Made by a program: the position numbers and the translations under genes
Part shown: positions 1 to 64,000 of the stretch, one piece after another
How positions within the stretch are numbered: the stretch's first letter is position 1
Layout of the letters: each line of letters starts with the position of its first letter
The notes under the pieces: generated by a model
Database searches by the model: none
Told to the model about the DNA's origin: nothing
The model's input: the letters and a program-made list of their open reading frames with translations, nothing else
Origin: Verrucomicrobiales bacterium
GTDB lineage: Bacteria > Verrucomicrobiota > Verrucomicrobiia > Verrucomicrobiales > DEV007
Length of the DNA stretch: 64,000 nucleotides
Direction of reading: 5' to 3'
NCBI GenBank assembly: GCA_048260165.1
Contig: JBLXHA010000014.1
Location: 62,882 to 126,881, forward strand

Positions 1-222
1 GCCACTTTGAACAGGTTCCGCCGTCGCTGGTGAGACAGGCGCCACAGCTTTCGCCTGCGCTGCGGGACGGCGCGCCGCTTCCATGAAACGCCGCGGCATC
101 CCACCGAGCACGGCCTCAGCCTCCGGCGAAATATTGACGGTCTCATGCCCGCGCTGTTTCTGCGTTTCGAGAATTCCGGCCAAAACCTTCAGGCCTGCCG
201 CTACTGGATGATCACTTCCCAT
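1..222 (-). CDS. hypothetical protein, N-terminal part only (ORF runs off the left edge)
   Basis: ATG at 222-220 on the reverse strand opens a frame that stays open to position 1 (74 codons, MGSDHPVAAGLKVLAGILETQKQRGHETVNISPEAEAVLGG...). It is absent from the track because it has no stop in the window. No diagnostic motif. Confidence 0.3.
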   Translation of the reverse strand, partial: MGSDHPVAAGLKVLAGILETQKQRGHETVNISPEAEAVLGGMPRRFMEAARRPAAQAKAVAPVSPATAEPVQSG

Positions 223-388
223 TTTTGAATCTTATACCGTGTCTTTTAGACAATCTACCCCCAATCAAAAAGAGATCGGTAGAAATGGTATCACTCTTTG
301 TAATCGCAAATTGCCTCTTTTACGCTTTTGATTTCGGGTCAGGAAATGTAAGACTGAATCTAAGTTTCCTATCTAACCTACTTGCAAC

Positions 389-1129
389 ATGTTTAAGCGT
401 ATCGGCAATCTCATCCGCGGTTTCTTCGGCCTCTTCGTCTCCGGTCTTGAAAAGAAAAATCCTCAGGCTCTCCTGGATGTTGAGAAAGAGAATCTCAGAA
501 AGCAGATTTCCGAGTATAACAAAGGACTCGCAGCCCACGCCGGCCTTTGCGAACGCCTCATGTCGCAGGTGAAACGCGAAGAAAAAGAGACCCGCGAGCT
601 GACCGCGAAAGCGACCGCGCACCTCAAAGCAGGCAATCGCAAACTCGCAGGTGAGTACGCCCTCCGCCTTCAAAAAGTGAAAGAGGAGCACGCCGCCAAT
701 GTCGAGCAGCTCCAGGATGCAGAGAAAACTTACGAGGAGCTGAAGAACGCCCGCGATATCGCAGTCACCGCCGCGAGGGACAAAATCGAATCACTCAAAC
801 GCGACATCAGCGAAACACAAATCGCCAAAGCCACCGCGGAACTCAACGAGATGGCGGCGGGAATGATCAACGAAATCGGAGGAGCCGGAGACACGCTCAA
901 TCGACTCGAGGAAATGGTCGCGGAAGAAAAAGAAGTCGCACGAGGTCGTGCGCGTGTCGCCAAAGACAGCATCGACACCAGTGATCTCGATCAAATGGAG
1001 ACGGAACGTGATGCTCTCGAAGAACTTGCCCTCGCCGATTTCGCCGCCGACGCCGGTATCGTGATCGAGGATGAGACCGCAGTTGATTCCGAAGCACCCG
1101 CTTCCGAATCAGAAAAGAAAACCATGTAA
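389..1129 (+). CDS. pspA: PspA/IM30 family membrane-stress protein
   Basis: 246 aa with ATG start. N-terminus MFKRIGNLIRGFFG..LEKKNPQALLD followed by a long coiled-coil with an acidic tail, the typical PspA/IM30 layout. Confidence 0.8.
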   Translation: MFKRIGNLIRGFFGLFVSGLEKKNPQALLDVEKENLRKQISEYNKGLAAHAGLCERLMSQVKREEKETRELTAKATAHLKAGNRKLAGEYALRLQKVKEEHAANVEQLQDAEKTYEELKNARDIAVTAARDKIESLKRDISETQIAKATAELNEMAAGMINEIGGAGDTLNRLEEMVAEEKEVARGRARVAKDSIDTSDLDQMETERDALEELALADFAADAGIVIEDETAVDSEAPASESEKKTM

Positions 1130-1183
1130 AGGCAACCGCCGATCGCTAATCGTCGATCGTCGACCGTCGATCGGCCCGCCTTT
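1128..1183. terminator. imperfect hairpin between convergent genes (possible bidirectional terminator)
   Basis: aaaggc..ccgatcg (1128-1145) can pair with cgatcgg..gccttt (1168-1183), with an internal loop. It lies between the pspA stop and the stop of the minus-strand ORF 1182-1586. No U-tract. Confidence 0.25.
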
Positions 1184-1586
1184 ACTTCGCTACGCCTCCC
1201 GCGAGCGCGATCAGTTTTTCGAGTCGCGCGGGAGACGAGCGGTATTTCCCGTAGGACTTTACGTGGATGATCTCCAGGGCCAGCGTGATCAGCGCCTGAG
1301 CCTGACGGTCGGTGCAGGAAAGTCGACTTTTCAACCCCAGCGCTGTCTCGGCACGGACCGCAGCGGCGCTGTCGCTTACGAGATAGCGACGAATCAGAAC
1401 GCCGGCGATTTCCTGACACAACTCAAGGAGATCTCTCCCCGCCTCTTCGGCAGGAAAACCGGATACCGGGGCTGATCCCTGACGGCCTGAAAACTCACGT
1501 TGGCGGAGATGCGTCGACTGTCTCGTCGCTGTGGCAGTGTCGAAAGAGATGGAGGTGAAAGACTGTGTTCTATTCTTCATGCACAC
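1182..1586 (-). CDS. hypothetical small protein downstream of the WYL regulator
   Basis: 134-aa ORF co-directional with the WYL gene and 111 nt downstream of it. The C-terminal ~90 aa look helical (DLLELCQEIAGVLIRRYL.., QAQALITLALEIIH). No recognisable family, and competing shadow ORFs exist. Confidence 0.3.
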   Translation of the reverse strand: MCMKNRTQSFTSISFDTATATRQSTHLRQREFSGRQGSAPVSGFPAEEAGRDLLELCQEIAGVLIRRYLVSDSAAAVRAETALGLKSRLSCTDRQAQALITLALEIIHVKSYGKYRSSPARLEKLIALAGGVAK

Positions 1587-1697
1587 AGTCTACGCGGGAG
1601 GGTGGGACATCCACGGCCCACCTCCGAATAAATCTATCAATTTGCAGATATTTCGGAAAACCTGATCTTTTTCAGCGAAACGCGATTCCAACGACAA

Positions 1698-2729
1698 TCA
1701 CTGATCAGCAGGGGCTTGGCGATAACGATCCGCAGCTGCAGACAGTTCGCTCTGAACCCGCTCCCGCAACGCTTTCGGCTCGATCGCCTCTGCCTGGGAC
1801 CCGAACCCGAGGACCCATCTCACGACATCCTCGAGCGCATTCAGCAGCATCGTGATCTCGATGACACTTCCGTCCTCCTCAATTTTTACGATCTCCTGAC
1901 TCGGGTGCCAGCGACGCTCCGCGACAACCCTAGCGGCAAACCCACTGAACCGGATGCGCACTGACAAAGCATCGCTGCCCGAACTGTCACCCGACCAGAC
2001 CCCGAAGCTTCCCGCGAAATGATCTTCAAGTTTGAAGTCCCGCGAACGAACAAACTTTTTCGAGGTCAAATGCACGCTCTTCATCCGCTGGACCGCAAAC
2101 GTCCGCCGGGCACCCCTTACCAAATCGTGCCCGATGATGTACCACCCTCCATCAATCTCGACGAGATGATAGGGCTGCAACTGACGCGTCATCGATTCCG
2201 GGTCCTGCAGTTTCTGATATTCGAAATGGAGTTCGCGACTTTCCAGGACCGCCTTGGCGAGACGATTGAAAACGAAGACATCGTGCTCGGTCATCCCCAT
2301 CGATTTCACGGAAAACGCCTGATCGACATCCGACCAGGGAATCGTGACCTGTTCGCTCATGCCGGCCTGAAGACGCTGAAAGCTGCTTCGCAAATTGGCC
2401 TCGAGTGACGAGCCCTTCAACGGGTTCAGCGCGTTCCGGGCGAGGATCAACGCCACGAGATCATCCGCCGTTGTTTCCAGAAAGGGAAACTCGTTCACCG
2501 GTCGCGTGTAAGCATAGCCATGAGACGCATCGATATACGCGATCGGCATATCCAGCTCGTCGCGCATGAAATTGATATCTCTCTGAATCGTCTTTCGATT
2601 CACCTCGAGTTCGCGGGCAATCGTGCTGCAGTTGGGATGATCCCCCCGGCTCACCATCTCATGGATTCGCAGAACACGCTCAAGTGGACGCCGCGTGCCC
2701 TCCGCCTTTTTGTTGGTGCTCTCTGCCAT
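1698..2729 (-). CDS. HTH + WYL domain transcriptional regulator (YafY-like)
   Basis: 343 aa. N-terminal HTH (RVLRIHEMVSRGDHPNCSTIARELEVNRKTIQRDINFMRDEL) and a central WYL-type segment (YHLVEIDGGWYIIGHD). Confidence 0.85.
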   Translation of the reverse strand: MAESTNKKAEGTRRPLERVLRIHEMVSRGDHPNCSTIARELEVNRKTIQRDINFMRDELDMPIAYIDASHGYAYTRPVNEFPFLETTADDLVALILARNALNPLKGSSLEANLRSSFQRLQAGMSEQVTIPWSDVDQAFSVKSMGMTEHDVFVFNRLAKAVLESRELHFEYQKLQDPESMTRQLQPYHLVEIDGGWYIIGHDLVRGARRTFAVQRMKSVHLTSKKFVRSRDFKLEDHFAGSFGVWSGDSSGSDALSVRIRFSGFAARVVAERRWHPSQEIVKIEEDGSVIEITMLLNALEDVVRWVLGFGSQAEAIEPKALRERVQSELSAAADRYRQAPADQ

Positions 2730-2812
2730 CGCCTTACTTAAGAAATCTTAAATAAGACAGCGCGTCAACCGGTAACGCCCCTCACCGCGATCACCCCGGA
2801 GCGGGAAGGCGG

Positions 2813-4102
2813 CTATCGCAACACGAGCCACTCATCCCCCTGACCGGCATTGGCAAAGCGAAGCGGCTTACCTCCCGTCATCGGATTCGGGACCCGGAGA
2901 CGGTAATGCGCGTCGTCAGAGCTGACCTTCGCCGTCCATGCTTTCGACTGCCCGGGGAGAATACCGCGGAGGTCGAAGGTCGCGATGCGCTTTCCCCCGG
3001 CCTCCAGTTCCACCGGCCAGTCGTGATAAAACGGAGCGACGCCACGGTTTTCGACCGTGATCTGAATTTCACCATCAACGACCTGCCACGCCGAAACGTG
3101 AAACTCGTAGCCCAGCAGCTGCGCCGCCTCGATCGCCTTCTGCTTTCGTTCATCCGGGAGAGGAAAACGTTTCTCGAACAAACCTGAATCCAGGAGCCAG
3201 GTCGCATGCGTCGCTCGAACACAGGCCTCGAAGCCCTGTTCCTTTGGATGAGGATTTGACGTGAAACTCTTTTTCCAAAGCTCCGGCCTCAGCTCACCAC
3301 CGATCGGTTGCGTCTTCCATTTTTCCGCAGCCCCGGCCTCTTTCACGAGCGGCATAAAAAACCAGTCATCCTGTTTTCGCCCCGTATCCAGCGTCGCCCA
3401 GTTGAACGAATCGTCGTGGTAACCGAACGGACGAAGGTGATTCGCGGCATGAGCGTAATGATCCCCGCCCGCCGGATATCGCAGAAGCACCGGCGTTTTT
3501 GAAAAGGCCTTTTCATAAGCTTCGAGAACGAGGCGCTCCGTTTCTTTCGACGCCCCGAGCTCCTCTCTAGGGTAGTTATGCCATTCACCCCAGAGCCCTA
3601 ACAAACCGGCAGTGAGATAGCCGACCCGCGGGTCACCGTCATATTTTTCGCCGAGCGCGGCGATGAAGTTCTGCAACGCTCTTCGCAGCCGGGGATCTTC
3701 GTAATCCGGCGTATGACAGATACCGCTGTCACTTTCCTTCGATTCCCACTTCGTCATCCTGACACCTTCTTCGATCAAAAACGGCGGAACGAGAACCCCG
3801 CGATTGGGATACTCCATCATCACGCGAAACGTGAGCTGACACCCGCGCTCCTGAGTGACCTTCAGCACCTTTTCAATCGGCGACCAATCGAAGGAGTCAT
3901 ATCCCGTCATGAAATCATTGATCGCAAAATAGGTGAATTCCATGCTGTGGGGGAAACGCTCCCACGAGTCGGCTTCAACATAGGGCACGAAGCCTTTGAG
4001 CGGATTGTCCGCCGGAGCCGGTGCGTATTTCAACGAGGTTTGCGAATTCCCTGCCGCGGACGAAAGGAGAAGAGCGAACAGGAAAATGGCGAATCGGGTC
4101 AT
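2813..4102 (-). CDS. secreted DUF4832-like (glycoside-hydrolase-like) protein
   Basis: 429 aa with signal peptide MTRFAIFLFALLLSSAAG. Motifs GLLGLWGEWH and THATWLLDS are typical of DUF4832-type proteins. This is a family call from memory. Confidence 0.65.
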   Translation of the reverse strand: MTRFAIFLFALLLSSAAGNSQTSLKYAPAPADNPLKGFVPYVEADSWERFPHSMEFTYFAINDFMTGYDSFDWSPIEKVLKVTQERGCQLTFRVMMEYPNRGVLVPPFLIEEGVRMTKWESKESDSGICHTPDYEDPRLRRALQNFIAALGEKYDGDPRVGYLTAGLLGLWGEWHNYPREELGASKETERLVLEAYEKAFSKTPVLLRYPAGGDHYAHAANHLRPFGYHDDSFNWATLDTGRKQDDWFFMPLVKEAGAAEKWKTQPIGGELRPELWKKSFTSNPHPKEQGFEACVRATHATWLLDSGLFEKRFPLPDERKQKAIEAAQLLGYEFHVSAWQVVDGEIQITVENRGVAPFYHDWPVELEAGGKRIATFDLRGILPGQSKAWTAKVSSDDAHYRLRVPNPMTGGKPLRFANAGQGDEWLVLR

Positions 4103-4183
4103 TTTTGTATAGAGGGCCGTTGAAAGAGTGGCCGCATGACGCCCTTTCCCTGAGCACGATATTCAGGAACCGTTTCCGATACC

Positions 4184-5665
4184 ATGAGAAATTACTTTTT
4201 TGCCCTCCTGAGCTCCCTCTCGCTGCTCGCCTCCTCTTTCGCAGAAGAGGCAAAACCCAACATCGTCCTCATCATGGCCGACGACCTTGGCTGGAGTGAT
4301 CTCGGATGCTACGGAAACGATTTCATCGACACGCCGAACATCGACAGCCTCGCCAAAGACGGGATGCGTTTCACCGACTTCTACGCCGCCGGAGCAGTCT
4401 GCTCTCCGACCCGTTGTGCGGTTCAGTCAGGGCAAAATCAGGCACGCATCGGCATCACCGCTCACATCCCCGGGCACTGGCGTCCTTTCGAAACCGTGCA
4501 AACACCGCTCACGACGATGGCTCTGCCGCTCGACACCGTCACGATCGCTGAATCACTCAAAGGAGCCGGCTACACGACCGGTTACGTCGGAAAATGGCAT
4601 CTCGGGAACGGAGCGGCGTTTCAACCGGAGCACCAGGGATACGACTGGTCCGCCGTTGTCGGTGGCGCGTTTCTCCCCGGAAAATTTCGCGTCCAGCACG
4701 GTGACAAATCCGTCCAGCCGGAACCGGATCAGTTTCGCACCGAATTCGAAGCCGGACTCGCGGAGACCTTCGTAGCGAAGAATTCCGAAAAGCCGTTCTT
4801 TCTCATGGTCTCCCCTTTCGCGGTCCATATTCCACTCGCTTCGAAATCGAGCCTCGTCGAGAAATACGAAAAGAAGGCCGCCGCGATGAACCGGGATCTT
4901 CCGCACCCCGTTTACGCAGGGATGACCGAAGAACTCGATGACCTCGTCGGACGCGTCATCGCCGCGGTCGACGCCGCGGGCGTCACCGAAAAGACGATGA
5001 TCATCTTCACTTCCGACAACGGAGGACTCTATCGCCGCTACGATTACACCCCCGAAGCCGACGATAACGTGACGAACAACGCCCCGCTCCGCGGTGAAAA
5101 AGGTCAGCTTTACGAAGGCGGAATCCGCGTTCCCCTCATCGTGAAATACCCACCGCTCGTGAAGCCCGCGACAGAGACTTCGACCGTCGCGATCAGCTAC
5201 GACTTCTACCCCACCGTCGTCGAGCTGGCCGGAGCAACGCTGCCCGCCAACCAGACGATCGACGGCAAAAGCCTCCTGCCGGTCCTCGCTGACAGCAGCG
5301 CAAAAGTGGGACGTTCCGCGGTCCACTTTCACTACCCGCACTTTCACCATCACCGCCCCGCCTCCGCGATCATCGAAGGAGAGTGGAAGCTGATCCAATA
5401 TCTCGACAACACCAACACGGTGGAACTCTACAATCTGAAATCCGACCTCGGAGAGACCACCGATCTTTCCAAAGAGAAAGCGGGACGAGTTGCCGACCTG
5501 AAGAAGAAACTGCAAATCTGGCAATCGGAAGTGTCGGCAAGAATGCCGATTCCGAATCCTCACTACGACGCCAAACGCGCCGCCGAATGGTGGACGATGA
5601 GCAACGGCAAGCCCCTCGACAGCGCCGCCCGCAAGCGTTTCCCGCCGACGGAGAAGGATTTGTAG
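4184..5665 (+). CDS. sulfatase (arylsulfatase A family)
   Basis: 493 aa with a signal peptide. Has NIVLIMADDLGWSDLGCYG and the formylglycine motif CSPTR(CAVQSG). Confidence 0.9.
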   Translation: MRNYFFALLSSLSLLASSFAEEAKPNIVLIMADDLGWSDLGCYGNDFIDTPNIDSLAKDGMRFTDFYAAGAVCSPTRCAVQSGQNQARIGITAHIPGHWRPFETVQTPLTTMALPLDTVTIAESLKGAGYTTGYVGKWHLGNGAAFQPEHQGYDWSAVVGGAFLPGKFRVQHGDKSVQPEPDQFRTEFEAGLAETFVAKNSEKPFFLMVSPFAVHIPLASKSSLVEKYEKKAAAMNRDLPHPVYAGMTEELDDLVGRVIAAVDAAGVTEKTMIIFTSDNGGLYRRYDYTPEADDNVTNNAPLRGEKGQLYEGGIRVPLIVKYPPLVKPATETSTVAISYDFYPTVVELAGATLPANQTIDGKSLLPVLADSSAKVGRSAVHFHYPHFHHHRPASAIIEGEWKLIQYLDNTNTVELYNLKSDLGETTDLSKEKAGRVADLKKKLQIWQSEVSARMPIPNPHYDAKRAAEWWTMSNGKPLDSAARKRFPPTEKDL

Positions 5666-5722
5666 GCGAACACCCTGTTCGCGCCGGCAAACAGGCTTCA
5701 CCGGCACACAGGAGTGTGTGCC
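5666..5722. terminator. two stem-loops between convergent genes
   Basis: gcgaaca-ccc-tgttcgc at 5666-5682 and a perfect 8-bp stem ggcacaca-ggag-tgtgtgcc at 5703-5722. They sit between the sulfatase stop (5665) and the gpmI stop (5735). No U-tract. Confidence 0.35.
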
Positions 5723-5734
5723 GCACCTGCGGGC

Positions 5735-7273
5735 CTACTTCGCTGCAAGCAGCGAATGACCGGTCATCTCTTTCGGCTGTTCAACGCCTAACAAAGCGAG
5801 AATCGTCGGAGCAATATCAGCGAGTTTTCCGCTGCTGAGAGTAACATCATCCCCGTCGTCGCCGACGTAGATGAGATGAACCAGATTCGTGGTGTGAGCC
5901 GTCTGCGGTGATCCATCCGCGTTGATCATTTCCTCGCAGTTGCCGTGGTCAGCGGTGATGAGCAGCTTACCGCCCAATGAGAGGACTTTCTCGACAACCC
6001 GACGCACGCAATCGTCGATGCACTCGACCGCTTTGATCGCCGCAGGAACGTCACCGGTGTGGCCCACCATGTCGGGGTTCGCGTAGTTGACGATCGCCAT
6101 GTCGTAATTCTCGATGCGATCCAGAATCGTCTGAGTCACGCCTTCAGCGGACATCTCCGGCTTTTCATCATAGGTCGCGACATCCTGAGGAGACTGAAGC
6201 ATCTGCCTGTCCTCACCGGGATTTTCGACCTCAACGCCACCGTTAAAGAAAAAGGAAACGTGCGGGTATTTCTCCGTTTCGGCGATACGCAGCTGAGTCA
6301 AACCCGCCTTCGAAACGACTTCACCGAGCGTGTTCGTGAGTTCCTCAGGAGGAAAAACGACCGGACACCCGTAAGTCTCGTCGTATTCGGTCATCGTGTA
6401 AAAACCGACTTTGGGACTGGCACCACGATCGAACCCGTCGAAATCCTCTTTCAGGAACGCGAGGCTCAACTGACGGGCACGGTCGGCACGGAAGTTGAAA
6501 AACAAAATCACGTCGCCGTCACGGACGCGCTGCTCGTCAACCGCGTCAAAAACCATGGGCTGCATGAATTCGTCGGTGACGTCTTCCGCATATTTTTCAG
6601 CCACCGCTTCGGAAGCCAGAATTTCTTTCGCCTCGCCTTTGCCATGCACGATCGCATCCCAGGCAAGCTTCGTGCGCTCCCACCGCTTGTCGCGATCCAT
6701 CGCAAAGTAACGACCGATCACCGTGGCAATCTTCGCACCCGACTCCGCGAGTTTGTCCTCACAATAGCTGAGATATTTTTTACCGCCGGTCGGGGAAGTG
6801 TCACGACCGTCAGTGATCGCATGCACCATGATGTCATTCACACCCGCCTCTTTCGCCGCCGAAGCGAGCGCACAAAGATGGTCCTGATGACTGTGAACGC
6901 CTCCGTCAGAGACCAGACCGAGAAGGTGAAGCCTCGACCCGGCCGCTTTCGCAAAAGCCTCTTTCAAAACCGCATTCGAGGCAAGTTCGCCGTCATCGAT
7001 CGTCTTGTTGATGCGGGTAAAGTCCTGATAAACCACGCGTCCGGCTCCCAAATTGAGGTGTCCGACCTCGGAATTCCCCATCTGTCCTTCGGGCAGGCCA
7101 ACGTCCAATCCGCTGCAGCTCAAGTGAGCGACGGGATACTTCGCGTGCATTTCATCCGTGAACGGAGTATCCGCAAGTCGCGGACAATCCCCCACCTTCT
7201 CTGCCATCTCGGCACCTGCGGGGTTGTCACCCCATCCATCACGAATAATAAGAACGACTGGTTTTTTGGCCAT
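5735..7273 (-). CDS. gpmI: 2,3-bisphosphoglycerate-independent phosphoglycerate mutase
   Basis: N-terminus MAKKPVVLIIRDGWG, with GNSEVGHLNLGAGR and TADHGNCE. The track ORF start at 7294 is a TTG; the first ATG is at 7273. Confidence 0.93.
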   Translation of the reverse strand: MAKKPVVLIIRDGWGDNPAGAEMAEKVGDCPRLADTPFTDEMHAKYPVAHLSCSGLDVGLPEGQMGNSEVGHLNLGAGRVVYQDFTRINKTIDDGELASNAVLKEAFAKAAGSRLHLLGLVSDGGVHSHQDHLCALASAAKEAGVNDIMVHAITDGRDTSPTGGKKYLSYCEDKLAESGAKIATVIGRYFAMDRDKRWERTKLAWDAIVHGKGEAKEILASEAVAEKYAEDVTDEFMQPMVFDAVDEQRVRDGDVILFFNFRADRARQLSLAFLKEDFDGFDRGASPKVGFYTMTEYDETYGCPVVFPPEELTNTLGEVVSKAGLTQLRIAETEKYPHVSFFFNGGVEVENPGEDRQMLQSPQDVATYDEKPEMSAEGVTQTILDRIENYDMAIVNYANPDMVGHTGDVPAAIKAVECIDDCVRRVVEKVLSLGGKLLITADHGNCEEMINADGSPQTAHTTNLVHLIYVGDDGDDVTLSSGKLADIAPTILALLGVEQPKEMTGHSLLAAK

Positions 7274-7404
7274 AATGAGGCAGTATTCGGGCAAAAACGG
7301 AGCTTTAGCAACTCTTTCAACGGGGCAATCCAGTCACCTGATTTCCGTTTTATTCATTGCCAACCCTGCTCGCGCATTGTTTCATACTGTCAGGAACCCG
7401 ACCC

Positions 7405-8334
7405 ATGCCGGACTCTTCAGCCGACGAAGCCCCAAACGAATCGCCCCCCGCTGAAAAAGTGGCGATTTCCAAGCGACGCACCTTTGTGAATCGTCTGATC
7501 AGTACCGTATGCCTGCTCGCGATTGTGTCAGTGGCATTCTGGTCCTCGCAGGATTGGCTCTACGCGGTGATATTTGCGATTCTCATGCTCGGAGCGCTCA
7601 TCGAGTACTTCCGCCTCTTTCCGATTCGCGGGTTCCGCCGCTTCCGCTGGCAAACCTACGGAGTCACCGTTGCCTATATCGTTTTTCTGTTCGCGCCGTT
7701 CTGGGGATACGAGCCCGCGTGGCTTGCGGAACTCGACGGCCTCGCGATCTCACTGCTCGTGACCCTCGTCGTGATCGAACGCATGCGTTACCCGCTCGAG
7801 GGCTTTCGAACGCTCGATGAAATCGCAGCGACCATCTTCGGGTTTATCTACTGCGTGATTCTATTCAGCTTCGTGCCGAAACTGCTCATGCTTCCGCTCA
7901 CGGACGTCGACGGCAATCCTTCAGCGCACTACTACCTCGCTTTTCTCATCGCCGTCACCAAGCTCACTGACATGGGGGCCTACCTCGTCGGATCCATGAT
8001 TGGCCGGGATAAAATGGCACCTCACGTCAGCCCCGGAAAGACGTGGCAGGGATTCGGCGGCGCGATTCTTTTCGCGCTCCTCGGGAGCTTTGCCTTTTAC
8101 TTCCTCGCGGGAGATAAAATCCCTATCATCACTCCCGTTCACGCGGCGATTCTAGCCGTGATTCTGGGACTGGTTGCAGTACTCGGTGACCTCGCTGAGT
8201 CGATTCTCAAACGCAGCCTCGAGGTAAAAGACAGCGGACAACTCATGCCGGGAATCGGCGGCTTTCTGGATTTGATAGACTCCGTCATCTTCACCGCTCC
8301 CCTGCTCTACATCTACCTGCTCATTTTCGGCTAA
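7405..8334 (+). CDS. cdsA: phosphatidate cytidylyltransferase
   Basis: Multi-TM protein with SPGKTWQGFGG and the C-terminal signature GDLAESILKRSLEVKDSGQLMPGIGGFLD. The track start 7357 is TTG; the first ATG is at 7405, so the start is uncertain. Confidence 0.85.
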   Translation: MPDSSADEAPNESPPAEKVAISKRRTFVNRLISTVCLLAIVSVAFWSSQDWLYAVIFAILMLGALIEYFRLFPIRGFRRFRWQTYGVTVAYIVFLFAPFWGYEPAWLAELDGLAISLLVTLVVIERMRYPLEGFRTLDEIAATIFGFIYCVILFSFVPKLLMLPLTDVDGNPSAHYYLAFLIAVTKLTDMGAYLVGSMIGRDKMAPHVSPGKTWQGFGGAILFALLGSFAFYFLAGDKIPIITPVHAAILAVILGLVAVLGDLAESILKRSLEVKDSGQLMPGIGGFLDLIDSVIFTAPLLYIYLLIFG

Positions 8335-8340
8335 ACTGAT

Positions 8341-9504
8341 ATGCCTGAAGGCCCGCCCCGAAAGAAAGTCGTCGTCCTCGGCTCTACCGGTTCTATCGGT
8401 GAGAGCAGTCTCAAAGTGGCACGGGACCTCCCCGACCGCATCGAATTGATCGGACTCGCCGCGAACCGCAGCGTTGATTCACTGGCCGATCAACTCAACG
8501 AATTCGGGATTCAACAGGGTTGCCTCTATGACCCGACAGGGTTGGATCATCTCAAAACGAAAGTCGCTGACTCGGTTACGCTCCACGCCGGGGAAGATGG
8601 CCTCGTCGAGCTCGCCACGCTCCCTGAAGCCGACATCGTTCTCATCGCGATCGTCGGCGTAGCCGGCCTCCGACCCGCCCTCGCCGCGATCGAAGCGGGG
8701 AAGGACATCGCCGTCGCGAGCAAAGAAATTCTCGTCATGGCAGGTGAAGCGGTCATGACGGCCGCACGCGAAAAGGGCGTCAAAATCCTCCCCGTCGACT
8801 CGGAGCACAACGCCATTTTCCAGTGCCTCGAAGGGAAACCGGCAGACGATGTCTCGCGGCTCATTCTCACCGCATCGGGCGGCCCCTTCCGTGAACTCCC
8901 CGCGAAAGAACTCGCCGATGTCACCGTCGCCCGCGCCCTCAAACACCCCACCTGGGAGATGGGACGGAAAATCTCGATCGACTCGGCGACGCTTTTCAAC
9001 AAAGGCCTCGAAATGATCGAAGCCCGTTGGCTTTTCGACATCGAAATGGACCGGGTCGACGTCATCGTGCACCCCCAGAGCATCGTCCACAGCATGGTCG
9101 AATTCATCGACGGCTCGATCCTCGCCCAGCTCAGCACGACCGATATGTGTTTTCCGATTCAGTATGCCATCACGTGGCCGGACCGGGTCCCTAACACGCT
9201 CACCCCGCTCGATTTTGCGGAACTCGCAAAACTCGACTTCGAACGCCCGCGGTACGAAGATTTCCCCGCACTCAATCTCGCAAAAGAGGCGGGAACAACC
9301 GGCGGCACTCTGCCGGCAGTTCTCAACGCCGCCAACGAAGTCGCGGTCAGTTCCTTCCTTTCGGGCAATCTCAGTTTCCCGGGAATTTGGAATACCGTGG
9401 AAACCGTGATGTCGAATCACGACGTCGCCGAACATCCCTCACTTGAAACGCTGATCGACGCCGATCTCTGGGCGCGCGAGGAAGCCAACCGAATCATTTC
9501 ATGA
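8341..9504 (+). CDS. dxr: 1-deoxy-D-xylulose 5-phosphate reductoisomerase
   Basis: VVVLGSTGSIGESSL, PVDSEHNAIFQCL, LTASGGPF and HPTWEMG are all classic Dxr motifs. It lies directly after cdsA. Confidence 0.95.
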   Translation: MPEGPPRKKVVVLGSTGSIGESSLKVARDLPDRIELIGLAANRSVDSLADQLNEFGIQQGCLYDPTGLDHLKTKVADSVTLHAGEDGLVELATLPEADIVLIAIVGVAGLRPALAAIEAGKDIAVASKEILVMAGEAVMTAAREKGVKILPVDSEHNAIFQCLEGKPADDVSRLILTASGGPFRELPAKELADVTVARALKHPTWEMGRKISIDSATLFNKGLEMIEARWLFDIEMDRVDVIVHPQSIVHSMVEFIDGSILAQLSTTDMCFPIQYAITWPDRVPNTLTPLDFAELAKLDFERPRYEDFPALNLAKEAGTTGGTLPAVLNAANEVAVSSFLSGNLSFPGIWNTVETVMSNHDVAEHPSLETLIDADLWAREEANRIIS

Positions 9505-10493
9505 GCAAGAAAAAGGTAAAAACCTACTCCGGGCGGGTGTGGGTCGGATTCGACCTCGGCGGAACCAAGATGCTCGCCAAGGTGTTCAACGACGACTACC
9601 AGACTCTCGGAAAATCGAAGCAGAAAACGCAGGGAGCCAAAGGTTCCGAAGCCGGGCTCACCCGGATGGAGTCGGTGATCGAAGAAGCCCTCGCCGACGC
9701 AGGCGTGGATTCCTCTCTCATCGCGGGCATCGGCATCGGCTGCCCCGGACCGATCAACCCCGAAACGGGAACGCTCGTCGAAGCACCCAACCTCGGCTGG
9801 CGCAACGTCCCGATCGAAGACGCGATCGGGGAAACCTTCAACTGCCGCACCGTGATTTGTAACGACGTCGATGCGGGCGTTTACGCCGAGTATGAAGAGG
9901 GCGCGGCTCGTGATGCGCGCTGCGCCGTGGGCATTTTTCCCGGCACGGGCATCGGTGCCGGAGCCGTCATCAATGGCAAGATGGTTCAGGGAGCCTCACT
10001 TTCCTGCATGGAGCTCGGCCACATCCCTCTCTATCCCGAAACCTCGGGGCACGGTGAAGACGGAACGACTCTGGAAACGGAATGCTCGCGCCTCAAGATT
10101 GCGACCGAAGCCGCCAGAGCCGCCTACCGCGGACTCGCCCCGAACCTGCTCAACAGCTGCGGAACTGATATCTCGAAAATCACGAGCGGGAAACTCGCCG
10201 CCGCGATCGAAGACGGCGACGAGGAAATCGAACGCATCGTGCGACGCGCCGCGAGCCTCCTCGGATGCGGCGTCGCCACGGTCGTGCATCTCATGGCGCC
10301 GGATGTGATCGTGCTCGGTGGCGGACTCGTCGAAGCGATGCCCGACATCTACCTCGACACCGTTCGTCAGGCGACGATAGACCGCGTCCTCGACACGTAT
10401 AAGGACAGCTTCAGAATCGTCGCCGCAGAGCTCGAAGACGACGCCGGCGTTCTCGGTGCCGCGGCCTGGGCACGGAAGGTGATCGAAGGGTAG
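9501..10493 (+). CDS. ROK family sugar kinase (glucokinase-like)
   Basis: VGFDLGGTKM, GIGCPGPINPETG and NDVDAGVYAE. Its start overlaps the dxr stop (ATGA). Confidence 0.85.
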   Translation: MSKKKVKTYSGRVWVGFDLGGTKMLAKVFNDDYQTLGKSKQKTQGAKGSEAGLTRMESVIEEALADAGVDSSLIAGIGIGCPGPINPETGTLVEAPNLGWRNVPIEDAIGETFNCRTVICNDVDAGVYAEYEEGAARDARCAVGIFPGTGIGAGAVINGKMVQGASLSCMELGHIPLYPETSGHGEDGTTLETECSRLKIATEAARAAYRGLAPNLLNSCGTDISKITSGKLAAAIEDGDEEIERIVRRAASLLGCGVATVVHLMAPDVIVLGGGLVEAMPDIYLDTVRQATIDRVLDTYKDSFRIVAAELEDDAGVLGAAAWARKVIEG

Positions 10494-10622
10494 CCGGAGC
10501 GTAAGCGCTTACGGCCCGGCATCCGTCAAAGCGATGCATCCCCCGGCAACCTCGCGCTGCCGAAAGGTCAGCATCAGATCTGCGGCGTTGCATCACAGCG
10601 TCCTTCATGCGAAAACGTAGCC

Positions 10623-12530
10623 ATGTCGACTTACAAGACCTCCGCACTTCGCACCGATAAGATGCCCCCGGGCATCCCTTACATCATCGGGAACGAAGCT
10701 GCCGAGCGCTTCAGCTTCTATGGAATGCGGACGATCCTCACCATTTTCATGGTGAACTACCTTTGGCTCATGGGGGACAGGACGGGCATTCAGATGGGCA
10801 ACGCCGAAGCGACGGAACGTTTTCACCACTTCGTCTCTCTCGTTTATTTCACGCCAATCGCCGGCGCCCTGCTCGCGGATCTCTTTTTCGGAAAATACCG
10901 GGTCATTATGGCTTTGTCAGTCGTCTACTGCCTCGGCCACGGAGCACTCGCTCTCATGGGACTGGCAGGAGAATCCGGAACGTGGCTCATGATCGGTCTC
11001 TGGCTCATCTCGATCGGTTCGGGCGGCATCAAGCCCTGCGTCTCGGCCCACGTCGGTGATCAGTTCGGAGCCGCGAACCGCCACCTTCTCCCCCGCGTGT
11101 TTAACTGGTTCTACTGGTCGATCAATCTCGGCGCCTTTTTCTCGACCCTGCTCACGCCGTGGCTTCTCGAATGGTATGGCCCGCACCTCGCGTTCGGGGT
11201 TCCCGGCATCCTCATGGCGCTCGCGACGCTTGTCTTCTGGATCGGCCGCCACAAGTTCGTCCACATCCCCCCGGGCGGGAAACAGTTCCAGCGGGAACTT
11301 TTCAGCAAGGAGGGCATCGGCGCGATTCTCAAACTTTCCACGATCTACGTCTTCGTCGCGATCTTCTGGGCGTTGTTCGATCAAAGCGGATCCTCGTGGG
11401 TGCTCCAGGCGGAAAATATGGATCTCAACTGGCTCGGGGTCGAATGGCTCCCCAGTCAGATTCAAGCACTCAATCCAATCCTGATTCTAACATTCATCCC
11501 CCTCTTCTCTTATGTGATATACCCGCTCGTTGACCGTGTCTACACCCTGACACCACTTCGAAAAATCGGGATCGGACTGTTCATCATGGTGATCTCGTTC
11601 ACCCTCGTCTCGGTTGCCCAGATGAAAATTGACGCGGGGGAAGCGCCTTCAATCTCCTGGCAACTCTTCGCCTACGTCGCGCTCACCGCCTCCGAGGTCA
11701 TGGTCTCGATCGTGTGCCTCGAGTTCAGCTACACCCAGGCCCCGAAAGCGATGAAGTCAGTCATCATGGCTCTTTTCCTGTTCGCCGTCTCACTGGGAAA
11801 TCAGGTCACCGCTCAGATCAATCACTTCATTCAGATCAAAGACCCGACCGCAGAACTTACCGGCAAAGACACCGAGATCGCGCTCGGGGGATTTGACGGA
11901 AAAACCGGAACCGGGGATGACGTCATCGTCACTTTCGATCAGGAAGGCTCCCGGAGCGGACTCGATTTCCCGGGGAAAGAAGCGCTCGAATCTATCGTCG
12001 CGACGATCACCGAAACTGTTAAGGAACAGAATTTCTCGACCCTGTCCGAGACGAAGGGGAACGAAGTGCTCGCCGGAGCAGAAGATCCTTTTGGCAATCC
12101 ATATCAGTTCACGCTCCTCGATCAGTCACGCATGAGGATCGTGAGCGGCGGAGCGGACGGAAAAGAGTTCACGAAGTGGGATCAGGGCGTCGTCATCACG
12201 GTGACGGTTCCCCCGGAGAAGAAGTCCTCTGGCTTCGCCGCCTTCATGGATAAATTCCGCCCTGAAAAACCGTGGATCGAAGCGAGAAAGACCAAACTCG
12301 GAGTTCCCACGAAAGCTGAAGTGGCCGAGGTGGGACCTGTCATTTCCACCGACTACTTCGTCGGCGGAAGAGTCCGCCTCGAGGGCGCCAACTACTTTTG
12401 GTTTTTCACCGCGCTGATGCTCACCGCATCCGTCGCTTTCCTCATCGTCGCCAAGCTCTACCGCCCTCGTGAATATTACCACGATGATGACGACGACGCG
12501 GAAGCGACGAGCGAAGCCACGGCCCATTAG
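10623..12530 (+). CDS. POT/PTR2 family proton-dependent oligopeptide transporter with a large soluble insertion
   Basis: GNEAAERFSFYGMRTIL (PTR2 signature) and GSGGIKPCVSAHVGDQF. A ~184-aa hydrophilic segment (aa ~405-588) precedes the last TM helix. Confidence 0.88.
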   Translation: MSTYKTSALRTDKMPPGIPYIIGNEAAERFSFYGMRTILTIFMVNYLWLMGDRTGIQMGNAEATERFHHFVSLVYFTPIAGALLADLFFGKYRVIMALSVVYCLGHGALALMGLAGESGTWLMIGLWLISIGSGGIKPCVSAHVGDQFGAANRHLLPRVFNWFYWSINLGAFFSTLLTPWLLEWYGPHLAFGVPGILMALATLVFWIGRHKFVHIPPGGKQFQRELFSKEGIGAILKLSTIYVFVAIFWALFDQSGSSWVLQAENMDLNWLGVEWLPSQIQALNPILILTFIPLFSYVIYPLVDRVYTLTPLRKIGIGLFIMVISFTLVSVAQMKIDAGEAPSISWQLFAYVALTASEVMVSIVCLEFSYTQAPKAMKSVIMALFLFAVSLGNQVTAQINHFIQIKDPTAELTGKDTEIALGGFDGKTGTGDDVIVTFDQEGSRSGLDFPGKEALESIVATITETVKEQNFSTLSETKGNEVLAGAEDPFGNPYQFTLLDQSRMRIVSGGADGKEFTKWDQGVVITVTVPPEKKSSGFAAFMDKFRPEKPWIEARKTKLGVPTKAEVAEVGPVISTDYFVGGRVRLEGANYFWFFTALMLTASVAFLIVAKLYRPREYYHDDDDDAEATSEATAH

Positions 12531-12544
12531 GCCAATCAGGCCAA

Positions 12545-13756
12545 TCAGGCATCGCCCGACAACGTCCAATGCGCCTGACGCAGCACTGCCAGTGAAGAGC
12601 CCTTCATTTTTTCATACCACACCGTGAGGAGGCTGCCGTCTTCGAGTTCGACGGTGCTCGGATAGCCCAGATCGCCGCCTGCCCCGTCGCCGGAAAGAAT
12701 CATGGGTTCGCCCCACGTTTTACCATTGTCAGAGCTGATCCGAGCCTGGTTTCCAAAGGGCGCGCGCCGGTGCCCGTAAGTCATGAGAAGTCGATCATCC
12801 CGCAGCTTCAACAGGTGTGAAGGGAGGCCGAACGTGATGGGATGAGGAATCGACCAGGTTTTCCCTCCGTCGCTCGATTCGGTCTGCAGCGTCCAGCCTT
12901 TGTTCTCTGCGCTGTGGTTTCGAATCTGGGCAATAAGCGTCCCGTCCGCCGCTTCGATCGCGTGTAATTCATGATATTCCGTCTCGGGATTATCTCCCTC
13001 CCGGGCCGGAATGTCAGCGAGCCATTGCCAGTTTTTCCCATCGTCTTTCGACTCACAGACACCTATTTTCTTCCCTTCGCTCCAGAGCATTTTCCCTGCG
13101 TAGAGCAAACGCCCGTCCTTCAACTGAGTCGGCCCGTGAGGACTGTTCACGATCGTCGGGAGGCGCTCCCCCCATGTTTTTCCGCCGTCTTCCGAGCGAA
13201 TCAACCACACCCCCAGTTCCGCCTTACGCTCCTCGGGAGTGAGCCTGTCATTGCACGCCTGCCACTGCTTCAGCTCTTTCTCACCGAACTCCTTCGTCTG
13301 CCACCCGCCTTCACCGAGCGCGCTCATCCTCACGCCTTTCTCGATGTACGGCTCGTAAGCGAGTGAGGTGAAAGTCGTCGCGATGAGCGTGCCTTTCGCG
13401 GTCTCCAGAACACCCGAATCCCTGTCATCGATCGCACCATCGAGAAGAACGCGGGGCCACGTCCAGGTCTTCCCGTCGTCTTTCGAAGTCATCGCGTGGA
13501 CCTGACCGAACGGACAGACATGAGCGACGCGTCCCCCTGACCAGGTCAACCAGAGCTCACCGTTCTTCCGCCGCGTCAGGGTCGACCAGCCGTGATAATA
13601 CTCCGGCTGCTGCGAGATTACTTTCGTTTCAATGATCGTGGCTCCGTCAGCGGCTCGAGCGGAGCCGGGAACTGCCGCGATCATACCTGCGGTGGCTGCT
13701 CCCGCCGTTTTGAGAAAATCGCGGCGGTTCTTTGGGTGGTTTGGTAGGGTATTCAT
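12545..13756 (-). CDS. BNR/Asp-box repeat sialidase-like glycosidase with a Tat-type signal
   Basis: NRRDFLKTAGAATAGMIAAVPGSARA (twin-arginine-like). Four Asp-boxes: SKDDGKTW, SEDGGKTW, SKDDGKNW/SSDGGKTW and SSDNGKTW. Confidence 0.8.
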   Translation of the reverse strand: MNTLPNHPKNRRDFLKTAGAATAGMIAAVPGSARAADGATIIETKVISQQPEYYHGWSTLTRRKNGELWLTWSGGRVAHVCPFGQVHAMTSKDDGKTWTWPRVLLDGAIDDRDSGVLETAKGTLIATTFTSLAYEPYIEKGVRMSALGEGGWQTKEFGEKELKQWQACNDRLTPEERKAELGVWLIRSEDGGKTWGERLPTIVNSPHGPTQLKDGRLLYAGKMLWSEGKKIGVCESKDDGKNWQWLADIPAREGDNPETEYHELHAIEAADGTLIAQIRNHSAENKGWTLQTESSDGGKTWSIPHPITFGLPSHLLKLRDDRLLMTYGHRRAPFGNQARISSDNGKTWGEPMILSGDGAGGDLGYPSTVELEDGSLLTVWYEKMKGSSLAVLRQAHWTLSGDA

Positions 13757-13812
13757 GGATTCAAAAATTACGATGAGAGGCCTTGGCAGCTTCCAGAGTT
13801 TCGGAGTTGGCT

Positions 13813-15306
13813 TCAGAGTTTGCCGAGAAGCGAAACGGCGAGATCTTCAAACATCGGCTGCCACTCCGGAGCGAGGAGGCAATCGCTGTCTTCCTGCGCT
13901 CCGCCCCGATTCCGAAGCTGAATCGCGGTTGGCGCGTAGTAGAGATACCCGTTCGTGTATCCCGCGACGAATGTGTGTTCGTGAGGCGACTTCTCCTTGA
14001 TGTTCAGCCCTATCGGCACGGTCAATTCGGCCGGGAAGGTGATCATTTTAAAATCCCCCACCCCGAGCGCAACAACCTCGGCATCGACGCTCTTACCGGC
14101 TTCCTGATTGCGGGCGTGATGTTTGCGCAAAAGGGCGAGGTTGATCTGTTTCCGGGTCAGCTCCTCCATCGACCGGATATTTTTCAGGTAGGCGCCCATC
14201 GCTTTCCGGTTATCAGAATCGAGCTTTTTCCAGTCATCCCGACCCAACAGCTCATCTTGAAGATAACGGTAGGAGGTGGCCGACGGGTAATCGCCGGACA
14301 TTTGATACTTCACGAAAAGAGGTAGGAAGGTTTCAAAATTCAACGTCGTTCCTTTCAATGAAATCAGGAGCTCATCGATCTCCTTTTCCATCCCCGCAAT
14401 GCGCGCCGCGAGATCCGCTCTCGGGAGAGCCATCGTCCGGGAGAGCAGAGAAAGGCCGCCTCCGGGCTGCGTCTTGATTTTTCCGGCCGCCTCGAGCACG
14501 CTCAACCCGAGACGGGTCCCGAGCGGCTTCCCGTCACGCGGCCGGGTCACTGATTTATAAAGAACGGGATTGATGTCGCCCCCGCAGCCCTGAACAAAAA
14601 GAGCGACCGCATTTCCATCTCCCAAACTGGCCTCGATCACATTGGACGCGAAGCCTGACAGATCAGCCGTGTTGCCGCCGCTCGGAATCCCCATGATGGG
14701 ATGACAGGCAAAATTATAGACGAGTGCGAGAGGAAGCCCATCGTCGACGCGGTCGATGCGGAGAATTCCGATTTCCGGATCGATCGGCCCCACCGAAGCA
14801 ACCTCATCATCGTTCGGAAGCGCGTAGGCATGACGCACGTCACTCTGCTTTCCATTTTTAAGATGGAGTCTCCGGTTGATCGAAATGCCATCTTCAGATC
14901 CGGAGCCCACTCCCGTCTTCACGGGGACGCGGCTTTCCCACGCCTTCGTGACCGCTGCAATCGTTCTCGCCTCGACATCTTCGGCAACGATTCCATGACA
15001 ATGACTCGCATTAACGATGATGGATTCCGGAGACACTCCGATCGATTTTTCCAACTTTGATCTAACATTCGCCAAATACGGATCCCGGATCGATCCGATC
15101 TCAGCAATCGCAACCGCATCCACCGTCACGATAACGACGTGGGTATCCCCTTTGCTCAGAACCAGCGCTTTCGCCCACAGAGGATTCTCCCCGGCGTCTT
15201 CACCGGGGCGGGTGATATCGACTTTCGCAACCCCTCCGAGAATCTCGTCCGCCGACAACGGCACGATGAAAAGGCAAGGGATTATGGCGGCAAGTAGTTG
15301 CTTCAT
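13813..15306 (-). CDS. neutral/alkaline ceramidase N-terminal-domain-like secreted hydrolase
   Basis: Signal peptide, then GVAKVDITRPG ... VIVTVDAVAI ... IIVNASHCHG, resembling the neutral ceramidase N-domain pattern. Same strand as the sialidase-like gene and 56 nt upstream of it. Confidence 0.65.
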   Translation of the reverse strand: MKQLLAAIIPCLFIVPLSADEILGGVAKVDITRPGEDAGENPLWAKALVLSKGDTHVVIVTVDAVAIAEIGSIRDPYLANVRSKLEKSIGVSPESIIVNASHCHGIVAEDVEARTIAAVTKAWESRVPVKTGVGSGSEDGISINRRLHLKNGKQSDVRHAYALPNDDEVASVGPIDPEIGILRIDRVDDGLPLALVYNFACHPIMGIPSGGNTADLSGFASNVIEASLGDGNAVALFVQGCGGDINPVLYKSVTRPRDGKPLGTRLGLSVLEAAGKIKTQPGGGLSLLSRTMALPRADLAARIAGMEKEIDELLISLKGTTLNFETFLPLFVKYQMSGDYPSATSYRYLQDELLGRDDWKKLDSDNRKAMGAYLKNIRSMEELTRKQINLALLRKHHARNQEAGKSVDAEVVALGVGDFKMITFPAELTVPIGLNIKEKSPHEHTFVAGYTNGYLYYAPTAIQLRNRGGAQEDSDCLLAPEWQPMFEDLAVSLLGKL

Positions 15307-15540
15307 GAATCGAAATCACCGTGAGAGTAGAAAAATCAGACCGCTAAGACAAGACGGCCTTGTGGCGCAGATAGGGCTGCGACCGTCTTCTCATCGCACT
15401 GAACTCCGTCGAGGCAGTCCCCATTTGACGGTTGCCTGCACTCTCGCTCCGCAACCGGCGGTCACCTCCCGCTACCGCGTGGGATTGGCCATTGACGGTT
15501 TTCGCGCAGAGGCGGTAGGCTTGGCGCATTCCCACGACTG

Positions 15541-17400
15541 ATGCGTTTTCCCCGCGACCTTTTCTCCGGCCTTTCCTTTTTAACGGCCCTCCTCGCTCTT
15601 CCGGTTCAGGCGGGCATCGATGAATGGATTGCCGAAGACTGCTCAGCGCATCAGATCGAGCTTCCCCCACCCGCCTCCGACACGACCTTCCTCCGGCGCG
15701 TCTATTTCACCGCGATCGGCCGTGCGCCCACGCTGGCTGAAGCCGACCGCTTCCTCGGCTCGACGGATCCGCTGAAACGGCCCCACCTCATCGATTCGCT
15801 GCTCGATTCCGAAGGCTACGCCAAACACTGGTTTCATTTCTGGGCCGACCTGCTTCGGATCTCAACCGATGTTGAAATCACACGGAGCGGCATCACGGGG
15901 CAGGCTTATTCGCAGTGGCTCCTCGATTCGCTGAAGGAAAACGTTCCCTACGATCAGCTCGTCCGGAATTTACTGAGCCGACAGGGAAACATCTGGGAGA
16001 AGGAAAACGCCGGCTCGGTGGGCTTCTTCCTTCGCGACTTCGGCATGCCGCTGGAGAATTTCAGCGGACTCATGCAACTCTTCGCAGGAACCCGGATGGA
16101 GTGCGCGCAGTGCCACAACCACCCTTTCGATAAGTGGACGCAGATGGATTTCTACGAAATGGCGGCGTTCGCCTACAAGGTTCGCGGCAGCAAATATCCG
16201 GATATTTACACCAACATCAAAGGTCCTGAAAAATCGTCGATCAACTACCTGACGATCCCGATGCGATTCGGCACGGTGACAAGCCGGAGCTGGCCCTTGA
16301 AGCTTCCCCATGATTATTTGTACAACGACGCGAAGCCGTTCGACGAAATCACGCCGGCGACCGCCTTTGGTGAGTCTGTCAGGATAAATCCGGACGAGCT
16401 CCCCATGGAGACCTTTGCCAACTGGCTCACGTCACCCGCCAATCCCCGGTTCACCCGCGTCATCGTAAACCGGCTCTGGGAGCAACTTTTCGGTGCCGCT
16501 CTCGTTCCCCCGCCCCTCGACGATCTCCGGGACGAAACCGCGGCCCACAACCCGGCTCTCGAGTCAGAGCTGATTGAGCTGATGAAAACGAATCGTTACG
16601 ACTTGAAGCGCTTTCTCTCCTCCGTCATGAAGTCTGAAGCCTGGCAGCGGGAATCCCTGACAAGATTCTATTCCCCGGGAGAACACGCCTGTTTTGAGGC
16701 CCCTTTTCTGACCCGGCTCAGCGCAGAGCAAATCTGGGATACCTTTGTGACTCTCATCGTCGATGATCCCGAGCGCCCCCATCTTCCACGGAACGCCGAC
16801 CGGATCAGCCGTCTCAATGACCTCAGAGTCCGTGCCGCGAAATTTGACGGCAAGTCCACTGAAACCGTGATCGCCTGGTTGCGCACCTCTGAGGGTCGCG
16901 AATTTGCACGGAGGAGAGGACGCGCGCCCTGCCCCGAGGCGATTGAACTTCTCGCGCAGCATAAAAGCATGATGAGAGCACTGGATAAGATCCGATCAGA
17001 AGAGATCGGATCAGCCGCGGAATTCGCTCAGTGGAAACCCACGAACGCGAGGCTCTACCGCGCGTGCGAACTCAGCTCCCCGGCGCCGCGCTCCCACTTC
17101 CTGAGAACCTTCGGTCAATCCGATCGCCTGAGCATTGCCAACGCCAACCGGAACGCCTCGGTCCCGCAATCGCTCGCAATCTTTAACGGCGAACTCACCG
17201 CAAGCGTTACGAATCCCTACTCCGCTCTTCTACGCGAGGTCCGGAGCAAGCCCGCCCAGCAGGCGCAGATCGAAGCGCTCTTTCTCGGGATCCTGACCCG
17301 CACCCCGACGGCAAGTGAGTTGGATCTCGCGAGGGAGGAATCGCTCGAGGACCTCGCCGGAGCGCTCCTCGCCACGGCGGAGTTTTTGTTTCTGCGTTAG
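15541..17400 (+). CDS. DUF1549/DUF1553 domain protein (PVC-typical)
   Basis: RVYFTAIGRAPTLAEADRFL...LIDSLLDSEGYAKHWFHFWADLLRI (DUF1549-like) and CAQCHNHPFDKWTQMDFYEMAAFA (DUF1553-like). Confidence 0.85.
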   Translation: MRFPRDLFSGLSFLTALLALPVQAGIDEWIAEDCSAHQIELPPPASDTTFLRRVYFTAIGRAPTLAEADRFLGSTDPLKRPHLIDSLLDSEGYAKHWFHFWADLLRISTDVEITRSGITGQAYSQWLLDSLKENVPYDQLVRNLLSRQGNIWEKENAGSVGFFLRDFGMPLENFSGLMQLFAGTRMECAQCHNHPFDKWTQMDFYEMAAFAYKVRGSKYPDIYTNIKGPEKSSINYLTIPMRFGTVTSRSWPLKLPHDYLYNDAKPFDEITPATAFGESVRINPDELPMETFANWLTSPANPRFTRVIVNRLWEQLFGAALVPPPLDDLRDETAAHNPALESELIELMKTNRYDLKRFLSSVMKSEAWQRESLTRFYSPGEHACFEAPFLTRLSAEQIWDTFVTLIVDDPERPHLPRNADRISRLNDLRVRAAKFDGKSTETVIAWLRTSEGREFARRRGRAPCPEAIELLAQHKSMMRALDKIRSEEIGSAAEFAQWKPTNARLYRACELSSPAPRSHFLRTFGQSDRLSIANANRNASVPQSLAIFNGELTASVTNPYSALLREVRSKPAQQAQIEALFLGILTRTPTASELDLAREESLEDLAGALLATAEFLFLR

Positions 17401-17484
17401 TCAGCCTTTGACCACACGAACCACCGCACCGCACCGGGTCGGTCCGGCATGACCGGTCACGCCCGTGATCGTCTTTCCTGACAA

Positions 17485-18168
17485 TCAGACGACCGGCTCT
17501 TCGAGCGTGGGAACCGGAGCTGATTTCACGGATCGATAAAATCGGAACTGATGCCGGTTGGCTCCCTCGGAATTGAAATGATCCGATTGGATCGGAGGCA
17601 ACACGAAGCGCTCGAATCCTTCCACGTCCGTCTTTTCAAATCCCTCAGGTCGATGATCGTCGTTGTCGTTCCAGCCGATGACGAGGTAGCCGCCGGTTCG
17701 CAGCACTCTCGAAAACTGAGAGAGCGCCATTTCGATATCCGCGTGATCATTGACGCCCCAGCCGAAAACCCCGTTACAGATAATGAGATCAAACCGGTCC
17801 TCCTCGAAGTGCCGGTCCAGCTCAAGGATGGATCCGACGACATGATTGGGAGAGGCAAACTTCGCCTTCGCCGCGTCAAAATCGATCGACTGATATTCCA
17901 TCCCCGGAAAGAGCTTGTCGTATTTCCAGGTGTACCAATCCGTTCCCACATCGAGGACGGCGCGGGTGTCATCCTGCCCGACAAACCAGGGAATCGATAC
18001 CTGTTCAAGAAAAGTTCGATCCGGAAGATTCAGTCCGATGCGGCCTCCGCGACGCAAGCGGGCCTTCGACGCGAGCTTGATGGCATCCGGAACACAGCGT
18101 TTCGCCAGTTTCACGAGAGATGTCATACCCGGCTTCTCAGAGGAGGAAAGTGATTGAGAATTCGACAT
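17485..18168 (-). CDS. class I SAM-dependent methyltransferase
   Basis: Motif I-like VLDVGTDWYTW and DLIICNGVFGWG. 227 aa. Confidence 0.7.
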   Translation of the reverse strand: MSNSQSLSSSEKPGMTSLVKLAKRCVPDAIKLASKARLRRGGRIGLNLPDRTFLEQVSIPWFVGQDDTRAVLDVGTDWYTWKYDKLFPGMEYQSIDFDAAKAKFASPNHVVGSILELDRHFEEDRFDLIICNGVFGWGVNDHADIEMALSQFSRVLRTGGYLVIGWNDNDDHRPEGFEKTDVEGFERFVLPPIQSDHFNSEGANRHQFRFYRSVKSAPVPTLEEPVV

Positions 18169-18172
18169 ACTC

Positions 18173-19561
18173 CTAAGTGGTAACAGGATCAGAAATCTCC
18201 CGGGGTTTTCCCTCCTCCGGTTCCTCTGATTCAGATCGAATCGCCTTCCAGAAAATCATCGGGAAAGCCCAACCGCTCACCGTAACGATCGACAAGGCAA
18301 CGCCAAGCCAGAGTCCGGTCAAACCTCCGAAATGCATGCCGATAATGGCAGCGAGAATCGTGAGTCCAATTTCAAAGAGCGTGTATTTCACGGAACCGAC
18401 GACACGCCCGACGCTGACGACGAGAGGTTGATTGCACCGGCGCCACGCATTCGCGAGGAAGTAAAAAGAGAAAGCGACGAAGAGGGAAACCGGCGGAGCG
18501 AACCCTTCGCCATACCACCTTGGCAACGCCCATGGCCCCACGAAAATGGCACCGAGGCCGGCGAGAAGAGCGAAAACCAGCGTGTAGGTGTAGATCTTTG
18601 AAACCGCAGAAAGAATCCAGGGTCGATCCCCTTTCGCCCAGGCATCGATCACGGCGGGGCGCATCGGGCTCATGATCATGAGAATAAATCCGTTGAGGGC
18701 AATCGTGATCGAAACAAACACCTGAAAAATGGCGACGTCATCCGGCCCTGCCATTCGCCCTACGATGAGGGCACAGAGGTTGAACTCGACCATGACAGTG
18801 AGCGCGTAGGAAACCGAGAGAGCAAGACCGTCCTTGAGAATCCTGCCCGCGATCGGGCGTTCGAAGTTCCTGAGTTTAGGAAGCAGATACGAGCGCTTCT
18901 TCAGAAGAAAAACGGTGTTCGTCACTCTCACGAGCACGTGAGGACCGAACACCGCAATGAGAAGAAGTTGCACCGTCGCCACCCCTGACAAAGCAATATA
19001 GCCGACGCAGATGGCGGACAGAACATTTCCCACCGCCCCCCAGGCATTGGAGTGATTCGACTCCATGTAGCCCTCTCTCGTCTGGTCGGTGTGACTCAAA
19101 ATCAGCTCGCACGTGTAGAGGCACAACCCGACGACGAGTCCCGGTATCATCACGCTTTCCAATCCTGCGTAATTGGCCCCGAACAGTGCCTCGATCGGAA
19201 CGAGCGAAATCACCACTCCCATGATTGCCGCCCCGAGAAGCGCGAACCCGGCGATCAGCACCAACGCCGTCGTGTAATATTTTCGCTCAGTATCCCGATC
19301 GCCTCTCGCGTTGGCGTTCGAAATTCCGAGCGCAAGCGCCGGACCCACCCCCAGCTCGAGGAGAACGATCAGCGTGATCGTCATCGAGATCGTCGCGTAG
19401 ATCCCGAACTCTGTTTTTCCGAGGACCTGAGCGGCCAGCGGCAACGAAACCAGCTGCAACAAAGCAGCGCCCATTTTGGACGCTAACGAGGTCAACACAG
19501 CCGACTTGATGGATCGATTCCGTGTCGTTTTGCAGTTAAGGCTGGAAGCGATGTTACTCAA
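18173..19561 (-). CDS. polysaccharide/oligosaccharide flippase (MOP/Wzx-like) membrane protein
   Basis: 462 aa with about 12-14 hydrophobic helices. The N-terminus SLASKMGAALLQLVSLPLAAQVLGKTEFGIY is typical of Wzx-like proteins. The start codon is TTG and no upstream ATG is available. Confidence 0.65.
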   Translation of the reverse strand: MSNIASSLNCKTTRNRSIKSAVLTSLASKMGAALLQLVSLPLAAQVLGKTEFGIYATISMTITLIVLLELGVGPALALGISNANARGDRDTERKYYTTALVLIAGFALLGAAIMGVVISLVPIEALFGANYAGLESVMIPGLVVGLCLYTCELILSHTDQTREGYMESNHSNAWGAVGNVLSAICVGYIALSGVATVQLLLIAVFGPHVLVRVTNTVFLLKKRSYLLPKLRNFERPIAGRILKDGLALSVSYALTVMVEFNLCALIVGRMAGPDDVAIFQVFVSITIALNGFILMIMSPMRPAVIDAWAKGDRPWILSAVSKIYTYTLVFALLAGLGAIFVGPWALPRWYGEGFAPPVSLFVAFSFYFLANAWRRCNQPLVVSVGRVVGSVKYTLFEIGLTILAAIIGMHFGGLTGLWLGVALSIVTVSGWAFPMIFWKAIRSESEEPEEGKPREISDPVTT

Positions 19562-19700
19562 AACAGTCTAATAAACCATACTTTAATATAATTTCTAGAA
19601 GTTTAAAAACAATCATCGATCATAATCGCACGTGGAGGGCTTTTTCCCACGTCTGACCGTCAAAATTGAGAACGCCCGCAGCCCGCGCGTGCCTCACCTC
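19562..19700. promoter_or_regulatory. AT-rich intergenic region upstream of the flippase-methyltransferase pair
   Basis: taataaaccatactttaatataatttctagaagtttaaaaacaatc is conspicuously AT-rich in a high-GC context. No canonical -35/-10 could be fixed. Confidence 0.25.
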
Positions 19701-21284
19701 TCAGGGGCGCTGGAGATCGCTCGCCTTGAGCACGAAGTTCCCCTGCTCTTCGCCATCGATATCGATCGCACGAAACCGCACCTGTGGATCCTCCTGCGTC
19801 GTGTCGAACTCCATGAGCCCGAACGAGCATTTCTCGTTGTATCCCCAGACGAGGCCCTCCGTTTTGACGACGCTGTGAACGTGCTTGTTCGTGAGTCTGG
19901 AGCTCTCGAACTCATACAAGGTGTATCCGTTAGGGCGTTCCGTTTTCCTCAGGTCGGTTCGATGACGGTCAGCACAGACGAGAAAGACGCCATCGATCCG
20001 ATGGTTCTCGATGTGGGAAAAAATCTCCTCACGCTCCGCGGGAAATCCATCCCAGGGATCGAGACTGCCCGGCTTGATATCCGGCGTGAAGGGCACCGGG
20101 GAAACGACGACCTTGAACATCGCCCGTGAGTTCTCGAGCCCCTTGAGGAGCCACTCCTTCTGGACCGGGCCGAGCATGCTGCCGCCCTCAAGATCGCGGT
20201 AATAGCGTCCATCGAGCATGAAAAACTGCACATCACCGATCGCAAAATCATACCAGCACCCCGGCTGTTTCTCCCCGCCCCCGTATCCCGGGTTCGCCCA
20301 GTTTTCCCGGAATTTATTCCAAACCGCCCGCTTCCACGAAGGCTTCTCAATCCCGGGGCCGGGGACGCAGTCATTGACCGCGAAATCATGATCATCGTAG
20401 ATCGAATAGACCGGGACCTCGCGGATGAGATGCCGCCACTCGGGACGACTCTGACGACGGCTGTAACAGTAGTCATGCGTCTGAAGATACTCGGGCTGGT
20501 CGATGTAAACGTTGTCTCCCAACATGAGCAACGCGTCCGGCCGAACCTCGCGAATCGTGTTCCACATGTATTCCCACTCCGGAACGAATCCGGCACCGCC
20601 ACCGAACGCGACTTTGAATTTCGACGCCGTTCCCGGGGCGGGCCGCGTGCGGAAGGTCATCGCCTCTTCGCCGGGGAAGAAAGCCACGTCATCGCTTCTG
20701 ATAAAACACGTCACCTCGGTGTCCGGCGTCAAATTCCCGATCTCAAAAACCCCGGTAAAATGGTTCTCTTTGGAGAAAGTGATTCGCTCCGTATTCACCG
20801 CCTCCTTCGATTTCTCTGCCACGATGAGGTGGTAGGTTCCGGGCCCCTTGGTCCGCACCCAGACCTTCGCGCTGTGATCCGTCACGTCGCCCAGCATCGG
20901 CCCGTGGATAATCGGTCCGACCTCGGCGATCCCCGGCAAACGCTGAAAGTCCTCGTGATCTCTCAGCCGGGAAGTTAAATGCAGCGGCCCCGCAAAAAAG
21001 CGCCCGGGCGGGATACCTTTCGCGAGCGCCTCCCGGGCGACCTCGATCGCATCCTCGACCTTGTCCTCCGCGAGCAGCTTGAGCATTCCCACGAAAAGAC
21101 TCTCCGCTTCGCCGGCATCGACCTTCGGATTGAGAAACGCTTTCGTGAACCCCTCCTCGCTTCCCGTCGCAAGCGCCTGCATCGCGTTGCGTTGCGCGTC
21201 GTGCTGAGCATACCCGTCGGACACGCAGAACCACATCGGGAGGAGGATTAGAAAAGAGCGAAAGGGGAGCTTGGAGAGCCGCAT
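19701..21284 (-). CDS. PhoD-like alkaline phosphatase / metallophosphatase
   Basis: LMLGDNVYID and IYDDHDFAVND, with signal-like N-terminus MRLSKLPFRSFLILLPMWFCVSDGYA. The track start 21308 is TTG; the ATG is at 21284. Confidence 0.8.
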   Translation of the reverse strand: MRLSKLPFRSFLILLPMWFCVSDGYAQHDAQRNAMQALATGSEEGFTKAFLNPKVDAGEAESLFVGMLKLLAEDKVEDAIEVAREALAKGIPPGRFFAGPLHLTSRLRDHEDFQRLPGIAEVGPIIHGPMLGDVTDHSAKVWVRTKGPGTYHLIVAEKSKEAVNTERITFSKENHFTGVFEIGNLTPDTEVTCFIRSDDVAFFPGEEAMTFRTRPAPGTASKFKVAFGGGAGFVPEWEYMWNTIREVRPDALLMLGDNVYIDQPEYLQTHDYCYSRRQSRPEWRHLIREVPVYSIYDDHDFAVNDCVPGPGIEKPSWKRAVWNKFRENWANPGYGGGEKQPGCWYDFAIGDVQFFMLDGRYYRDLEGGSMLGPVQKEWLLKGLENSRAMFKVVVSPVPFTPDIKPGSLDPWDGFPAEREEIFSHIENHRIDGVFLVCADRHRTDLRKTERPNGYTLYEFESSRLTNKHVHSVVKTEGLVWGYNEKCSFGLMEFDTTQEDPQVRFRAIDIDGEEQGNFVLKASDLQRP

Positions 21285-21417
21285 GCGAAAACTCTGATTC
21301 GGAGTCAAATCATTGCCAATTAAATAATTCCTTAATCAGCCCCCGAAAAAACCGTGAAAATTCTCATTCTACCGACTTGATTCCATCAAAATTCCACGTA
21401 ATAGTCCCCTCCCGTGT

Positions 21418-21491
21418 AACTCCATGGTGTAACGGTAGCACATCACATTTTGGTTGTGATTGTCAAGGTTCGAATCCTTGTGGAGTTGCCA
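21418..21491 (+). tRNA. tRNA-Gln (anticodon UUG), CCA encoded
   Basis: Hand-folded cloverleaf. Acceptor AACTCCA/TGGAGTT; D-stem GTGT/GCAC; anticodon stem TCACA/TGTGA with loop TTTTGGT; T-arm CAAGG-TTCGAAT-CCTTG; discriminator G then CCA. 74 nt. Confidence 0.9.
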
Positions 21492-21552
21492 CTTCCCCGG
21501 CCACGTCGGTCGGTCGGGTCCTTGACCCGCTTCCCTTTCCCCGAGCCAGCTC

Positions 21553-22443
21553 ATGAAGGAATCCAGCACGCTACGAACCCTCCTCATCCTTGGCCGGATC
21601 TCCAACCTCCCAACGATCTGGACGAATGTCGCGGTCGGTTGGTTCCTCTCCGGCGGCGTCTGGTCTCTCGAGTTTCTGTGGATCCTCGCGGGAATGAGCC
21701 TCCTCTACCTCGCCGGAATGACGTTGAATGACGCCTTCGACGCGGGCTGGGACAAAGAACACGCACCGGATCGTCCCATCGCAGCGGGCCATATTTCCGT
21801 GAAAGCGGTCTGGGCGGTGGGCACTCTACAGATGATCGCGGGAGCGGCGCTTCTCTTTCTACTCACCGGCGTGCACCCCGTCCTCATCGGCGGGTTGATC
21901 TTCGCGATCCTCCTCTACAACTGGCTCCACAAACGCTGGGCCGGATCGGTCATCATCATGGGACTGTGCCGCGCCCTCGTCTACCTCGGTGCGGGCAGCT
22001 CCGTGATTTCGCAGGCGCCGGGAATCGAGTTGCCCGAGTCGGTTTACATCGTCGCCTTCGGAGTCGTCCTTTACATCGCCGGACTCACTCTCGCGGCACG
22101 CTCCGAACATCTCAAGTCGCCGAAAGGACTTCCCTTTGGAACCCGGATCATGCTGATGATCCCCGTGCTCTTCCCGCTCTTCGGCTCGCGGGTGTTCTCC
22201 CCCGATTCGAATCCGATCAAGATCGCTCTCATCACCGTCGGGGTCTTCGGGATCTGGTCGTGGCTCGTCATCATGCTGAAAGCCCTCCGGGAAAAAGTCC
22301 CAGGGGGGATCGCCTACGCCATCGCCGGGATCGCCTTTTACGACGCCGCCATCGTCGCGTTTGCCGACTGGCAGGCCGCCGTCGCGTGTCTCGTCTGCTT
22401 CGGTCTCACGTTGATCGCTCAGCGATTTATTCCGGCGACCTGA
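21553..22443 (+). CDS. UbiA family prenyltransferase
   Basis: 296 aa with about 8-9 TM helices. First Asp-rich motif NDAFDAGWDKEHAPDRPIAAG. Confidence 0.85.
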   Translation: MKESSTLRTLLILGRISNLPTIWTNVAVGWFLSGGVWSLEFLWILAGMSLLYLAGMTLNDAFDAGWDKEHAPDRPIAAGHISVKAVWAVGTLQMIAGAALLFLLTGVHPVLIGGLIFAILLYNWLHKRWAGSVIIMGLCRALVYLGAGSSVISQAPGIELPESVYIVAFGVVLYIAGLTLAARSEHLKSPKGLPFGTRIMLMIPVLFPLFGSRVFSPDSNPIKIALITVGVFGIWSWLVIMLKALREKVPGGIAYAIAGIAFYDAAIVAFADWQAAVACLVCFGLTLIAQRFIPAT

Positions 22444-22506
22444 TCCGCCCGCAAATCCAGTAACGAAGATCTGGACGGGATTTCCGCGTGCCGTTAAACT
22501 GGATTC

Positions 22507-23019
22507 ATGCACGTCATCGTCTCCATCATCGGTCCGGATCGAAAAGGACTCGTCGAGAATCTCGCCTCGGTAATTCGCGGCGCGTCAGGAAACTGGGAAG
22601 GCAGTCGGATGATTCGCCTCGCCGGACAGTTTTCAGGAATGGTGCAGGTCGCGCTGCCCTCCGATTCCATCGCTGAACTGGAGACGGCGCTGTCCACGCT
22701 CGAGGAAGTCGGACTCAAAACCTCCGTGGTTCGGGCGAACGAAACGGCCGAGGCGCTCGCGGAACCGACACGGACGCTCCTGCTCGAAGTCGTCGGCAGC
22801 GACCGGCAGGGCATCGTCAGCGAGATTTCCAAAACGCTCGCCACTCAGGGAGCGAGCATCGTGGAACTCGCGACGGATTGCACCGATGCCCCCATGTCAG
22901 GGGAACGCCTTTTCAAAACCCACGCCCGTATCGAGATCTCCCTCGACACCAACGTCGAAGTCCTTCGCGAACTCATCGAATCGATCTCCGACGACCTCAT
23001 GGTCGAGATGGACGTTTAG
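22507..23019 (+). CDS. tandem ACT-domain protein (GcvR-like)
   Basis: MHVIVSIIGPDRKGLVENLASVI and a second repeat LLLEVVGSDRQGIVSEISKTLA, the layout of glycine-cleavage-system regulator GcvR-type proteins. Confidence 0.7.
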   Translation: MHVIVSIIGPDRKGLVENLASVIRGASGNWEGSRMIRLAGQFSGMVQVALPSDSIAELETALSTLEEVGLKTSVVRANETAEALAEPTRTLLLEVVGSDRQGIVSEISKTLATQGASIVELATDCTDAPMSGERLFKTHARIEISLDTNVEVLRELIESISDDLMVEMDV

Positions 23020-23085
23020 TCGGTAAGTTCATCCGCCCGGGCGGGGCGCTGAGCATGAAGGACGATCGCCCCTGCCGATTCGGGA

Positions 23086-24360
23086 TTAAAAAGGATCGGG
23101 TCTGTCCCCGTCTTCATCGACCGGAAGCGGAATCGGCAATCCATCGCCCGCCACCGAGAGCGATTCGGGCGCTTCCTCCGCGACTTCGGTCATCTCAGGA
23201 GCCTCCGCGCGCTCGGGCTCGACGGCTTCGACCTGCTCGGCAGGAGCCGGCTCCGATGCTGGCTCCGGTGCCGCTTGTGTTGGCACTTCCGCCGCCTCCT
23301 CTACCGGCGGTGCTGCCGACGCAACTGCGGCCTCCACTTTCGGGAGCGGGGCAATGAGCCGTCCCGGCAGGGGGCGGACGCGGTCATAGACATTTTTCCC
23401 GAGTTCACCGGCCACCTGGTAGCCCCGCTCGAACATTTCCATTTTCGCGTCGAGATTGTCGATGTAGTGCAGCGCCTGAGCTTCCGGCGTTTTCGGCACG
23501 ACCGGTGATCCGAACGCCAGCTCGCCATGATGCGAGACGATGAGATGCAGCAAGTGCAGGCGAACCCGGTCCGAATCCGGCTCGAGCGTTTCCCAGCTCG
23601 CGCTGTCAGGACTGTTCCCGACGAACTCCCGCCAGAGCTTGTTCACGATCTCCATCCCCAGCGGGATGTGCCCGATCAGCTCACTCACCTCGGTGTAGGG
23701 CATCGAGAAACCTTTCGCGGTGTAGGCATTCTCCCACAGCTTGCCGACATCGTGAAAGAGCACCCCGGTGACTAACAAATCCCGATTCAGCATCGGATAC
23801 GCCTCGCAAATCTGGACCGCGCTGCGCATCATTTGGGAAACGTGCTCGACGAGACCACCCCGCCTCGCGTGATGATAATCCCGCGCCGCGCCGGTCCGCT
23901 TGAAACGTTCGGCGTAGCGATCGAGAAACGACCGGCAAAGCAGACTGAGCCGCGGATCGGCGATGTTCGCGACCGCGCCTTCGATGAAGGCAAAGTCAGC
24001 GGTCTGTTTTTTGCGAAGCTCCGGCGAACCCGCGAGAACGCCGGCGGTTTCCTCTTCGCTCAGGGCGCGGGCCGTCCAGGTCTTGCCGTCGACCGAGCGG
24101 CCGTCATTGGCGAGCCCGAATTCCCCCGAAACTTCGTAAAACGTTCGCGCCTGCAACTGGGCACACGAATCGAACATGGGAGCGTTGTTCCACACGCGCA
24201 GGACGAGACTTTCCTCGGCATCCGAAAAAGTGAGCTCGTAAAAAGGATTGCCCGTCTTCGTCGTTTTCTTCAAAGAACGCTCGAGCTGAGCGTGATACCG
24301 CACCGTTTCGGCGATGGGACCGGCCTGCTGCTTCAGCTCGCGAATCGTGATGACTTCCAT
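23086..24360 (-). CDS. OB-fold + HD-domain phosphohydrolase (YhaM-like 3'-5' exoribonuclease family)
   Basis: HHARRGGLVEHVSQMM ... GVLFHDVGKLWE ... SHHGELAFGSP. The C-terminal ~90 aa are a Pro/Ala/Glu-rich low-complexity tail. Confidence 0.7.
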   Translation of the reverse strand: MEVITIRELKQQAGPIAETVRYHAQLERSLKKTTKTGNPFYELTFSDAEESLVLRVWNNAPMFDSCAQLQARTFYEVSGEFGLANDGRSVDGKTWTARALSEEETAGVLAGSPELRKKQTADFAFIEGAVANIADPRLSLLCRSFLDRYAERFKRTGAARDYHHARRGGLVEHVSQMMRSAVQICEAYPMLNRDLLVTGVLFHDVGKLWENAYTAKGFSMPYTEVSELIGHIPLGMEIVNKLWREFVGNSPDSASWETLEPDSDRVRLHLLHLIVSHHGELAFGSPVVPKTPEAQALHYIDNLDAKMEMFERGYQVAGELGKNVYDRVRPLPGRLIAPLPKVEAAVASAAPPVEEAAEVPTQAAPEPASEPAPAEQVEAVEPERAEAPEMTEVAEEAPESLSVAGDGLPIPLPVDEDGDRPDPF

Positions 24361-24413
24361 GTCCTCACGCTAGCGCGAGGGCCTCATCGCCGCGAGAAAA
24401 AGTTGGTGCTGTT

Positions 24414-25424
24414 TCAGCGCCAGGAACGCAGACCGAGGTATTGCCAGAGCTCCTCGCTTTTGATGAGAAGATAAACGAGATAGGTGGAAAGGACGAGAGA
24501 CCCTGACATTGCCGCAGGCGAGAGCGATCCCTGAGCCGCGAATCCCCACGCCAGCATCGCGCTGATGCCGAAAGCACCGGAAAGAAAAACGCTGCGCTTC
24601 CTCCGCGAATGATTCGGCAAAAAGGAGAAGCGACCCGAGAGCAGAAACGCCAGCCCCGCCGTGAATGCGATGACCGTGAAAGGAAGCGATGACCACCCCG
24701 CGAAAATCGAGAGAGCACCGACGAAAAGCGGAATCGCGATGAAGTCCGCAGCCGAGGCAAAACGGCCCGCCCTGACCCACTCGCGCCGCAACCGGAGCAA
24801 TCCGACGCTGATCGCCGCGCCGCAGGCAATACTCGCGAGAGGCAGCATCAAAGACTGGTGGCTGAAACTGCGATAGACATACTGGTGAGCGCCCACCATG
24901 AGCAGCATCAGCGCGAGGAAAATCAGATTGAAGCCGAGCGTGACCCGGAACGACTTTTCCCGACTGAGTCGTCTCAGTGAAAAATGACGGCGACGGAGCA
25001 GGCGGCTGCCTCCACTCGCGGTTCGCTGCGAAGCGGCATCGACACGCTTGCTGAAAAAGATCGCGTTGCCGGCATACGACTCCTTGAGCCGCTCCCGGTT
25101 CACCATCGATTCCCTCGAGTCGGGAAACTGAACGCGCACCTGATCGACCTCGCAGGATTCCTTGAGAATCACAAACTTCTCCCCCCCTTCGAGCTCCAGA
25201 ATCACGGGGAGACCGCTCTCCGGAATATCCTCGAATTTCACGCGGCGGCGGGACGCGCGGAGATGGTTCGCGGTGGCGCCTTTCCCCCACGGGATTTTCG
25301 TGCCGCTTTTCTCCATTCCCTCGAATTCCGCAACCCCGGACCGACTGACCACACCATGATGGCGACCAATCAGAGAGAGGGCGCGAGCGGACTCAGGAGT
25401 CACCGGTTGGAGAAAAGCATTCAT
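24414..25424 (-). CDS. membrane protein with a cytoplasmic C39-peptidase-like (non-catalytic) N-terminal domain and no ATPase
   Basis: 336 aa. The N-terminal ~125 aa (ARALSLIGRHHGV ... LPVILELEGGEKFVILKESCEVDQVRVQFPDS...LKESYAGNAIFF) follow the pattern of C39-like domains of bacteriocin/HlyB-type exporters, with Ala/Ser where the catalytic Cys sits. About 5-6 TM helices follow. The ORF is solid; the domain call is inference. Confidence 0.55.
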   Translation of the reverse strand: MNAFLQPVTPESARALSLIGRHHGVVSRSGVAEFEGMEKSGTKIPWGKGATANHLRASRRRVKFEDIPESGLPVILELEGGEKFVILKESCEVDQVRVQFPDSRESMVNRERLKESYAGNAIFFSKRVDAASQRTASGGSRLLRRRHFSLRRLSREKSFRVTLGFNLIFLALMLLMVGAHQYVYRSFSHQSLMLPLASIACGAAISVGLLRLRREWVRAGRFASAADFIAIPLFVGALSIFAGWSSLPFTVIAFTAGLAFLLSGRFSFLPNHSRRKRSVFLSGAFGISAMLAWGFAAQGSLSPAAMSGSLVLSTYLVYLLIKSEELWQYLGLRSWR

Positions 25425-25614
25425 ATTCAGAGATCTTGCATGAATATAATAACTATAATTTTAATAATTAAAAGGAGAATTTTAAGATTTGTTGACTAAT
25501 TTTGCTGTATTGAGGATTTTAGGTTTACTCAGGCGTATCGCTTGATGAGTTTCTTTGCTCTCTGAAGATGGTATAAGTGCACCCGTCTCTCTGCGCAGAG
25601 TCATCCCACCCGGC
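25425..25614. promoter_or_regulatory. strongly AT-rich divergent intergenic region
   Basis: aatataataactataattttaataattaaaaggagaattttaagatttgttgactaattttgctgtattgagg lies between the two divergent genes and contains TTGACT. Exact promoters could not be fixed. Confidence 0.3.
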
Positions 25615-28600
25615 ATGTCAAAAACATCCCCCACCCCACGCGAATCCCTCTCCGATCGACCCGGTCGGAGTGCCAAATCCCGTGCCGAATCGGGACTCAC
25701 CCGCGGGCGCAGCCGCATCTGGAACCGCGTCCACCGCTCTTTCTTCAAAAGCGAAACCCCGCGCACCGAGGAATCGATGCTTCCGATGCTCATCGAGGTG
25801 TTCGCCGGATTCACAAAACTCGACGGTCAGGTCATGGAGGCGGAAATCGACTCCATCCTCGGATTCCTCCGCTACGACTTCCCCGAAACCGTCTACACCG
25901 AGTTGAAGCAACTTTTCATGAAGTCGCTCCGGCGGCGTCAGGATCTCGAAGCGATCGCGGGAGATCTCGCCGGCACCCTCCCGCTCGAGGATAAGATTTT
26001 ACTCGGCGTCCAGCTCTACGTCCTCATCAGCCGGGCCGGGCTTCCGAAAGAGAACCTCATCACGTTCTACCAGTTCATGACGACGCTGGGCGTCGCGTCG
26101 GAAGCGATCAACATCGTCTACCAGCTCAACACCAGCGAGCTCTCCCAGCTCGAAAAAACCGGCTCGACGCTCGCGAGCGACGCCGCCGGGAATGACGATT
26201 CGCATCGCCTCGAGTCACTCGTCCTCTCCACCGAAGAGCCCGCCGACGTCTCCATCATCTCGGATGACGGCGAACATTCCGTCGTCGCGTTCCGGTTTCA
26301 AAATCTCGTTCTCATCAAAAACCTCGGGCCCGACCCCATTCTCGCGCGGGGCCGCCAGGTCAACGCCGGGGATTTCTGCCGCGTCTACGAAGGGCAGCGC
26401 ATCGTCGTCGGGGAGGAAAATCTCAGCTTCGAGAACCTCGTCTTCTACTTCAACAGCAAGAAGAACGTCTCGACGGTTCAGCTCTACCTCGCGAAAGACA
26501 ACAACGGCACGCAGTTCATTGAGAAAACGAAGACGAAGCAGAGCTACATGCGCGTCACCTTCGGGCTGCGCATCAAAGTCGAGGTGATCAATCACTCCGA
26601 CGCCGTCATCGGCGACCGCACCCTCACGAAGGGCGACGAGTTCGAAGTCACCGCGCGCGACCGGCTCGACTTCCCCGATCACACCGAGATTTCCTTCGAC
26701 GACCTGAGACGAAAAGCCCGCGAACTCGGGGGCCGTTTCACGCTGCCGCCGAACCGCACCGCCTACCTCGTTTCCAACGATCCCGCGCAGCTTTCCCCCG
26801 GCGACATTCTTCTCACGCCCGGCAACCCCGGGAACATCCTCCTCAGCATCAAGTGCGACTACGCCACGAAAACGGGCACGCTCGAGATCCTCGAATCCGA
26901 ACGCCCCGTCGCCGTCGAAGGCGAACGCGTCCGCGGAACCGCTCCGCTCAAAGACGGCAGCGTGATCTCTCTCGGGGGCGGCCAGTTCCTGCGCTGCCAC
27001 TTCTCCGAAGGCATCATCGAAGAGGAACGCAACGTCATCAACACGCTCAAGCTGCGTGACGTGAGCCACTCCTACGACCGGAAAATCTCCGCGCTCGACG
27101 GGATCTCCTTCTCGATCCAGCGGGGCGAAATGGTCTGCGTGATGGGACCGAGCGGTTGCGGAAAAAGCACCCTGCTCAAAGCCGTCGGCGGCCAGCTCAA
27201 GCCGCGCAGCGGACGCATCGACCTGAACGGCGTCGACCTCTACTCCGCGCACGACGATCTCAAATCCTACATCGCCCTGATTCCTCAGGATGAGACCTTC
27301 GATCCCCTCCTCACCGTTGAGGAAAACCTCGATACCGCCGCCGCGATCCGCGCGCCGCACTTCCCCATCGCCGAGCGTCGCCGCCGCGTTGACTCGAAAC
27401 TCATCGAGCTCGGACTCAACGAAATCCGCCACCGCCTCGCCGGTGACCAGGAAACGAAAAGCCTCAGTGGCGGCCAGCGCCGGCGTCTCAACGCGGGAAT
27501 GGACATGATCGGCATCGCCGACGTCTACCTCTTCGACGAACCGACCTCGGGCCTCTCCTCGAAAGACTCCGAACACGTCCTCGAGACGATCCGCGGACTC
27601 ACCCACAACAAGATCACGCTCGTCTCGATCCACCAGCCGAGCAGTCGCCTTTTCCAAATGTTCGACAAGGCGATCCTCCTCGACAACGGAGGCAAACTCG
27701 CCTTCTTCGGGACGCCGACCCAGATGCTCGAATACTTCCAGGATGCCCAGGCCCAGGAAGGTATTTTCACGAACCCGATCGAAGCCGCCGCCGAACTCGG
27801 GAGCAACCTCGCGATGACGCCCGACTTCATCTTCGACGTCCTCGAAACCCCGCTCCGCGACCTCGGGGGTGACGTCATTTTCGAACGCGACGCCCGGGAC
27901 AACCTCATCCCCGCACGACGCTTCAACGCCTCCTTCTGGTCGGACCGCTTTCAAACCCACCGCCTCCTCGAAGAGGTCAATGTCAGGGAAATCGACACCG
28001 AAAGCTCCCAGACCGCGAGCCTGCAGAAAACCCCGCAGGCCGCGCCGCGGAAACTGCGCCACGACTGGGTGCGATTCGCGAACCAGTTCAAACGCGCCTT
28101 TTTCAGCAAGCTCCGCAACCGGGCCAACCTCGCGACAACGCTCCTCGAAGCCCCCGCCCTCGCCATCCTCATCGGCATGGTGATGCGCTACTCCGAGACC
28201 GGGACCTACAGCTACGCCAACGCCTTCCACATCCCGACCTACCTCTTCCTCGGGCTCGTCACCGCGCTCTTCCTCGGCATGACCAACTCCGCCGAGGAAA
28301 TCATCCGCGACCGCAACCTCCTCATGCGGGAACGCCATCACGGCTTTCGCATCACCGGTTACATCATCGGCAAATACCTCTCGCTCGGCTTTTTCGCGCT
28401 GATCCAGTGCGTCATCTACCTCCTCATCGGTGACGCCATCCTCGGGATCCGCTCGATGTTTTTCCCCAACCTTCTCTGGATGTTCTCGACCGCCTTCGTC
28501 GGCGTCGCGGCGGGACTCTTCGTCTCCAGCATCGTGAAAAGCCCGAAAACCGCGGTGAACATCATCCCGCTGATTCTCATCCCCAACATCATCCTCGGCG

Positions 28601-29310
28601 GAGCGCTCATCAAATACGACGAGATGAACCGCAGCCTCGACATCATCCAGAACATCCGCCAGTGGTTCGCGACCGAAGAAGAAGAGGAACAGGCGAGCCG
28701 ACTCAAGGTCCCCGGCATCTGTCATTTCATGCCGCTGCGCTGGAGTTACGAATCCATCATCATCGCGCACGCCGATCAGAACCCCGCGAGCCGTCTCACC
28801 CGCTACATCGAAACCGAGATCCAGAGCTTCAGCGAAATCCCCCTCGATCAAAAGCTCACCTCCGATCAAAAGGACCGCCTCTACCAGTTCAAACAGGCGC
28901 TCGCTGTCATTCACGGCCTCGAAGGCGAAACCCCGCGCGACGTGAGCAGACAGCTCGACGAAATCCGCGCCGCGCTCGGAGCGGGCACCTTCGACCCCGA
29001 ACCCTACTTCGACGAGTCAGACGACGACGAGGTCAACTTCTCCGCGAAAGACCTCTACCTGAACGACAAAGTGCAGGACCTCTTCAACCGCGCCGAGGTC
29101 GAAAGACAGGATTACCGCCGCGTCGCGAATCCGCCGAACGTCTTTTTCGGACGCGAACGACAGTTCCGCTTCCCGCCCCGGGCCGAGGAACCGCTCTTCC
29201 AGTTCACCGTCGACACCCTCAAACTGAACATCTCAGCGATGCTCTTCTTCGTCATCGGCGCCTTCATCGCCCTCAGAGCCAGCCTCAAAAAGCAGCTGAG
29301 CAAGGTGTGA
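25615..29310 (+). CDS. fusion protein: TerB-like N-domain + FHA-like repeats + ABCG-type ATPase + ABC-2 permease
   Basis: Walker A GPSGCGKST, signature LSGGQRRRLN, Walker B VYLFDEPTSGL and SIHQPS (ABCG/White-type), followed by about 6 TM helices and one extra C-terminal TM. Upstream are LIEVFAGFTKLDGQVMEAEIDSILGFL (TerB/DjlA-N-like) and three degenerate FHA-like repeats. Alternative starts are TTG 25555 and ATG 25777. Confidence 0.85.
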   Translation: MSKTSPTPRESLSDRPGRSAKSRAESGLTRGRSRIWNRVHRSFFKSETPRTEESMLPMLIEVFAGFTKLDGQVMEAEIDSILGFLRYDFPETVYTELKQLFMKSLRRRQDLEAIAGDLAGTLPLEDKILLGVQLYVLISRAGLPKENLITFYQFMTTLGVASEAINIVYQLNTSELSQLEKTGSTLASDAAGNDDSHRLESLVLSTEEPADVSIISDDGEHSVVAFRFQNLVLIKNLGPDPILARGRQVNAGDFCRVYEGQRIVVGEENLSFENLVFYFNSKKNVSTVQLYLAKDNNGTQFIEKTKTKQSYMRVTFGLRIKVEVINHSDAVIGDRTLTKGDEFEVTARDRLDFPDHTEISFDDLRRKARELGGRFTLPPNRTAYLVSNDPAQLSPGDILLTPGNPGNILLSIKCDYATKTGTLEILESERPVAVEGERVRGTAPLKDGSVISLGGGQFLRCHFSEGIIEEERNVINTLKLRDVSHSYDRKISALDGISFSIQRGEMVCVMGPSGCGKSTLLKAVGGQLKPRSGRIDLNGVDLYSAHDDLKSYIALIPQDETFDPLLTVEENLDTAAAIRAPHFPIAERRRRVDSKLIELGLNEIRHRLAGDQETKSLSGGQRRRLNAGMDMIGIADVYLFDEPTSGLSSKDSEHVLETIRGLTHNKITLVSIHQPSSRLFQMFDKAILLDNGGKLAFFGTPTQMLEYFQDAQAQEGIFTNPIEAAAELGSNLAMTPDFIFDVLETPLRDLGGDVIFERDARDNLIPARRFNASFWSDRFQTHRLLEEVNVREIDTESSQTASLQKTPQAAPRKLRHDWVRFANQFKRAFFSKLRNRANLATTLLEAPALAILIGMVMRYSETGTYSYANAFHIPTYLFLGLVTALFLGMTNSAEEIIRDRNLLMRERHHGFRITGYIIGKYLSLGFFALIQCVIYLLIGDAILGIRSMFFPNLLWMFSTAFVGVAAGLFVSSIVKSPKTAVNIIPLILIPNIILGGALIKYDEMNRSLDIIQNIRQWFATEEEEEQASRLKVPGICHFMPLRWSYESIIIAHADQNPASRLTRYIETEIQSFSEIPLDQKLTSDQKDRLYQFKQALAVIHGLEGETPRDVSRQLDEIRAALGAGTFDPEPYFDESDDDEVNFSAKDLYLNDKVQDLFNRAEVERQDYRRVANPPNVFFGRERQFRFPPRAEEPLFQFTVDTLKLNISAMLFFVIGAFIALRASLKKQLSKV

Positions 29311-29472
29311 CCCGAACCGTTCTCAAACCGTCCGCCCCGGCCCGCCCGGGTTGCTGTCCCCGCCCCGACGCGGGCGTTGAAATCCGGCAGATTCAGTCAG
29401 AGACGAATCGCAGTTGAAAAACCGCCCTAATCAGCGATAATCACGCCCGCCTTATACCCAAGGCAAAAACAA

Positions 29473-29546
29473 GTGCCCATAGCTCAGCTGGATAGAGCAC
29501 CGGATTTCTAATCCGGCGGTCGTTGGTTCGAATCCAACTGGGCATG
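29473..29546 (+). tRNA. tRNA-Arg (anticodon UCU)
   Basis: Hand-folded. Acceptor GTGCCCA/TGGGCAT (G1-U72 wobble); D-arm GCTC-AGCTGGATA-GAGC; anticodon stem CCGGA/TCCGG with loop TTTCTAA; T-arm GTTGG-TTCGAAT-CCAAC. CCA is not encoded. Confidence 0.9.
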
Positions 29547-29605
29547 TTTGTTTTTCGGGATAGCGCGCAGCGGAAGACAAACGACTTCCGTCCAAAGTCC
29601 TCCGT

Positions 29606-29700
29606 GAGCCGTTGCTCAGCGAGCCGATGTTCCGGGAGCCGTTGCTCCGGGAGACGGAATGAGCCTTATCCCGCTACCCCACCCGCGCGTAGCGGAAGGA
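29606..29700. repeat. 3 x 15-bp tandem repeat followed by a fragment of the interspersed repeat family
   Basis: gagccgttgctcagc / gagccgatgttccgg / gagccgttgctccgg (29606-29650). Then gagacggaatgagccttatcccgctac matches the 5' end of the 41546 and 42576 repeats (23 of 27 by hand). Confidence 0.6.
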
Positions 29701-29747
29701 GAATCCCTTCCACCCCACCTTTCCCGCGCGCGCCCTCCACGATTGCC

Positions 29748-30059
29748 ATGACAGAGAAACGCTATCAAATCGCCAAGCCCATCCCCAAAGGACGCAGCCG
29801 GTTTTCGATCGTATCCGACCCGAAACCCGGCACCCTCGGCGGCACGCGGTCCGGCAAACTTTACGGACGCCTCGACTGCCCCTCCGCCCTGATCTACGTC
29901 GCGAAAGGGACCTATCAGAAAAACCGCGTCTTCTTTCACACCGAAGAAGACGCCATCGCCTGCGGATTCCGCCCCTGCAGCCGCTGCCTCCCCGAAAAAT
30001 TCGCCGCCTGGAAGGCCGCACAGGCGTCCGGGAAAGAGCCCCCGCCGCGAGAAAAGTAG
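29748..30059 (+). CDS. Ada metal-binding-domain protein
   Basis: 103 aa from ATG 29748: YGRLDCPSALIYVAKGTYQKNRVFFHTEEDAIACGFRPCSRCLP, the Ada Zn-binding domain pattern. The longer track ORF (29523) runs through the tRNA-flanking repeats. Confidence 0.7.
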   Translation: MTEKRYQIAKPIPKGRSRFSIVSDPKPGTLGGTRSGKLYGRLDCPSALIYVAKGTYQKNRVFFHTEEDAIACGFRPCSRCLPEKFAAWKAAQASGKEPPPREK

Positions 30060-30190
30060 CAAATCCGCCTGTAGCCGCGTCCCGTGGGCGCGGTCGCACG
30101 AACAGGGAATTCCCGAACGCTCCGGAGAGCGAGGTCACGGCCCTCACCTACAGGTAAAGCCGTCGAACACCCGCGCCGGGCGCGTTTGAA

Positions 30191-30745
30191 TTACCCTTTG
30201 ATCGCCGCCTCGATCGCTTCGGTTACGGACGAGTCATCGGGCTGAACGCGGGTCGCGAAACGACGAAGGAGTTTGCCGTCTTTTCCGATGAGAAACTTTT
30301 CAAAGTTCCAGCCGATGTCGCCTTTTTTGTCGGGGTTTTCCGCGCTCGTGAGATACTGAAACAGCGGCGCCTGATCGTCCCCTTTTACGGAAACTTTCGA
30401 CATCATCGGAAAAGTCACGCCGTAGTTTTTCTCGCAGAATTCCGCGATCTCCTCTTCCGTGCCCGGCTCCTGACCGCCGTAGTTGTTCGCCGGAAAACCA
30501 ATCACGGCAAAACCGTCTTTCCCATACTTCAGATTCAACGCCTGAAGCGGATCATACTGAGGCGTCGCGCCGCACTTCGAAGCGACGTTGACGATGAGAA
30601 GAACTTTCCCTTTGTATTCCGAAAGGTCGACTTCCTTCCCCTCGATGTCCTTGACCTGGTAATCATGAACCGATTCCTTGACCTCATCAGCGAAGGAAAA
30701 GGTAGCTGTTAGAGCAAGCGCGAGCGTGGTGAGCAGTGTTTTCAT
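30191..30745 (-). CDS. glutathione peroxidase (Cys type)
   Basis: Signal-like MKTLLTTLALALTATFSFA, then LLIVNVASKCGATPQY, FPANNYGGQEPG and WNFEKFLI. The ATG is at 30745. The active-site residue is Cys, not a TGA codon. Confidence 0.9.
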   Translation of the reverse strand: MKTLLTTLALALTATFSFADEVKESVHDYQVKDIEGKEVDLSEYKGKVLLIVNVASKCGATPQYDPLQALNLKYGKDGFAVIGFPANNYGGQEPGTEEEIAEFCEKNYGVTFPMMSKVSVKGDDQAPLFQYLTSAENPDKKGDIGWNFEKFLIGKDGKLLRRFATRVQPDDSSVTEAIEAAIKG

Positions 30746-30913
30746 AGTTGGTTGGTTAGTTGGAAAGATTACGTTTCTTTCAGAGTTTGAGATCGTTTGT
30801 AAATATTCCGAATATTCCACGATCTGTCCCCTGCGCGTATCAGTATTTCCCGCCATCGCGGATGCTGGTTCGAAGATTTCGAATCACTGGATATCGGGGG
30901 TGCGCCGTGAGTA

Positions 30914-30978
30914 TCCCGGGAACGTCCACGTCCCCGTCGGCATTCTAATGACTACATAAAGTGTCGGCGATTCCGCAC
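30914..30978. repeat. ~65-bp direct repeat, left copy
   Basis: tcccgggaacgtccacgtccccgtcggcattctaatgactacataaagtgtcggcgattccgcac. About 52 of 65 positions are identical to 31958-32022 by hand alignment. Confidence 0.7.
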
Positions 30979-30988
30979 TCGACCAATG

Positions 30989-31150
30989 CAGACCCCATCC
31001 GCCGGAGTCTCTGTGCGGATGGGCAGAGAAGCGTCACACGGAGTGTGACGCCTACGTATCCATCACACTCCGTGTGATGGTCAGAGCCTACCCGCCGGAG
31101 CCTCCTCTCTGTTAGGCAGAGAACACAGCTTGCAAACCTGTGCTACGACA
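30989..31150. repeat. palindrome-rich interspersed repeat, copy R1 (partial/rearranged)
   Basis: Shares with R2/R3 the blocks ccgccggag(t/c)ctc, catcacactccgtgtgatg, tcagagcc(t/c)acccgccggagcctcc, ggcagagaacaca and ttgcaaacctgtgctacg. It also has an inverted extra copy tcacacggagtgtga. Confidence 0.75.
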
Positions 31151-31213
31151 ATACCGCCCGGCTGACCCGATTTGGGACCCGTCCCGCGGCCAATTGCCTG
31201 AAATCCACGGGCT

Positions 31214-31925
31214 GCCCCCCAAAATCCAAGCACCCACTGCCGAGCTGAAGGCTCGAACGAAAACAGCACGGGGTTTCAACCCCGTGAAAACCATCATCCC
31301 ACCCCGAGCGTCCTGAAAGGCCGCCCGAAAACGTTGGTCGGCCCCAAAATTTCCCGGACCATGCGAATACCCCGGGGCCTGTCCCTCTTCCGCCCCCCCA
31401 AAATCCAAGCACCCACTGCCGAGCTGAAGGCTCGAACGAAAACAGCACGGGGTTTCAACCCCGTGAAAACCATCATCCCACCCGGAGCGTCCTGAAAGGC
31501 CGCCCGAAAACGCTGGTCGCCCCCAAAATTTCCGGGGCCATGCGAATACCCCGGGGCCTGTCCCTCTTCCGCCCCCCCAAAATCCAAGCGCCCACTACCG
31601 AGCTGAAGGCTCGAACGAAAACAGCACGGGGTATCAACCCCGTGAAAACCATCATCCCACCCCGAGCGTCCTGAAAGGCCGCCCGAAAACGCTGGTCGGC
31701 CCCAAAATTTCCGGGGCCATGCGAATACCCCGGGGCCTGTCCCTCTTCCGCCCCCCAAAATCCAAGCGCCCACTGCCGAGCTGAAGGCTCGAACGAAAAC
31801 AGCACGGGGTTTCAACCCCGTGAAAACCATCATCCCACCAGGAGCGTCCTGAAAGGCCGCCCGAAAACGTTGGGCGGCCCCAAAATTTCCGGGGCCATGC
31901 GAATACCCCGGTGCTTGTCCCTTTT
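31214..31925. repeat. tandem array, 4 units of ~179 bp
   Basis: The anchor aaaatccaag recurs at 31221, 31400, 31579 and 31757 (periods 179, 179, 178). Units are near-identical apart from a few substitutions. Each contains the hairpin cacggggtt-tc-aaccccgtg. The period is not a multiple of 3. Confidence 0.92.
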
Positions 31926-31957
31926 ACACCCTTCGGTGAATCACGTCGCTCAGTCAT

Positions 31958-32022
31958 TCCCGGGAGCGCTGACGTCCCCGTCGGCATTCTTGTGACTAGA
32001 TAAGATATCGCCGATTCTTCAC
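31958..32022. repeat. ~65-bp direct repeat, right copy
   Basis: tcccgggagcgctgacgtccccgtcggcattcttgtgactagataagatatcgccgattcttcac. It abuts and overlaps the stop codon (32019-32021) of the last island gene. Confidence 0.7.
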
Positions 32023-32570
32023 GCTTCGCGATTCTCTGGAGAACAATCTCTCGTGATTCTCTCGACCGCACCTGCTAACTGATAAAGCCGCTGGCGGGCA
32101 TCGTTAAGTTCTTCAAAAGTCATGTGCCACGTCTCAGAGTCAAAGGGCCGATCAAAATCCTTCGGTAGAGACAGGGTCATTCTTGATGCTTTCAGTCCCG
32201 TCGCCATGTCGTCATCTTGAATAATTGTCATGTGCGCATGAGCAAGATGATTCCGAATTTCCCGGAGCGGTTCGATCGCTTTAGCGAGACGGGCAAAATC
32301 ATTCTGCACCTCTTTAGAAAATCCTCCCTCTTTCACAATGGCCAAGGTTCTGCTCACCCGATCTTTAAAATGCAGGTCCCTTACCTTATCAAAATCGTCA
32401 TCCGAAAGATGCCTGCTTAAAAATGCAAGTAGGTCCAGTTCCATCGCACCGAACCCAAGGATGAAATTCCCGACGGATGAATCCCAAGTCGATTGAGCGG
32501 GAAAGATTCTAGCATCCTCGATCCGGAGGTTTGAGCCCGGTGGCTCTGAACGGTTATCGTCGGAAGGCAT
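32019..32570 (-). CDS. HEPN-like protein (Rx4H motif), cassette gene C
   Basis: 183 aa with ATG start. A single IRNHLAH motif (R106..H111, nt 32238-32255) sits in a helix-rich sequence. The family cannot be named by eye. Confidence 0.6.
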   Translation of the reverse strand: MPSDDNRSEPPGSNLRIEDARIFPAQSTWDSSVGNFILGFGAMELDLLAFLSRHLSDDDFDKVRDLHFKDRVSRTLAIVKEGGFSKEVQNDFARLAKAIEPLREIRNHLAHAHMTIIQDDDMATGLKASRMTLSLPKDFDRPFDSETWHMTFEELNDARQRLYQLAGAVERITRDCSPENREA

Positions 32571-32616
32571 CCGTTTTCGGTGAAGTTATTGGCTCGGAGG
32601 ATCGAGGGCTTTTCGT

Positions 32617-33105
32617 TTAGGCATTTGGCACAAAACCCAGCGATTGAGCGAGTTCGAATAAATGCTGCGCCTTGAGTGCATTTAGATGTTCCCAAAAATC
32701 TTGATCGCCCTCGTATGTCGAAGTCCAGAACCTTTGAAAGCGTTGCCCCTGCTCAAGATCGCTATCGAAATGATCGACCGCATGAACGGTTTCACCTTTT
32801 GTTCTACACGCACAAAAGATCAGAGCAGGAGAATATTCATCATTGATGGATCTCAGTCGCCTCTGAAGGAGTCTTCCTGGATCTCCGCAGGAGACTATGG
32901 CCACGTTTCTGCCTTCGACAGAAATTACGAAGGTAAAATCCAGGTGAGGATCTTCGGCGACTCGCTCATCCACTATTGGGCGCACGCCGGGAAACGCATT
33001 CACAAAAACGTTACTCAATGCCCGGAGCGTTTGCGTCTTTCCTGAATTCGCACGATGCCACAGAGCAATGACAGCACGGCTTGGTTGGTTTTGACTTGGT
33101 ATCAT
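32617..33105 (-). CDS. small P-loop-like protein (degenerate Walker A), cassette gene B
   Basis: 162 aa with ATG start. AVIALW-HRANSGKT-QTLRAL (nt ~33034-33057) reads as strand, P-loop, helix. The later hydrophobic strands NVAIVSCGD and PALIFCACRTKGE are possible Walker B candidates. Confidence 0.5.
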   Translation of the reverse strand: MIPSQNQPSRAVIALWHRANSGKTQTLRALSNVFVNAFPGVRPIVDERVAEDPHLDFTFVISVEGRNVAIVSCGDPGRLLQRRLRSINDEYSPALIFCACRTKGETVHAVDHFDSDLEQGQRFQRFWTSTYEGDQDFWEHLNALKAQHLFELAQSLGFVPNA

Positions 33106-33214
33106 CGGTATTTTCAGAATGGTATGGAGGGCAAAAAATCACTCGTTGGTTCAATCAGATGGCCGATCCTCACCTCAAAATTGGTCGGGGCCGGTCACTC
33201 GACGACACCATCCT

Positions 33215-33862
33215 CTATTGTTTAAAACTCTCCCAGCCGAGGGCGTCGAACACCGCTTTGAAAAAATTGGTCACGGATTCATGCAGGTAATCGCAGAGTT
33301 CTTTTGGAATGGCCAACTCTCCATCTTCGATGAGATCAAACTTTTGAAAGCTCTTGTCTAACTTAACCAGCTCCTTTATTGCATCTGCCGAGCGCTGATC
33401 CACAGCAGCGTGGACGAGGTAATTTCTGAGGCGTTGAAAAGGCCCGATTGGTGCCCAGACGCTGTGATCTCGGGGTAGAATTTTGACGTAGTCAGCTAAA
33501 AATAGTTTGGCTTTGTCGGTCAGGCTCCCGTTGAAGTCACCGAGCCGAAGGTCAAGCCCTTGCTGATTTCCAGCAGCTTTACAGACATCCTTCAGGTGGC
33601 CTTCAAAGAGGACAAACAAGCGAATGATTTCTGCGGAACGGAGAGCTCGTTGCTGCACTCGGTCCTGTTGCTCCAATCCGCTCAATGTTGATCGAAGAAG
33701 CTGGTAGTCTTCCTTGTTTTCAACCGGGGTATCTCGCTCAAACTCCTCCGAAGCCTCCTTCTGGACTCGCTTCAATTCTTCTTCAAGTTTATCAAACAGG
33801 CGACGGGTCAACGAAAGGTCGTAAACAGTATCAAAACCCCGGAAATCGATATTCAGATCCAT
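33215..33862 (-). CDS. HEPN-like protein (Rx4H motif), cassette gene A
   Basis: 215 aa with ATG start, 14 nt downstream of the Mrr-like gene stop. LRNYLVH motif (R146..H151, nt 33410-33427). Confidence 0.6.
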   Translation of the reverse strand: MDLNIDFRGFDTVYDLSLTRRLFDKLEEELKRVQKEASEEFERDTPVENKEDYQLLRSTLSGLEQQDRVQQRALRSAEIIRLFVLFEGHLKDVCKAAGNQQGLDLRLGDFNGSLTDKAKLFLADYVKILPRDHSVWAPIGPFQRLRNYLVHAAVDQRSADAIKELVKLDKSFQKFDLIEDGELAIPKELCDYLHESVTNFFKAVFDALGWESFKQ

Positions 33863-33876
33863 TGTCTCGTGAGTGA

Positions 33877-34890
33877 TTAGTCTTCCGAGTCCTCGATGGG
33901 TTCAGGGACATAGACGCGACGCAATGGGAGCACGCTCTTGTAGCGTGAATCGAAGGCTTCGTAGTTCTGAAAGATGAGGTCAACGAGTCCGTCTCCGTCG
34001 ATCAATCTCAGGTTTCCCTTTCCTTGCTCAAAGTTCCAGCAATGGGACGAAAAAGTGCCCAGGGTAATGAAAAGTCCATACTCGCCAGCCGAGAGTTTAC
34101 CAAAAAGTGCCGAGACGTCTTTGTCGGTGATGGTCCCGTCGCCACTTTTCACCTGCACTTTAATAATCGGCGGCTCGATGCCTAACTGATCCTTGTGGGC
34201 AATGACATCTACACTCGGTTCGTTGGTCCGGGCCAGTCGCGCCTGATACCCCATACACTCAAGCAAATGCCGCACGAAATCCTCAAGCGGAAGTCCCTTC
34301 AGTTCCTGGGAAAGGCGTTTGAGCACGAAGTCACGGGTGGTTTCCTCAATGTCCTCAGCGACGGCAGCGAGGGTTTCATCTTCAGAGACTGCAGGTGCCT
34401 TGATCTTGCCGTCCAGGGCAACGCGGAACTCATCGGCATAGTTCTTAATCTGGAAAAGGCTCATCGCGCTTCCACTTTCATAGAGTGCGCCTTGAGTGAA
34501 CTGTTTGCGCTCGAATTCCTTGAGCCATTCGACCTTGCGGATATTTGGATAGCTTGCGGCCAATTGCGGGGCATGCTCGTATTCCCCGGTGATCCGCCCA
34601 ATATGGATCTTACGGGTGTTCTTGTTAGGAAATACAACCAGATCGCCCACTTCTGCTTCGTGAATGAAGCGAAATAGCTGGCCCGCGTTGTTCGGAATTG
34701 CTCCGGGTTTCTTTTTCGGATAGGCCGCACTGACCGCCGCCTTGAAGGCATCCCGGTTCGGGCTCAACAACGAAAGATCGCCCATCGCTCCCCAGCCCAG
34801 ACCAATGCAGTTCTGATTCAAGAAGAGGATTGCTGCGTCGCCTGTCTTGCCGGCATGGATGCCCCAAATCGGTGTGATCGAGTTATTCAT
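33877..34890 (-). CDS. Mrr-like restriction endonuclease with an N-terminal extra domain
   Basis: The C-terminal half VDVIAHKDQLGIEPPIIKVQVKSG ... GLFITLGTFS matches the Mrr_cat D...(Q/E)xK nuclease pattern. The N-terminal ~150 aa (IWGIHAGKTGDAAILFLNQNCIGLGWGAMGDLS...) is the type of domain often fused to Mrr-family enzymes. Confidence 0.75.
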   Translation of the reverse strand: MNNSITPIWGIHAGKTGDAAILFLNQNCIGLGWGAMGDLSLLSPNRDAFKAAVSAAYPKKKPGAIPNNAGQLFRFIHEAEVGDLVVFPNKNTRKIHIGRITGEYEHAPQLAASYPNIRKVEWLKEFERKQFTQGALYESGSAMSLFQIKNYADEFRVALDGKIKAPAVSEDETLAAVAEDIEETTRDFVLKRLSQELKGLPLEDFVRHLLECMGYQARLARTNEPSVDVIAHKDQLGIEPPIIKVQVKSGDGTITDKDVSALFGKLSAGEYGLFITLGTFSSHCWNFEQGKGNLRLIDGDGLVDLIFQNYEAFDSRYKSVLPLRRVYVPEPIEDSED

Positions 34891-34902
34891 TGTGAAGGAT
34901 GT

Positions 34903-35061
34903 TCAATCAAAATCAGAGTAGTCTGAGCTGATGGTGAACTGGTAGTTCTCAGCCTGGTTATTCGTTTCAAAGACATCCCAGAGGAAGGCGACGTATTCCC
35001 CCTCCTTCGGGGTTTTGAAGGAGAGCGGGAGGTAGTTGGCGAGTTCGAGGGAATCTTCCAT
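34903..35061 (-). CDS. tiny acidic ORF (52 aa), below the ORF-track cut-off
   Basis: MEDSLELANYLPLSFKTPKEGEYVAFLWDVFETNNQAENYQFTISSDYSDFD. The ATG lies 3 nt after the hsdMS TAA and in the same frame; its stop lies 12 nt before the Mrr ATG. 11 D/E versus 2 K and no R. Confidence 0.35.
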   Translation of the reverse strand: MEDSLELANYLPLSFKTPKEGEYVAFLWDVFETNNQAENYQFTISSDYSDFD

Positions 35062-35064
35062 GGC

Positions 35065-37527
35065 TTACTCCGCTTCGATGAGTTTAGGTTCCTCTTCGCC
35101 CCAAACGCGGGCAATGGCGGCTTGGATCTTTTTCTCCATGCGGTCGACGAGTTCGTGATTGGCGGCGACTAGTGCGCATTCGGCTCGAAGATCGTTGACA
35201 ATTTCCAACTGGATCTCGATCGCGGGATTAGGCATTTGAACTTTTGACAAGATACCCTGATTGAGATTTTTCATCGTAACACCGACAGCTTGCTCTTCTA
35301 AGTAAGATTTTGTGGCAGGTGAGCTAACTTGGTAAAAAGCAAACTGGACATCATAGTTTTGTTGAAGGCGAATAACGAAGCACCCAGTGCCGCAGAGCCA
35401 CCCATTCATTTCCGCCGTGGCGACGCCGCAACGGCCCATTTCACCGCGACGCCCTATTACGATGTCGTTCTCGCGGATAGTGAATTCCTCGAGTCGGTCT
35501 CGAGTCTCAGGGGCAACCATTTTTGATCCGACCTTCTGAATTTTCCCGTCGACAATGTTCTTTGGGTTAATAACCGGAATACCTTCGTCAACATAATCAC
35601 TTTGGTGAAGTGCCGTTCCAAACGGACCAGTTAGGATTGCATCGCAAACTTGACCAAGTTCGGCAATCGGCCAGTCGGGGTGGATGGGGATGTGAGGGCG
35701 GTAGTTGTCGAGGACAGCGCGCGCACCGTCGATGACTTTCTGGTAGCCTTCGATCTCCGCCACGATCTCCTTCTGTACCTCCAGCGGAGGGAGGGGGATT
35801 TTGTGGGCGTTGTAGACGTCAGTCCTGTTTAAACCTGGAATCCCAGCACCACCCCTTAATGACGGAAGATCCAGAGCAGTCAAAATTCGATAGACGAATC
35901 TCATGTCAGTGGTCTCCGGAGCAGTGAGCTTGATGTAATAAGTGGTATCTATCGGAAAACAATTTTCCTCGATCCATGTAACTTCGCCTGCCGAACCTTT
36001 CCGCCCAACTACGATAGCGGGACCTTCAATTAGGTATTCGTCGTGGAATCCGGTAATTCCGTTAGAACCAGCCACCGGATATTTACCTTCTCTTCTTTTG
36101 GCCTTTGGTAAGCTGCCGCCGTATTCAAGGGTGCAGACGTCAGTAAAAGGAACCAGTGGGAAGGTGGAGGTTCTTGCAATCGAATCACGATAGCGCTCCC
36201 CACTTAGGTTGTATTCGCCGTTCTCGGCGATTCTCTCTTTCTCAACAATCAGGCCGAGCGTCGGCTGAAGTTCTGCGACCGATTCATTATTACGCAAAGC
36301 ATTGAGGAATTCCTCCAGTTCTGTGTGAACCTGAGGTAGATCATTCTTCTGAATTTCGCGTCGTTGCGCACCGAGCCCAAAGCCGTCGTTTTCGACTTTG
36401 AAGAAGCCGATGGTGTTACTTTGTTTGGCGAGTGATTTGTCGAAGAGAAGGATGCTTGTTTTGACGCCGGAATAAGGTTGGAAAACTCCTGCTGGCAAGG
36501 AGACGACCGCGACGAGGTATTCGTCGACAAGCATTTTTCGGAGCTGTTTGTAGGCGGTTTGAGCTTGGAAGATAATTCCCTCGGGGACGATGACGGCGGC
36601 GCGGCCATTCGGCGTGAGATGCTCCGCGATGTAGTCGACGAAGAGGACTTCACTACGCTTGGACTGCACGGAGAAGCGCTTGTGTGGCTTGATCCCGCCT
36701 TTCGGAGACATGAAGGGTGGATTGGCAAGAACGATATCGACATACTCATTCCACTTCTCGTCAGAAGTGAGGGTGTCGTATTCTTCAATATGAGGGTCTG
36801 AAAAGCCGTGAAGGTAGAGATTGACTAGCGAAAGGCGCACCATGTCGGGCGAGATATCGTAACCGTGGAAGTTATTGGCGAGTCGCCCTTTGTCATCGGG
36901 CGTGAGGGTGCTGTTACCGTTCTTGTCTTGGTTCTCTTGAGCGATGTGCTTGTATGAGGAGATAAGAAAACCAGCGGTGCCACAGGCAGGATCAAGAATC
37001 GTTTCGTCTTTCTTCGGGTCGACGATTTCAACCATGAAATCAATAATGTGTCGCGGGGTGCGAAACTGACCGGCATCGCCCTGAGATCCAAGGACAGAAA
37101 GCAGATACTCGAAGGCATCACCGAGACGCTCGGAGTGATCATATTCAAACTCATCGATGATCTTGAGGAAGCTCTTGAGCGTTTCGGGATCGCGGTAAGG
37201 GAGGTAGGCGTTTTTGAAGATGTCGCGAAAGAGCGCGGGAATACCAGCGTTCTGCGGCATCTTGGAAATGGCTTCGCCGTAGAGTGCGAGGACTTCGTGA
37301 CCGCCTAGGCCGGAGCGCATGAGCTTGGGCCAGCCGTAGCGTTCCCAGTCGCCGGAAAAGAAGGTGCGCTTGCCGCCCATCTCCTCGGACTCGGCGTCCA
37401 TGTCAGCCATGAACTTGTAGATGAGAGCGATCGTGATTTGCTCGACCTGGGATTTCGGGTCGGGAACTTTGCCGACGAGGATATCTCGGGCGGAATCGAT
37501 GCGGCGTTTGGTTTCAGTGTCGAGCAT
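35065..37527 (-). CDS. hsdM/hsdS: type I restriction-modification fused methyltransferase-specificity subunit (HsdM-HsdS)
   Basis: 820 aa. The N-terminal N6-adenine MTase has DPACGTAGFL (motif I) and VLANPPFM (motif IV). The C-terminal ~400 aa hold two target-recognition domains, each followed by a conserved helix (LPPLEVQKEIVAEIEGYQKVIDGA; NPAIEIQLEIVNDLRAECALV). Confidence 0.85.
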   Translation of the reverse strand: MLDTETKRRIDSARDILVGKVPDPKSQVEQITIALIYKFMADMDAESEEMGGKRTFFSGDWERYGWPKLMRSGLGGHEVLALYGEAISKMPQNAGIPALFRDIFKNAYLPYRDPETLKSFLKIIDEFEYDHSERLGDAFEYLLSVLGSQGDAGQFRTPRHIIDFMVEIVDPKKDETILDPACGTAGFLISSYKHIAQENQDKNGNSTLTPDDKGRLANNFHGYDISPDMVRLSLVNLYLHGFSDPHIEEYDTLTSDEKWNEYVDIVLANPPFMSPKGGIKPHKRFSVQSKRSEVLFVDYIAEHLTPNGRAAVIVPEGIIFQAQTAYKQLRKMLVDEYLVAVVSLPAGVFQPYSGVKTSILLFDKSLAKQSNTIGFFKVENDGFGLGAQRREIQKNDLPQVHTELEEFLNALRNNESVAELQPTLGLIVEKERIAENGEYNLSGERYRDSIARTSTFPLVPFTDVCTLEYGGSLPKAKRREGKYPVAGSNGITGFHDEYLIEGPAIVVGRKGSAGEVTWIEENCFPIDTTYYIKLTAPETTDMRFVYRILTALDLPSLRGGAGIPGLNRTDVYNAHKIPLPPLEVQKEIVAEIEGYQKVIDGARAVLDNYRPHIPIHPDWPIAELGQVCDAILTGPFGTALHQSDYVDEGIPVINPKNIVDGKIQKVGSKMVAPETRDRLEEFTIRENDIVIGRRGEMGRCGVATAEMNGWLCGTGCFVIRLQQNYDVQFAFYQVSSPATKSYLEEQAVGVTMKNLNQGILSKVQMPNPAIEIQLEIVNDLRAECALVAANHELVDRMEKKIQAAIARVWGEEEPKLIEAE

Positions 37528-37578
37528 GGGAAGGAGAATGTGAAAACACTATAAGTCGAAAGGAAAGATGCAGAGAGA

Positions 37579-38553
37579 CTATTGCCAGAGTGTGTGATTA
37601 CGCCAATCAGAAGGAAGCCCCATCTCTCCGAGCTGAATCTCCGGATACTCATCGAACAGGTCGAAAAGACGCTTTCTCCACTGACTCGTCGCGCTGATTT
37701 TCCCCAACCATAAGTAGGAAACTGTGAGCATGAATCCGACACGTTGATTGTCAAACTTCGGCTCAGTATGCCACTGAGGATTTTTGTTCTTCCCCGGTAT
37801 AGACGGTTTTACTCCGAACCCTCGATTCCAGATGCGTGAATGATGGGCACAGGCGTTACGGAGGGCAAAGAGGGCCTTCGTCCAGGATAGAAGCTGCTGA
37901 TCCGGAAAGCCGAAATCAGTCGCAATTTGCCGGATTACAGTCTTTTCAACGCCGTTCATCAACCGGAGCGTGGTCCCGCAGGTCATCAACTCGCACGCCA
38001 TCCAGAGAGGCAAATAGTCATGTTCATCTCCGTAAGTTTCCTGAAAATGCTTCACGAATTTATCACCCGACCTACTCTGCTCCTGTTTCAAGGAAGCGAG
38101 CCAACTTTGATGGTCTGACTGCTTGAGCCCCTTAAATTTGGCCAACGATTTGAGATCTCGTTTCAGGCGCTTCAAGAAAGGAATTTTTTTGAAGTGGGGA
38201 AGATTTTTCTCGTCGAGATGCCCGAATCCTCCATTCGTCTGGACGAAGTGATAGACGAGACGGGTTCGCACCGCCACTTCGATTCGCTCAATGGCGTCCA
38301 AAAGGAGAATACGTAGCCTGCGATCAAAATTGTAACGTCGCCAAATCACGTCAAATTTGGTGCCCGGAATGAATGTGTCGAGACGATTGCCCTGAGGATC
38401 GATTTCCCGGAAGGGATAAAGATAGCCGCTGAGACGGTAATAGTTCACCACAGTCAGTCGCTCAATGAGTTCGTCCCGGTTTGCAACCAGGCCTCGGCTG
38501 ATCAGTTGATCCGCCTGAAGGTCCACGGTAAGAGCCGGTTTGGAATAAATCAC
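37579..38553 (-). CDS. Abi_2 (AbiD/AbiF-like) abortive-infection HEPN protein embedded in the R-M operon
   Basis: FALRNACAHHSRIWN signature. The likely start is GTG 38553, preceded by AAAAGGGAGGGACTC (SD-like), giving (M)IYSKPALTVDLQADQLISRGL, typical of the family. The track ATG at 38628 has no SD. Confidence 0.8.
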   Translation of the reverse strand: MIYSKPALTVDLQADQLISRGLVANRDELIERLTVVNYYRLSGYLYPFREIDPQGNRLDTFIPGTKFDVIWRRYNFDRRLRILLLDAIERIEVAVRTRLVYHFVQTNGGFGHLDEKNLPHFKKIPFLKRLKRDLKSLAKFKGLKQSDHQSWLASLKQEQSRSGDKFVKHFQETYGDEHDYLPLWMACELMTCGTTLRLMNGVEKTVIRQIATDFGFPDQQLLSWTKALFALRNACAHHSRIWNRGFGVKPSIPGKNKNPQWHTEPKFDNQRVGFMLTVSYLWLGKISATSQWRKRLFDLFDEYPEIQLGEMGLPSDWRNHTLWQ

Positions 38554-38746
38554 GAGTCCCTCCCTTTTAGACCTTGGATTTGCCCGGAAAAGTGAAATGG
38601 GCAAAAAAATACCCGCCGAATTACGCATGCAAGCAGAGGCGCGGCAGGTTTGATGCTTCTAACAAACATCGTTAAAGCACTTCCCGCAAGTTTTTTATAG
38701 GCTGCCGTATAGGTCGCATCATAGGTGGCCCGGCGCTTAATTTCAA

Positions 38747-41287
38747 TCATGCCACAAACAGGTTCAAAGACACGTAATCCTTGATGTAATCAGGGATGAG
38801 TTGGCGATATTTCTCGGGAACTGCCTTGAGATCCCGGGTCGAGAAAACAGGATTTGTAGCCAGCTGAGTAAGCTCCCGGGTCTCGATGATATGGCGAATC
38901 TGGTCGCTGGTGACGTAAGCTTTGAAGTAATTCTTAATCGCGGGAATAGCCGCGGCTTCGTCGGGTTTGTAATCCGCGACAAACTTGGCGAACTCTTCTT
39001 CGAGCAATTCATCCTTGGATTTGAAGGCAGGGATGAGGCCGAATATTTTTTCAAGGATCTCGCGCAGGGTGAGTCGACGATCGACGGCAGCAGCCCTTCG
39101 CAGTTTATCAAGATTGTAATATTCGTCCGGTTTCTCAAAGAGCTCCTTATTGACATAGTTGATGACCTTGTCCCACTCGCCCGCCTCAACGCTCGCAGCG
39201 ATGAAGTCGTTTTCTTTGACGCTGCCCTCGAACCTATCGAAGAACATTCGGTCGATCTTCATGCCCTCAGCGCCAACCTCCGCCACTTTGAGCGAGGCGA
39301 TAATATCGGAACCGGAATTCTCGTATATCGCGCCGGTGACGGTGCCGCCACCTCCCGTGTCAGTCCCTTCGCCTGTTCCTTTCGGCTTAGGGAGTTTGAG
39401 AATTTCGTCGTAGTTGAACTCTTCCTCGAAATACTCGCAGTTCGCAAAGAAGTCGAAAAGTTTGAAGGAAGTCTTGTCCGGATTCTCAACGATTTCCTTT
39501 CTTCCTTCGTCATGGAGTTCTTCAAGGAAACGATGTTTTCGCGTTCCGCGGCCTTTGATCTGGATGAAGTCAGTCGGTGAGAAAATCGGGCGGAACATTC
39601 CCAGATTGAGAAGATCGGGACAGTCGTATCCAGTGGTCATCATACCGACGGTGACGCAGACACGGGCTTTGCTGGTCTTGTAGGTATCGATGAAATTTGC
39701 GGAGCCGAGCAGATTATTGTTCGTAAAATTGATCGTGAACTGCTGGGCATCTGAAATCTGGGAGGTCACCTGGACCGCGAAATCAGACTTATACTTCCCG
39801 GGAAACATCTTATCCGCCATGACATTGAGAATCTGGGTCAGCTTGGCGGCATGCGCCTGGCTGACGCCAAAGACGATCGACTTGCCAATCTCTCCACTGA
39901 CCGGATCGCGAAGAGCATTCTCAAGGAAGGTTTTGCAAAGAAGTTCGTTGGTGGATTCCGAGAAAAAGCGTTTCTCGAATTGGCGTTGCTTGTAGGATTC
40001 TTTCTGATCCTCGCCTTCGTCATCGGTAAATTCGACGACAAAGCCTTCTTTAGAAAGCAGCTCGGTAGTAACGTCGGAACGGGCATCGACGACCGTAGGA
40101 TTGATGAGAAACTTGTCTTTAACACCGTCCAGCAGCGAGTAGCGATAAGTAGGCTGGCTATCTTCACAACCGAAGGTTCGGTAGGTATCGAGGAGAAGTC
40201 GGCGTTCGTGCTCTCGAGGGTCCTTGGTCGTAGGCTTATCCTTGTCGAAACGTCTCAGGTAGTCGCGCGGAGTGGCAGTGAGCCCGAGCTTGGCACCAAC
40301 AAAGTATTCGAAGACTGCTCGAGCATTTCCGGAAATGGAGCGGTGAGCTTCGTCCGAGATGATGAGATCAAAGTCGGTAGGCGAGAAAAGCTGTTGGTAT
40401 TTGTTGTTGAAGAGAAGTGACTGGACAGTGGTGACGACTATCTCGGCGTGTCGCCAGTCGTCGCGATTATCCTTGTAGATCACCGTCTTGTAATCATTCG
40501 AGAGTAGAAACGCGAAGGCTTTCCAGGCTTGGACTTCGAGTTCGAGACGGTCGACAAGAAAAAGGACACGCCGAGCATTTCCGGTGCGAAGGAAGAGCTT
40601 AATAACCGCGGCAGAGGTCAGAGTCTTACCAGTGCCGGTGGCCATTTCAAAGAGAAATCGATCATTCCCCTCTTTGACGGCTGCTTGCAGTTTATGAATG
40701 GCATTTTTCTGATACTCGCGAAGAAATCGGAGTTTATTGGCATCAATATAACCAGGGCGTTCCGCTTCACTGATCCACCCCGCTTCGGAAGCGTAGGAAG
40801 GGCGCTGGGTCAGGGCGATGTAGTCGTTATCGACATTCTCTTCGACGAGGCGTTTGGTGTCCGGCCTTGTTTTGGAGTATCCAAGAACTGAGGTCGGTGT
40901 GGGGAAGCTGGTGATTAAGTAGGGATTGCCGCGTTCAAGATCCCAGAAATGGTGAAGGTTGCCGTTTGAGAGGATGACGAATCGGCAGTTCTGTGAGCGG
41001 GCATATTTTCGAGCCTGTTCTTTGCCAACAAGTGGATCTTTGTTCTCGGATTTGGCTTCGAGGACGATGAGAGGAAAGCCTTTGGAATCGAGAAGCAGGA
41101 AGTCGATGAAGCCGTTGGAGGATTTTTCGAAGTTTTCGCCGAGCTCATCGAGCGCAGCGGAGGTAACTTTGACTTTTGGCTCGAGGCAGATGTTTGCCGC
41201 TCCATTGGCGTCGTCAAAGAATCGCCAGCCCGCCCCTTCGAGGAGGTGGTTTATCTTGATGCGGGCAGTGGCCTCTTTCGCGCTCAT
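38747..41287 (-). CDS. hsdR: type I restriction enzyme R subunit (helicase-nuclease)
   Basis: N-terminal nuclease region ARIKINHLLEGAGWRF ... IDFLLLD ... LIVLEAKS. SF2 helicase motifs FEMATGTGKT, IISDEAHRS, MMTTGYDCP and QIKGRGTR. Long C-terminal helical domain. Confidence 0.9.
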   Translation of the reverse strand: MSAKEATARIKINHLLEGAGWRFFDDANGAANICLEPKVKVTSAALDELGENFEKSSNGFIDFLLLDSKGFPLIVLEAKSENKDPLVGKEQARKYARSQNCRFVILSNGNLHHFWDLERGNPYLITSFPTPTSVLGYSKTRPDTKRLVEENVDNDYIALTQRPSYASEAGWISEAERPGYIDANKLRFLREYQKNAIHKLQAAVKEGNDRFLFEMATGTGKTLTSAAVIKLFLRTGNARRVLFLVDRLELEVQAWKAFAFLLSNDYKTVIYKDNRDDWRHAEIVVTTVQSLLFNNKYQQLFSPTDFDLIISDEAHRSISGNARAVFEYFVGAKLGLTATPRDYLRRFDKDKPTTKDPREHERRLLLDTYRTFGCEDSQPTYRYSLLDGVKDKFLINPTVVDARSDVTTELLSKEGFVVEFTDDEGEDQKESYKQRQFEKRFFSESTNELLCKTFLENALRDPVSGEIGKSIVFGVSQAHAAKLTQILNVMADKMFPGKYKSDFAVQVTSQISDAQQFTINFTNNNLLGSANFIDTYKTSKARVCVTVGMMTTGYDCPDLLNLGMFRPIFSPTDFIQIKGRGTRKHRFLEELHDEGRKEIVENPDKTSFKLFDFFANCEYFEEEFNYDEILKLPKPKGTGEGTDTGGGGTVTGAIYENSGSDIIASLKVAEVGAEGMKIDRMFFDRFEGSVKENDFIAASVEAGEWDKVINYVNKELFEKPDEYYNLDKLRRAAAVDRRLTLREILEKIFGLIPAFKSKDELLEEEFAKFVADYKPDEAAAIPAIKNYFKAYVTSDQIRHIIETRELTQLATNPVFSTRDLKAVPEKYRQLIPDYIKDYVSLNLFVA

Positions 41288-41545
41288 GCTTCTGATTGAT
41301 TATAGCTGGTGACTCACTCTGGAAGAATTCGTTGCATCAATACGATATTTTTTTTTCAAAAAAGAAGCAGCGAGACTGATCTCCGAGTGTCATCGGAATC
41401 AAAAAAGTAGGTAGTATAGCTACTCTCTAACACAAATCCAACAATCCCGGCCGGAAATCGCTCCCCTGAAGAAGTGAGTTTTTTTGGTTGGCGGAGTAAC
41501 GCGACTCCGCAAAGCGAAGCACCGCCCGCAAAGAGCAAGGCAAAG

Positions 41546-41728
41546 AGAGACGGAATGAGTTTCATTCCGCTACGAAGCACGCGCAAAAACGTAGCACAGG
41601 TTCTCAACCTGTAAGCAGAGCCCACCCGCCGGAGCCTCTGCGCCTGCGTGCCCATCACACTCCGTGTGATGATCAGAGCCCACCCGCCGGAGCCTCCGCC
41701 CCGACAGGCAGAGAACACATGCTACGGC
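41546..41728. repeat. palindrome-rich interspersed repeat, copy R2
   Basis: gagacggaatgagtttcattccgctacg...gtagcacaggttctcaacctgt...ccgccggagcctc...catcacactccgtgtgatg...ccgccggagcctcc...ggcagagaacaca. Near-identical to R3 apart from scattered substitutions and a ~13-bp indel. Confidence 0.85.
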
Positions 41729-41833
41729 AATTGCATGGGGCTGGAGACGGAGCGGTGCCTTTATTGCGCGGGTTTGTGCTTTGTTTGGCCCCTGCGAACG
41801 CTTTAGGTTACCAGGGTTTACGTATCCCTACCC

Positions 41834-42550
41834 ATGAAAGTCATCGCCTGGAACCTCGCTCACCAAGTTAAGAAACGCCCCATTCCCGACTACATGGTCG
41901 ACGTGATCGGGGATCTCGAGGCCGACACGGTGCTCTTCAATGAGTATGTCGATCACGAGATTCGCGAACCTTTCAAAGAGGCGATGCGTGAGGCGGGGTA
42001 TCAATGGCAGGCGGTCTCCCACACTCCGGCGGTCCACAACCAGATCTTTGCGGCTTCGCGCTTTCCCTTCAAGGTGGGCGACCTCGAGCCTCCTCAGTTC
42101 GACGGCTCGGCGATCTCGAATTTTCTCCATCTCCAGTTCGATGACTTCCCCGTGGAAATGGTAGGGATCCGCGCCCCCGCTTACTCGAAAGCGGCCGACA
42201 AGCATGCCTACTGGGCCGAGCTCGCGGCGATCATGGATTCGGCGAAAGACAGGAAGATCCTTTTCGCCGGCGACGTGAATTACGATCCCTTCAAGAAAGC
42301 GAAACAACCCGAAGCGGAGACGGTTCCCTTTCATCTCTGCGATGACTATCAAATCCCCAATCCGAAGGGTGATTGGAGCTTTCTCGCCTACAGCGGAAAT
42401 GGCTTCAAGATCGATCACGTGATGCACACTCCCAACATCGAGGTCACTCAAGTCGAATACCTCAATTGGATCCGCGGACGCTATCTCGCCGGAGAGAAAA
42501 TCAAGAAGCCCATCTCGGATCACGCGGTGCTGCGGTTTGAGGTCGAGTAG
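41834..42550 (+). CDS. endonuclease/exonuclease/phosphatase (EEP) family protein
   Basis: MKVIAWNLAH, VLFNEY, FAGDVNYDP, IDHVM and ISDHAVLRFEV follow the order of EEP catalytic motifs. Confidence 0.8.
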   Translation: MKVIAWNLAHQVKKRPIPDYMVDVIGDLEADTVLFNEYVDHEIREPFKEAMREAGYQWQAVSHTPAVHNQIFAASRFPFKVGDLEPPQFDGSAISNFLHLQFDDFPVEMVGIRAPAYSKAADKHAYWAELAAIMDSAKDRKILFAGDVNYDPFKKAKQPEAETVPFHLCDDYQIPNPKGDWSFLAYSGNGFKIDHVMHTPNIEVTQVEYLNWIRGRYLAGEKIKKPISDHAVLRFEVE

Positions 42551-42575
42551 GGTTCAGCGCGAGCCGGGAATCACA

Positions 42576-42770
42576 GAGACGGAATGAGTTTCATTCCGCT
42601 ACGAGGCACACGCAAAAACGTAGCACAGGTTTTCAACCTGTAAGCAGAGCCGATCCGCCGGAGCCTCTGCGCCTGCGTGCCCATCACACTCCGTGTGATG
42701 ATCAGAGCCTACCCGCCGAAGCCTCCGCCCCGAGAGGCAGAGAACACAGGTTGCAAACCTGTGCTACGGC
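42576..42770. repeat. palindrome-rich interspersed repeat, copy R3
   Basis: Direct-orientation copy of R2. It ends with the perfect hairpin cacaggtt-gca-aacctgtg inside gaacacaggttgcaaacctgtgctacggc. Confidence 0.85.
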
Positions 42771-42787
42771 AGATTCTGACGCTTCCT

Positions 42788-43633
42788 CTAACAAAACAGC
42801 GTCACGTTGGGGCCGGGCTCTTCGAGGAAGTGTTTTGCGAGGACGCCGACGTGGAGGTCGTGGTAGGTGCGTTTCGAGCGGATCCCGGCGGCGACGAGGT
42901 CGACGGGGGTGAAGCACTCCGTCTGGATCGCTTCGAGCGGGGGAAGATCGGAGTATTCGATGCTGACGTCGCGGCAGCCTTTCGCGCGGAGGAAACGCTC
43001 GCACTCGTCTCCCATGCGCTGAGCGATTTCCGGATCGATCATCGAGACGCGGATGAAGATCGGGAGGTCGGGTTGTCGCGCGATGAGCCTCGCGAGCCCG
43101 TGAAGCGCGCGCGTCGCACAGGGTCCTCCGTCAAAGAAGAGCGCGGCGGAGGTGATTTCGGAAACGAATTGCTTCCCCGTGACGAGGACCGGGACCACGG
43201 TTTGGTCGAGAATCTCGAGGATGGGGTCAACGCGCCGGTGGAGCATCCCCTCGCGATCCGGGAAGTGGGGGCTCGACGGCAGGACGATGACATCGGCAAA
43301 GCGAGAGAGGAGAAGGATCTGGGTCGCGGCGTGCCCTTTCACGAGGAGTTCACGGACCGTCACCTCCTCGCGGGCGGCCTCGATGATAAAGTCGGCGCAC
43401 CGCCGGCTGAGTGGACTGTTGAGGAGGTCTTCCGGGGGTTCCTCCCGGTGCATGAACTCTTTTTCATGAAACGGGAGCGGCACGGTTTCGTAGGGAGCGC
43501 TGTCGTCATCGATCGCGACGAGAATGATTTCCGCCCCGTTTTTCGAGGCGAGGGAAAGGGCGGTGGAGGCGGCGGCTTCAAAGCCCTGATCCGATGTCAC
43601 CGGAAATAGTATGCAGCTAAGATTTGCGTTCAT
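42788..43633 (-). CDS. tandem universal stress protein (USP) domain protein
   Basis: 281 aa with two USP-like halves (ILFPVTSDQGFEAAASTALSLA..; LFFDGGPCATRALHGLARLI..). Confidence 0.7.
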   Translation of the reverse strand: MNANLSCILFPVTSDQGFEAAASTALSLASKNGAEIILVAIDDDSAPYETVPLPFHEKEFMHREEPPEDLLNSPLSRRCADFIIEAAREEVTVRELLVKGHAATQILLLSRFADVIVLPSSPHFPDREGMLHRRVDPILEILDQTVVPVLVTGKQFVSEITSAALFFDGGPCATRALHGLARLIARQPDLPIFIRVSMIDPEIAQRMGDECERFLRAKGCRDVSIEYSDLPPLEAIQTECFTPVDLVAAGIRSKRTYHDLHVGVLAKHFLEEPGPNVTLFC

Positions 43634-43801
43634 GACTCAATATGATCGCGTCCCGCGCTTTCGGCTCTCCGCCCTTTGCGAAATGCGAAGCGTCTGTTGC
43701 TTCGTCCGCGCCCCCCTTTCCCTGCGATTCGAGAACCAAATCCGCGGAGGCTTTCACAAGATACGGAGAGTGGAGAGGCGACGGCGGCTCTACTTTGGAG
43801 G

Positions 43802-44272
43802 ATGCACCTACGCTACCTTTTGATCGCGGCCGTTCCCGCTCTCGCTTTTCTCGCCGCTTCCTCCTGCAAGCAACAACCGCTCGCGGAACACGATGCCTAC
43901 CCGTCGTGGCCATCGAAAGTGCCGGAGGGAAAGATCGATTTCGCGAAAAACGTGCGCCCCATCCTCGTGATCAACTGTCTCGAATGTCACAACAACGAGA
44001 ACGCGAAGGACAACGGCAACCTGAGCCTCGAGACCCGCGAGCTCGCGCTGACGACGGGGGATCACGCGCCGGTGATCCTCCCGGGCAAGGCTGAGGACAG
44101 CCTGTTGATTCAGGCGCTGAAGCTGGACGGAATTCACTACGGGGCGATGCCTCCGACTCCGGACAAGATCTGGGGTGTCCGCATGGAGATTCTCCGCCGC
44201 TGGATCGATGAAGGCGCGAAATGGCCGGAGTCGGTCACGCTCGTCCATCCCGGAAAGTTGACAGAGTGGTGA
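43802..44272 (+). CDS. lipoprotein with Planctomycete-type cytochrome c (PSCyt1-like) domain
   Basis: MHLRYLLIAAVPALAFLAASSC (lipobox) and VRPILVINCLECHN (CxxCH). ATG at 43802, preceded by ggagg. Confidence 0.75.
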   Translation: MHLRYLLIAAVPALAFLAASSCKQQPLAEHDAYPSWPSKVPEGKIDFAKNVRPILVINCLECHNNENAKDNGNLSLETRELALTTGDHAPVILPGKAEDSLLIQALKLDGIHYGAMPPTPDKIWGVRMEILRRWIDEGAKWPESVTLVHPGKLTEW

Positions 44273-44428
44273 GCCGGCGCGCGAGCGATCCCCTCACCCG
44301 CCCTCCCCGCGCTGCAATCACGTGGCTTGTTTCCCGCGGGCGCTATGATACGATTCGGTGCTTTGACAGCGCCTTGCTGACGGCGTCCTCGAAACGACGC
44401 GAGATCCCGGGTGCGTATACAGGTAGAG

Positions 44429-46258
44429 ATGGCGACGAGAGATGACAGTGGCGTGAAAGATTCGCAAGTTCGCTCCGATCCGCCCGTTCCGGCAGAGCAG
44501 GATAGAGTCGCTTCGACGGCGATTCAGGACGGAGATCTCCGACGCTCGGTGATCGATCATCTCCCGGTCGGGGCCGTCTCTCTCGACGGGGACGATTTTT
44601 ATTTCAACGACGCCGCGGCGGAGCTGACGGGATACGGCCACGCCGAACTGCGGGGGTTCGACGACTGGTTCATCAAACTGCACGGCCCCGATTTTGAAAC
44701 GGTTCGCGGCGTCTATGAATCCTGCCTCGAAGGCGACTCCCCCGGCACCGCGCGGATGACCTTGACGCGCAAGGACGGCGAGGAGCGGATTGTCGAATGC
44801 TCCGGGAATCGACACGGTGATCAGTCGATCTGGCTCCTCCGCGACGTCACGGAAGAGGTCGCCGGTTTCGAATCGCTGCACGATCAGGCGGGGCGTATCC
44901 GGGCAATCCTCGACGCGACGGCGGACGCGATCGTGACGACCGATCTCGATGGGATCATCATCGAAGCCAACGCCTCCTCGATCAAGGCGTTCGGCTACTC
45001 CGGGGAGGAGCTGCGCGGGTCGGATTTCAGAAAACTCATCCTGCCGTCGCAGAAGGAAAAATACGATGAGTCGCTCGCCCGACACCGGCACGGGAGCGAA
45101 GCGGCCCCCACCGCCGCGGATCACGAATTCACCGGAAAGCGCAAGGACGGTTCGACTTTCCCGATCGATCTGGCGATCGGCGAGGTGAAAAACCCGAGAC
45201 TGCTCACCTGCGTCGTCCGCGATATTTCGATCCGGAAACGGATGCTCGAGGAAATCCAATCCGCTCACGAGTTCAACGAGAGACTGCTCGCGACGACGCC
45301 CTTCATCATTCTCGTCCTGGACTACGAAGGGCGTATCGTCCGCTACAATCAAGTGCTCGAACGGATCACCGGTCGTCGCCTCGAAGACACCGAAGGTTGC
45401 GACTGGTTCGAAACGTTTCTGCCGGAGCGCAACCGCGACCGGATCCGCGAGCTTTTTCAGGAATCGATCGAGGTGACACCCGCCGCCGGGAACGTGAATC
45501 CGATCACCACCCTTTCCGGCGAGGAGCGCGAGATCGAATGGCACTCGACGATTCTCCACGACGCGGAAGGCCTCGCGACGGGCCTCTTCTGCAGCGGGAT
45601 CGATATCACGGACCGGCTTCGCCTCGAACAGTCGGTTTATCAGGCGTCCGAGGAGGAGAAGATCCGCATCGCGGGAGAACTGCATGACGGACTCGGCTCT
45701 CTCCTCGGCGGGATCGCCTGCCTCGCGGGATCACTGAGGGAAAATCTGCGGAATGAAAAACCCGTCCACGTCACGGATGCGGAGGCGATCGTGACGCGAC
45801 TCCGGGAAGCGGTCACCCTGACCCGGACGCTCTCGCACGGTCTCCACGGCATCGCCGACCGTCCCAACGCGCTGCCGACCGCGTTGATGAAACTCGCGGA
45901 GGAGGTGCGCGCGACCTCCTCGATGGAATGCCGCTTTCTGCCACCTTATGGCGACGTGAAAATCACCAACCCCGTCGCGGCGAACCATCTATTCCGAATC
46001 GCTCAGGAGGCGGTCAACAACGCGATCCGCCACAGCGGCGCCAGCCATCTCACGATCAGTCTCGAAGCGGACAGGAGAGGCCGGCTCAAACTCGTGATCA
46101 CGGACGATGGACACGGGATCGCCCCGGAAGTCGCGCAGGGAGACGGGATCGGCCTCAGCACGATGCGCTACCGTGCCCGCGCGATCGGAGCGGAAATCAC
46201 CTTCCGCGGTCACCGCGAACACGGCACGAGGGTCGAATGTCTTTTTCCCAATCAGTAG
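44429..46258 (+). CDS. multi-PAS sensor histidine kinase (HisKA_3/NarX-type)
   Basis: Three PAS-like segments, H-box EEKIRIAGELHDGLGSLL, and an ATPase region NNAIRHSGA ... DDGHGI ... GIGLSTM. An alternative GTG start lies at 44411. Confidence 0.85.
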   Translation: MATRDDSGVKDSQVRSDPPVPAEQDRVASTAIQDGDLRRSVIDHLPVGAVSLDGDDFYFNDAAAELTGYGHAELRGFDDWFIKLHGPDFETVRGVYESCLEGDSPGTARMTLTRKDGEERIVECSGNRHGDQSIWLLRDVTEEVAGFESLHDQAGRIRAILDATADAIVTTDLDGIIIEANASSIKAFGYSGEELRGSDFRKLILPSQKEKYDESLARHRHGSEAAPTAADHEFTGKRKDGSTFPIDLAIGEVKNPRLLTCVVRDISIRKRMLEEIQSAHEFNERLLATTPFIILVLDYEGRIVRYNQVLERITGRRLEDTEGCDWFETFLPERNRDRIRELFQESIEVTPAAGNVNPITTLSGEEREIEWHSTILHDAEGLATGLFCSGIDITDRLRLEQSVYQASEEEKIRIAGELHDGLGSLLGGIACLAGSLRENLRNEKPVHVTDAEAIVTRLREAVTLTRTLSHGLHGIADRPNALPTALMKLAEEVRATSSMECRFLPPYGDVKITNPVAANHLFRIAQEAVNNAIRHSGASHLTISLEADRRGRLKLVITDDGHGIAPEVAQGDGIGLSTMRYRARAIGAEITFRGHREHGTRVECLFPNQ

Positions 46259-46323
46259 ACGCCTCCCGCTGAAGCGCCGAGCAGCAAATGCCGCGCGCGG
46301 AACGAATCACTTTTCTTGATCCG

Positions 46324-46824
46324 CTAGTCCCCCTTCCGGTCTCCGTATTCCGGAAGCTCCTGTTCGTAGAGCTGATGGAGAAACGCGGTGAGATCGATGA
46401 GCTGCCTCGCGGTCATGTGAGCGGTCAGATCCGGCATGAGAGGTTCCAGTCCGCCCTGGAGTTCCGCGTCGTTGATGATCGCGAGATACTGTTCGTTCAT
46501 GACGTGCCGCGGGCTCGTGATCGCGAGAACGAGGTCTTCGTAGTCCTTCACAAAACGCGCCTTGGACGCGAGTATCAACTCGATGCGACGCCTCTCTGCC
46601 GGTGCCGGGACATTCCTGTTTTTCACGGAGTGACACTGGATACAATTCAACGCCGCGAACGCGAGTTGGCCGAGTTCGGGATCACCGCCGCGAAATCGAA
46701 AGCCCACTTTCTCCGGTGACTTTTCCGGAACGACCGGATCCTGTGCTTCACCGGTAACCGGAAGGATGGCGACGGAAACAAGAGCAGCGACGGCCCATTT
46801 CGAAAAGGCATGGTTGAAATTCAT
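46324..46824 (-). CDS. secreted c-type cytochrome
   Basis: Signal MNFNHAFSKWAVAALVSVAILPVTGEA and heme motif NCIQCHS. An alternative ATG lies at 46863. Confidence 0.7.
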   Translation of the reverse strand: MNFNHAFSKWAVAALVSVAILPVTGEAQDPVVPEKSPEKVGFRFRGGDPELGQLAFAALNCIQCHSVKNRNVPAPAERRRIELILASKARFVKDYEDLVLAITSPRHVMNEQYLAIINDAELQGGLEPLMPDLTAHMTARQLIDLTAFLHQLYEQELPEYGDRKGD

Positions 46825-47113
46825 TTCATCAGTATGGCGCGGGATCGTCTCGCTGCCGCGCATCGCTTGATCATCTTCACGCGTTTCCTGTTATTCGCTC
46901 AATTTGGAAAGGGGCATTCGATTCATTTCGCCACCCATCGAGCGCCGGGGCGGACGGGTGACAATCAGCGCATCGGCATGGACAATCGACGCGAGGACTT
47001 CTGAAAAGAGAAACCCTATCTTTAAGACAAAACTCTCCGAAGCAGCGGGATGAAATTCGCCGGCGGCACCGGAAAGGGGCGGTGGAGTGGAACCCGCTGA
47101 TTGAGTCACGTAG

Positions 47114-47842
47114 ATGAGAGACAAAAAGGAAATCGCCAAACGCGACCGGCCTGCCGTGGAAAATCCCCTCACGCGCTCCCACCGGCGATTCGTGATTTCT
47201 CTCTCGATCGTCTATCTGGCGGTGTGGCTGGCGCTCGCGATCGCGCCCACTTCCCGTTACGACTGGGCGCTCGAGAATATCGTGGTCCTCGCAGGGATTC
47301 TGATCCTCGCGTTGACGTGGAGCCGGTATGTTTTTTCGCGCACCTCCTACCTCCTCATGACGCTGTTTCTCACCTTCCACGCGATCGGGTCGCACTACAC
47401 GTACTCGCAGGTTCCGTATAATGACTGGTTCGAACTCTTCCGCAGCCACCCTCTCGAAGCGGGCGAACCGGTCGCAAGAAATCACTACGACCGGTTCGTC
47501 CATTTTTCCTACGGGCTCCTCCTGTTTTATCCCTACCGGGAAAGCTTCCTGCGTTTCGCGGGCGTCCGCTGGAGATTCTGGAGCTATCTCGTCCCGTTTT
47601 CTTTCATCCTTTCGACTTCGCTGATCTACGAACTGCTCGAATGGGCCGCCGCGGTCGCTCTGGGGGAAGAGGCGGGGATCAGCTTCCTGGGATCTCAGGG
47701 CGATATCTGGGACGCGCAACAGGACTCCTTCTGCGCGCTCGTCGGTGCCTTGATCGCAGCGACGATACTGGAGATGATCTACCTCGCCACGAAACGCGAC
47801 CGGGCCCGCGAATGGATACGGATATCGGAACACGGGAACTGA
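47114..47842 (+). CDS. DUF2238/YjdF-like inner membrane protein
   Basis: 242 aa, multi-TM. HAIGSHYTYSQVPY ... YELLEWAAA resembles the YjdF family. Confidence 0.6.
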   Translation: MRDKKEIAKRDRPAVENPLTRSHRRFVISLSIVYLAVWLALAIAPTSRYDWALENIVVLAGILILALTWSRYVFSRTSYLLMTLFLTFHAIGSHYTYSQVPYNDWFELFRSHPLEAGEPVARNHYDRFVHFSYGLLLFYPYRESFLRFAGVRWRFWSYLVPFSFILSTSLIYELLEWAAAVALGEEAGISFLGSQGDIWDAQQDSFCALVGALIAATILEMIYLATKRDRAREWIRISEHGN

Positions 47843-47945
47843 ACGCGCCATCGATCCCTGCCTCCGGTCGACATCGAGAGCCTCACCTTTCGCCACGCTG
47901 ACTCCCCGTCTCATCCAACAGGGTCAAGTCGAGCACCCAACCCTG

Positions 47946-49037
47946 TCAGGTCACTGCGGAGGGCCTGACAAACGTATGCGTGGCGGCCCGCATCTGGATG
48001 AGATCGTCGATATTTTCCGCGGTCAGCCACCGGTAGAGACTGCCATCGTGATTGACGACCGCAGCTCCGGGGAGTCCGGAGGTGAGAAGCCTGCGTGACG
48101 CCTCCGCTGCGGGAACGTCCCTTTCGATCTGCGCCGGAATTTTGCTGACAGCGTCCGAGACCTTCGCGTTCGGCCCCGCATCGCGAAGAACGCGAACGAT
48201 GTCGTCGCGGATCGCAATCGCGACGCATTGCCCCTCATCGTTGACCACCGGAAAATCCGGCTGCGCGCCATCGAGAATGAGACCGACCGCATCGTGAATC
48301 GAGTCCTGCATCCGCAAGGTGTGAAATTCGCTCATCGCGGCGTCCTCCGCGAGAAGCCCCTCCAGCAAATGCTCGCGCTGAACGAAGGCGCCTTCGGCAC
48401 TCGCGGCAACTATCAGAAAGAGCCCGACGATGAAGAGGACCGGATGATGCGCGACGATCGCAATGGCGGCGAAAGCGAGCCCGGTGACTTCACCGATCCT
48501 CACCGCGATCGCCGTCGCCTTTTCGTAGGGCAGCTTCATCGCGAGGATCGCGCGCAGGACTCTTCCCCCGTCCATCGGAAAAGCCGGGAGCAAATTAAAA
48601 AGACCGAGCGCCAGATTCACATAAAGCAGAGCCTCGGCAAATGACCGCGTCGAGAACACACCGAAGCCATCGGGCTGCGGCGGGACGAGGCCGAGAATGA
48701 TCACTGCGATCGAGGCGAGAAAGAGGTTCACGGCGGGACCGGCGAGCGCCACCGCCACTTCCTCCCGCGGTTCTTTGGGGATGCTTTTCATCCACGCGAT
48801 TCCGCCGATCGGATAGAGAACGATTTTCGAAGTCGTGATCCCGAACCGAAGCGCGACGAGGACATGGCCCAACTCGTGAAGGAGCACGCACCCGAACACG
48901 AGGATGAGCCAGAGAGCCGCGTCGGGCTTCCCGTTGAGCCGGCCTGCGGTGGCGACCCAAACGAGGACGAGAACGAGCGTGAGGTGAATCCGGATCGCGG
49001 TCCCCGCGACATTGAACAGCTTGAATGACCAGCGCAT
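47946..49037 (-). CDS. site-2 protease (M50) family metalloprotease with C-terminal CBS pair
   Basis: HELGHVLVALRFG (HExxH), LPAFPMDGGRVL, then two CBS-like repeats. Confidence 0.85.
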   Translation of the reverse strand: MRWSFKLFNVAGTAIRIHLTLVLVLVWVATAGRLNGKPDAALWLILVFGCVLLHELGHVLVALRFGITTSKIVLYPIGGIAWMKSIPKEPREEVAVALAGPAVNLFLASIAVIILGLVPPQPDGFGVFSTRSFAEALLYVNLALGLFNLLPAFPMDGGRVLRAILAMKLPYEKATAIAVRIGEVTGLAFAAIAIVAHHPVLFIVGLFLIVAASAEGAFVQREHLLEGLLAEDAAMSEFHTLRMQDSIHDAVGLILDGAQPDFPVVNDEGQCVAIAIRDDIVRVLRDAGPNAKVSDAVSKIPAQIERDVPAAEASRRLLTSGLPGAAVVNHDGSLYRWLTAENIDDLIQMRAATHTFVRPSAVT

Positions 49038-49049
49038 TTTTTGTCGAGG

Positions 49050-49505
49050 TCAGGAAGCTCCTTGATCGGTCTCGGTGGGTCCACCGAAGAACTGCCACAT
49101 CATGAGACCGCGGTTGAGATGAAACACTTTCGTGAACCCCTCCCCGACGAAAGCGTCGAGCGATTGACGGCTCCGGTAGCCCCCGTCGCAATAGACGAGC
49201 AACGGAGTGTCGCGGTCCAGATCAGCGATCGACTCGCCCCCCGGAGTGCCCTCCTCGAAGGGGGCGTTAATCGCTCCCGGAAGCCTTCGCTTCCCGTATT
49301 TTTCGGCAGGCCTGACGTCAACCGCCACGATATCGTCGTGATGTTCGAAGAGACTGAGCGCGCGCAAGGTGGACAGGTTAGTCACTTCTTTCTTCGCCGA
49401 TCGCTTCGCGAAGAGCGACAGATCCCGGACTTCTTCGAGAAAGAACCACAGCATGATAAGAAGCAGTATTACGATGACGGGAAGAGAGAAACTTTCGGTA
49501 ATCAT
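49050..49505 (-). CDS. membrane-anchored rhodanese-domain protein
   Basis: N-terminal TM helix, VAVDVRPAEKYGKRRLPGAINAP and active-site loop YCDGGYRS. Confidence 0.8.
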   Translation of the reverse strand: MITESFSLPVIVILLLIMLWFFLEEVRDLSLFAKRSAKKEVTNLSTLRALSLFEHHDDIVAVDVRPAEKYGKRRLPGAINAPFEEGTPGGESIADLDRDTPLLVYCDGGYRSRQSLDAFVGEGFTKVFHLNRGLMMWQFFGGPTETDQGAS

Positions 49506-49512
49506 GACGGTG

Positions 49513-50355
49513 TCAGTGGGAAAGGAAGAGAGGTTTCGATTTCATTTCGATGAGTCTTTTCGTGAAGCTGCCCACGAAGAAGTCCTTAACCCTTCGCTTC
49601 GAGTGAATCCCGGCAACAACGAGGTCGAACGCATCGGCAACCCCCGGCGAGAGAGCCTCATCGATGGACCCGGATTCATGCCGGAGGACGACGTTCCCGT
49701 GGCCATGGGAAGCGAGGAATGCTTTCGCCTCACCGAGCAGAAAGTCGGCCTCTTTTTTTGGTTTCCCCGCGACGAAAAGCGTGATCTCGAAATCGAGAGG
49801 AGCCGCAAATCGCGAGAAGTCCTGAAGCGCCCGTGCCGACGAGAGGCTGCCATCGAACGCGACGAGCGCCCGGTCGAATGTGGCGAGTCCTTCCGCCGGC
49901 ACTGCGAGGATCGGCGTCACGGTGGGGTCGAGCAGTTCGCTGAGACTGCTCCCTTCGTTTCCGCGCGTTTCGAAGTGAAAGAAGGTCTCAAGACCGACGA
50001 CGATGAGGTCGTAGAAGATCGATGACTCGAGCAACTTCTTCGCGGGAATCCCGTCCCACCGGGTCTCGAAGTGTTTCACGCCTTCGCGCTCGCAGGTGGC
50101 GGCGAAACGGCTCATGCAATCGCTCAAAACATGTTTCGCATGTTCTTTTTTCGCATGAACCGCGTCCATCATCGCCAGGTAGTAGGGCCCGATTGCCGGA
50201 ACGAGGCTCGATGTGATCTCATGCGAATCGAGAACCACGACACCCCCGATCCCGGCCCCGTGCTTCTTCGCGATCCGGCATGCCGTCGTCGTCGCAGCAT
50301 CGGCGTAGATCGATGGATCGAGCGGCACCAATATACGCTTGATTGAGTTTTCCAT
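49513..50355 (-). CDS. tandem universal stress protein
   Basis: MENSIKRILVPLDPSIYADAA... and a second half ALVAFDGSLSSARALQ. ATG at 50355; the longer track ORF adds an implausible leader. Confidence 0.75.
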   Translation of the reverse strand: MENSIKRILVPLDPSIYADAATTTACRIAKKHGAGIGGVVVLDSHEITSSLVPAIGPYYLAMMDAVHAKKEHAKHVLSDCMSRFAATCEREGVKHFETRWDGIPAKKLLESSIFYDLIVVGLETFFHFETRGNEGSSLSELLDPTVTPILAVPAEGLATFDRALVAFDGSLSSARALQDFSRFAAPLDFEITLFVAGKPKKEADFLLGEAKAFLASHGHGNVVLRHESGSIDEALSPGVADAFDLVVAGIHSKRRVKDFFVGSFTKRLIEMKSKPLFLSH

Positions 50356-50521
50356 GCCCTCACCCTCGCCGCAATACCCGGCGGTGACTCTGCTCCGGTT
50401 GTGGAAACTCGCGCACGCATTGCGGAGCATTCGATGCGGGGACGCGCTCCAAGGCAAACGATGCGACATTTTCAACAAGCCGTGGGAAGCGTGAAACGGG
50501 GATTCGCCCTATCGTTGCAGC

Positions 50522-50995
50522 ATGACATACAACTCGATTCACAGGATAGTCGTCGCGATCGACTTCGGGGATGAGGCGGAGGACATTCTGCAGCTTGCGG
50601 GAGAACTGGGTCGCGAACTTTCGGCGGAGATTCACCTCGTTCATATCTACCAACCCGATCCCTGTTCGGCATACGAGTTGATGCTCTACCCGGTTCTGAT
50701 CCCGCAGGAGACGGCAGCCGGGCACGAGGCGATTCTCCAGGATGAGCGCCGCCAACTTCGTGATCAGGCCGCGGAACTGAGGAAAAAAGGCGCGAAGACC
50801 TCCGCCTACATGAAGCCTGTCTCCGGAGATATCCCGCACTCAATCCTGGAGTTTGTGTCCGAGGTTCACGCGAACCTCATCCTCATCGGAACGAGCCGTC
50901 CGAACCGTCTCAATGAGATGATCGTGGGAAGCGTTGCGAAAAAAGTGTTGAAACAAAGTCCGGTTCCGGTGCTGCTCGTTCCCCGCAAAAAGTAG
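50522..50995 (+). CDS. universal stress protein (single domain)
   Basis: IHRIVVAIDFGDEAEDILQLAGEL..., LILIGTSRPNRLNEMIVGSVAKKVLKQSPVPVLLV. Confidence 0.85.
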   Translation: MTYNSIHRIVVAIDFGDEAEDILQLAGELGRELSAEIHLVHIYQPDPCSAYELMLYPVLIPQETAAGHEAILQDERRQLRDQAAELRKKGAKTSAYMKPVSGDIPHSILEFVSEVHANLILIGTSRPNRLNEMIVGSVAKKVLKQSPVPVLLVPRKK

Positions 50996-51166
50996 CAGCG
51001 CATCGCGATCGCGGAGAAACGACGGAATTGCACCCGCGTGAAAAAAGCCTGACACATTCCTCATCGGGGCCGTTTTCTCAGATTGCGCCACCGTTGCTAT
51101 TGCAGGCGCCGCGATGAAACGCTTTCCAACCTTTCCTTCCCGCCTTATTTATTATACCAAAGTCCT

Positions 51167-52597
51167 ATGGCGCAATCCTCCGCTTCCGATCCGACCCTTC
51201 CGGACTCCGCCCATTCTCCCCGGAGTTGGTCGAGCGCGATCGTGGAGTCCGCTCCGAACGGAATCATCGTCGTGGACCAGAGCGGGAAAATCGTCCTGAC
51301 AAACGAGAAAGCCCGGAGCCTGTTCGGGTATTCGAAAGATGAATTCCTGAATCTGACGATCGAGGACCTCGTTCCGAAGCAGGCGCGAGGTCACCACTCA
51401 CACTACCGCGCCTCCTTTCACCGGAACCCGGAAACGCGGGTCATGGGCAGCGGGCGGGATCTCAGCGCCGTGCGAAAAGACGGTTCCGAGTTTCCCGTTG
51501 AGATCGGCCTGAATCCCCTGTCGGTGCCGGGACAGGAACTCGTGCTCTCCTCGATCGTGGATATCACGAAACGCAAAGAAGCCGAACTCAAGATCCGGGA
51601 GTATGCCGCGAAGCTCGAGTTTCAGGCCGCGATTTTGCAAAATGTCCACGACGCAGTCTTTTACCTCGATCGGAACGGGATCATCCTCGAATGGAATGAG
51701 GGAGCGGGACGCATTTTCGAACGCGGGCTCGACGATGCCGTCGGTCATCACGTCAGCCGGATTTTCGCGCAGGACAACTTCCCTCTTTTCGAAAATCTCG
51801 AAAAGAGCTTCCGGCACGCCGGGATTGCCGAGGAGACGATTCATTGCCGGAACGAATCCGGCCGCGACGTTTTCGTCAAGGCAACCGTCAAGCGAATGGA
51901 GCGCGACGGCGAGTCCGGGTATCTCGTGTGCGCGAGTGACATCACGGAGCGCAAAAAGCTCGAAGCCGAGCTGCTGAAGATCGCGGAAGAAGAGCAACGG
52001 AAAACCGGTCAGGATATTCACGACGACCTCTGCTCGCAACTTTCCGGGATCGGCTGCCTCACGAAAGTCCTCGAGAATCAGCTGGCCGAAGACCGCAGGA
52101 AAGAGGCTGAGCTCGTAAAAAATGTCGGAGAAATGGTCGCGGCAGCGGGAATCACCGCGAGAAATATCGCTCAGGGCCTCGTCCCATCCATCCTCGAAAA
52201 TCAGGGACTGGCGGGTGCGCTCCGGGACCTCGTCAACGCGAACCGGAAATCCTACGACATCGATATTCATCTCACGATTCCTGACAAAGAAGCCGCCAGC
52301 GCGATCACGCAGGAAATCTGCATTCAGCTGTACCGGATCGCTCAGGAGGCGATCACGGTTGCAGCTTGCCACAACAACGCCGATTCGATTCACGTGAACG
52401 CTTCGGTTAAAGATCATCGTTTCGAACTTTCCGTTGAAGACGACGGCAGAGGCCTGACAGAGGATACTGTCTCGCGTGATCTGGAAATGATTACGATGAG
52501 ACACCGGGCCGAATTGATTCACGCAAGTTTTAATGTCCACACCAACCCCGGCGGAGGGACGACGCTTCACTGCTCCGTGCCCCTGCCTTCCTCATGA
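51167..52597 (+). CDS. PAS sensor histidine kinase (HisKA_3 type)
   Basis: Two PAS segments, H-box EEQRKTGQDIHDDLCSQLSGI and a C-terminal ATPase region EDDGRGL. ATG at 51167; the track start 51083 is TTG. Confidence 0.85.
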   Translation: MAQSSASDPTLPDSAHSPRSWSSAIVESAPNGIIVVDQSGKIVLTNEKARSLFGYSKDEFLNLTIEDLVPKQARGHHSHYRASFHRNPETRVMGSGRDLSAVRKDGSEFPVEIGLNPLSVPGQELVLSSIVDITKRKEAELKIREYAAKLEFQAAILQNVHDAVFYLDRNGIILEWNEGAGRIFERGLDDAVGHHVSRIFAQDNFPLFENLEKSFRHAGIAEETIHCRNESGRDVFVKATVKRMERDGESGYLVCASDITERKKLEAELLKIAEEEQRKTGQDIHDDLCSQLSGIGCLTKVLENQLAEDRRKEAELVKNVGEMVAAAGITARNIAQGLVPSILENQGLAGALRDLVNANRKSYDIDIHLTIPDKEAASAITQEICIQLYRIAQEAITVAACHNNADSIHVNASVKDHRFELSVEDDGRGLTEDTVSRDLEMITMRHRAELIHASFNVHTNPGGGTTLHCSVPLPSS

Positions 52598-53241
52598 GCG
52601 AAGCCACCATATTCATCGTCGACGATCATCCCGTGATGAGAATGGGACTCTCGTGTCTGATCGGTGCAGCCGACGGACTTCAGGTCATCGGAGAGGCGGG
52701 ATCCGCGGGAGAGGCAATTGAAAAACTCGAAGCGATCGATGCGCCCGATCTGATCCTCGTCGATGTCTCGCTCCCGGACAGAAGCGGTCTCGAACTGCTC
52801 AAGGAACTGAAAACGGTCACCCCGAACTCGATGACGCTGGTCATTTCCTCACACGACGAGGAGGTCTACGCTGAGCGGGTCCTGCGTGCAGGCGGTCGGG
52901 GATATGTTATGAAGGATCGCGCTCCCGATCAACTGATCGAGGCCGTGCGACAGGTTCTCGGCGGCGGCATCTTTCTCAGCGGATCGATGACGGCTCAGAT
53001 GATGGAAGTCTTTGCGAACGGTGGCGCCAACGGTTCCTCGATTTCCTCGCTCACCGACCGCGAACTGGAAGTCTATCAGCTCATCGGCGAGGGGCAGGTC
53101 TCCCGGGAAATTGCGGCGCAACTCGGAATCAGTGTCCGCACGATCGATGCGCATCGCACCCACATCAAAGACAAGCTGGGCCTGCGTGACGCGGCTGAAC
53201 TCTCCTACCACGCGATCCGGTGGGTGCAGTCGCAGAGCTGA
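52594..53241 (+). CDS. NarL/LuxR-family response regulator
   Basis: REC domain (IFIVDDHPVMR ... LILVDVSLPDRSG) plus LuxR HTH (LTDRELEVYQLIGEGQVSREIAAQLGISVRTIDAHR). Its start overlaps the kinase stop (ATGA). Confidence 0.9.
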   Translation: MSEATIFIVDDHPVMRMGLSCLIGAADGLQVIGEAGSAGEAIEKLEAIDAPDLILVDVSLPDRSGLELLKELKTVTPNSMTLVISSHDEEVYAERVLRAGGRGYVMKDRAPDQLIEAVRQVLGGGIFLSGSMTAQMMEVFANGGANGSSISSLTDRELEVYQLIGEGQVSREIAAQLGISVRTIDAHRTHIKDKLGLRDAAELSYHAIRWVQSQS

Positions 53242-53275
53242 AAAAATCCTGAAAAACCGATTTCAAGAGACGGGG

Positions 53276-53590
53276 TCAGTTCCTCTTCCCGGACCGATAC
53301 TCCGCCAGCTCCCGCTCCGCCTTCTCGAGGCGGTCCAGCGTGTCCATCCAACGGCGAATAAAATAGAAGCTCATGTGTTCGCTGCGGTGAAGCCGATCAA
53401 CGAGCCGACATCGCGAAACCGCATCGGCTTTGAAAACGGGCTCGCCTCGATTGTCTCTTCCGCAGGCTTCCAAAATCCCGGCACGCTCGAGTTCCACAAT
53501 CAGTTCGCGATGAAACCCGGAAGCCCTGCTCAGCTCGTCCGTCCTCAGCCTCACGTCTGCTTGATACATCTGGATTGATCTCACTGTCAT
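53276..53590 (-). CDS. MerR-like HTH protein (CbpM-like)
   Basis: 104 aa. LSRASGFHRELIVELERAGILEA ... RLHRSEHMSFYFIRRWMDTLDRLE resembles chaperone-modulator CbpM/MerR_2 proteins. Confidence 0.5.
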   Translation of the reverse strand: MTVRSIQMYQADVRLRTDELSRASGFHRELIVELERAGILEACGRDNRGEPVFKADAVSRCRLVDRLHRSEHMSFYFIRRWMDTLDRLEKAERELAEYRSGKRN

Positions 53591-53655
53591 TGTCTTTCTG
53601 ATAGGTTTTCGGCTGTAAGGTCGCCACCCTGAAGTCAGGTCCTCTTCCGGTCACA

Positions 53656-54234
53656 TCACTTTCCCGTGTGCGCATCGATCCTGCTTCTCACATACTTCCT
53701 CACCTCGCGAATTTCCTCGCCTGTCATCTCTGCGATCCGGTGCAATCTCTCATCGAGCGAGCGCACCGCGTCTTCGATTTCGTGGGTTGCCAACATCGTC
53801 CCCGCTCCGAGGCTGATCGCTGCTGACTCGAGTTTCGTCCTGAACGATTTTGATCTGCCCGCAAACGAATCCTGAAGGTTCTCCAAATCGTCCTTGCCGC
53901 GAACCTCGAGTTTTTTCCATTTTGACTGGACCCCGTCGATGGCGTCGCTGATCTTCTCCCGCTGGGCGAGGTAGGCGTCGTGACTCTCCATCCGCCCGAG
54001 CGCGAGCTGCAACTTAAGCTCGTCCAACTTTTCCTGAAGCTCAGTGAGCGCCTCCCCGGGGATCGACCCGCTGCCAACGAGACTGTCCTTCACCTCATTG
54101 ACGAAACCGGAGAATTCATCCTTCTTCTCCTCGATGTAGTCCACCGCCTCCGCTTTGCCCAGTTTCATTTGAAGTTTAAACTCACCGAGTTCCTCCCGCA
54201 GATCCTGCTTCTCCTGTTCAAGCTTTTCTTTCAT
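53656..54234 (-). CDS. coiled-coil hypothetical protein
   Basis: 192 aa from ATG 54234. Repeated EL/KL heptad-like segments (LQMKLGKAEA / LKLQLALGRMES). No enzyme motif. Confidence 0.5.
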   Translation of the reverse strand: MKEKLEQEKQDLREELGEFKLQMKLGKAEAVDYIEEKKDEFSGFVNEVKDSLVGSGSIPGEALTELQEKLDELKLQLALGRMESHDAYLAQREKISDAIDGVQSKWKKLEVRGKDDLENLQDSFAGRSKSFRTKLESAAISLGAGTMLATHEIEDAVRSLDERLHRIAEMTGEEIREVRKYVRSRIDAHTGK

Positions 54235-54384
54235 GGGACAACCTATTGCGCCCCGTATTTTTTGGCGAATGCAATATGTGTGCATCAATTGTCATTCCGC
54301 GCACGGATTGTCACTTTTGCCTGCTCCCGCCCCCAATCGTTATTCTATTCCCGTTCGATCAGTCTATGCTAGGATCATTCAAAG

Positions 54385-54627
54385 ATGACCACCCCTCACA
54401 AATTTCAATTCAGCGCCGCGATCGTAATGCTGGCGCTCGTCATCGTTTTCGTGATACTCAACCGCGACACCACCGAGGTGAATTTTCTGTTCGGCGAGTT
54501 CACGGTGAGCCGCGCCTGGCTCGTGCTCGGGTTTTCCGGATCCGGGTTCATCGTCGGGTGGCTCGCGCATTCTCTCCTCGCGCACCTGAACCGCGCCCGC
54601 AAATCCCGTTCTCCTGATTCGAAATGA
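54385..54627 (+). CDS. LapA/DUF1049-like small membrane protein
   Basis: 80 aa with two TM helices flanking NRDTTEVNFLFGEFTVSRAWLV. Confidence 0.55.
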   Translation: MTTPHKFQFSAAIVMLALVIVFVILNRDTTEVNFLFGEFTVSRAWLVLGFSGSGFIVGWLAHSLLAHLNRARKSRSPDSK

Positions 54628-54664
54628 AAGTCCGGGTTACTTCAATGTCGACAGGAGACAAGTG

Positions 54665-55300
54665 ATGCGACACGTGGCCTCCGGAAAACACCTGAACCAA
54701 GTGCTCCTCTTCAGCATTCTGTATCTCACGGTCGCGGCTGTCTGGATCGTCGCGACGAGGAACTACGAGTTTTTACTCTACCTCCTCGTCATGACCACGA
54801 TCATCATCGCGGTGCTCGGGGTTTACCGCAGGGCCGGTCTCAGTCGCGCGGTTTTGTGGGGATTCAGCATCTGGGGCCTACTCCACATGATAGGGGGACT
54901 CGCGCCCATTCCCGACCACTGGCATTCCGCGGACACGAGCGGAGTGGTCTACAACTGGCGCGTTATCCCCGGCTACCTGAAATACGATCAGATAATCCAC
55001 GGGATCGGATGCGGACTGACGTCCTGGTTGTGTTGGCAGGCGCTTGCCGCGAGAACGAAAAGCAATGACGGAAGCCCGATCGCTCCCACTCTCGGCATGC
55101 TGTCGATCTGCGCGACTGCGGGAATGGGATTCGGCGCCTTGAACGAAGTGATCGAGTTTTTCGCCTCAATCGCGATCCCGAATACGAATGTCGGGGATTA
55201 CGAGAACACCGGTTGGGATCTCGTCTCCAATCTGGTGGGTTCCTCGATCGCCGCTTTGACGATCCGGTCACGATGGCTCGCCTGCAACCCCGGGCGGTGA
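54665..55300 (+). CDS. multi-pass membrane protein, unknown function
   Basis: About 210 aa with 6 hydrophobic segments. LNEVIEFFAS...GWDLVSNLVG is faintly reminiscent of the YjdF-like gene at 47114. A GTG lies at 54662 and the ATG at 54665. Confidence 0.55.
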   Translation: MRHVASGKHLNQVLLFSILYLTVAAVWIVATRNYEFLLYLLVMTTIIIAVLGVYRRAGLSRAVLWGFSIWGLLHMIGGLAPIPDHWHSADTSGVVYNWRVIPGYLKYDQIIHGIGCGLTSWLCWQALAARTKSNDGSPIAPTLGMLSICATAGMGFGALNEVIEFFASIAIPNTNVGDYENTGWDLVSNLVGSSIAALTIRSRWLACNPGR

Positions 55301-55577
55301 AGAATCCTCGCGGAAGCGGAGTTCTAACATTCGTCGAAAAACCGAATAGCGCAGAAACCTCGGCCCCGTTTGTTCGGAGAATGTCATCGTGAGAGGCGAC
55401 CGAACACAAAAGCACGGGGCAACCGACCTTTACAACGACGCGGCAGGAGCGGCGTACGCGATTTCCGTACGCGCAGCTTCCGAATCCACTGACTGTGATA
55501 TGCGAATCAGAGCGAATATACCTGAAATTTGAAACCGATAGGATTTTGGCAGTTCTCAACCGAAAACCATCTCTGCC

Positions 55578-56507
55578 ATGAACAAAGGAACCGAAACCTT
55601 ATCCGACGAGGTCCGCATCTATAACAAGCTGGTCAACGCCCCCTTCTTCGAGACCTACCGAAAGGCGTTCATGGACGCCACCGGGCTGGGGCTGGAGCTC
55701 GTCCCCTTCGACGGGGAAGCGCCCACCGCTGAAATGGAATACCGCAGTCCTTTCTGCGCGCTACTCAACGAGACCGCGGAAGGATGCCGCTCCTGCAGCC
55801 GAACCTGCGGGGACCTTTATCAATCAGCTGAGACATCCGCCCAAACGAGTTCCTGCTTCGCGAATCTGCGCGAAACGGCTATTCCAGTCCGGGCCGGCGG
55901 TGAAACGGTGGCCCTCCTCACGACGGGGCAGGTTTTCACGACGGCACCTTCCGGGCCGGGTTTTGAACCGGTCCACAAAGAGCTCGAGAAACTGGGGCAC
56001 TCCGAAGTCCAGATCCGACACCTGCAGGAAGCGTGGCTCCAGACGCGAAGCCTCCCCGTCCAGCAATATGAAGGAATCATCACCCTGCTCGCCGCTTTCG
56101 CGATTCAGTTTTCAGAGTATCTCAACCGGCTGCTCGTCGAGGAAACTCATGCAGAACCCAATATCGTGATCAAGGCCAAGCACTTCATCAACGCCCATCT
56201 CGAGGAAAAAGTCTCGCTCGAGGAAGTCTCGCGACACGTCGGGGTGAGCACCTTCTACTTTTGCAAGGTGTTCAAACAATCCACCGGCATGACGCTCACC
56301 GAGTATGTGAATCGAAGGCGGGTCGAACGGGCGAAACAGAAACTGCTCAACCCGCAGAACCGCGTCACCGAGGTCGCGTTCGATGTCGGTTACCAGTCGC
56401 TCTCCCAGTTCAACCGGAGCTTCCTTCGCTACGTCGGCGTCTCTCCAAGCCGCTACCGCGAGTGTCAAATGACAGAGAGCAGCATTCAACGCCTCGACGC
56501 AGCATGA
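55578..56507 (+). CDS. AraC-family regulator with PocR-like sensory domain
   Basis: Cys-rich N-domain (FCALLNETAEGCRSCSRTCGD) and C-terminal AraC HTH (VSLEEVSRHVGVSTFYFCKVFKQSTGMTLTEYVNRRRVERAKQLL..GYQSLSQFNRSF). Confidence 0.8.
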   Translation: MNKGTETLSDEVRIYNKLVNAPFFETYRKAFMDATGLGLELVPFDGEAPTAEMEYRSPFCALLNETAEGCRSCSRTCGDLYQSAETSAQTSSCFANLRETAIPVRAGGETVALLTTGQVFTTAPSGPGFEPVHKELEKLGHSEVQIRHLQEAWLQTRSLPVQQYEGIITLLAAFAIQFSEYLNRLLVEETHAEPNIVIKAKHFINAHLEEKVSLEEVSRHVGVSTFYFCKVFKQSTGMTLTEYVNRRRVERAKQKLLNPQNRVTEVAFDVGYQSLSQFNRSFLRYVGVSPSRYRECQMTESSIQRLDAA

Positions 56508-56869
56508 GAATTTCAGCCCTGAAACTGATCCGGCTCGAAGTCATGCAGGAGGATATTGACGAGATGATTTACCGCTATAATTCGGGAATGGCGGATCGCA
56601 CCACCGCGAACGCGATTGCACTCGCCCTCCGGAAGAAGATGCGCAGGGGAATGCTCCCGCGAATCGTTTCAGCTCCGAGGCATCACGCCTGCCGCGTACT
56701 CATCGGGAAGGAGTGGTTCCCCCTCCCTCAAAAGATCTACGGGTGGTTAAACGAAAGCAACCGGGGAAAGCCGGTGGCTCCCGACACTTTCGGCATCGTT
56801 CTCCCTGAAGATGTCCTCCTTCCCCAAACGCTGGCGACCGGGGAGCCGGAGACGGCCATCGCCGCCTAG
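56504..56869 (+). CDS. hypothetical protein translationally coupled to the AraC-type gene
   Basis: ATG 56504 overlaps the upstream TGA (ATGA). 121 aa: MRISALKLIRLEVMQEDIDEMIYRYNSG.... No motif recognised. Confidence 0.4.
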   Translation: MRISALKLIRLEVMQEDIDEMIYRYNSGMADRTTANAIALALRKKMRRGMLPRIVSAPRHHACRVLIGKEWFPLPQKIYGWLNESNRGKPVAPDTFGIVLPEDVLLPQTLATGEPETAIAA

Positions 56870-56939
56870 CAGACACACCACCGCTGCGACTTTCCCGCGG
56901 AGGCAAATTCCCTCACACCACCAGAAAAACAACAACTGT

Positions 56940-57812
56940 ATGAATCGGATTCTAGTGGGAATCGATTTCTCCCCTCCGTCGAGAACGGCGCTTGAACAAG
57001 CGGTCGAATTCACGGAGGGAGGACATGGGAAAATCCTCGCGCTTCATGTCGTCGAGCAGACCCTGATCAATTCGCTGGCCGACTTCTCTCATCTCAACGC
57101 GGAGGAAATCATCGACGCGCTCGAGCTGCGTCTCTCCCGTTTCGCCGCCGAAGTGCCGGCGCGCGACACCGTGATCGAGACCAAACTCGCCGTCGGCCAT
57201 TCCGTGAAACAGTTTGCCACGGTCGCTGATTCCTTTGATCCTGACCTCGTCATTCTCGGAGCCTGGGGAAATCACGGGGAGCACGCTGACCGGGCGGGCT
57301 TCACCGCGAAACAGATCGTCCAGGAATGCCGGTGCGACACCCTCCTCGCCCGGGAGACGAACTCCCCGTCAGGCGGGGTTCTTGCCTGCATCGATTTCTC
57401 CCCCTACGACCGCTCCGTCGTCTGCACGGCCAATTCACTCGCCCGGTTGGAAGACGCACCGCTCGAGATCCTTCACGTGTTCTACCCCCCGTGGAAAATG
57501 GAAGGGGCGGGGACGACTCAAAAAATATCCGATGCTGACTTCGCTCAGGAATACAAAGCTCTACTGCAGGGCCGCATCGAGAATCTTCTCACAGTGGTGG
57601 AGATTGGTCCGACTCGCGCGAAGTCGACCGTGCTCGATTGTCAGAAACACTCGGACGGCATTCTTTCCTACGTCAAAGAACAACGACCCGGGATCGTTGT
57701 TCTCGGAGCGAGAGGCAGCAGCTGCATTGACTCGATGATTCTCGGGCGGATCGCGGAACGGATTGTCACGGGAGCGGACACTTCGGTATACATCGTGAAA
57801 AGGCCGCTCTGA
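56940..57812 (+). CDS. tandem universal stress protein
   Basis: MNRILVGIDFSPPSRTALEQAVEF ... and a second half VLACIDFSPYDRSVV ... IVVLGARGSSCIDSMILGRIAERIV. Confidence 0.8.
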   Translation: MNRILVGIDFSPPSRTALEQAVEFTEGGHGKILALHVVEQTLINSLADFSHLNAEEIIDALELRLSRFAAEVPARDTVIETKLAVGHSVKQFATVADSFDPDLVILGAWGNHGEHADRAGFTAKQIVQECRCDTLLARETNSPSGGVLACIDFSPYDRSVVCTANSLARLEDAPLEILHVFYPPWKMEGAGTTQKISDADFAQEYKALLQGRIENLLTVVEIGPTRAKSTVLDCQKHSDGILSYVKEQRPGIVVLGARGSSCIDSMILGRIAERIVTGADTSVYIVKRPL

Positions 57813-57871
57813 TTCCGTTTTAAATCCGCGTCTTCCCGCAGGCTCGAAATACCGCCCCACCCTCGACGACG

Positions 57872-58621
57872 TTATCCAGCGAAGCCTTCGCGGAGCAACT
57901 GCCTGTCCCGCAGGGTCTTCTGATGCGCCCATTCGAGGAGGGAGTCCCCCATGATCCTCGCCACGGTATCAAAGGGAATATCGTCGGTGTTGAGCACCAG
58001 GTGATAGAAAGTCGGGACCTTCCAATCCGCTTTCGCGTAACGGCGGACGAACTTTTCCCTGCCGCCGTCGATCTCTTTCACGAGTTTGGCGGCCTGCTCG
58101 CGCGGGATCCCGCGACGCGATGCAAAATGCGAGACCCGTTTCTTCAACGAACCGACGAGCCGTATGTGAAACGTGTTATCCATGTCAGAAGTCACGAAGT
58201 TCCCGGCACGCCCGACGACGATAGCGTTGCCCATCCGGCACAGATTCCGAATCGTGTCGGCCGAGTAGTTGAAAAGCGACCATTCCGACGGGTGCAGGTT
58301 GAGGACTTGCTCGAGAGCTTCGACGACAGGAAATTTCGTCTTCTCGCTCAGAAAAGGAGCGACTCCTTTCGGCAAATTGTGATCTTCGATAATTTTCCCT
58401 ACCATCTCCTGATCGAAAAGCGCCCAACCCAGTTCGGTCGAGTCGTCCACATCGCTGAGATAGTCGACAAGAGCCCCGCCAATCACGTCCATCCCCACTC
58501 CGCATTCGCGCGAGATCGTCAATGAAGGGCGGAAAGGCAGCTCTTTGGAGTAGGCCTCCTGCGAAAGCCTCGCCCCGAGGAAATGTTCCATGCGATCAAA
58601 TAAGTAGTCTCTGGTTGGCAT
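57872..58621 (-). CDS. cytidylate-kinase-like family protein (degenerate P-loop)
   Basis: LTISRECGVGMDVIG... aligns by eye with the ITISRxxGSGG start of Cytidylate_kin2-type proteins. Confidence 0.55.
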   Translation of the reverse strand: MPTRDYLFDRMEHFLGARLSQEAYSKELPFRPSLTISRECGVGMDVIGGALVDYLSDVDDSTELGWALFDQEMVGKIIEDHNLPKGVAPFLSEKTKFPVVEALEQVLNLHPSEWSLFNYSADTIRNLCRMGNAIVVGRAGNFVTSDMDNTFHIRLVGSLKKRVSHFASRRGIPREQAAKLVKEIDGGREKFVRRYAKADWKVPTFYHLVLNTDDIPFDTVARIMGDSLLEWAHQKTLRDRQLLREGFAG

Positions 58622-58834
58622 GACAACTACTCTAACAGCACATTCAAAGAGACTCCCCGCCGCTCTTGTGATTCGCTGCGCAAATCTTGAGCGTCACCTT
58701 CATCGTCCCCGCGGAAACCGGGGAACAGTAACACGATCAAGGCACGCCGCCGGGTGGACATTCGTGCTGCCACTTTCTATCCTCGGGACTCCTCCGAATG
58801 GAAGAAGAGGAAAGAACGGTATTCAGACTGACCC

Positions 58835-60421
58835 ATGAGAACACAACGATTTTTCGCGCCGGGAACAGGACAGTGGCCCGGCGCTTTGCTTCTGGTCGTT
58901 GCGCTGTTGGGGGCACTTGGTTCGCGAGCTGACGAAACAAGACGCAACGTCCTTTTCATCGCCGTCGATGACCTGCGCCCGACGCTCGGGTGCTACGGTG
59001 ATGACGTCGCGATCACGCCGCATCTCGACGCGCTCGCGGCGAGGGGGACGACTTTTCTCCGCGCCTACTGTCAGCAGTCGGTCTGCAATGCCTCGCGGGC
59101 GTCGATCATGACAGGTCGACGCCCCGACTCGACGAAGGTTTACGACCTCACGACGCATTTCCGGAAAGCGCTCCCGGACGTCAAAACGCTGCCGCAGCAA
59201 TTTCGCGAAGCGGGCTACCGCTCGCATGCGGTGGGAAAAGTCTATCACGGCGCAAAAGGTCATGCCTTTGGAAACGGAATCGACGATGACCTGTCATGGA
59301 GCGAGGAAGTCTGGTTTCCTCAGCCCCATTACTACCACTCGCAGGAAGGGATCGAGATTGCCGAAAAGTGGTTCGCCGGTCATCGGAAAGGGCTCGCGCG
59401 GACTTACCCGAAACTGGCAGACCCGGACAGCTCCTGGAAGGACGCCATCATCCGAGGGCTCCCCTGGGAGTCCTCTCCGACTGAAGACGACGAACACGCC
59501 GACGGACAGATCACGAGCAAGGGAATAGAACACCTCCGGGCCCATGCGAAAAGCGGGGAACCGTTTTTCCTCGCGCTGGGATTTCTGAAACCGCACGTCC
59601 CCTTCGTCGCTCCGGAGCGCTACTTCGACCTCTACCCCGAGGGCAGCATTCCCGATGTCCCGAACCCCTTTTATCCGCACGGATCGCCGGAATACGCGCA
59701 CCTCGATTCGGCCGAAATGCGCGTTTATCACGGCATCCCCCGAAAGCGCGGCGAACCGGTCGCCGATGAAAAGCTCACGCGCGAAATGAGGCGCGCCTAC
59801 TATGCCTGCGCGAGCTTTATCGATGCCCAGGTCGGCCGCCTCCTCGCGTCGCTCGATGAACTTGGGCTGCGCGAGAATACCGTGATCTGTTTCTGGGGCG
59901 ACCACGGGTATCACCTCGGGGAAAACAATTTGTGGTGCAAACGCAACAACTACGAACTGTCCTGCCGCGTCCCGTTGATCATCGAGGTTCCCGGACAAAA
60001 ATCCCCCGGGGCAAAAACCGGGGCGCTCGTTGAGCTCGTCGACGTCCTCCCGACCCTGACAGAAGCCTGCGGGCTCCCGCTCGATCAAGGTGTGGAGGGA
60101 GACAGCCTCCTCCCCCTCATGAATGATCCGGAACGGGAATGGAAAACGGCGGCGTTCTCCCAGTATCCGCGCGTCCTCAAAGCGCACGGCAAAATCATGG
60201 GCACCTCGATGCGAACGGAACGATGGCGTTTCACGGAATGGCTCAGCGAGGATGGAAAATTCCGACAGTTGGAACTCTACGATTTGGAAAACGATCCCGA
60301 AGGAAACGAAAACCTCGCCCGCGCGCCGGAGGTTCAGGGCATGATCCCCGCCCTGACCGAACAACTTCGAGCGGGCTGGAAAGCAGCGCGACCTCAGCAC
60401 CTGACAACAGAAACGAAATGA
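58835..60421 (+). CDS. sulfatase (iduronate-2-sulfatase-like)
   Basis: Signal peptide, NVLFIAVDDLRPTLGCYG, FGly motif CNASR(ASIMTG) and GDHGYHLGE. Confidence 0.9.
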   Translation: MRTQRFFAPGTGQWPGALLLVVALLGALGSRADETRRNVLFIAVDDLRPTLGCYGDDVAITPHLDALAARGTTFLRAYCQQSVCNASRASIMTGRRPDSTKVYDLTTHFRKALPDVKTLPQQFREAGYRSHAVGKVYHGAKGHAFGNGIDDDLSWSEEVWFPQPHYYHSQEGIEIAEKWFAGHRKGLARTYPKLADPDSSWKDAIIRGLPWESSPTEDDEHADGQITSKGIEHLRAHAKSGEPFFLALGFLKPHVPFVAPERYFDLYPEGSIPDVPNPFYPHGSPEYAHLDSAEMRVYHGIPRKRGEPVADEKLTREMRRAYYACASFIDAQVGRLLASLDELGLRENTVICFWGDHGYHLGENNLWCKRNNYELSCRVPLIIEVPGQKSPGAKTGALVELVDVLPTLTEACGLPLDQGVEGDSLLPLMNDPEREWKTAAFSQYPRVLKAHGKIMGTSMRTERWRFTEWLSEDGKFRQLELYDLENDPEGNENLARAPEVQGMIPALTEQLRAGWKAARPQHLTTETK

Positions 60422-60489
60422 TGAACCATTACCGATTCAGTCCACCACCTGAGCTAACGACCCGTGCCTTGAATACCAACACATTTCCA

Positions 60490-62322
60490 ATGAACCATTA
60501 CCGATTCAACAGGGTTAGGTCACTTATTCAACGGGGTTGGATCGTCGCGATTCTTCTTTTTTCCGTCGGCCTTCACGCCGAAGAGGGCGAACGGCCCAGT
60601 TTTCTCTTTCTCGTCGCTGAAGACATGAGCCCGAACCTCGGTTGCTACGGCGATCCCGATGCGAAGACGCCTCATCTCGACGCGTTTTCCGCCCGGAGCA
60701 TTCGCTACACGCGGGCCTTTTCGACCACCGGCGTTTGCGCGACGTCGCGCTCCTCTTTGATCACGGGAATGCATCCTTCCTCGATTGGAACGCAGCACAT
60801 GCGGAGCAAAGTGGCATTGCCGGATTCAATCCGCCCGTTCCCGGTCGCGCTCCGTGAGGCCGGCTATTTCTGCGTCAATCGCGGCAAGGAGGATTTCAAT
60901 TTTGTGACGCCCCCCGATGTATGGGATGAGAAACAATGGAAGAAAGCCGACTGGACGCGCCGGGGTGACGGACAGCCGTTCTTTGCGATCTACAATTTCC
61001 CCGACACGCACGAAAGCCGTCTCTGGGAAGGGAGCAAAACCAACCTCGTCGACCAGACAAAACTCACCGCCGAACAGCGGCACGATCCTGACAAAGTCAC
61101 GCCGCCGCGCTGGCTACCCGACGACGATGCCGTAAAGAAAGAGTGGGCGCGCTATCACGATTTGATCTCGCTGATGGATGATCAGTATATCGGCCCGATC
61201 TTGAAACATCTCGAAAACACCGGAGTCGCCGACGACACGATCGTCTTCTTTTTCTCCGACCACGGTGCTCCCTTTCCGCGCGCGAAACAGTGGATCACCG
61301 AAGCCGGCACGCGCGTTCCTCTGCTGATTCATTTCCCGGAAAAATGGAAACACCTCGCCCCCGCGAATCCCGGCGACGTTTCCGACCAACTCGTGAGCCT
61401 GATGGATCTCGGTCCGGGCGTTTTGAACATGGCAGGGCTCGAGATTCCTCAAGCGATCGACGGGCAGGCGTTTCTCGGCGGAAACACGCCACCTCCGCGC
61501 GAGACGCTCGTTTTCACCCGCGACCGGATGGATGAACGCGTCGATTTTATCCGCACGATCCGCGACGGGCGCTACCGCTACACGCGGAACTTCATGCCGC
61601 AGGTCCCGTCGTTTCCGTGGCTCACCTACATGGAGAAGCTCGAAAGCTCGAAAGCGTTTCGCCGGCTTCAGGGAACACATAACGAAGGACGCTTCCAGGA
61701 TTTTCTCGCGCCGACGAAACCGGAAGAGGAGCTCTACGACCTCGACGCCGATCCTGACGAATTAACCAACCTCGCGGATGATCCGGCCCACGAGGAAACG
61801 CTGATCAGGTTGCGGAGCGCGCTCGCTGACTGGATGCTCGAGACACGCGACAGCGGGTTCCTGCCCGAACAACAACTCGTCGCCGCCGAAGAGATTTCCG
61901 GAAGCGTCCACGCGTATTGCGCCGACGAAGCGCGCTACCCTTTACAGAAACTCGTGAACGATCAGCTGTCGCTCACAGACAAGGACGCGGTAATCCGCTA
62001 CCACGCAGCGCTCCGATCCCGCGCCTCCGCGAACCTGTGGACGCAGCTCGCGAAAGAAACCGATCCCGATGTGAAAACGGCGCTCGCGTGGTCGCTCCTC
62101 ACCGTGGGAACGGATGAAGAGGTCGCGATAGCCGCTCTCGGCGAAGTCATCGAATCCGATCATGCTTTCAGCCGCGTTCTCGCTCTCAACGCGCTCGACT
62201 ACGTCGGCGAACCCGCGCGCCCGCTCCTCCCCCGGATACAGGAAATAGCGGCTCAGAAAGAGACGCGGGAAACGATCAACGAATCCTGGCTCGCCAAAAG
62301 AATACTTACTCAATTTCCATGA
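60490..62322 (+). CDS. sulfatase with C-terminal HEAT-like repeats
   Basis: MNHYRFNRVRSLIQRGWIVAILLFSVGLHA (signal), FLFLVAEDMSPNLGCYG, Cys motif CATSR and SDHGAPFPRAK. The C-terminal ~130 aa look HEAT-like (DPDVKTALAWSLL; ALNALDYVG). In-frame upstream ATGs at 60418/60421 are less likely. Confidence 0.85.
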   Translation: MNHYRFNRVRSLIQRGWIVAILLFSVGLHAEEGERPSFLFLVAEDMSPNLGCYGDPDAKTPHLDAFSARSIRYTRAFSTTGVCATSRSSLITGMHPSSIGTQHMRSKVALPDSIRPFPVALREAGYFCVNRGKEDFNFVTPPDVWDEKQWKKADWTRRGDGQPFFAIYNFPDTHESRLWEGSKTNLVDQTKLTAEQRHDPDKVTPPRWLPDDDAVKKEWARYHDLISLMDDQYIGPILKHLENTGVADDTIVFFFSDHGAPFPRAKQWITEAGTRVPLLIHFPEKWKHLAPANPGDVSDQLVSLMDLGPGVLNMAGLEIPQAIDGQAFLGGNTPPPRETLVFTRDRMDERVDFIRTIRDGRYRYTRNFMPQVPSFPWLTYMEKLESSKAFRRLQGTHNEGRFQDFLAPTKPEEELYDLDADPDELTNLADDPAHEETLIRLRSALADWMLETRDSGFLPEQQLVAAEEISGSVHAYCADEARYPLQKLVNDQLSLTDKDAVIRYHAALRSRASANLWTQLAKETDPDVKTALAWSLLTVGTDEEVAIAALGEVIESDHAFSRVLALNALDYVGEPARPLLPRIQEIAAQKETRETINESWLAKRILTQFP

Positions 62323-62324
62323 AA

Positions 62325-64000
62325 ATGACGCACCTGAAAACGCTCCGACCTCACTACTGGCTCCCCCTCGTTCTCCTCGCTGTTTTTGTCGCCGTCGCGA
62401 TCGGACAGGACAAAGCGACCACGCCAACGACGACCGCCGGACTCGCGAAAATCGACATCACTCCCCACGTTCCGGTTCGCATGGTCGGATACGCATCACG
62501 CGGCTATGAGGGAACCCCTGACAAAAACAAACTCTTCGCTCGCGCTCTCGCGATCGGGGATTCCGACGGGGAACTCGGTTCACTGATGATCACCGTCGAG
62601 CTGCTCGGAGTGCCCCGTTCGCTGCGGGACCGAGTCTTTGAAGGGCTCACCGATAAGCTCGGTATCAGCGCGGAGAAATTTGCGATCTCCGCGACCCACA
62701 CGCACGGGGGCCCGTCCCTGAGCAACTACATGCAGGAAATGCATTTCTGCAAAATCCTCCCACCGGAAGAGAAAGCCCACATCGACGAATACACCGACGA
62801 GCTCGTGAAGCGTTTGATTTCCGTCGGCGTTCAGGCCGCAGAGGCGAGAGAGCCCGCGACGCTGCGCTGGGGCGAAGGGCGCGCCGGTTTCGCGATGAAC
62901 CGACGCATCGTCAAAGACGGAAAGTGGGCGGGAATGCGACCGAATCCGGCAGGGAGCGTCGACCACAGCTTACCGGTTCTCACGGTGACTTCCGCAGACG
63001 ATGACGGGAAGGTTCTCGGCGTCTTTTTGAGCTACGCCTGTCACTGCACTTCCTACGCACCGCCGAAGAAAGGCTTTCACGGTGACTGGGCGGGAGCCGC
63101 GGCGATGACAGTGGAATCCCGCTACCCTGACAGCGTCGCGCTCGTTGCGGCAGGTTGCGGGGCCGATGCCAATCCTGATCCCCGCACCGCGGACGCCGCT
63201 CCCTTCATCGCCAAACACGGCAACGAAATCGCGGATCAGGTCGACGCGGTGATCGGCGATCACGGCCGAACTTTCCAACTCACCGCTCCGCCGGAATGCC
63301 GGACCCAAACCGTTCAGCTTCCCCTCGCCTCCCAGCCGGACCGGAAGGAACTCGAGAGCTGGGTCGCAGGAAAAGATAAACGGAGAGCGTTCTACGGCCG
63401 GATCTGGCTCGACCGCATCGACGCGGGAAAAGCCGTTCCGAAAACCTTCGACTATCTCATACAGACCTGGCAGTTCCCCGGGGAGAACAACAAAAGTCTC
63501 ACGACTGCGTTTCTGCCGGGCGAGGTCACTTCGGGCTATTCGCTGCGGATCAAAAAGGAACTCAACACGCCGGAGAGACACAACTGGGTCATCGGGTATG
63601 CCAATGAGTCGCCCTGTTACATCACCACGAAAAAGGAGATCCTCGAAGGCGGTTACGAAGTCGTTCAGTCGATGGTTTCCTATGACAAGCCGTCGCCTCT
63701 CGCGCCGGAAACCGAAGACATCATCGTCGACACCGTCGCGGAACTCGCGGGCGGACGTCCTGACCAAAGCGCCAGGAATCTCCCGCCCCGGCCGCGACCG
63801 AACGACGAACCGCTCACACCGGAGGAAGCGCTCGCGTCGATGCACACCAAGCCCGGCTTGAAAATCGAACTCGTCGCCGCGGAACCGCTCGTGATGGATC
63901 CGGTGGCGTTCGACTGGGGTCCCGATGGACGTCTCTGGGTCGTCGAAATGCGCGACTACCCCAACGGCCTGACCTGGAACAAGCTCGATGATCCGCTCAA
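62325..64000 (+). CDS. neutral-ceramidase-like domain fused to a PVC-type membrane-bound-dehydrogenase domain; 3' end outside the window
   Basis: Hand-translated and not in the track because it has no stop: MTHLKTLRPHYWLPLVLLAVFVAVAIG... LAKIDITPHVPVRMVGYASRG ... ISATHTHGGPS ... From about nt 63810: LTPEEALASMHTKPGLKIELVAAEPLVMDPVAFDWGPDGRLWVVEMRDYPNG (Piru_Ver_Nterm/TIGR02604-like). Confidence 0.8.
   Translation, partial: MTHLKTLRPHYWLPLVLLAVFVAVAIGQDKATTPTTTAGLAKIDITPHVPVRMVGYASRGYEGTPDKNKLFARALAIGDSDGELGSLMITVELLGVPRSLRDRVFEGLTDKLGISAEKFAISATHTHGGPSLSNYMQEMHFCKILPPEEKAHIDEYTDELVKRLISVGVQAAEAREPATLRWGEGRAGFAMNRRIVKDGKWAGMRPNPAGSVDHSLPVLTVTSADDDGKVLGVFLSYACHCTSYAPPKKGFHGDWAGAAAMTVESRYPDSVALVAAGCGADANPDPRTADAAPFIAKHGNEIADQVDAVIGDHGRTFQLTAPPECRTQTVQLPLASQPDRKELESWVAGKDKRRAFYGRIWLDRIDAGKAVPKTFDYLIQTWQFPGENNKSLTTAFLPGEVTSGYSLRIKKELNTPERHNWVIGYANESPCYITTKKEILEGGYEVVQSMVSYDKPSPLAPETEDIIVDTVAELAGGRPDQSARNLPPRPRPNDEPLTPEEALASMHTKPGLKIELVAAEPLVMDPVAFDWGPDGRLWVVEMRDYPNGLTWNKLDDPL

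Follow-up and report, generated by a model that had tools for sequence, protein, structure and literature searches.

Three probably unrelated, independently mobile genes, two HEPN-like and one P-loop-like, at the 3′ tail of a verrucomicrobial type I restriction-modification island

In a Verrucomicrobiales genome, a 1.8-kb stretch that closes a type I R-M/AbiD/Mrr island is probably a variable, horizontally shuffled 3′ tail, in which three unrelated and independently mobile single genes (here A, B and C) stand side by side and do not form one system. The stretch was analysed within a window of 64,000 nucleotides of contig JBLXHA010000014.1. Judged by their sequences, A and C would represent two different HEPN-like families without a name and, by analogy, are probably R-M-linked abortive-infection RNases of a kind already catalogued for HEPN proteins, while family B is, on its conserved motif, a set of small (~150 aa) P-loop-like proteins without a fixed partner.

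The layout of the locus (Table 1) agrees with the original prediction: the ORF list gives identical coordinates for three minus-strand ORFs, with A beginning 14 nt past the stop of the Mrr-like ORF, followed by gaps of 109 nt between A and B and 46 nt between B and C. The low GC that had been claimed for the region is also borne out (0.49–0.52 against 0.55–0.62 in the flanks), as is its setting of type I R-M, Abi_2 and Mrr genes, for which HsdR, Abi_2/AbiD, an HsdM-S fusion and the Mrr-like gene were all identified. A terminator scan found no terminator-like site in the gaps between A, B and C; its matches within the Mrr-A-B-C stretch fell in coding sequence only (one in C, one in Mrr), and its four strongest hairpins were those of the tandem repeats after C, which are likely to mark the transcription end of the operon. 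Since A, B and C are co-directional and close, with gaps free of terminator-like sites, they are probably co-transcribed and could interact here.

Table 1 Features of the island tail and its neighbourhood, by position in the window
Feature	Position (nt)	Strand	Basis or remark
Four tandem ~179-nt repeats, directly 3′ of gene C	31215–31938	minus	Acido-Lenti-1 RNA match and terminator-like hairpin in each
Gene C, 183 aa	32019–32570	minus	ORF list
B-C spacer, relic of a DUF4357/PDC-S14 gene	32586–32616	minus	alignment with L008
Gene B, 162 aa	32617–33105	minus	ORF list
Gene A, 215 aa	33215–33862	minus	ORF list
Mrr-like type IV restriction nuclease	33877–34890	minus	Pfam Mrr_cat 1.1e-18; PADLOC PDC-S02 2.8e-130
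52-aa ORF, N-terminal remnant of a 247-aa gene	34903–35061	minus	comparison with L001
HsdM-HsdS fusion	35065–37527	minus	type I R-M core
Abi_2/AbiD	37579–38628	minus	inside type I R-M core
HsdR	38747–41287	minus	type I R-M core

A, B and C are genuine genes, each in a real protein family. A HMMER scan of 1.84 billion representative sequences with the three proteins concatenated returned 458 relatives (E ≤ 1e-3), which sort into three separate families; each of the 150 matches listed corresponds to one stretch within one gene, and none of these spans two genes. Because of these relatives, and because each family has very few invariant columns and the motif residues belong to them, the ORFs are not chance readings. 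Searches of Pfam, PADLOC, NCBIfam and PHROGs placed none of the three in a family above threshold, sequence and profile searches of the PDB returned nothing significant, the PADLOC-DB v2 component models had no match for A or B and matched C only at E ~0.04 (CARF_HEPN, PD-T4-2_B), and tblastn found no matches in PLSDB plasmids or INPHARED phages. The original statement that none of the trio fits a named family or system is thus upheld by the searches of Pfam, PADLOC, NCBIfam and the PDB. The original per-gene domain guesses are upheld less firmly: motifs and family conservation weakly support a HEPN assignment for A and C and a P-loop assignment for B, but no significant profile match does so.

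No two of the three families occur together in any of the ~60 loci examined. In 15 genomes the 6 kb around B held neither an A- nor a C-family gene on either side (these B loci were taken from GTDB genomes by a profile search of contigs with 10 family B sequences). There was no A- or B-family gene in 35 C loci (a metagenomic set), and no second member of the trio in the ~8 A contexts examined in other genomes. Close homologues of B (53% identity) and of C (86% identity) were each found in one other context only. Since A, B and C never stand together elsewhere, we regard them as separate defence-island passengers and not as a three-part system. The trio had originally been put forward as a three-gene cassette, one three-component abortive-infection system in which a minimal NTPase, B, gates two HEPN RNase effectors or their heterodimer. 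We now consider this very improbable: although the three genes share strand, close spacing and low GC with no terminator-like site between them, and although A and C both have motifs of HEPN type, a domain that often works as a dimer, the homologues are not syntenic elsewhere, sister islands keep A without B or C, families A and C are barely related in profile-profile comparison, and breakpoints lie at the boundaries of A, B and C.

These breakpoints can be read from nucleotide comparisons, in which homology to relatives ends at gene boundaries (blastn). The related island L001 is 85% identical to the window over 41290–36188, matches again over 35172–34933 (L001 8053–8292), and is then homologous only at A (33865–33210); homology to a second locus, L008, covers C (32610–31929). 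In the closest island relatives only A is kept, followed by a truncated hsdR, HNH_2 and DUF2726 in place of B and C. The 247-aa gene of which the window keeps an N-terminal remnant is intact in related islands, has a weak match to RiboL-PSP-HEPN (Pfam E 0.025), and occupies in the sister islands the position that Mrr holds in the window. The spacer between B and C aligns with L008 9740–9775, where a DUF4357 gene ends just ahead of the closest C homologue (full-length, 86% identical), and so consists of the last ~30 nt of a DUF4357/PDC-S14 gene, stop codon included. Being such a 3′ relic, the spacer is a recombination scar left by a deleted DUF4357 gene, which makes the juxtaposition of B and C recent and possibly accidental. 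DUF4357/PDC-S14 was itself considered as the true partner of B and C and rejected: apart from the window's relic, only L008, L009 and L012 support it, and none of the 35 metagenomic C loci contains it.

Gene A carries the predicted motif, R146-N-Y-L-V-H151, which maps to nt 33427–33410. Its homologues are 56–83% identical, and in an alignment of 21 family members E87, W136, R146 and H151 are invariant, N or D follows R146 of the Rx4H motif, and E87-G-H-L-K91 forms an Ex3K with K or R at +4 in most of the 21. These features recall the published description of HEPN domains, in which the hallmark Rx4-6H has a polar residue (N/D/H) after R, a conserved acidic residue lies in helix 2, typically as Ex3[KR], and the core is a four-helix up-down arrangement in which an insert separates helix 2 from helix 3 and helix 3 ends in the motif (PMC3710099). 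An AlphaFold model of A built on the alignment of 21 diverse sequences is all-alpha with a pLDDT of 90.3 (a model from 7 close homologues, with a pLDDT of 47, was discarded); in it, the first 100 residues form a long helical hairpin, E87 lies in the long second helix (50–100), an insert follows, and the motif lies in the C-terminal half of helix 139–154, so that the modelled order of elements matches that description. Foldseek found no significant neighbour of this model in the PDB (best E 0.7), HEPN entries being hit without significance (2hsb, E 2.2, TMt 0.52; 9oij HepS, E 3.7), and one structural twin in BFVD, an uncharacterised myovirus protein. Searches of Pfam, PADLOC and NCBIfam with A itself and a profile search of the PDB with family A gave nothing; one of the 21 family members matches HEPN_Cthe2314 (E 1.6e-3). 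As the profile-profile match between families A and C is weak (probability 21%), we did not treat A and C as paralogues.

In all contexts examined A follows, on the same strand and after 12–63 nt, a defence gene that is either of nuclease type or unknown. It follows Mrr in the window and otherwise occurs in the orders HsdR-Abi2-HsdMS-247aa-337aa-A-hsdR'-HNH_2-DUF2726 (L001), HsdM-HsdS-500aa-A (L010), HSDR_N_2-314aa-A (L007), HsdM-HsdS-AAA_15-HNH-PDDEXK_4-A-McrB (L062) and GAPS4a-GAPS4b-A (L068). A tie between A and the Mrr-like gene was rejected, since neither the related islands (tblastn, L001–L011) nor any other A locus has a homologue of Mrr. The constant position, the modelled N-terminal hairpin and the lack of a significant HEPN fold match in Foldseek would also fit a role for A as an accessory or regulatory subunit of the upstream nuclease and not as an RNase, for example a coiled-coil adaptor, an antitoxin or an immunity partner; we judge this unlikely, because the genes upstream of A are unrelated to one another, as would not be expected of a specific protein-protein partnership, and because the sole invariant residues of A look like a catalytic constellation and not like an interface pattern. 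More tentatively, and with rather less confidence than we have in the shuffled-tail reading, family A might be an undescribed HEPN-like clade that serves as a portable back-up RNase behind unrelated PD-(D/E)xK-type nucleases (Mrr, PDDEXK_4, GAPS4, type I R-M), and family B a new small NTPase shared as an accessory by many defence operons.

For gene C, too, the predicted motif is in place (R106-N-H-L-A-H111, nt 32255–32238). The family has at least 52 members, and in an alignment of 38 of them R103, R106, N107 and A110 do not vary, while H111 is conserved in at least 90%. C itself has sub-threshold matches to HEPN_Swt1 (0.036), HEPN_LA2681 (0.095) and CARF_HEPN (~0.04), three of the 38 members match HEPN_RiboL-PSP (best 7.6e-5), and the HEPN domain of Csm6 was aligned on the family motif in a PDB profile search (E 0.22 and 0.39); the weak RiboL-PSP, Swt1, LA2681 and Csm6 matches are all placed on the Rx4H motif, and C may have a HEPN fold. 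Its homologue in L008 lies between DUF4357/PDC-S14 and NERD/PIN7; other family members stand beside Fic and NERD or after JetD_C, or are fused to DUF429 or to a SAM methyltransferase. Many are tightly coupled to an upstream gene, and these upstream partners are heterogeneous. A 144-aa gene upstream of a 55% identical C homologue was considered as a relative of B and rejected; it is a truncated Fic N-terminus with no family B match.

The description of B as opening with a Walker-A-like P-loop lacking the first glycine holds for the motif itself (residues 11–30, AVIALW-HRANSGKT-QTLRAL), whose GK[ST] is conserved. Matches to P-loop families are weak and scattered. Family B has at least 78 members and extends to hundreds, mostly in Bacteroidota. 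Across 69 aligned sequences K23 is invariant, G22 is at least 90% conserved, position 24 is T or S, and the position of the first Walker-A glycine is variable, being H17 in the window copy. The motif residues are H17-RANS-G22-K23-T24, GDP74-76, C98/R101/G104/T106, S129/Y131 and N142/K145/H148; the acidic residue of a Walker B can only be guessed at, and might be D56, conserved in at least 90% of the sequences, or lie in the segment (E)SxG74-D75-P76. That 'ESxGDP' segment is conserved in the family, with E replaced by V in the window copy. nSTAND_NTPase5 is matched by three of the 69 members (1e-6), CLP1_P, AAA_25, ATPase_2 and AAA_22 by single weak hits, and the top PDB profile matches (UreG, Midasin, RFC and FtsY; E 0.14–1.8) are not significant. 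B may have an NTPase fold, and its putative role is probably nucleotide-dependent regulation or sensing.

B stands last or close to last in defence operons of many different kinds, with Gabija GajA/GajB, DUF2326 or DUF4357/PDC-S14 upstream and an RtcB, deaminase or GIY-YIG gene downstream. In several loci the next gene on the same strand, within ~90 nt, encodes an enzyme that might serve as an effector: RtcB in L021 and L025, a deaminase with HATPase_c_4 in L022, and a GIY-YIG gene that overlaps B by 4 nt in L013. B plus a variable effector might accordingly be a modular two-gene unit, represented here by B-C as newly assembled by recombination (C follows B closely, across a spacer with no terminator-like site), with A separate. 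We think this improbable: in at least five loci (L014, L016, L019, L020, L023) B is the last operon gene and faces a convergent gene, a B-family gene precedes C in none of the 35 C loci, the B-C junction is the scar described above, and no protein was identified in which B is fused to an effector domain (two long proteins contain B, but neither has a Pfam domain).

If A, B and C are single genes in a shuffled tail, A and C would most likely each act alone, as metal-independent RNases through their Rx4H sites. In normally growing cells they would be kept silent; on sensing of phage infection, or of a failure of the DNA-targeting nucleases next to them, they would be set free and cause abortive infection or growth arrest; this would follow the PrrC-like 'second line' logic proposed for HEPN clades in R-M loci. 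The RNase activity, defence role and mode of activation of both proteins are predictions.

These results do not overturn current views; their practical value is that the trio should not be treated as a new system and that attention can turn to the single genes. If A and C are active RNases, the long list of HEPN genes that accompany restriction systems would grow by two unnamed clades. Family B, whose neighbours include Gabija, PDC-S14, RtcB, deaminase and GIY-YIG genes, could reasonably be screened as a defence accessory. If true, the more tentative reading of families A and B given above would make both of them new defence-island gene families, though with no three-gene system. The island also shows cleanly, in nature, how the tail of an R-M operon can exchange cassettes one gene at a time: the breakpoints coincide with gene boundaries, and a scar of 30 nt is left.

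Among known systems, two PADLOC candidates touch the locus directly. The gene upstream of A is a strong match to PDC-S02, and the closest homologue of B, like that of C, comes immediately after a gene of PDC-S14 (DUF4357), whose 3′ relic separates B from C; however, both candidates are catalogued as single genes, A, B and C fall outside both models, and the association of PDC-S14 with B and C concerns two or three loci only. The B-C arrangement, in which a small gene directly precedes a HEPN-like one, resembles HEPN-MNT type II/VII toxin-antitoxin pairs, but B has no nucleotidyltransferase signature, its conserved motif is P-loop-like, and the upstream partners of family C are heterogeneous. 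B itself recalls small SIMIBI/G3E P-loop NTPases such as UreG and HypB in having a putative strand, GK[ST] and a putative helix at its N-terminus, and 'ETGGCPH' of UreG aligns with the conserved 'ESxGDP' segment, below significance; in contrast to those NTPases, however, B does not conserve the first Walker-A glycine, and all its PDB matches are below significance. The nSTAND5 NTPase module, matched by the three family members noted above, belongs to a STAND architecture that B, at ~150 aa without further domains, does not have.

PrrC and RloC, in which an N-terminal ABC-type ATPase is fused to a C-terminal HEPN-like nuclease within a type I R-M locus, share with this island the R-M embedding but not the fusion, A and C being single-domain and B being separate, small and non-ABC. 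At least 16 HEPN clades have been linked to R-M systems, with an analogy to PrrC proposed (Anantharaman et al. 2013, PMC3710099). A and C differ from the R-M-associated HEPN proteins (Abi2/AbiD, RiboL-PSP-HEPN; PMC3710099) in scoring below the threshold of every Pfam HEPN family, and A differs further in its ~100-residue N-terminal helical hairpin with no significant structural neighbour in the PDB. Yet these proteins are, like A and probably C, small and alpha-helical, with Rx4-6H, a polar residue after R and an upstream conserved acidic residue; their genes lie within, or last in, type I R-M or restriction-nuclease operons, where they have been proposed to act as back-up suicidal RNases, and one of their kind, the Abi_2 gene, lies in the same operon as A and C.

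In the six-frame ORF list each of A, B and C lies exactly where it had been predicted, on a shared strand, and carries the predicted motif (R146-N-Y-L-V-H151 in A, R106-N-H-L-A-H111 in C and AVIALW-HRANSGKT-QTLRAL in B). The predicted setting was likewise borne out, with type I R-M, Abi_2 and Mrr-like genes upstream on the same strand, 14 nt between the Mrr-like stop and the start of A, and a GC content of 0.49-0.52 across the ~32-42 kb block versus 0.55-0.62 in both flanks. A word-indexed search of 5.8 billion proteins returned seven relatives of A and one each of B and C; a full HMMER search over 1.84 billion cluster representatives, with A, B and C concatenated as the query, gave 458 matches (E <= 1e-3), and each of the 150 listed was confined to one stretch in one gene segment. 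With local phmmer, the retrieved proteins fell into families of 27 (A), 78 (B) and 52 (C) sequences. Alignments revealed E87, W136, R146 and H151 as invariant in A (n = 21); K23, Y131 and N142 as invariant in B, with G22, D56, G74-D75-P76, C98, R101, G104, T106, S129, K145 and H148 conserved in at least 90% (n = 69); and R103, R106, N107 and A110 as invariant in C, with H111 in at least 90% (n = 38). Since the motif residues are among very few invariant columns, the alignments mark all three as genuine genes under selection and the motifs as family signatures, not chance occurrences.

Features of the island and of related loci (window positions unless a locus is named)
Feature	Position	Strand	Remarks
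Inverted-arm element	31049-31150; 41546-41742; 42575-42771		~100-175 nt
65-nt direct repeat	30914-30978; 31958-32022		80% identity
Four tandem ~179-nt repeats	31215-31938	minus	91-97% identical; directly downstream of C
Gene C	32019-32570	minus	183 aa
Gene B	32617-33105	minus	162 aa
Gene A	33215-33862	minus	215 aa
Mrr-like gene	33877-34890	minus	337 aa; Mrr_cat (Pfam 1.1e-18); PDC-S02, a PADLOC candidate single-gene system (2.8e-130)
52-aa ORF	34903-35061	minus	N-terminal stump of 247-aa gene; between HsdMS and Mrr
HsdM-HsdS fusion	35065-37527	minus	upstream of Mrr-like gene
Abi_2/AbiD gene	37579-38628	minus	upstream of HsdM-HsdS fusion
abiF motif match (RF03085)	38611-38648	minus	28.2 bits (gathering score 37), E 0.16
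HsdR	38747-41287	minus	upstream of Abi_2/AbiD
238-aa gene	41834-42550		
Intact 247-aa gene	L001 8164-8907		
Second-HsdR piece, 312 aa	L001 10649-11587		helicase motifs V-VI and T1RH-like_C
Second-HsdR remnant, 57 aa	L007 10627-10800		
RtcB	L021 6479-7858; L025 4721-6097		after B-family gene, same strand
Deaminase with HATPase_c_4	L022 552-2015		after B-family gene, same strand
GIY-YIG gene	L013 6441-6896		overlaps B-family gene by 4 nt, same strand

The original prediction read A-B-C as a three-gene cassette in which two HEPN effectors are gated by a minimal NTPase, and the neighbourhoods of homologues contradict this, because the genes are not syntenic elsewhere. Metagenomic sister islands (L001-L006) have counterparts of HsdR (93% aa), Abi_2 (84%), HsdMS (64%) and A (83%), and the same glutathione peroxidase gene downstream as in the window, but contain neither B nor C; the interval between A and the peroxidase gene is occupied by a truncated C-terminal piece of hsdR together with HNH_2 and DUF2726 genes. 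The Mrr-like gene is missing from them too, its place being taken by a 247-aa gene (weak RiboL-PSP-HEPN match, E 0.025) and an unrelated 337-aa gene; the 52-aa stump in the window argues that the Mrr-like gene replaced this pair. At the nucleotide level, homology of the window to L001 is limited to the R-M core, A almost exactly (33865-33210) and the peroxidase gene. The second-HsdR piece directly after A in the sister islands, together with its remnant in L007, suggests that A was formerly upstream of an hsdR gene within a type I locus. Other settings of A are HSDR_N_2-314aa-A followed by that remnant (L007), HsdM-HsdS-500aa-A (L010), HsdM-HsdS-AAA_15-HNH-PDDEXK_4-A-McrB (L062) and GAPS4a-GAPS4b-A (L068), and distant members occur in unrelated settings.

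B and C also occur apart. The closest C homologue (86% identity) belongs to another defence island, that of locus L008 from Verrucomicrobiales bacterium BCK34, where it lies 16 nt past a DUF4357 gene (PDC-S14, another PADLOC candidate) and before NERD and PIN7. The final ~30 nt of that DUF4357 gene, stop codon included, align with the 46-nt spacer between B and C in the window. C thus arrived with, or formerly had, a DUF4357 gene upstream, and a rearrangement ending at the stop codon of B joined the two. A B homologue (53%, L009) lies 5 nt past a different DUF4357/PDC-S14 gene. No A- or C-family gene occurs within 6 kb of B in 15 further loci, mostly Bacteroidota, where neighbours include Gabija GajA/GajB, DUF2326, PDC-S14, RtcB, a cytidine deaminase with HATPase_c_4, and GIY-YIG; the last three, in Bacteroidota, are in the table, and B-family loci may follow a pattern of small NTPase plus variable enzyme. 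The 35 C loci hold no A-family, B-family or DUF4357 gene, and their neighbours or fusions include JetD_C, DUF1684, Fic/NERD, DUF429 and a SAM methyltransferase. That A-B-C form one system is therefore very improbable. A local functional interaction, particularly of B with C, is somewhat less so but still unlikely; the three genes are probably co-transcribed in this genome, as no terminator-like site lies in their gaps and four strong hairpin-plus-U sites follow C in the tandem repeats. Most likely, the tail of the island is a mosaic in which single genes are swapped as units.

Repeats and RNA motifs surround the island. Every tandem repeat has one match to the Rfam Acido-Lenti-1 RNA (three exceed the gathering score of 37 with 40.6 bits, and the fourth reaches 34.5 bits), coinciding with a terminator-like hairpin, CACGGGGTTGAAACCCCGTG, and then a U-rich tail; this motif, described from Acidobacteria and Lentisphaerae only (PMC2864571), is arrayed here in an apparently verrucomicrobial genome. 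Copies of an element with 23-nt inverted arms (CGTAGCACAGGTT..AACCTGT) flank the low-GC island and the 238-aa gene, and related copies adjoin the islands in L001 and L008; it may be a MITE- or REP-like element that marks the integration hotspot. The 65-nt direct repeat flanks the tandem array and flank element, with one copy over the C stop codon and the other upstream of the peroxidase gene. The weak abiF match sits at the usual place of that motif, the 5' end of Abi_2/AbiD.

As predicted, none of the three matches a named family: in Pfam, PADLOC, NCBIfam and PHROGs, A and B had no match and C solely sub-threshold ones (HEPN_Swt1 0.036, HEPN_LA2681 0.095, CARF_HEPN ~0.04), all centred on RNHLAH. 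HEPN domains are four-helix up-down bundles in which an insert separates helices 2 and 3; an Rx4-6H motif ends helix 3, its R followed by a polar residue, and helix 2 often bears an acidic Ex3[KR] motif (PMC3710099). A has these sequence features (E87x3K91, R146-N..H151), and its AlphaFold model from 21 sequences (pLDDT 90.3, pTM 0.86; a 7-sequence run with pLDDT 47 was discarded) is all-alpha, with E87 in a long second helix, then a short helical insert, and the Rx4H motif in the C-terminal half of helix 139-154. Scanned one by one, 3 of 38 C members matched HEPN_RiboL-PSP (best 7.6e-5) and 1 of 21 A members HEPN_Cthe2314 (1.6e-3). Against PDB sequences, the motif of the C profile paired with the HEPN motif of Csm6 without significance (E 0.22 and 0.39) and the A profile had no match; Foldseek of the A model against the PDB gave nothing significant (best E 0.7; HEPN entries 2hsb, E 2.2, and HepS 9oij, E 3.7). 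Its sole BFVD neighbour (E 7e-3, TM 0.66) was A0A8S5LJP3 from Myoviridae sp. ct6F13, an uncharacterised phage protein of the same length as A (215 aa; 11% identity). Profile-profile similarity between the A and C families was weak (21%). The HEPN guess is supported by invariant or near-invariant motifs and the modelled topology of A, but no curated library places either protein and no PDB fold match of A is significant; we read both as HEPN-like, by motif and, for A, by predicted topology, with C probably near the RiboL-PSP group and A fitting no described HEPN clade.

In the B family, K23 is invariant and G22 nearly so, and P-loop matches are scattered among members scanned singly (nSTAND_NTPase5 in 3 of 69, 1e-6; single weak matches to other P-loop families), but no curated family covers B, and the P-loop proteins leading its PDB matches (UreG, Midasin, RFC, FtsY) are not significant (E 0.14-1.8). 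B is putatively P-loop-like, most likely a small and widely scattered gene at the tail of defence operons, where it has no constant partner.

Residual interest lies in the clean mosaicism at gene boundaries, in the A family, with its confident, novel-looking helical architecture and recurring position behind unrelated PD-(D/E)xK nucleases, and in the B family, which often accompanies defence operons of diverse kinds. A and C would fit the well-documented HEPN class attached to R-M or restriction-nuclease loci, for which a latent RNase firing once DNA-level defence is bypassed has been proposed (PMC3710099); the same logic may apply to both. The three families lack names or characterisation, but their kind is known: defence islands centred on R-M systems commonly hold HEPN-type genes and small accessory ones.
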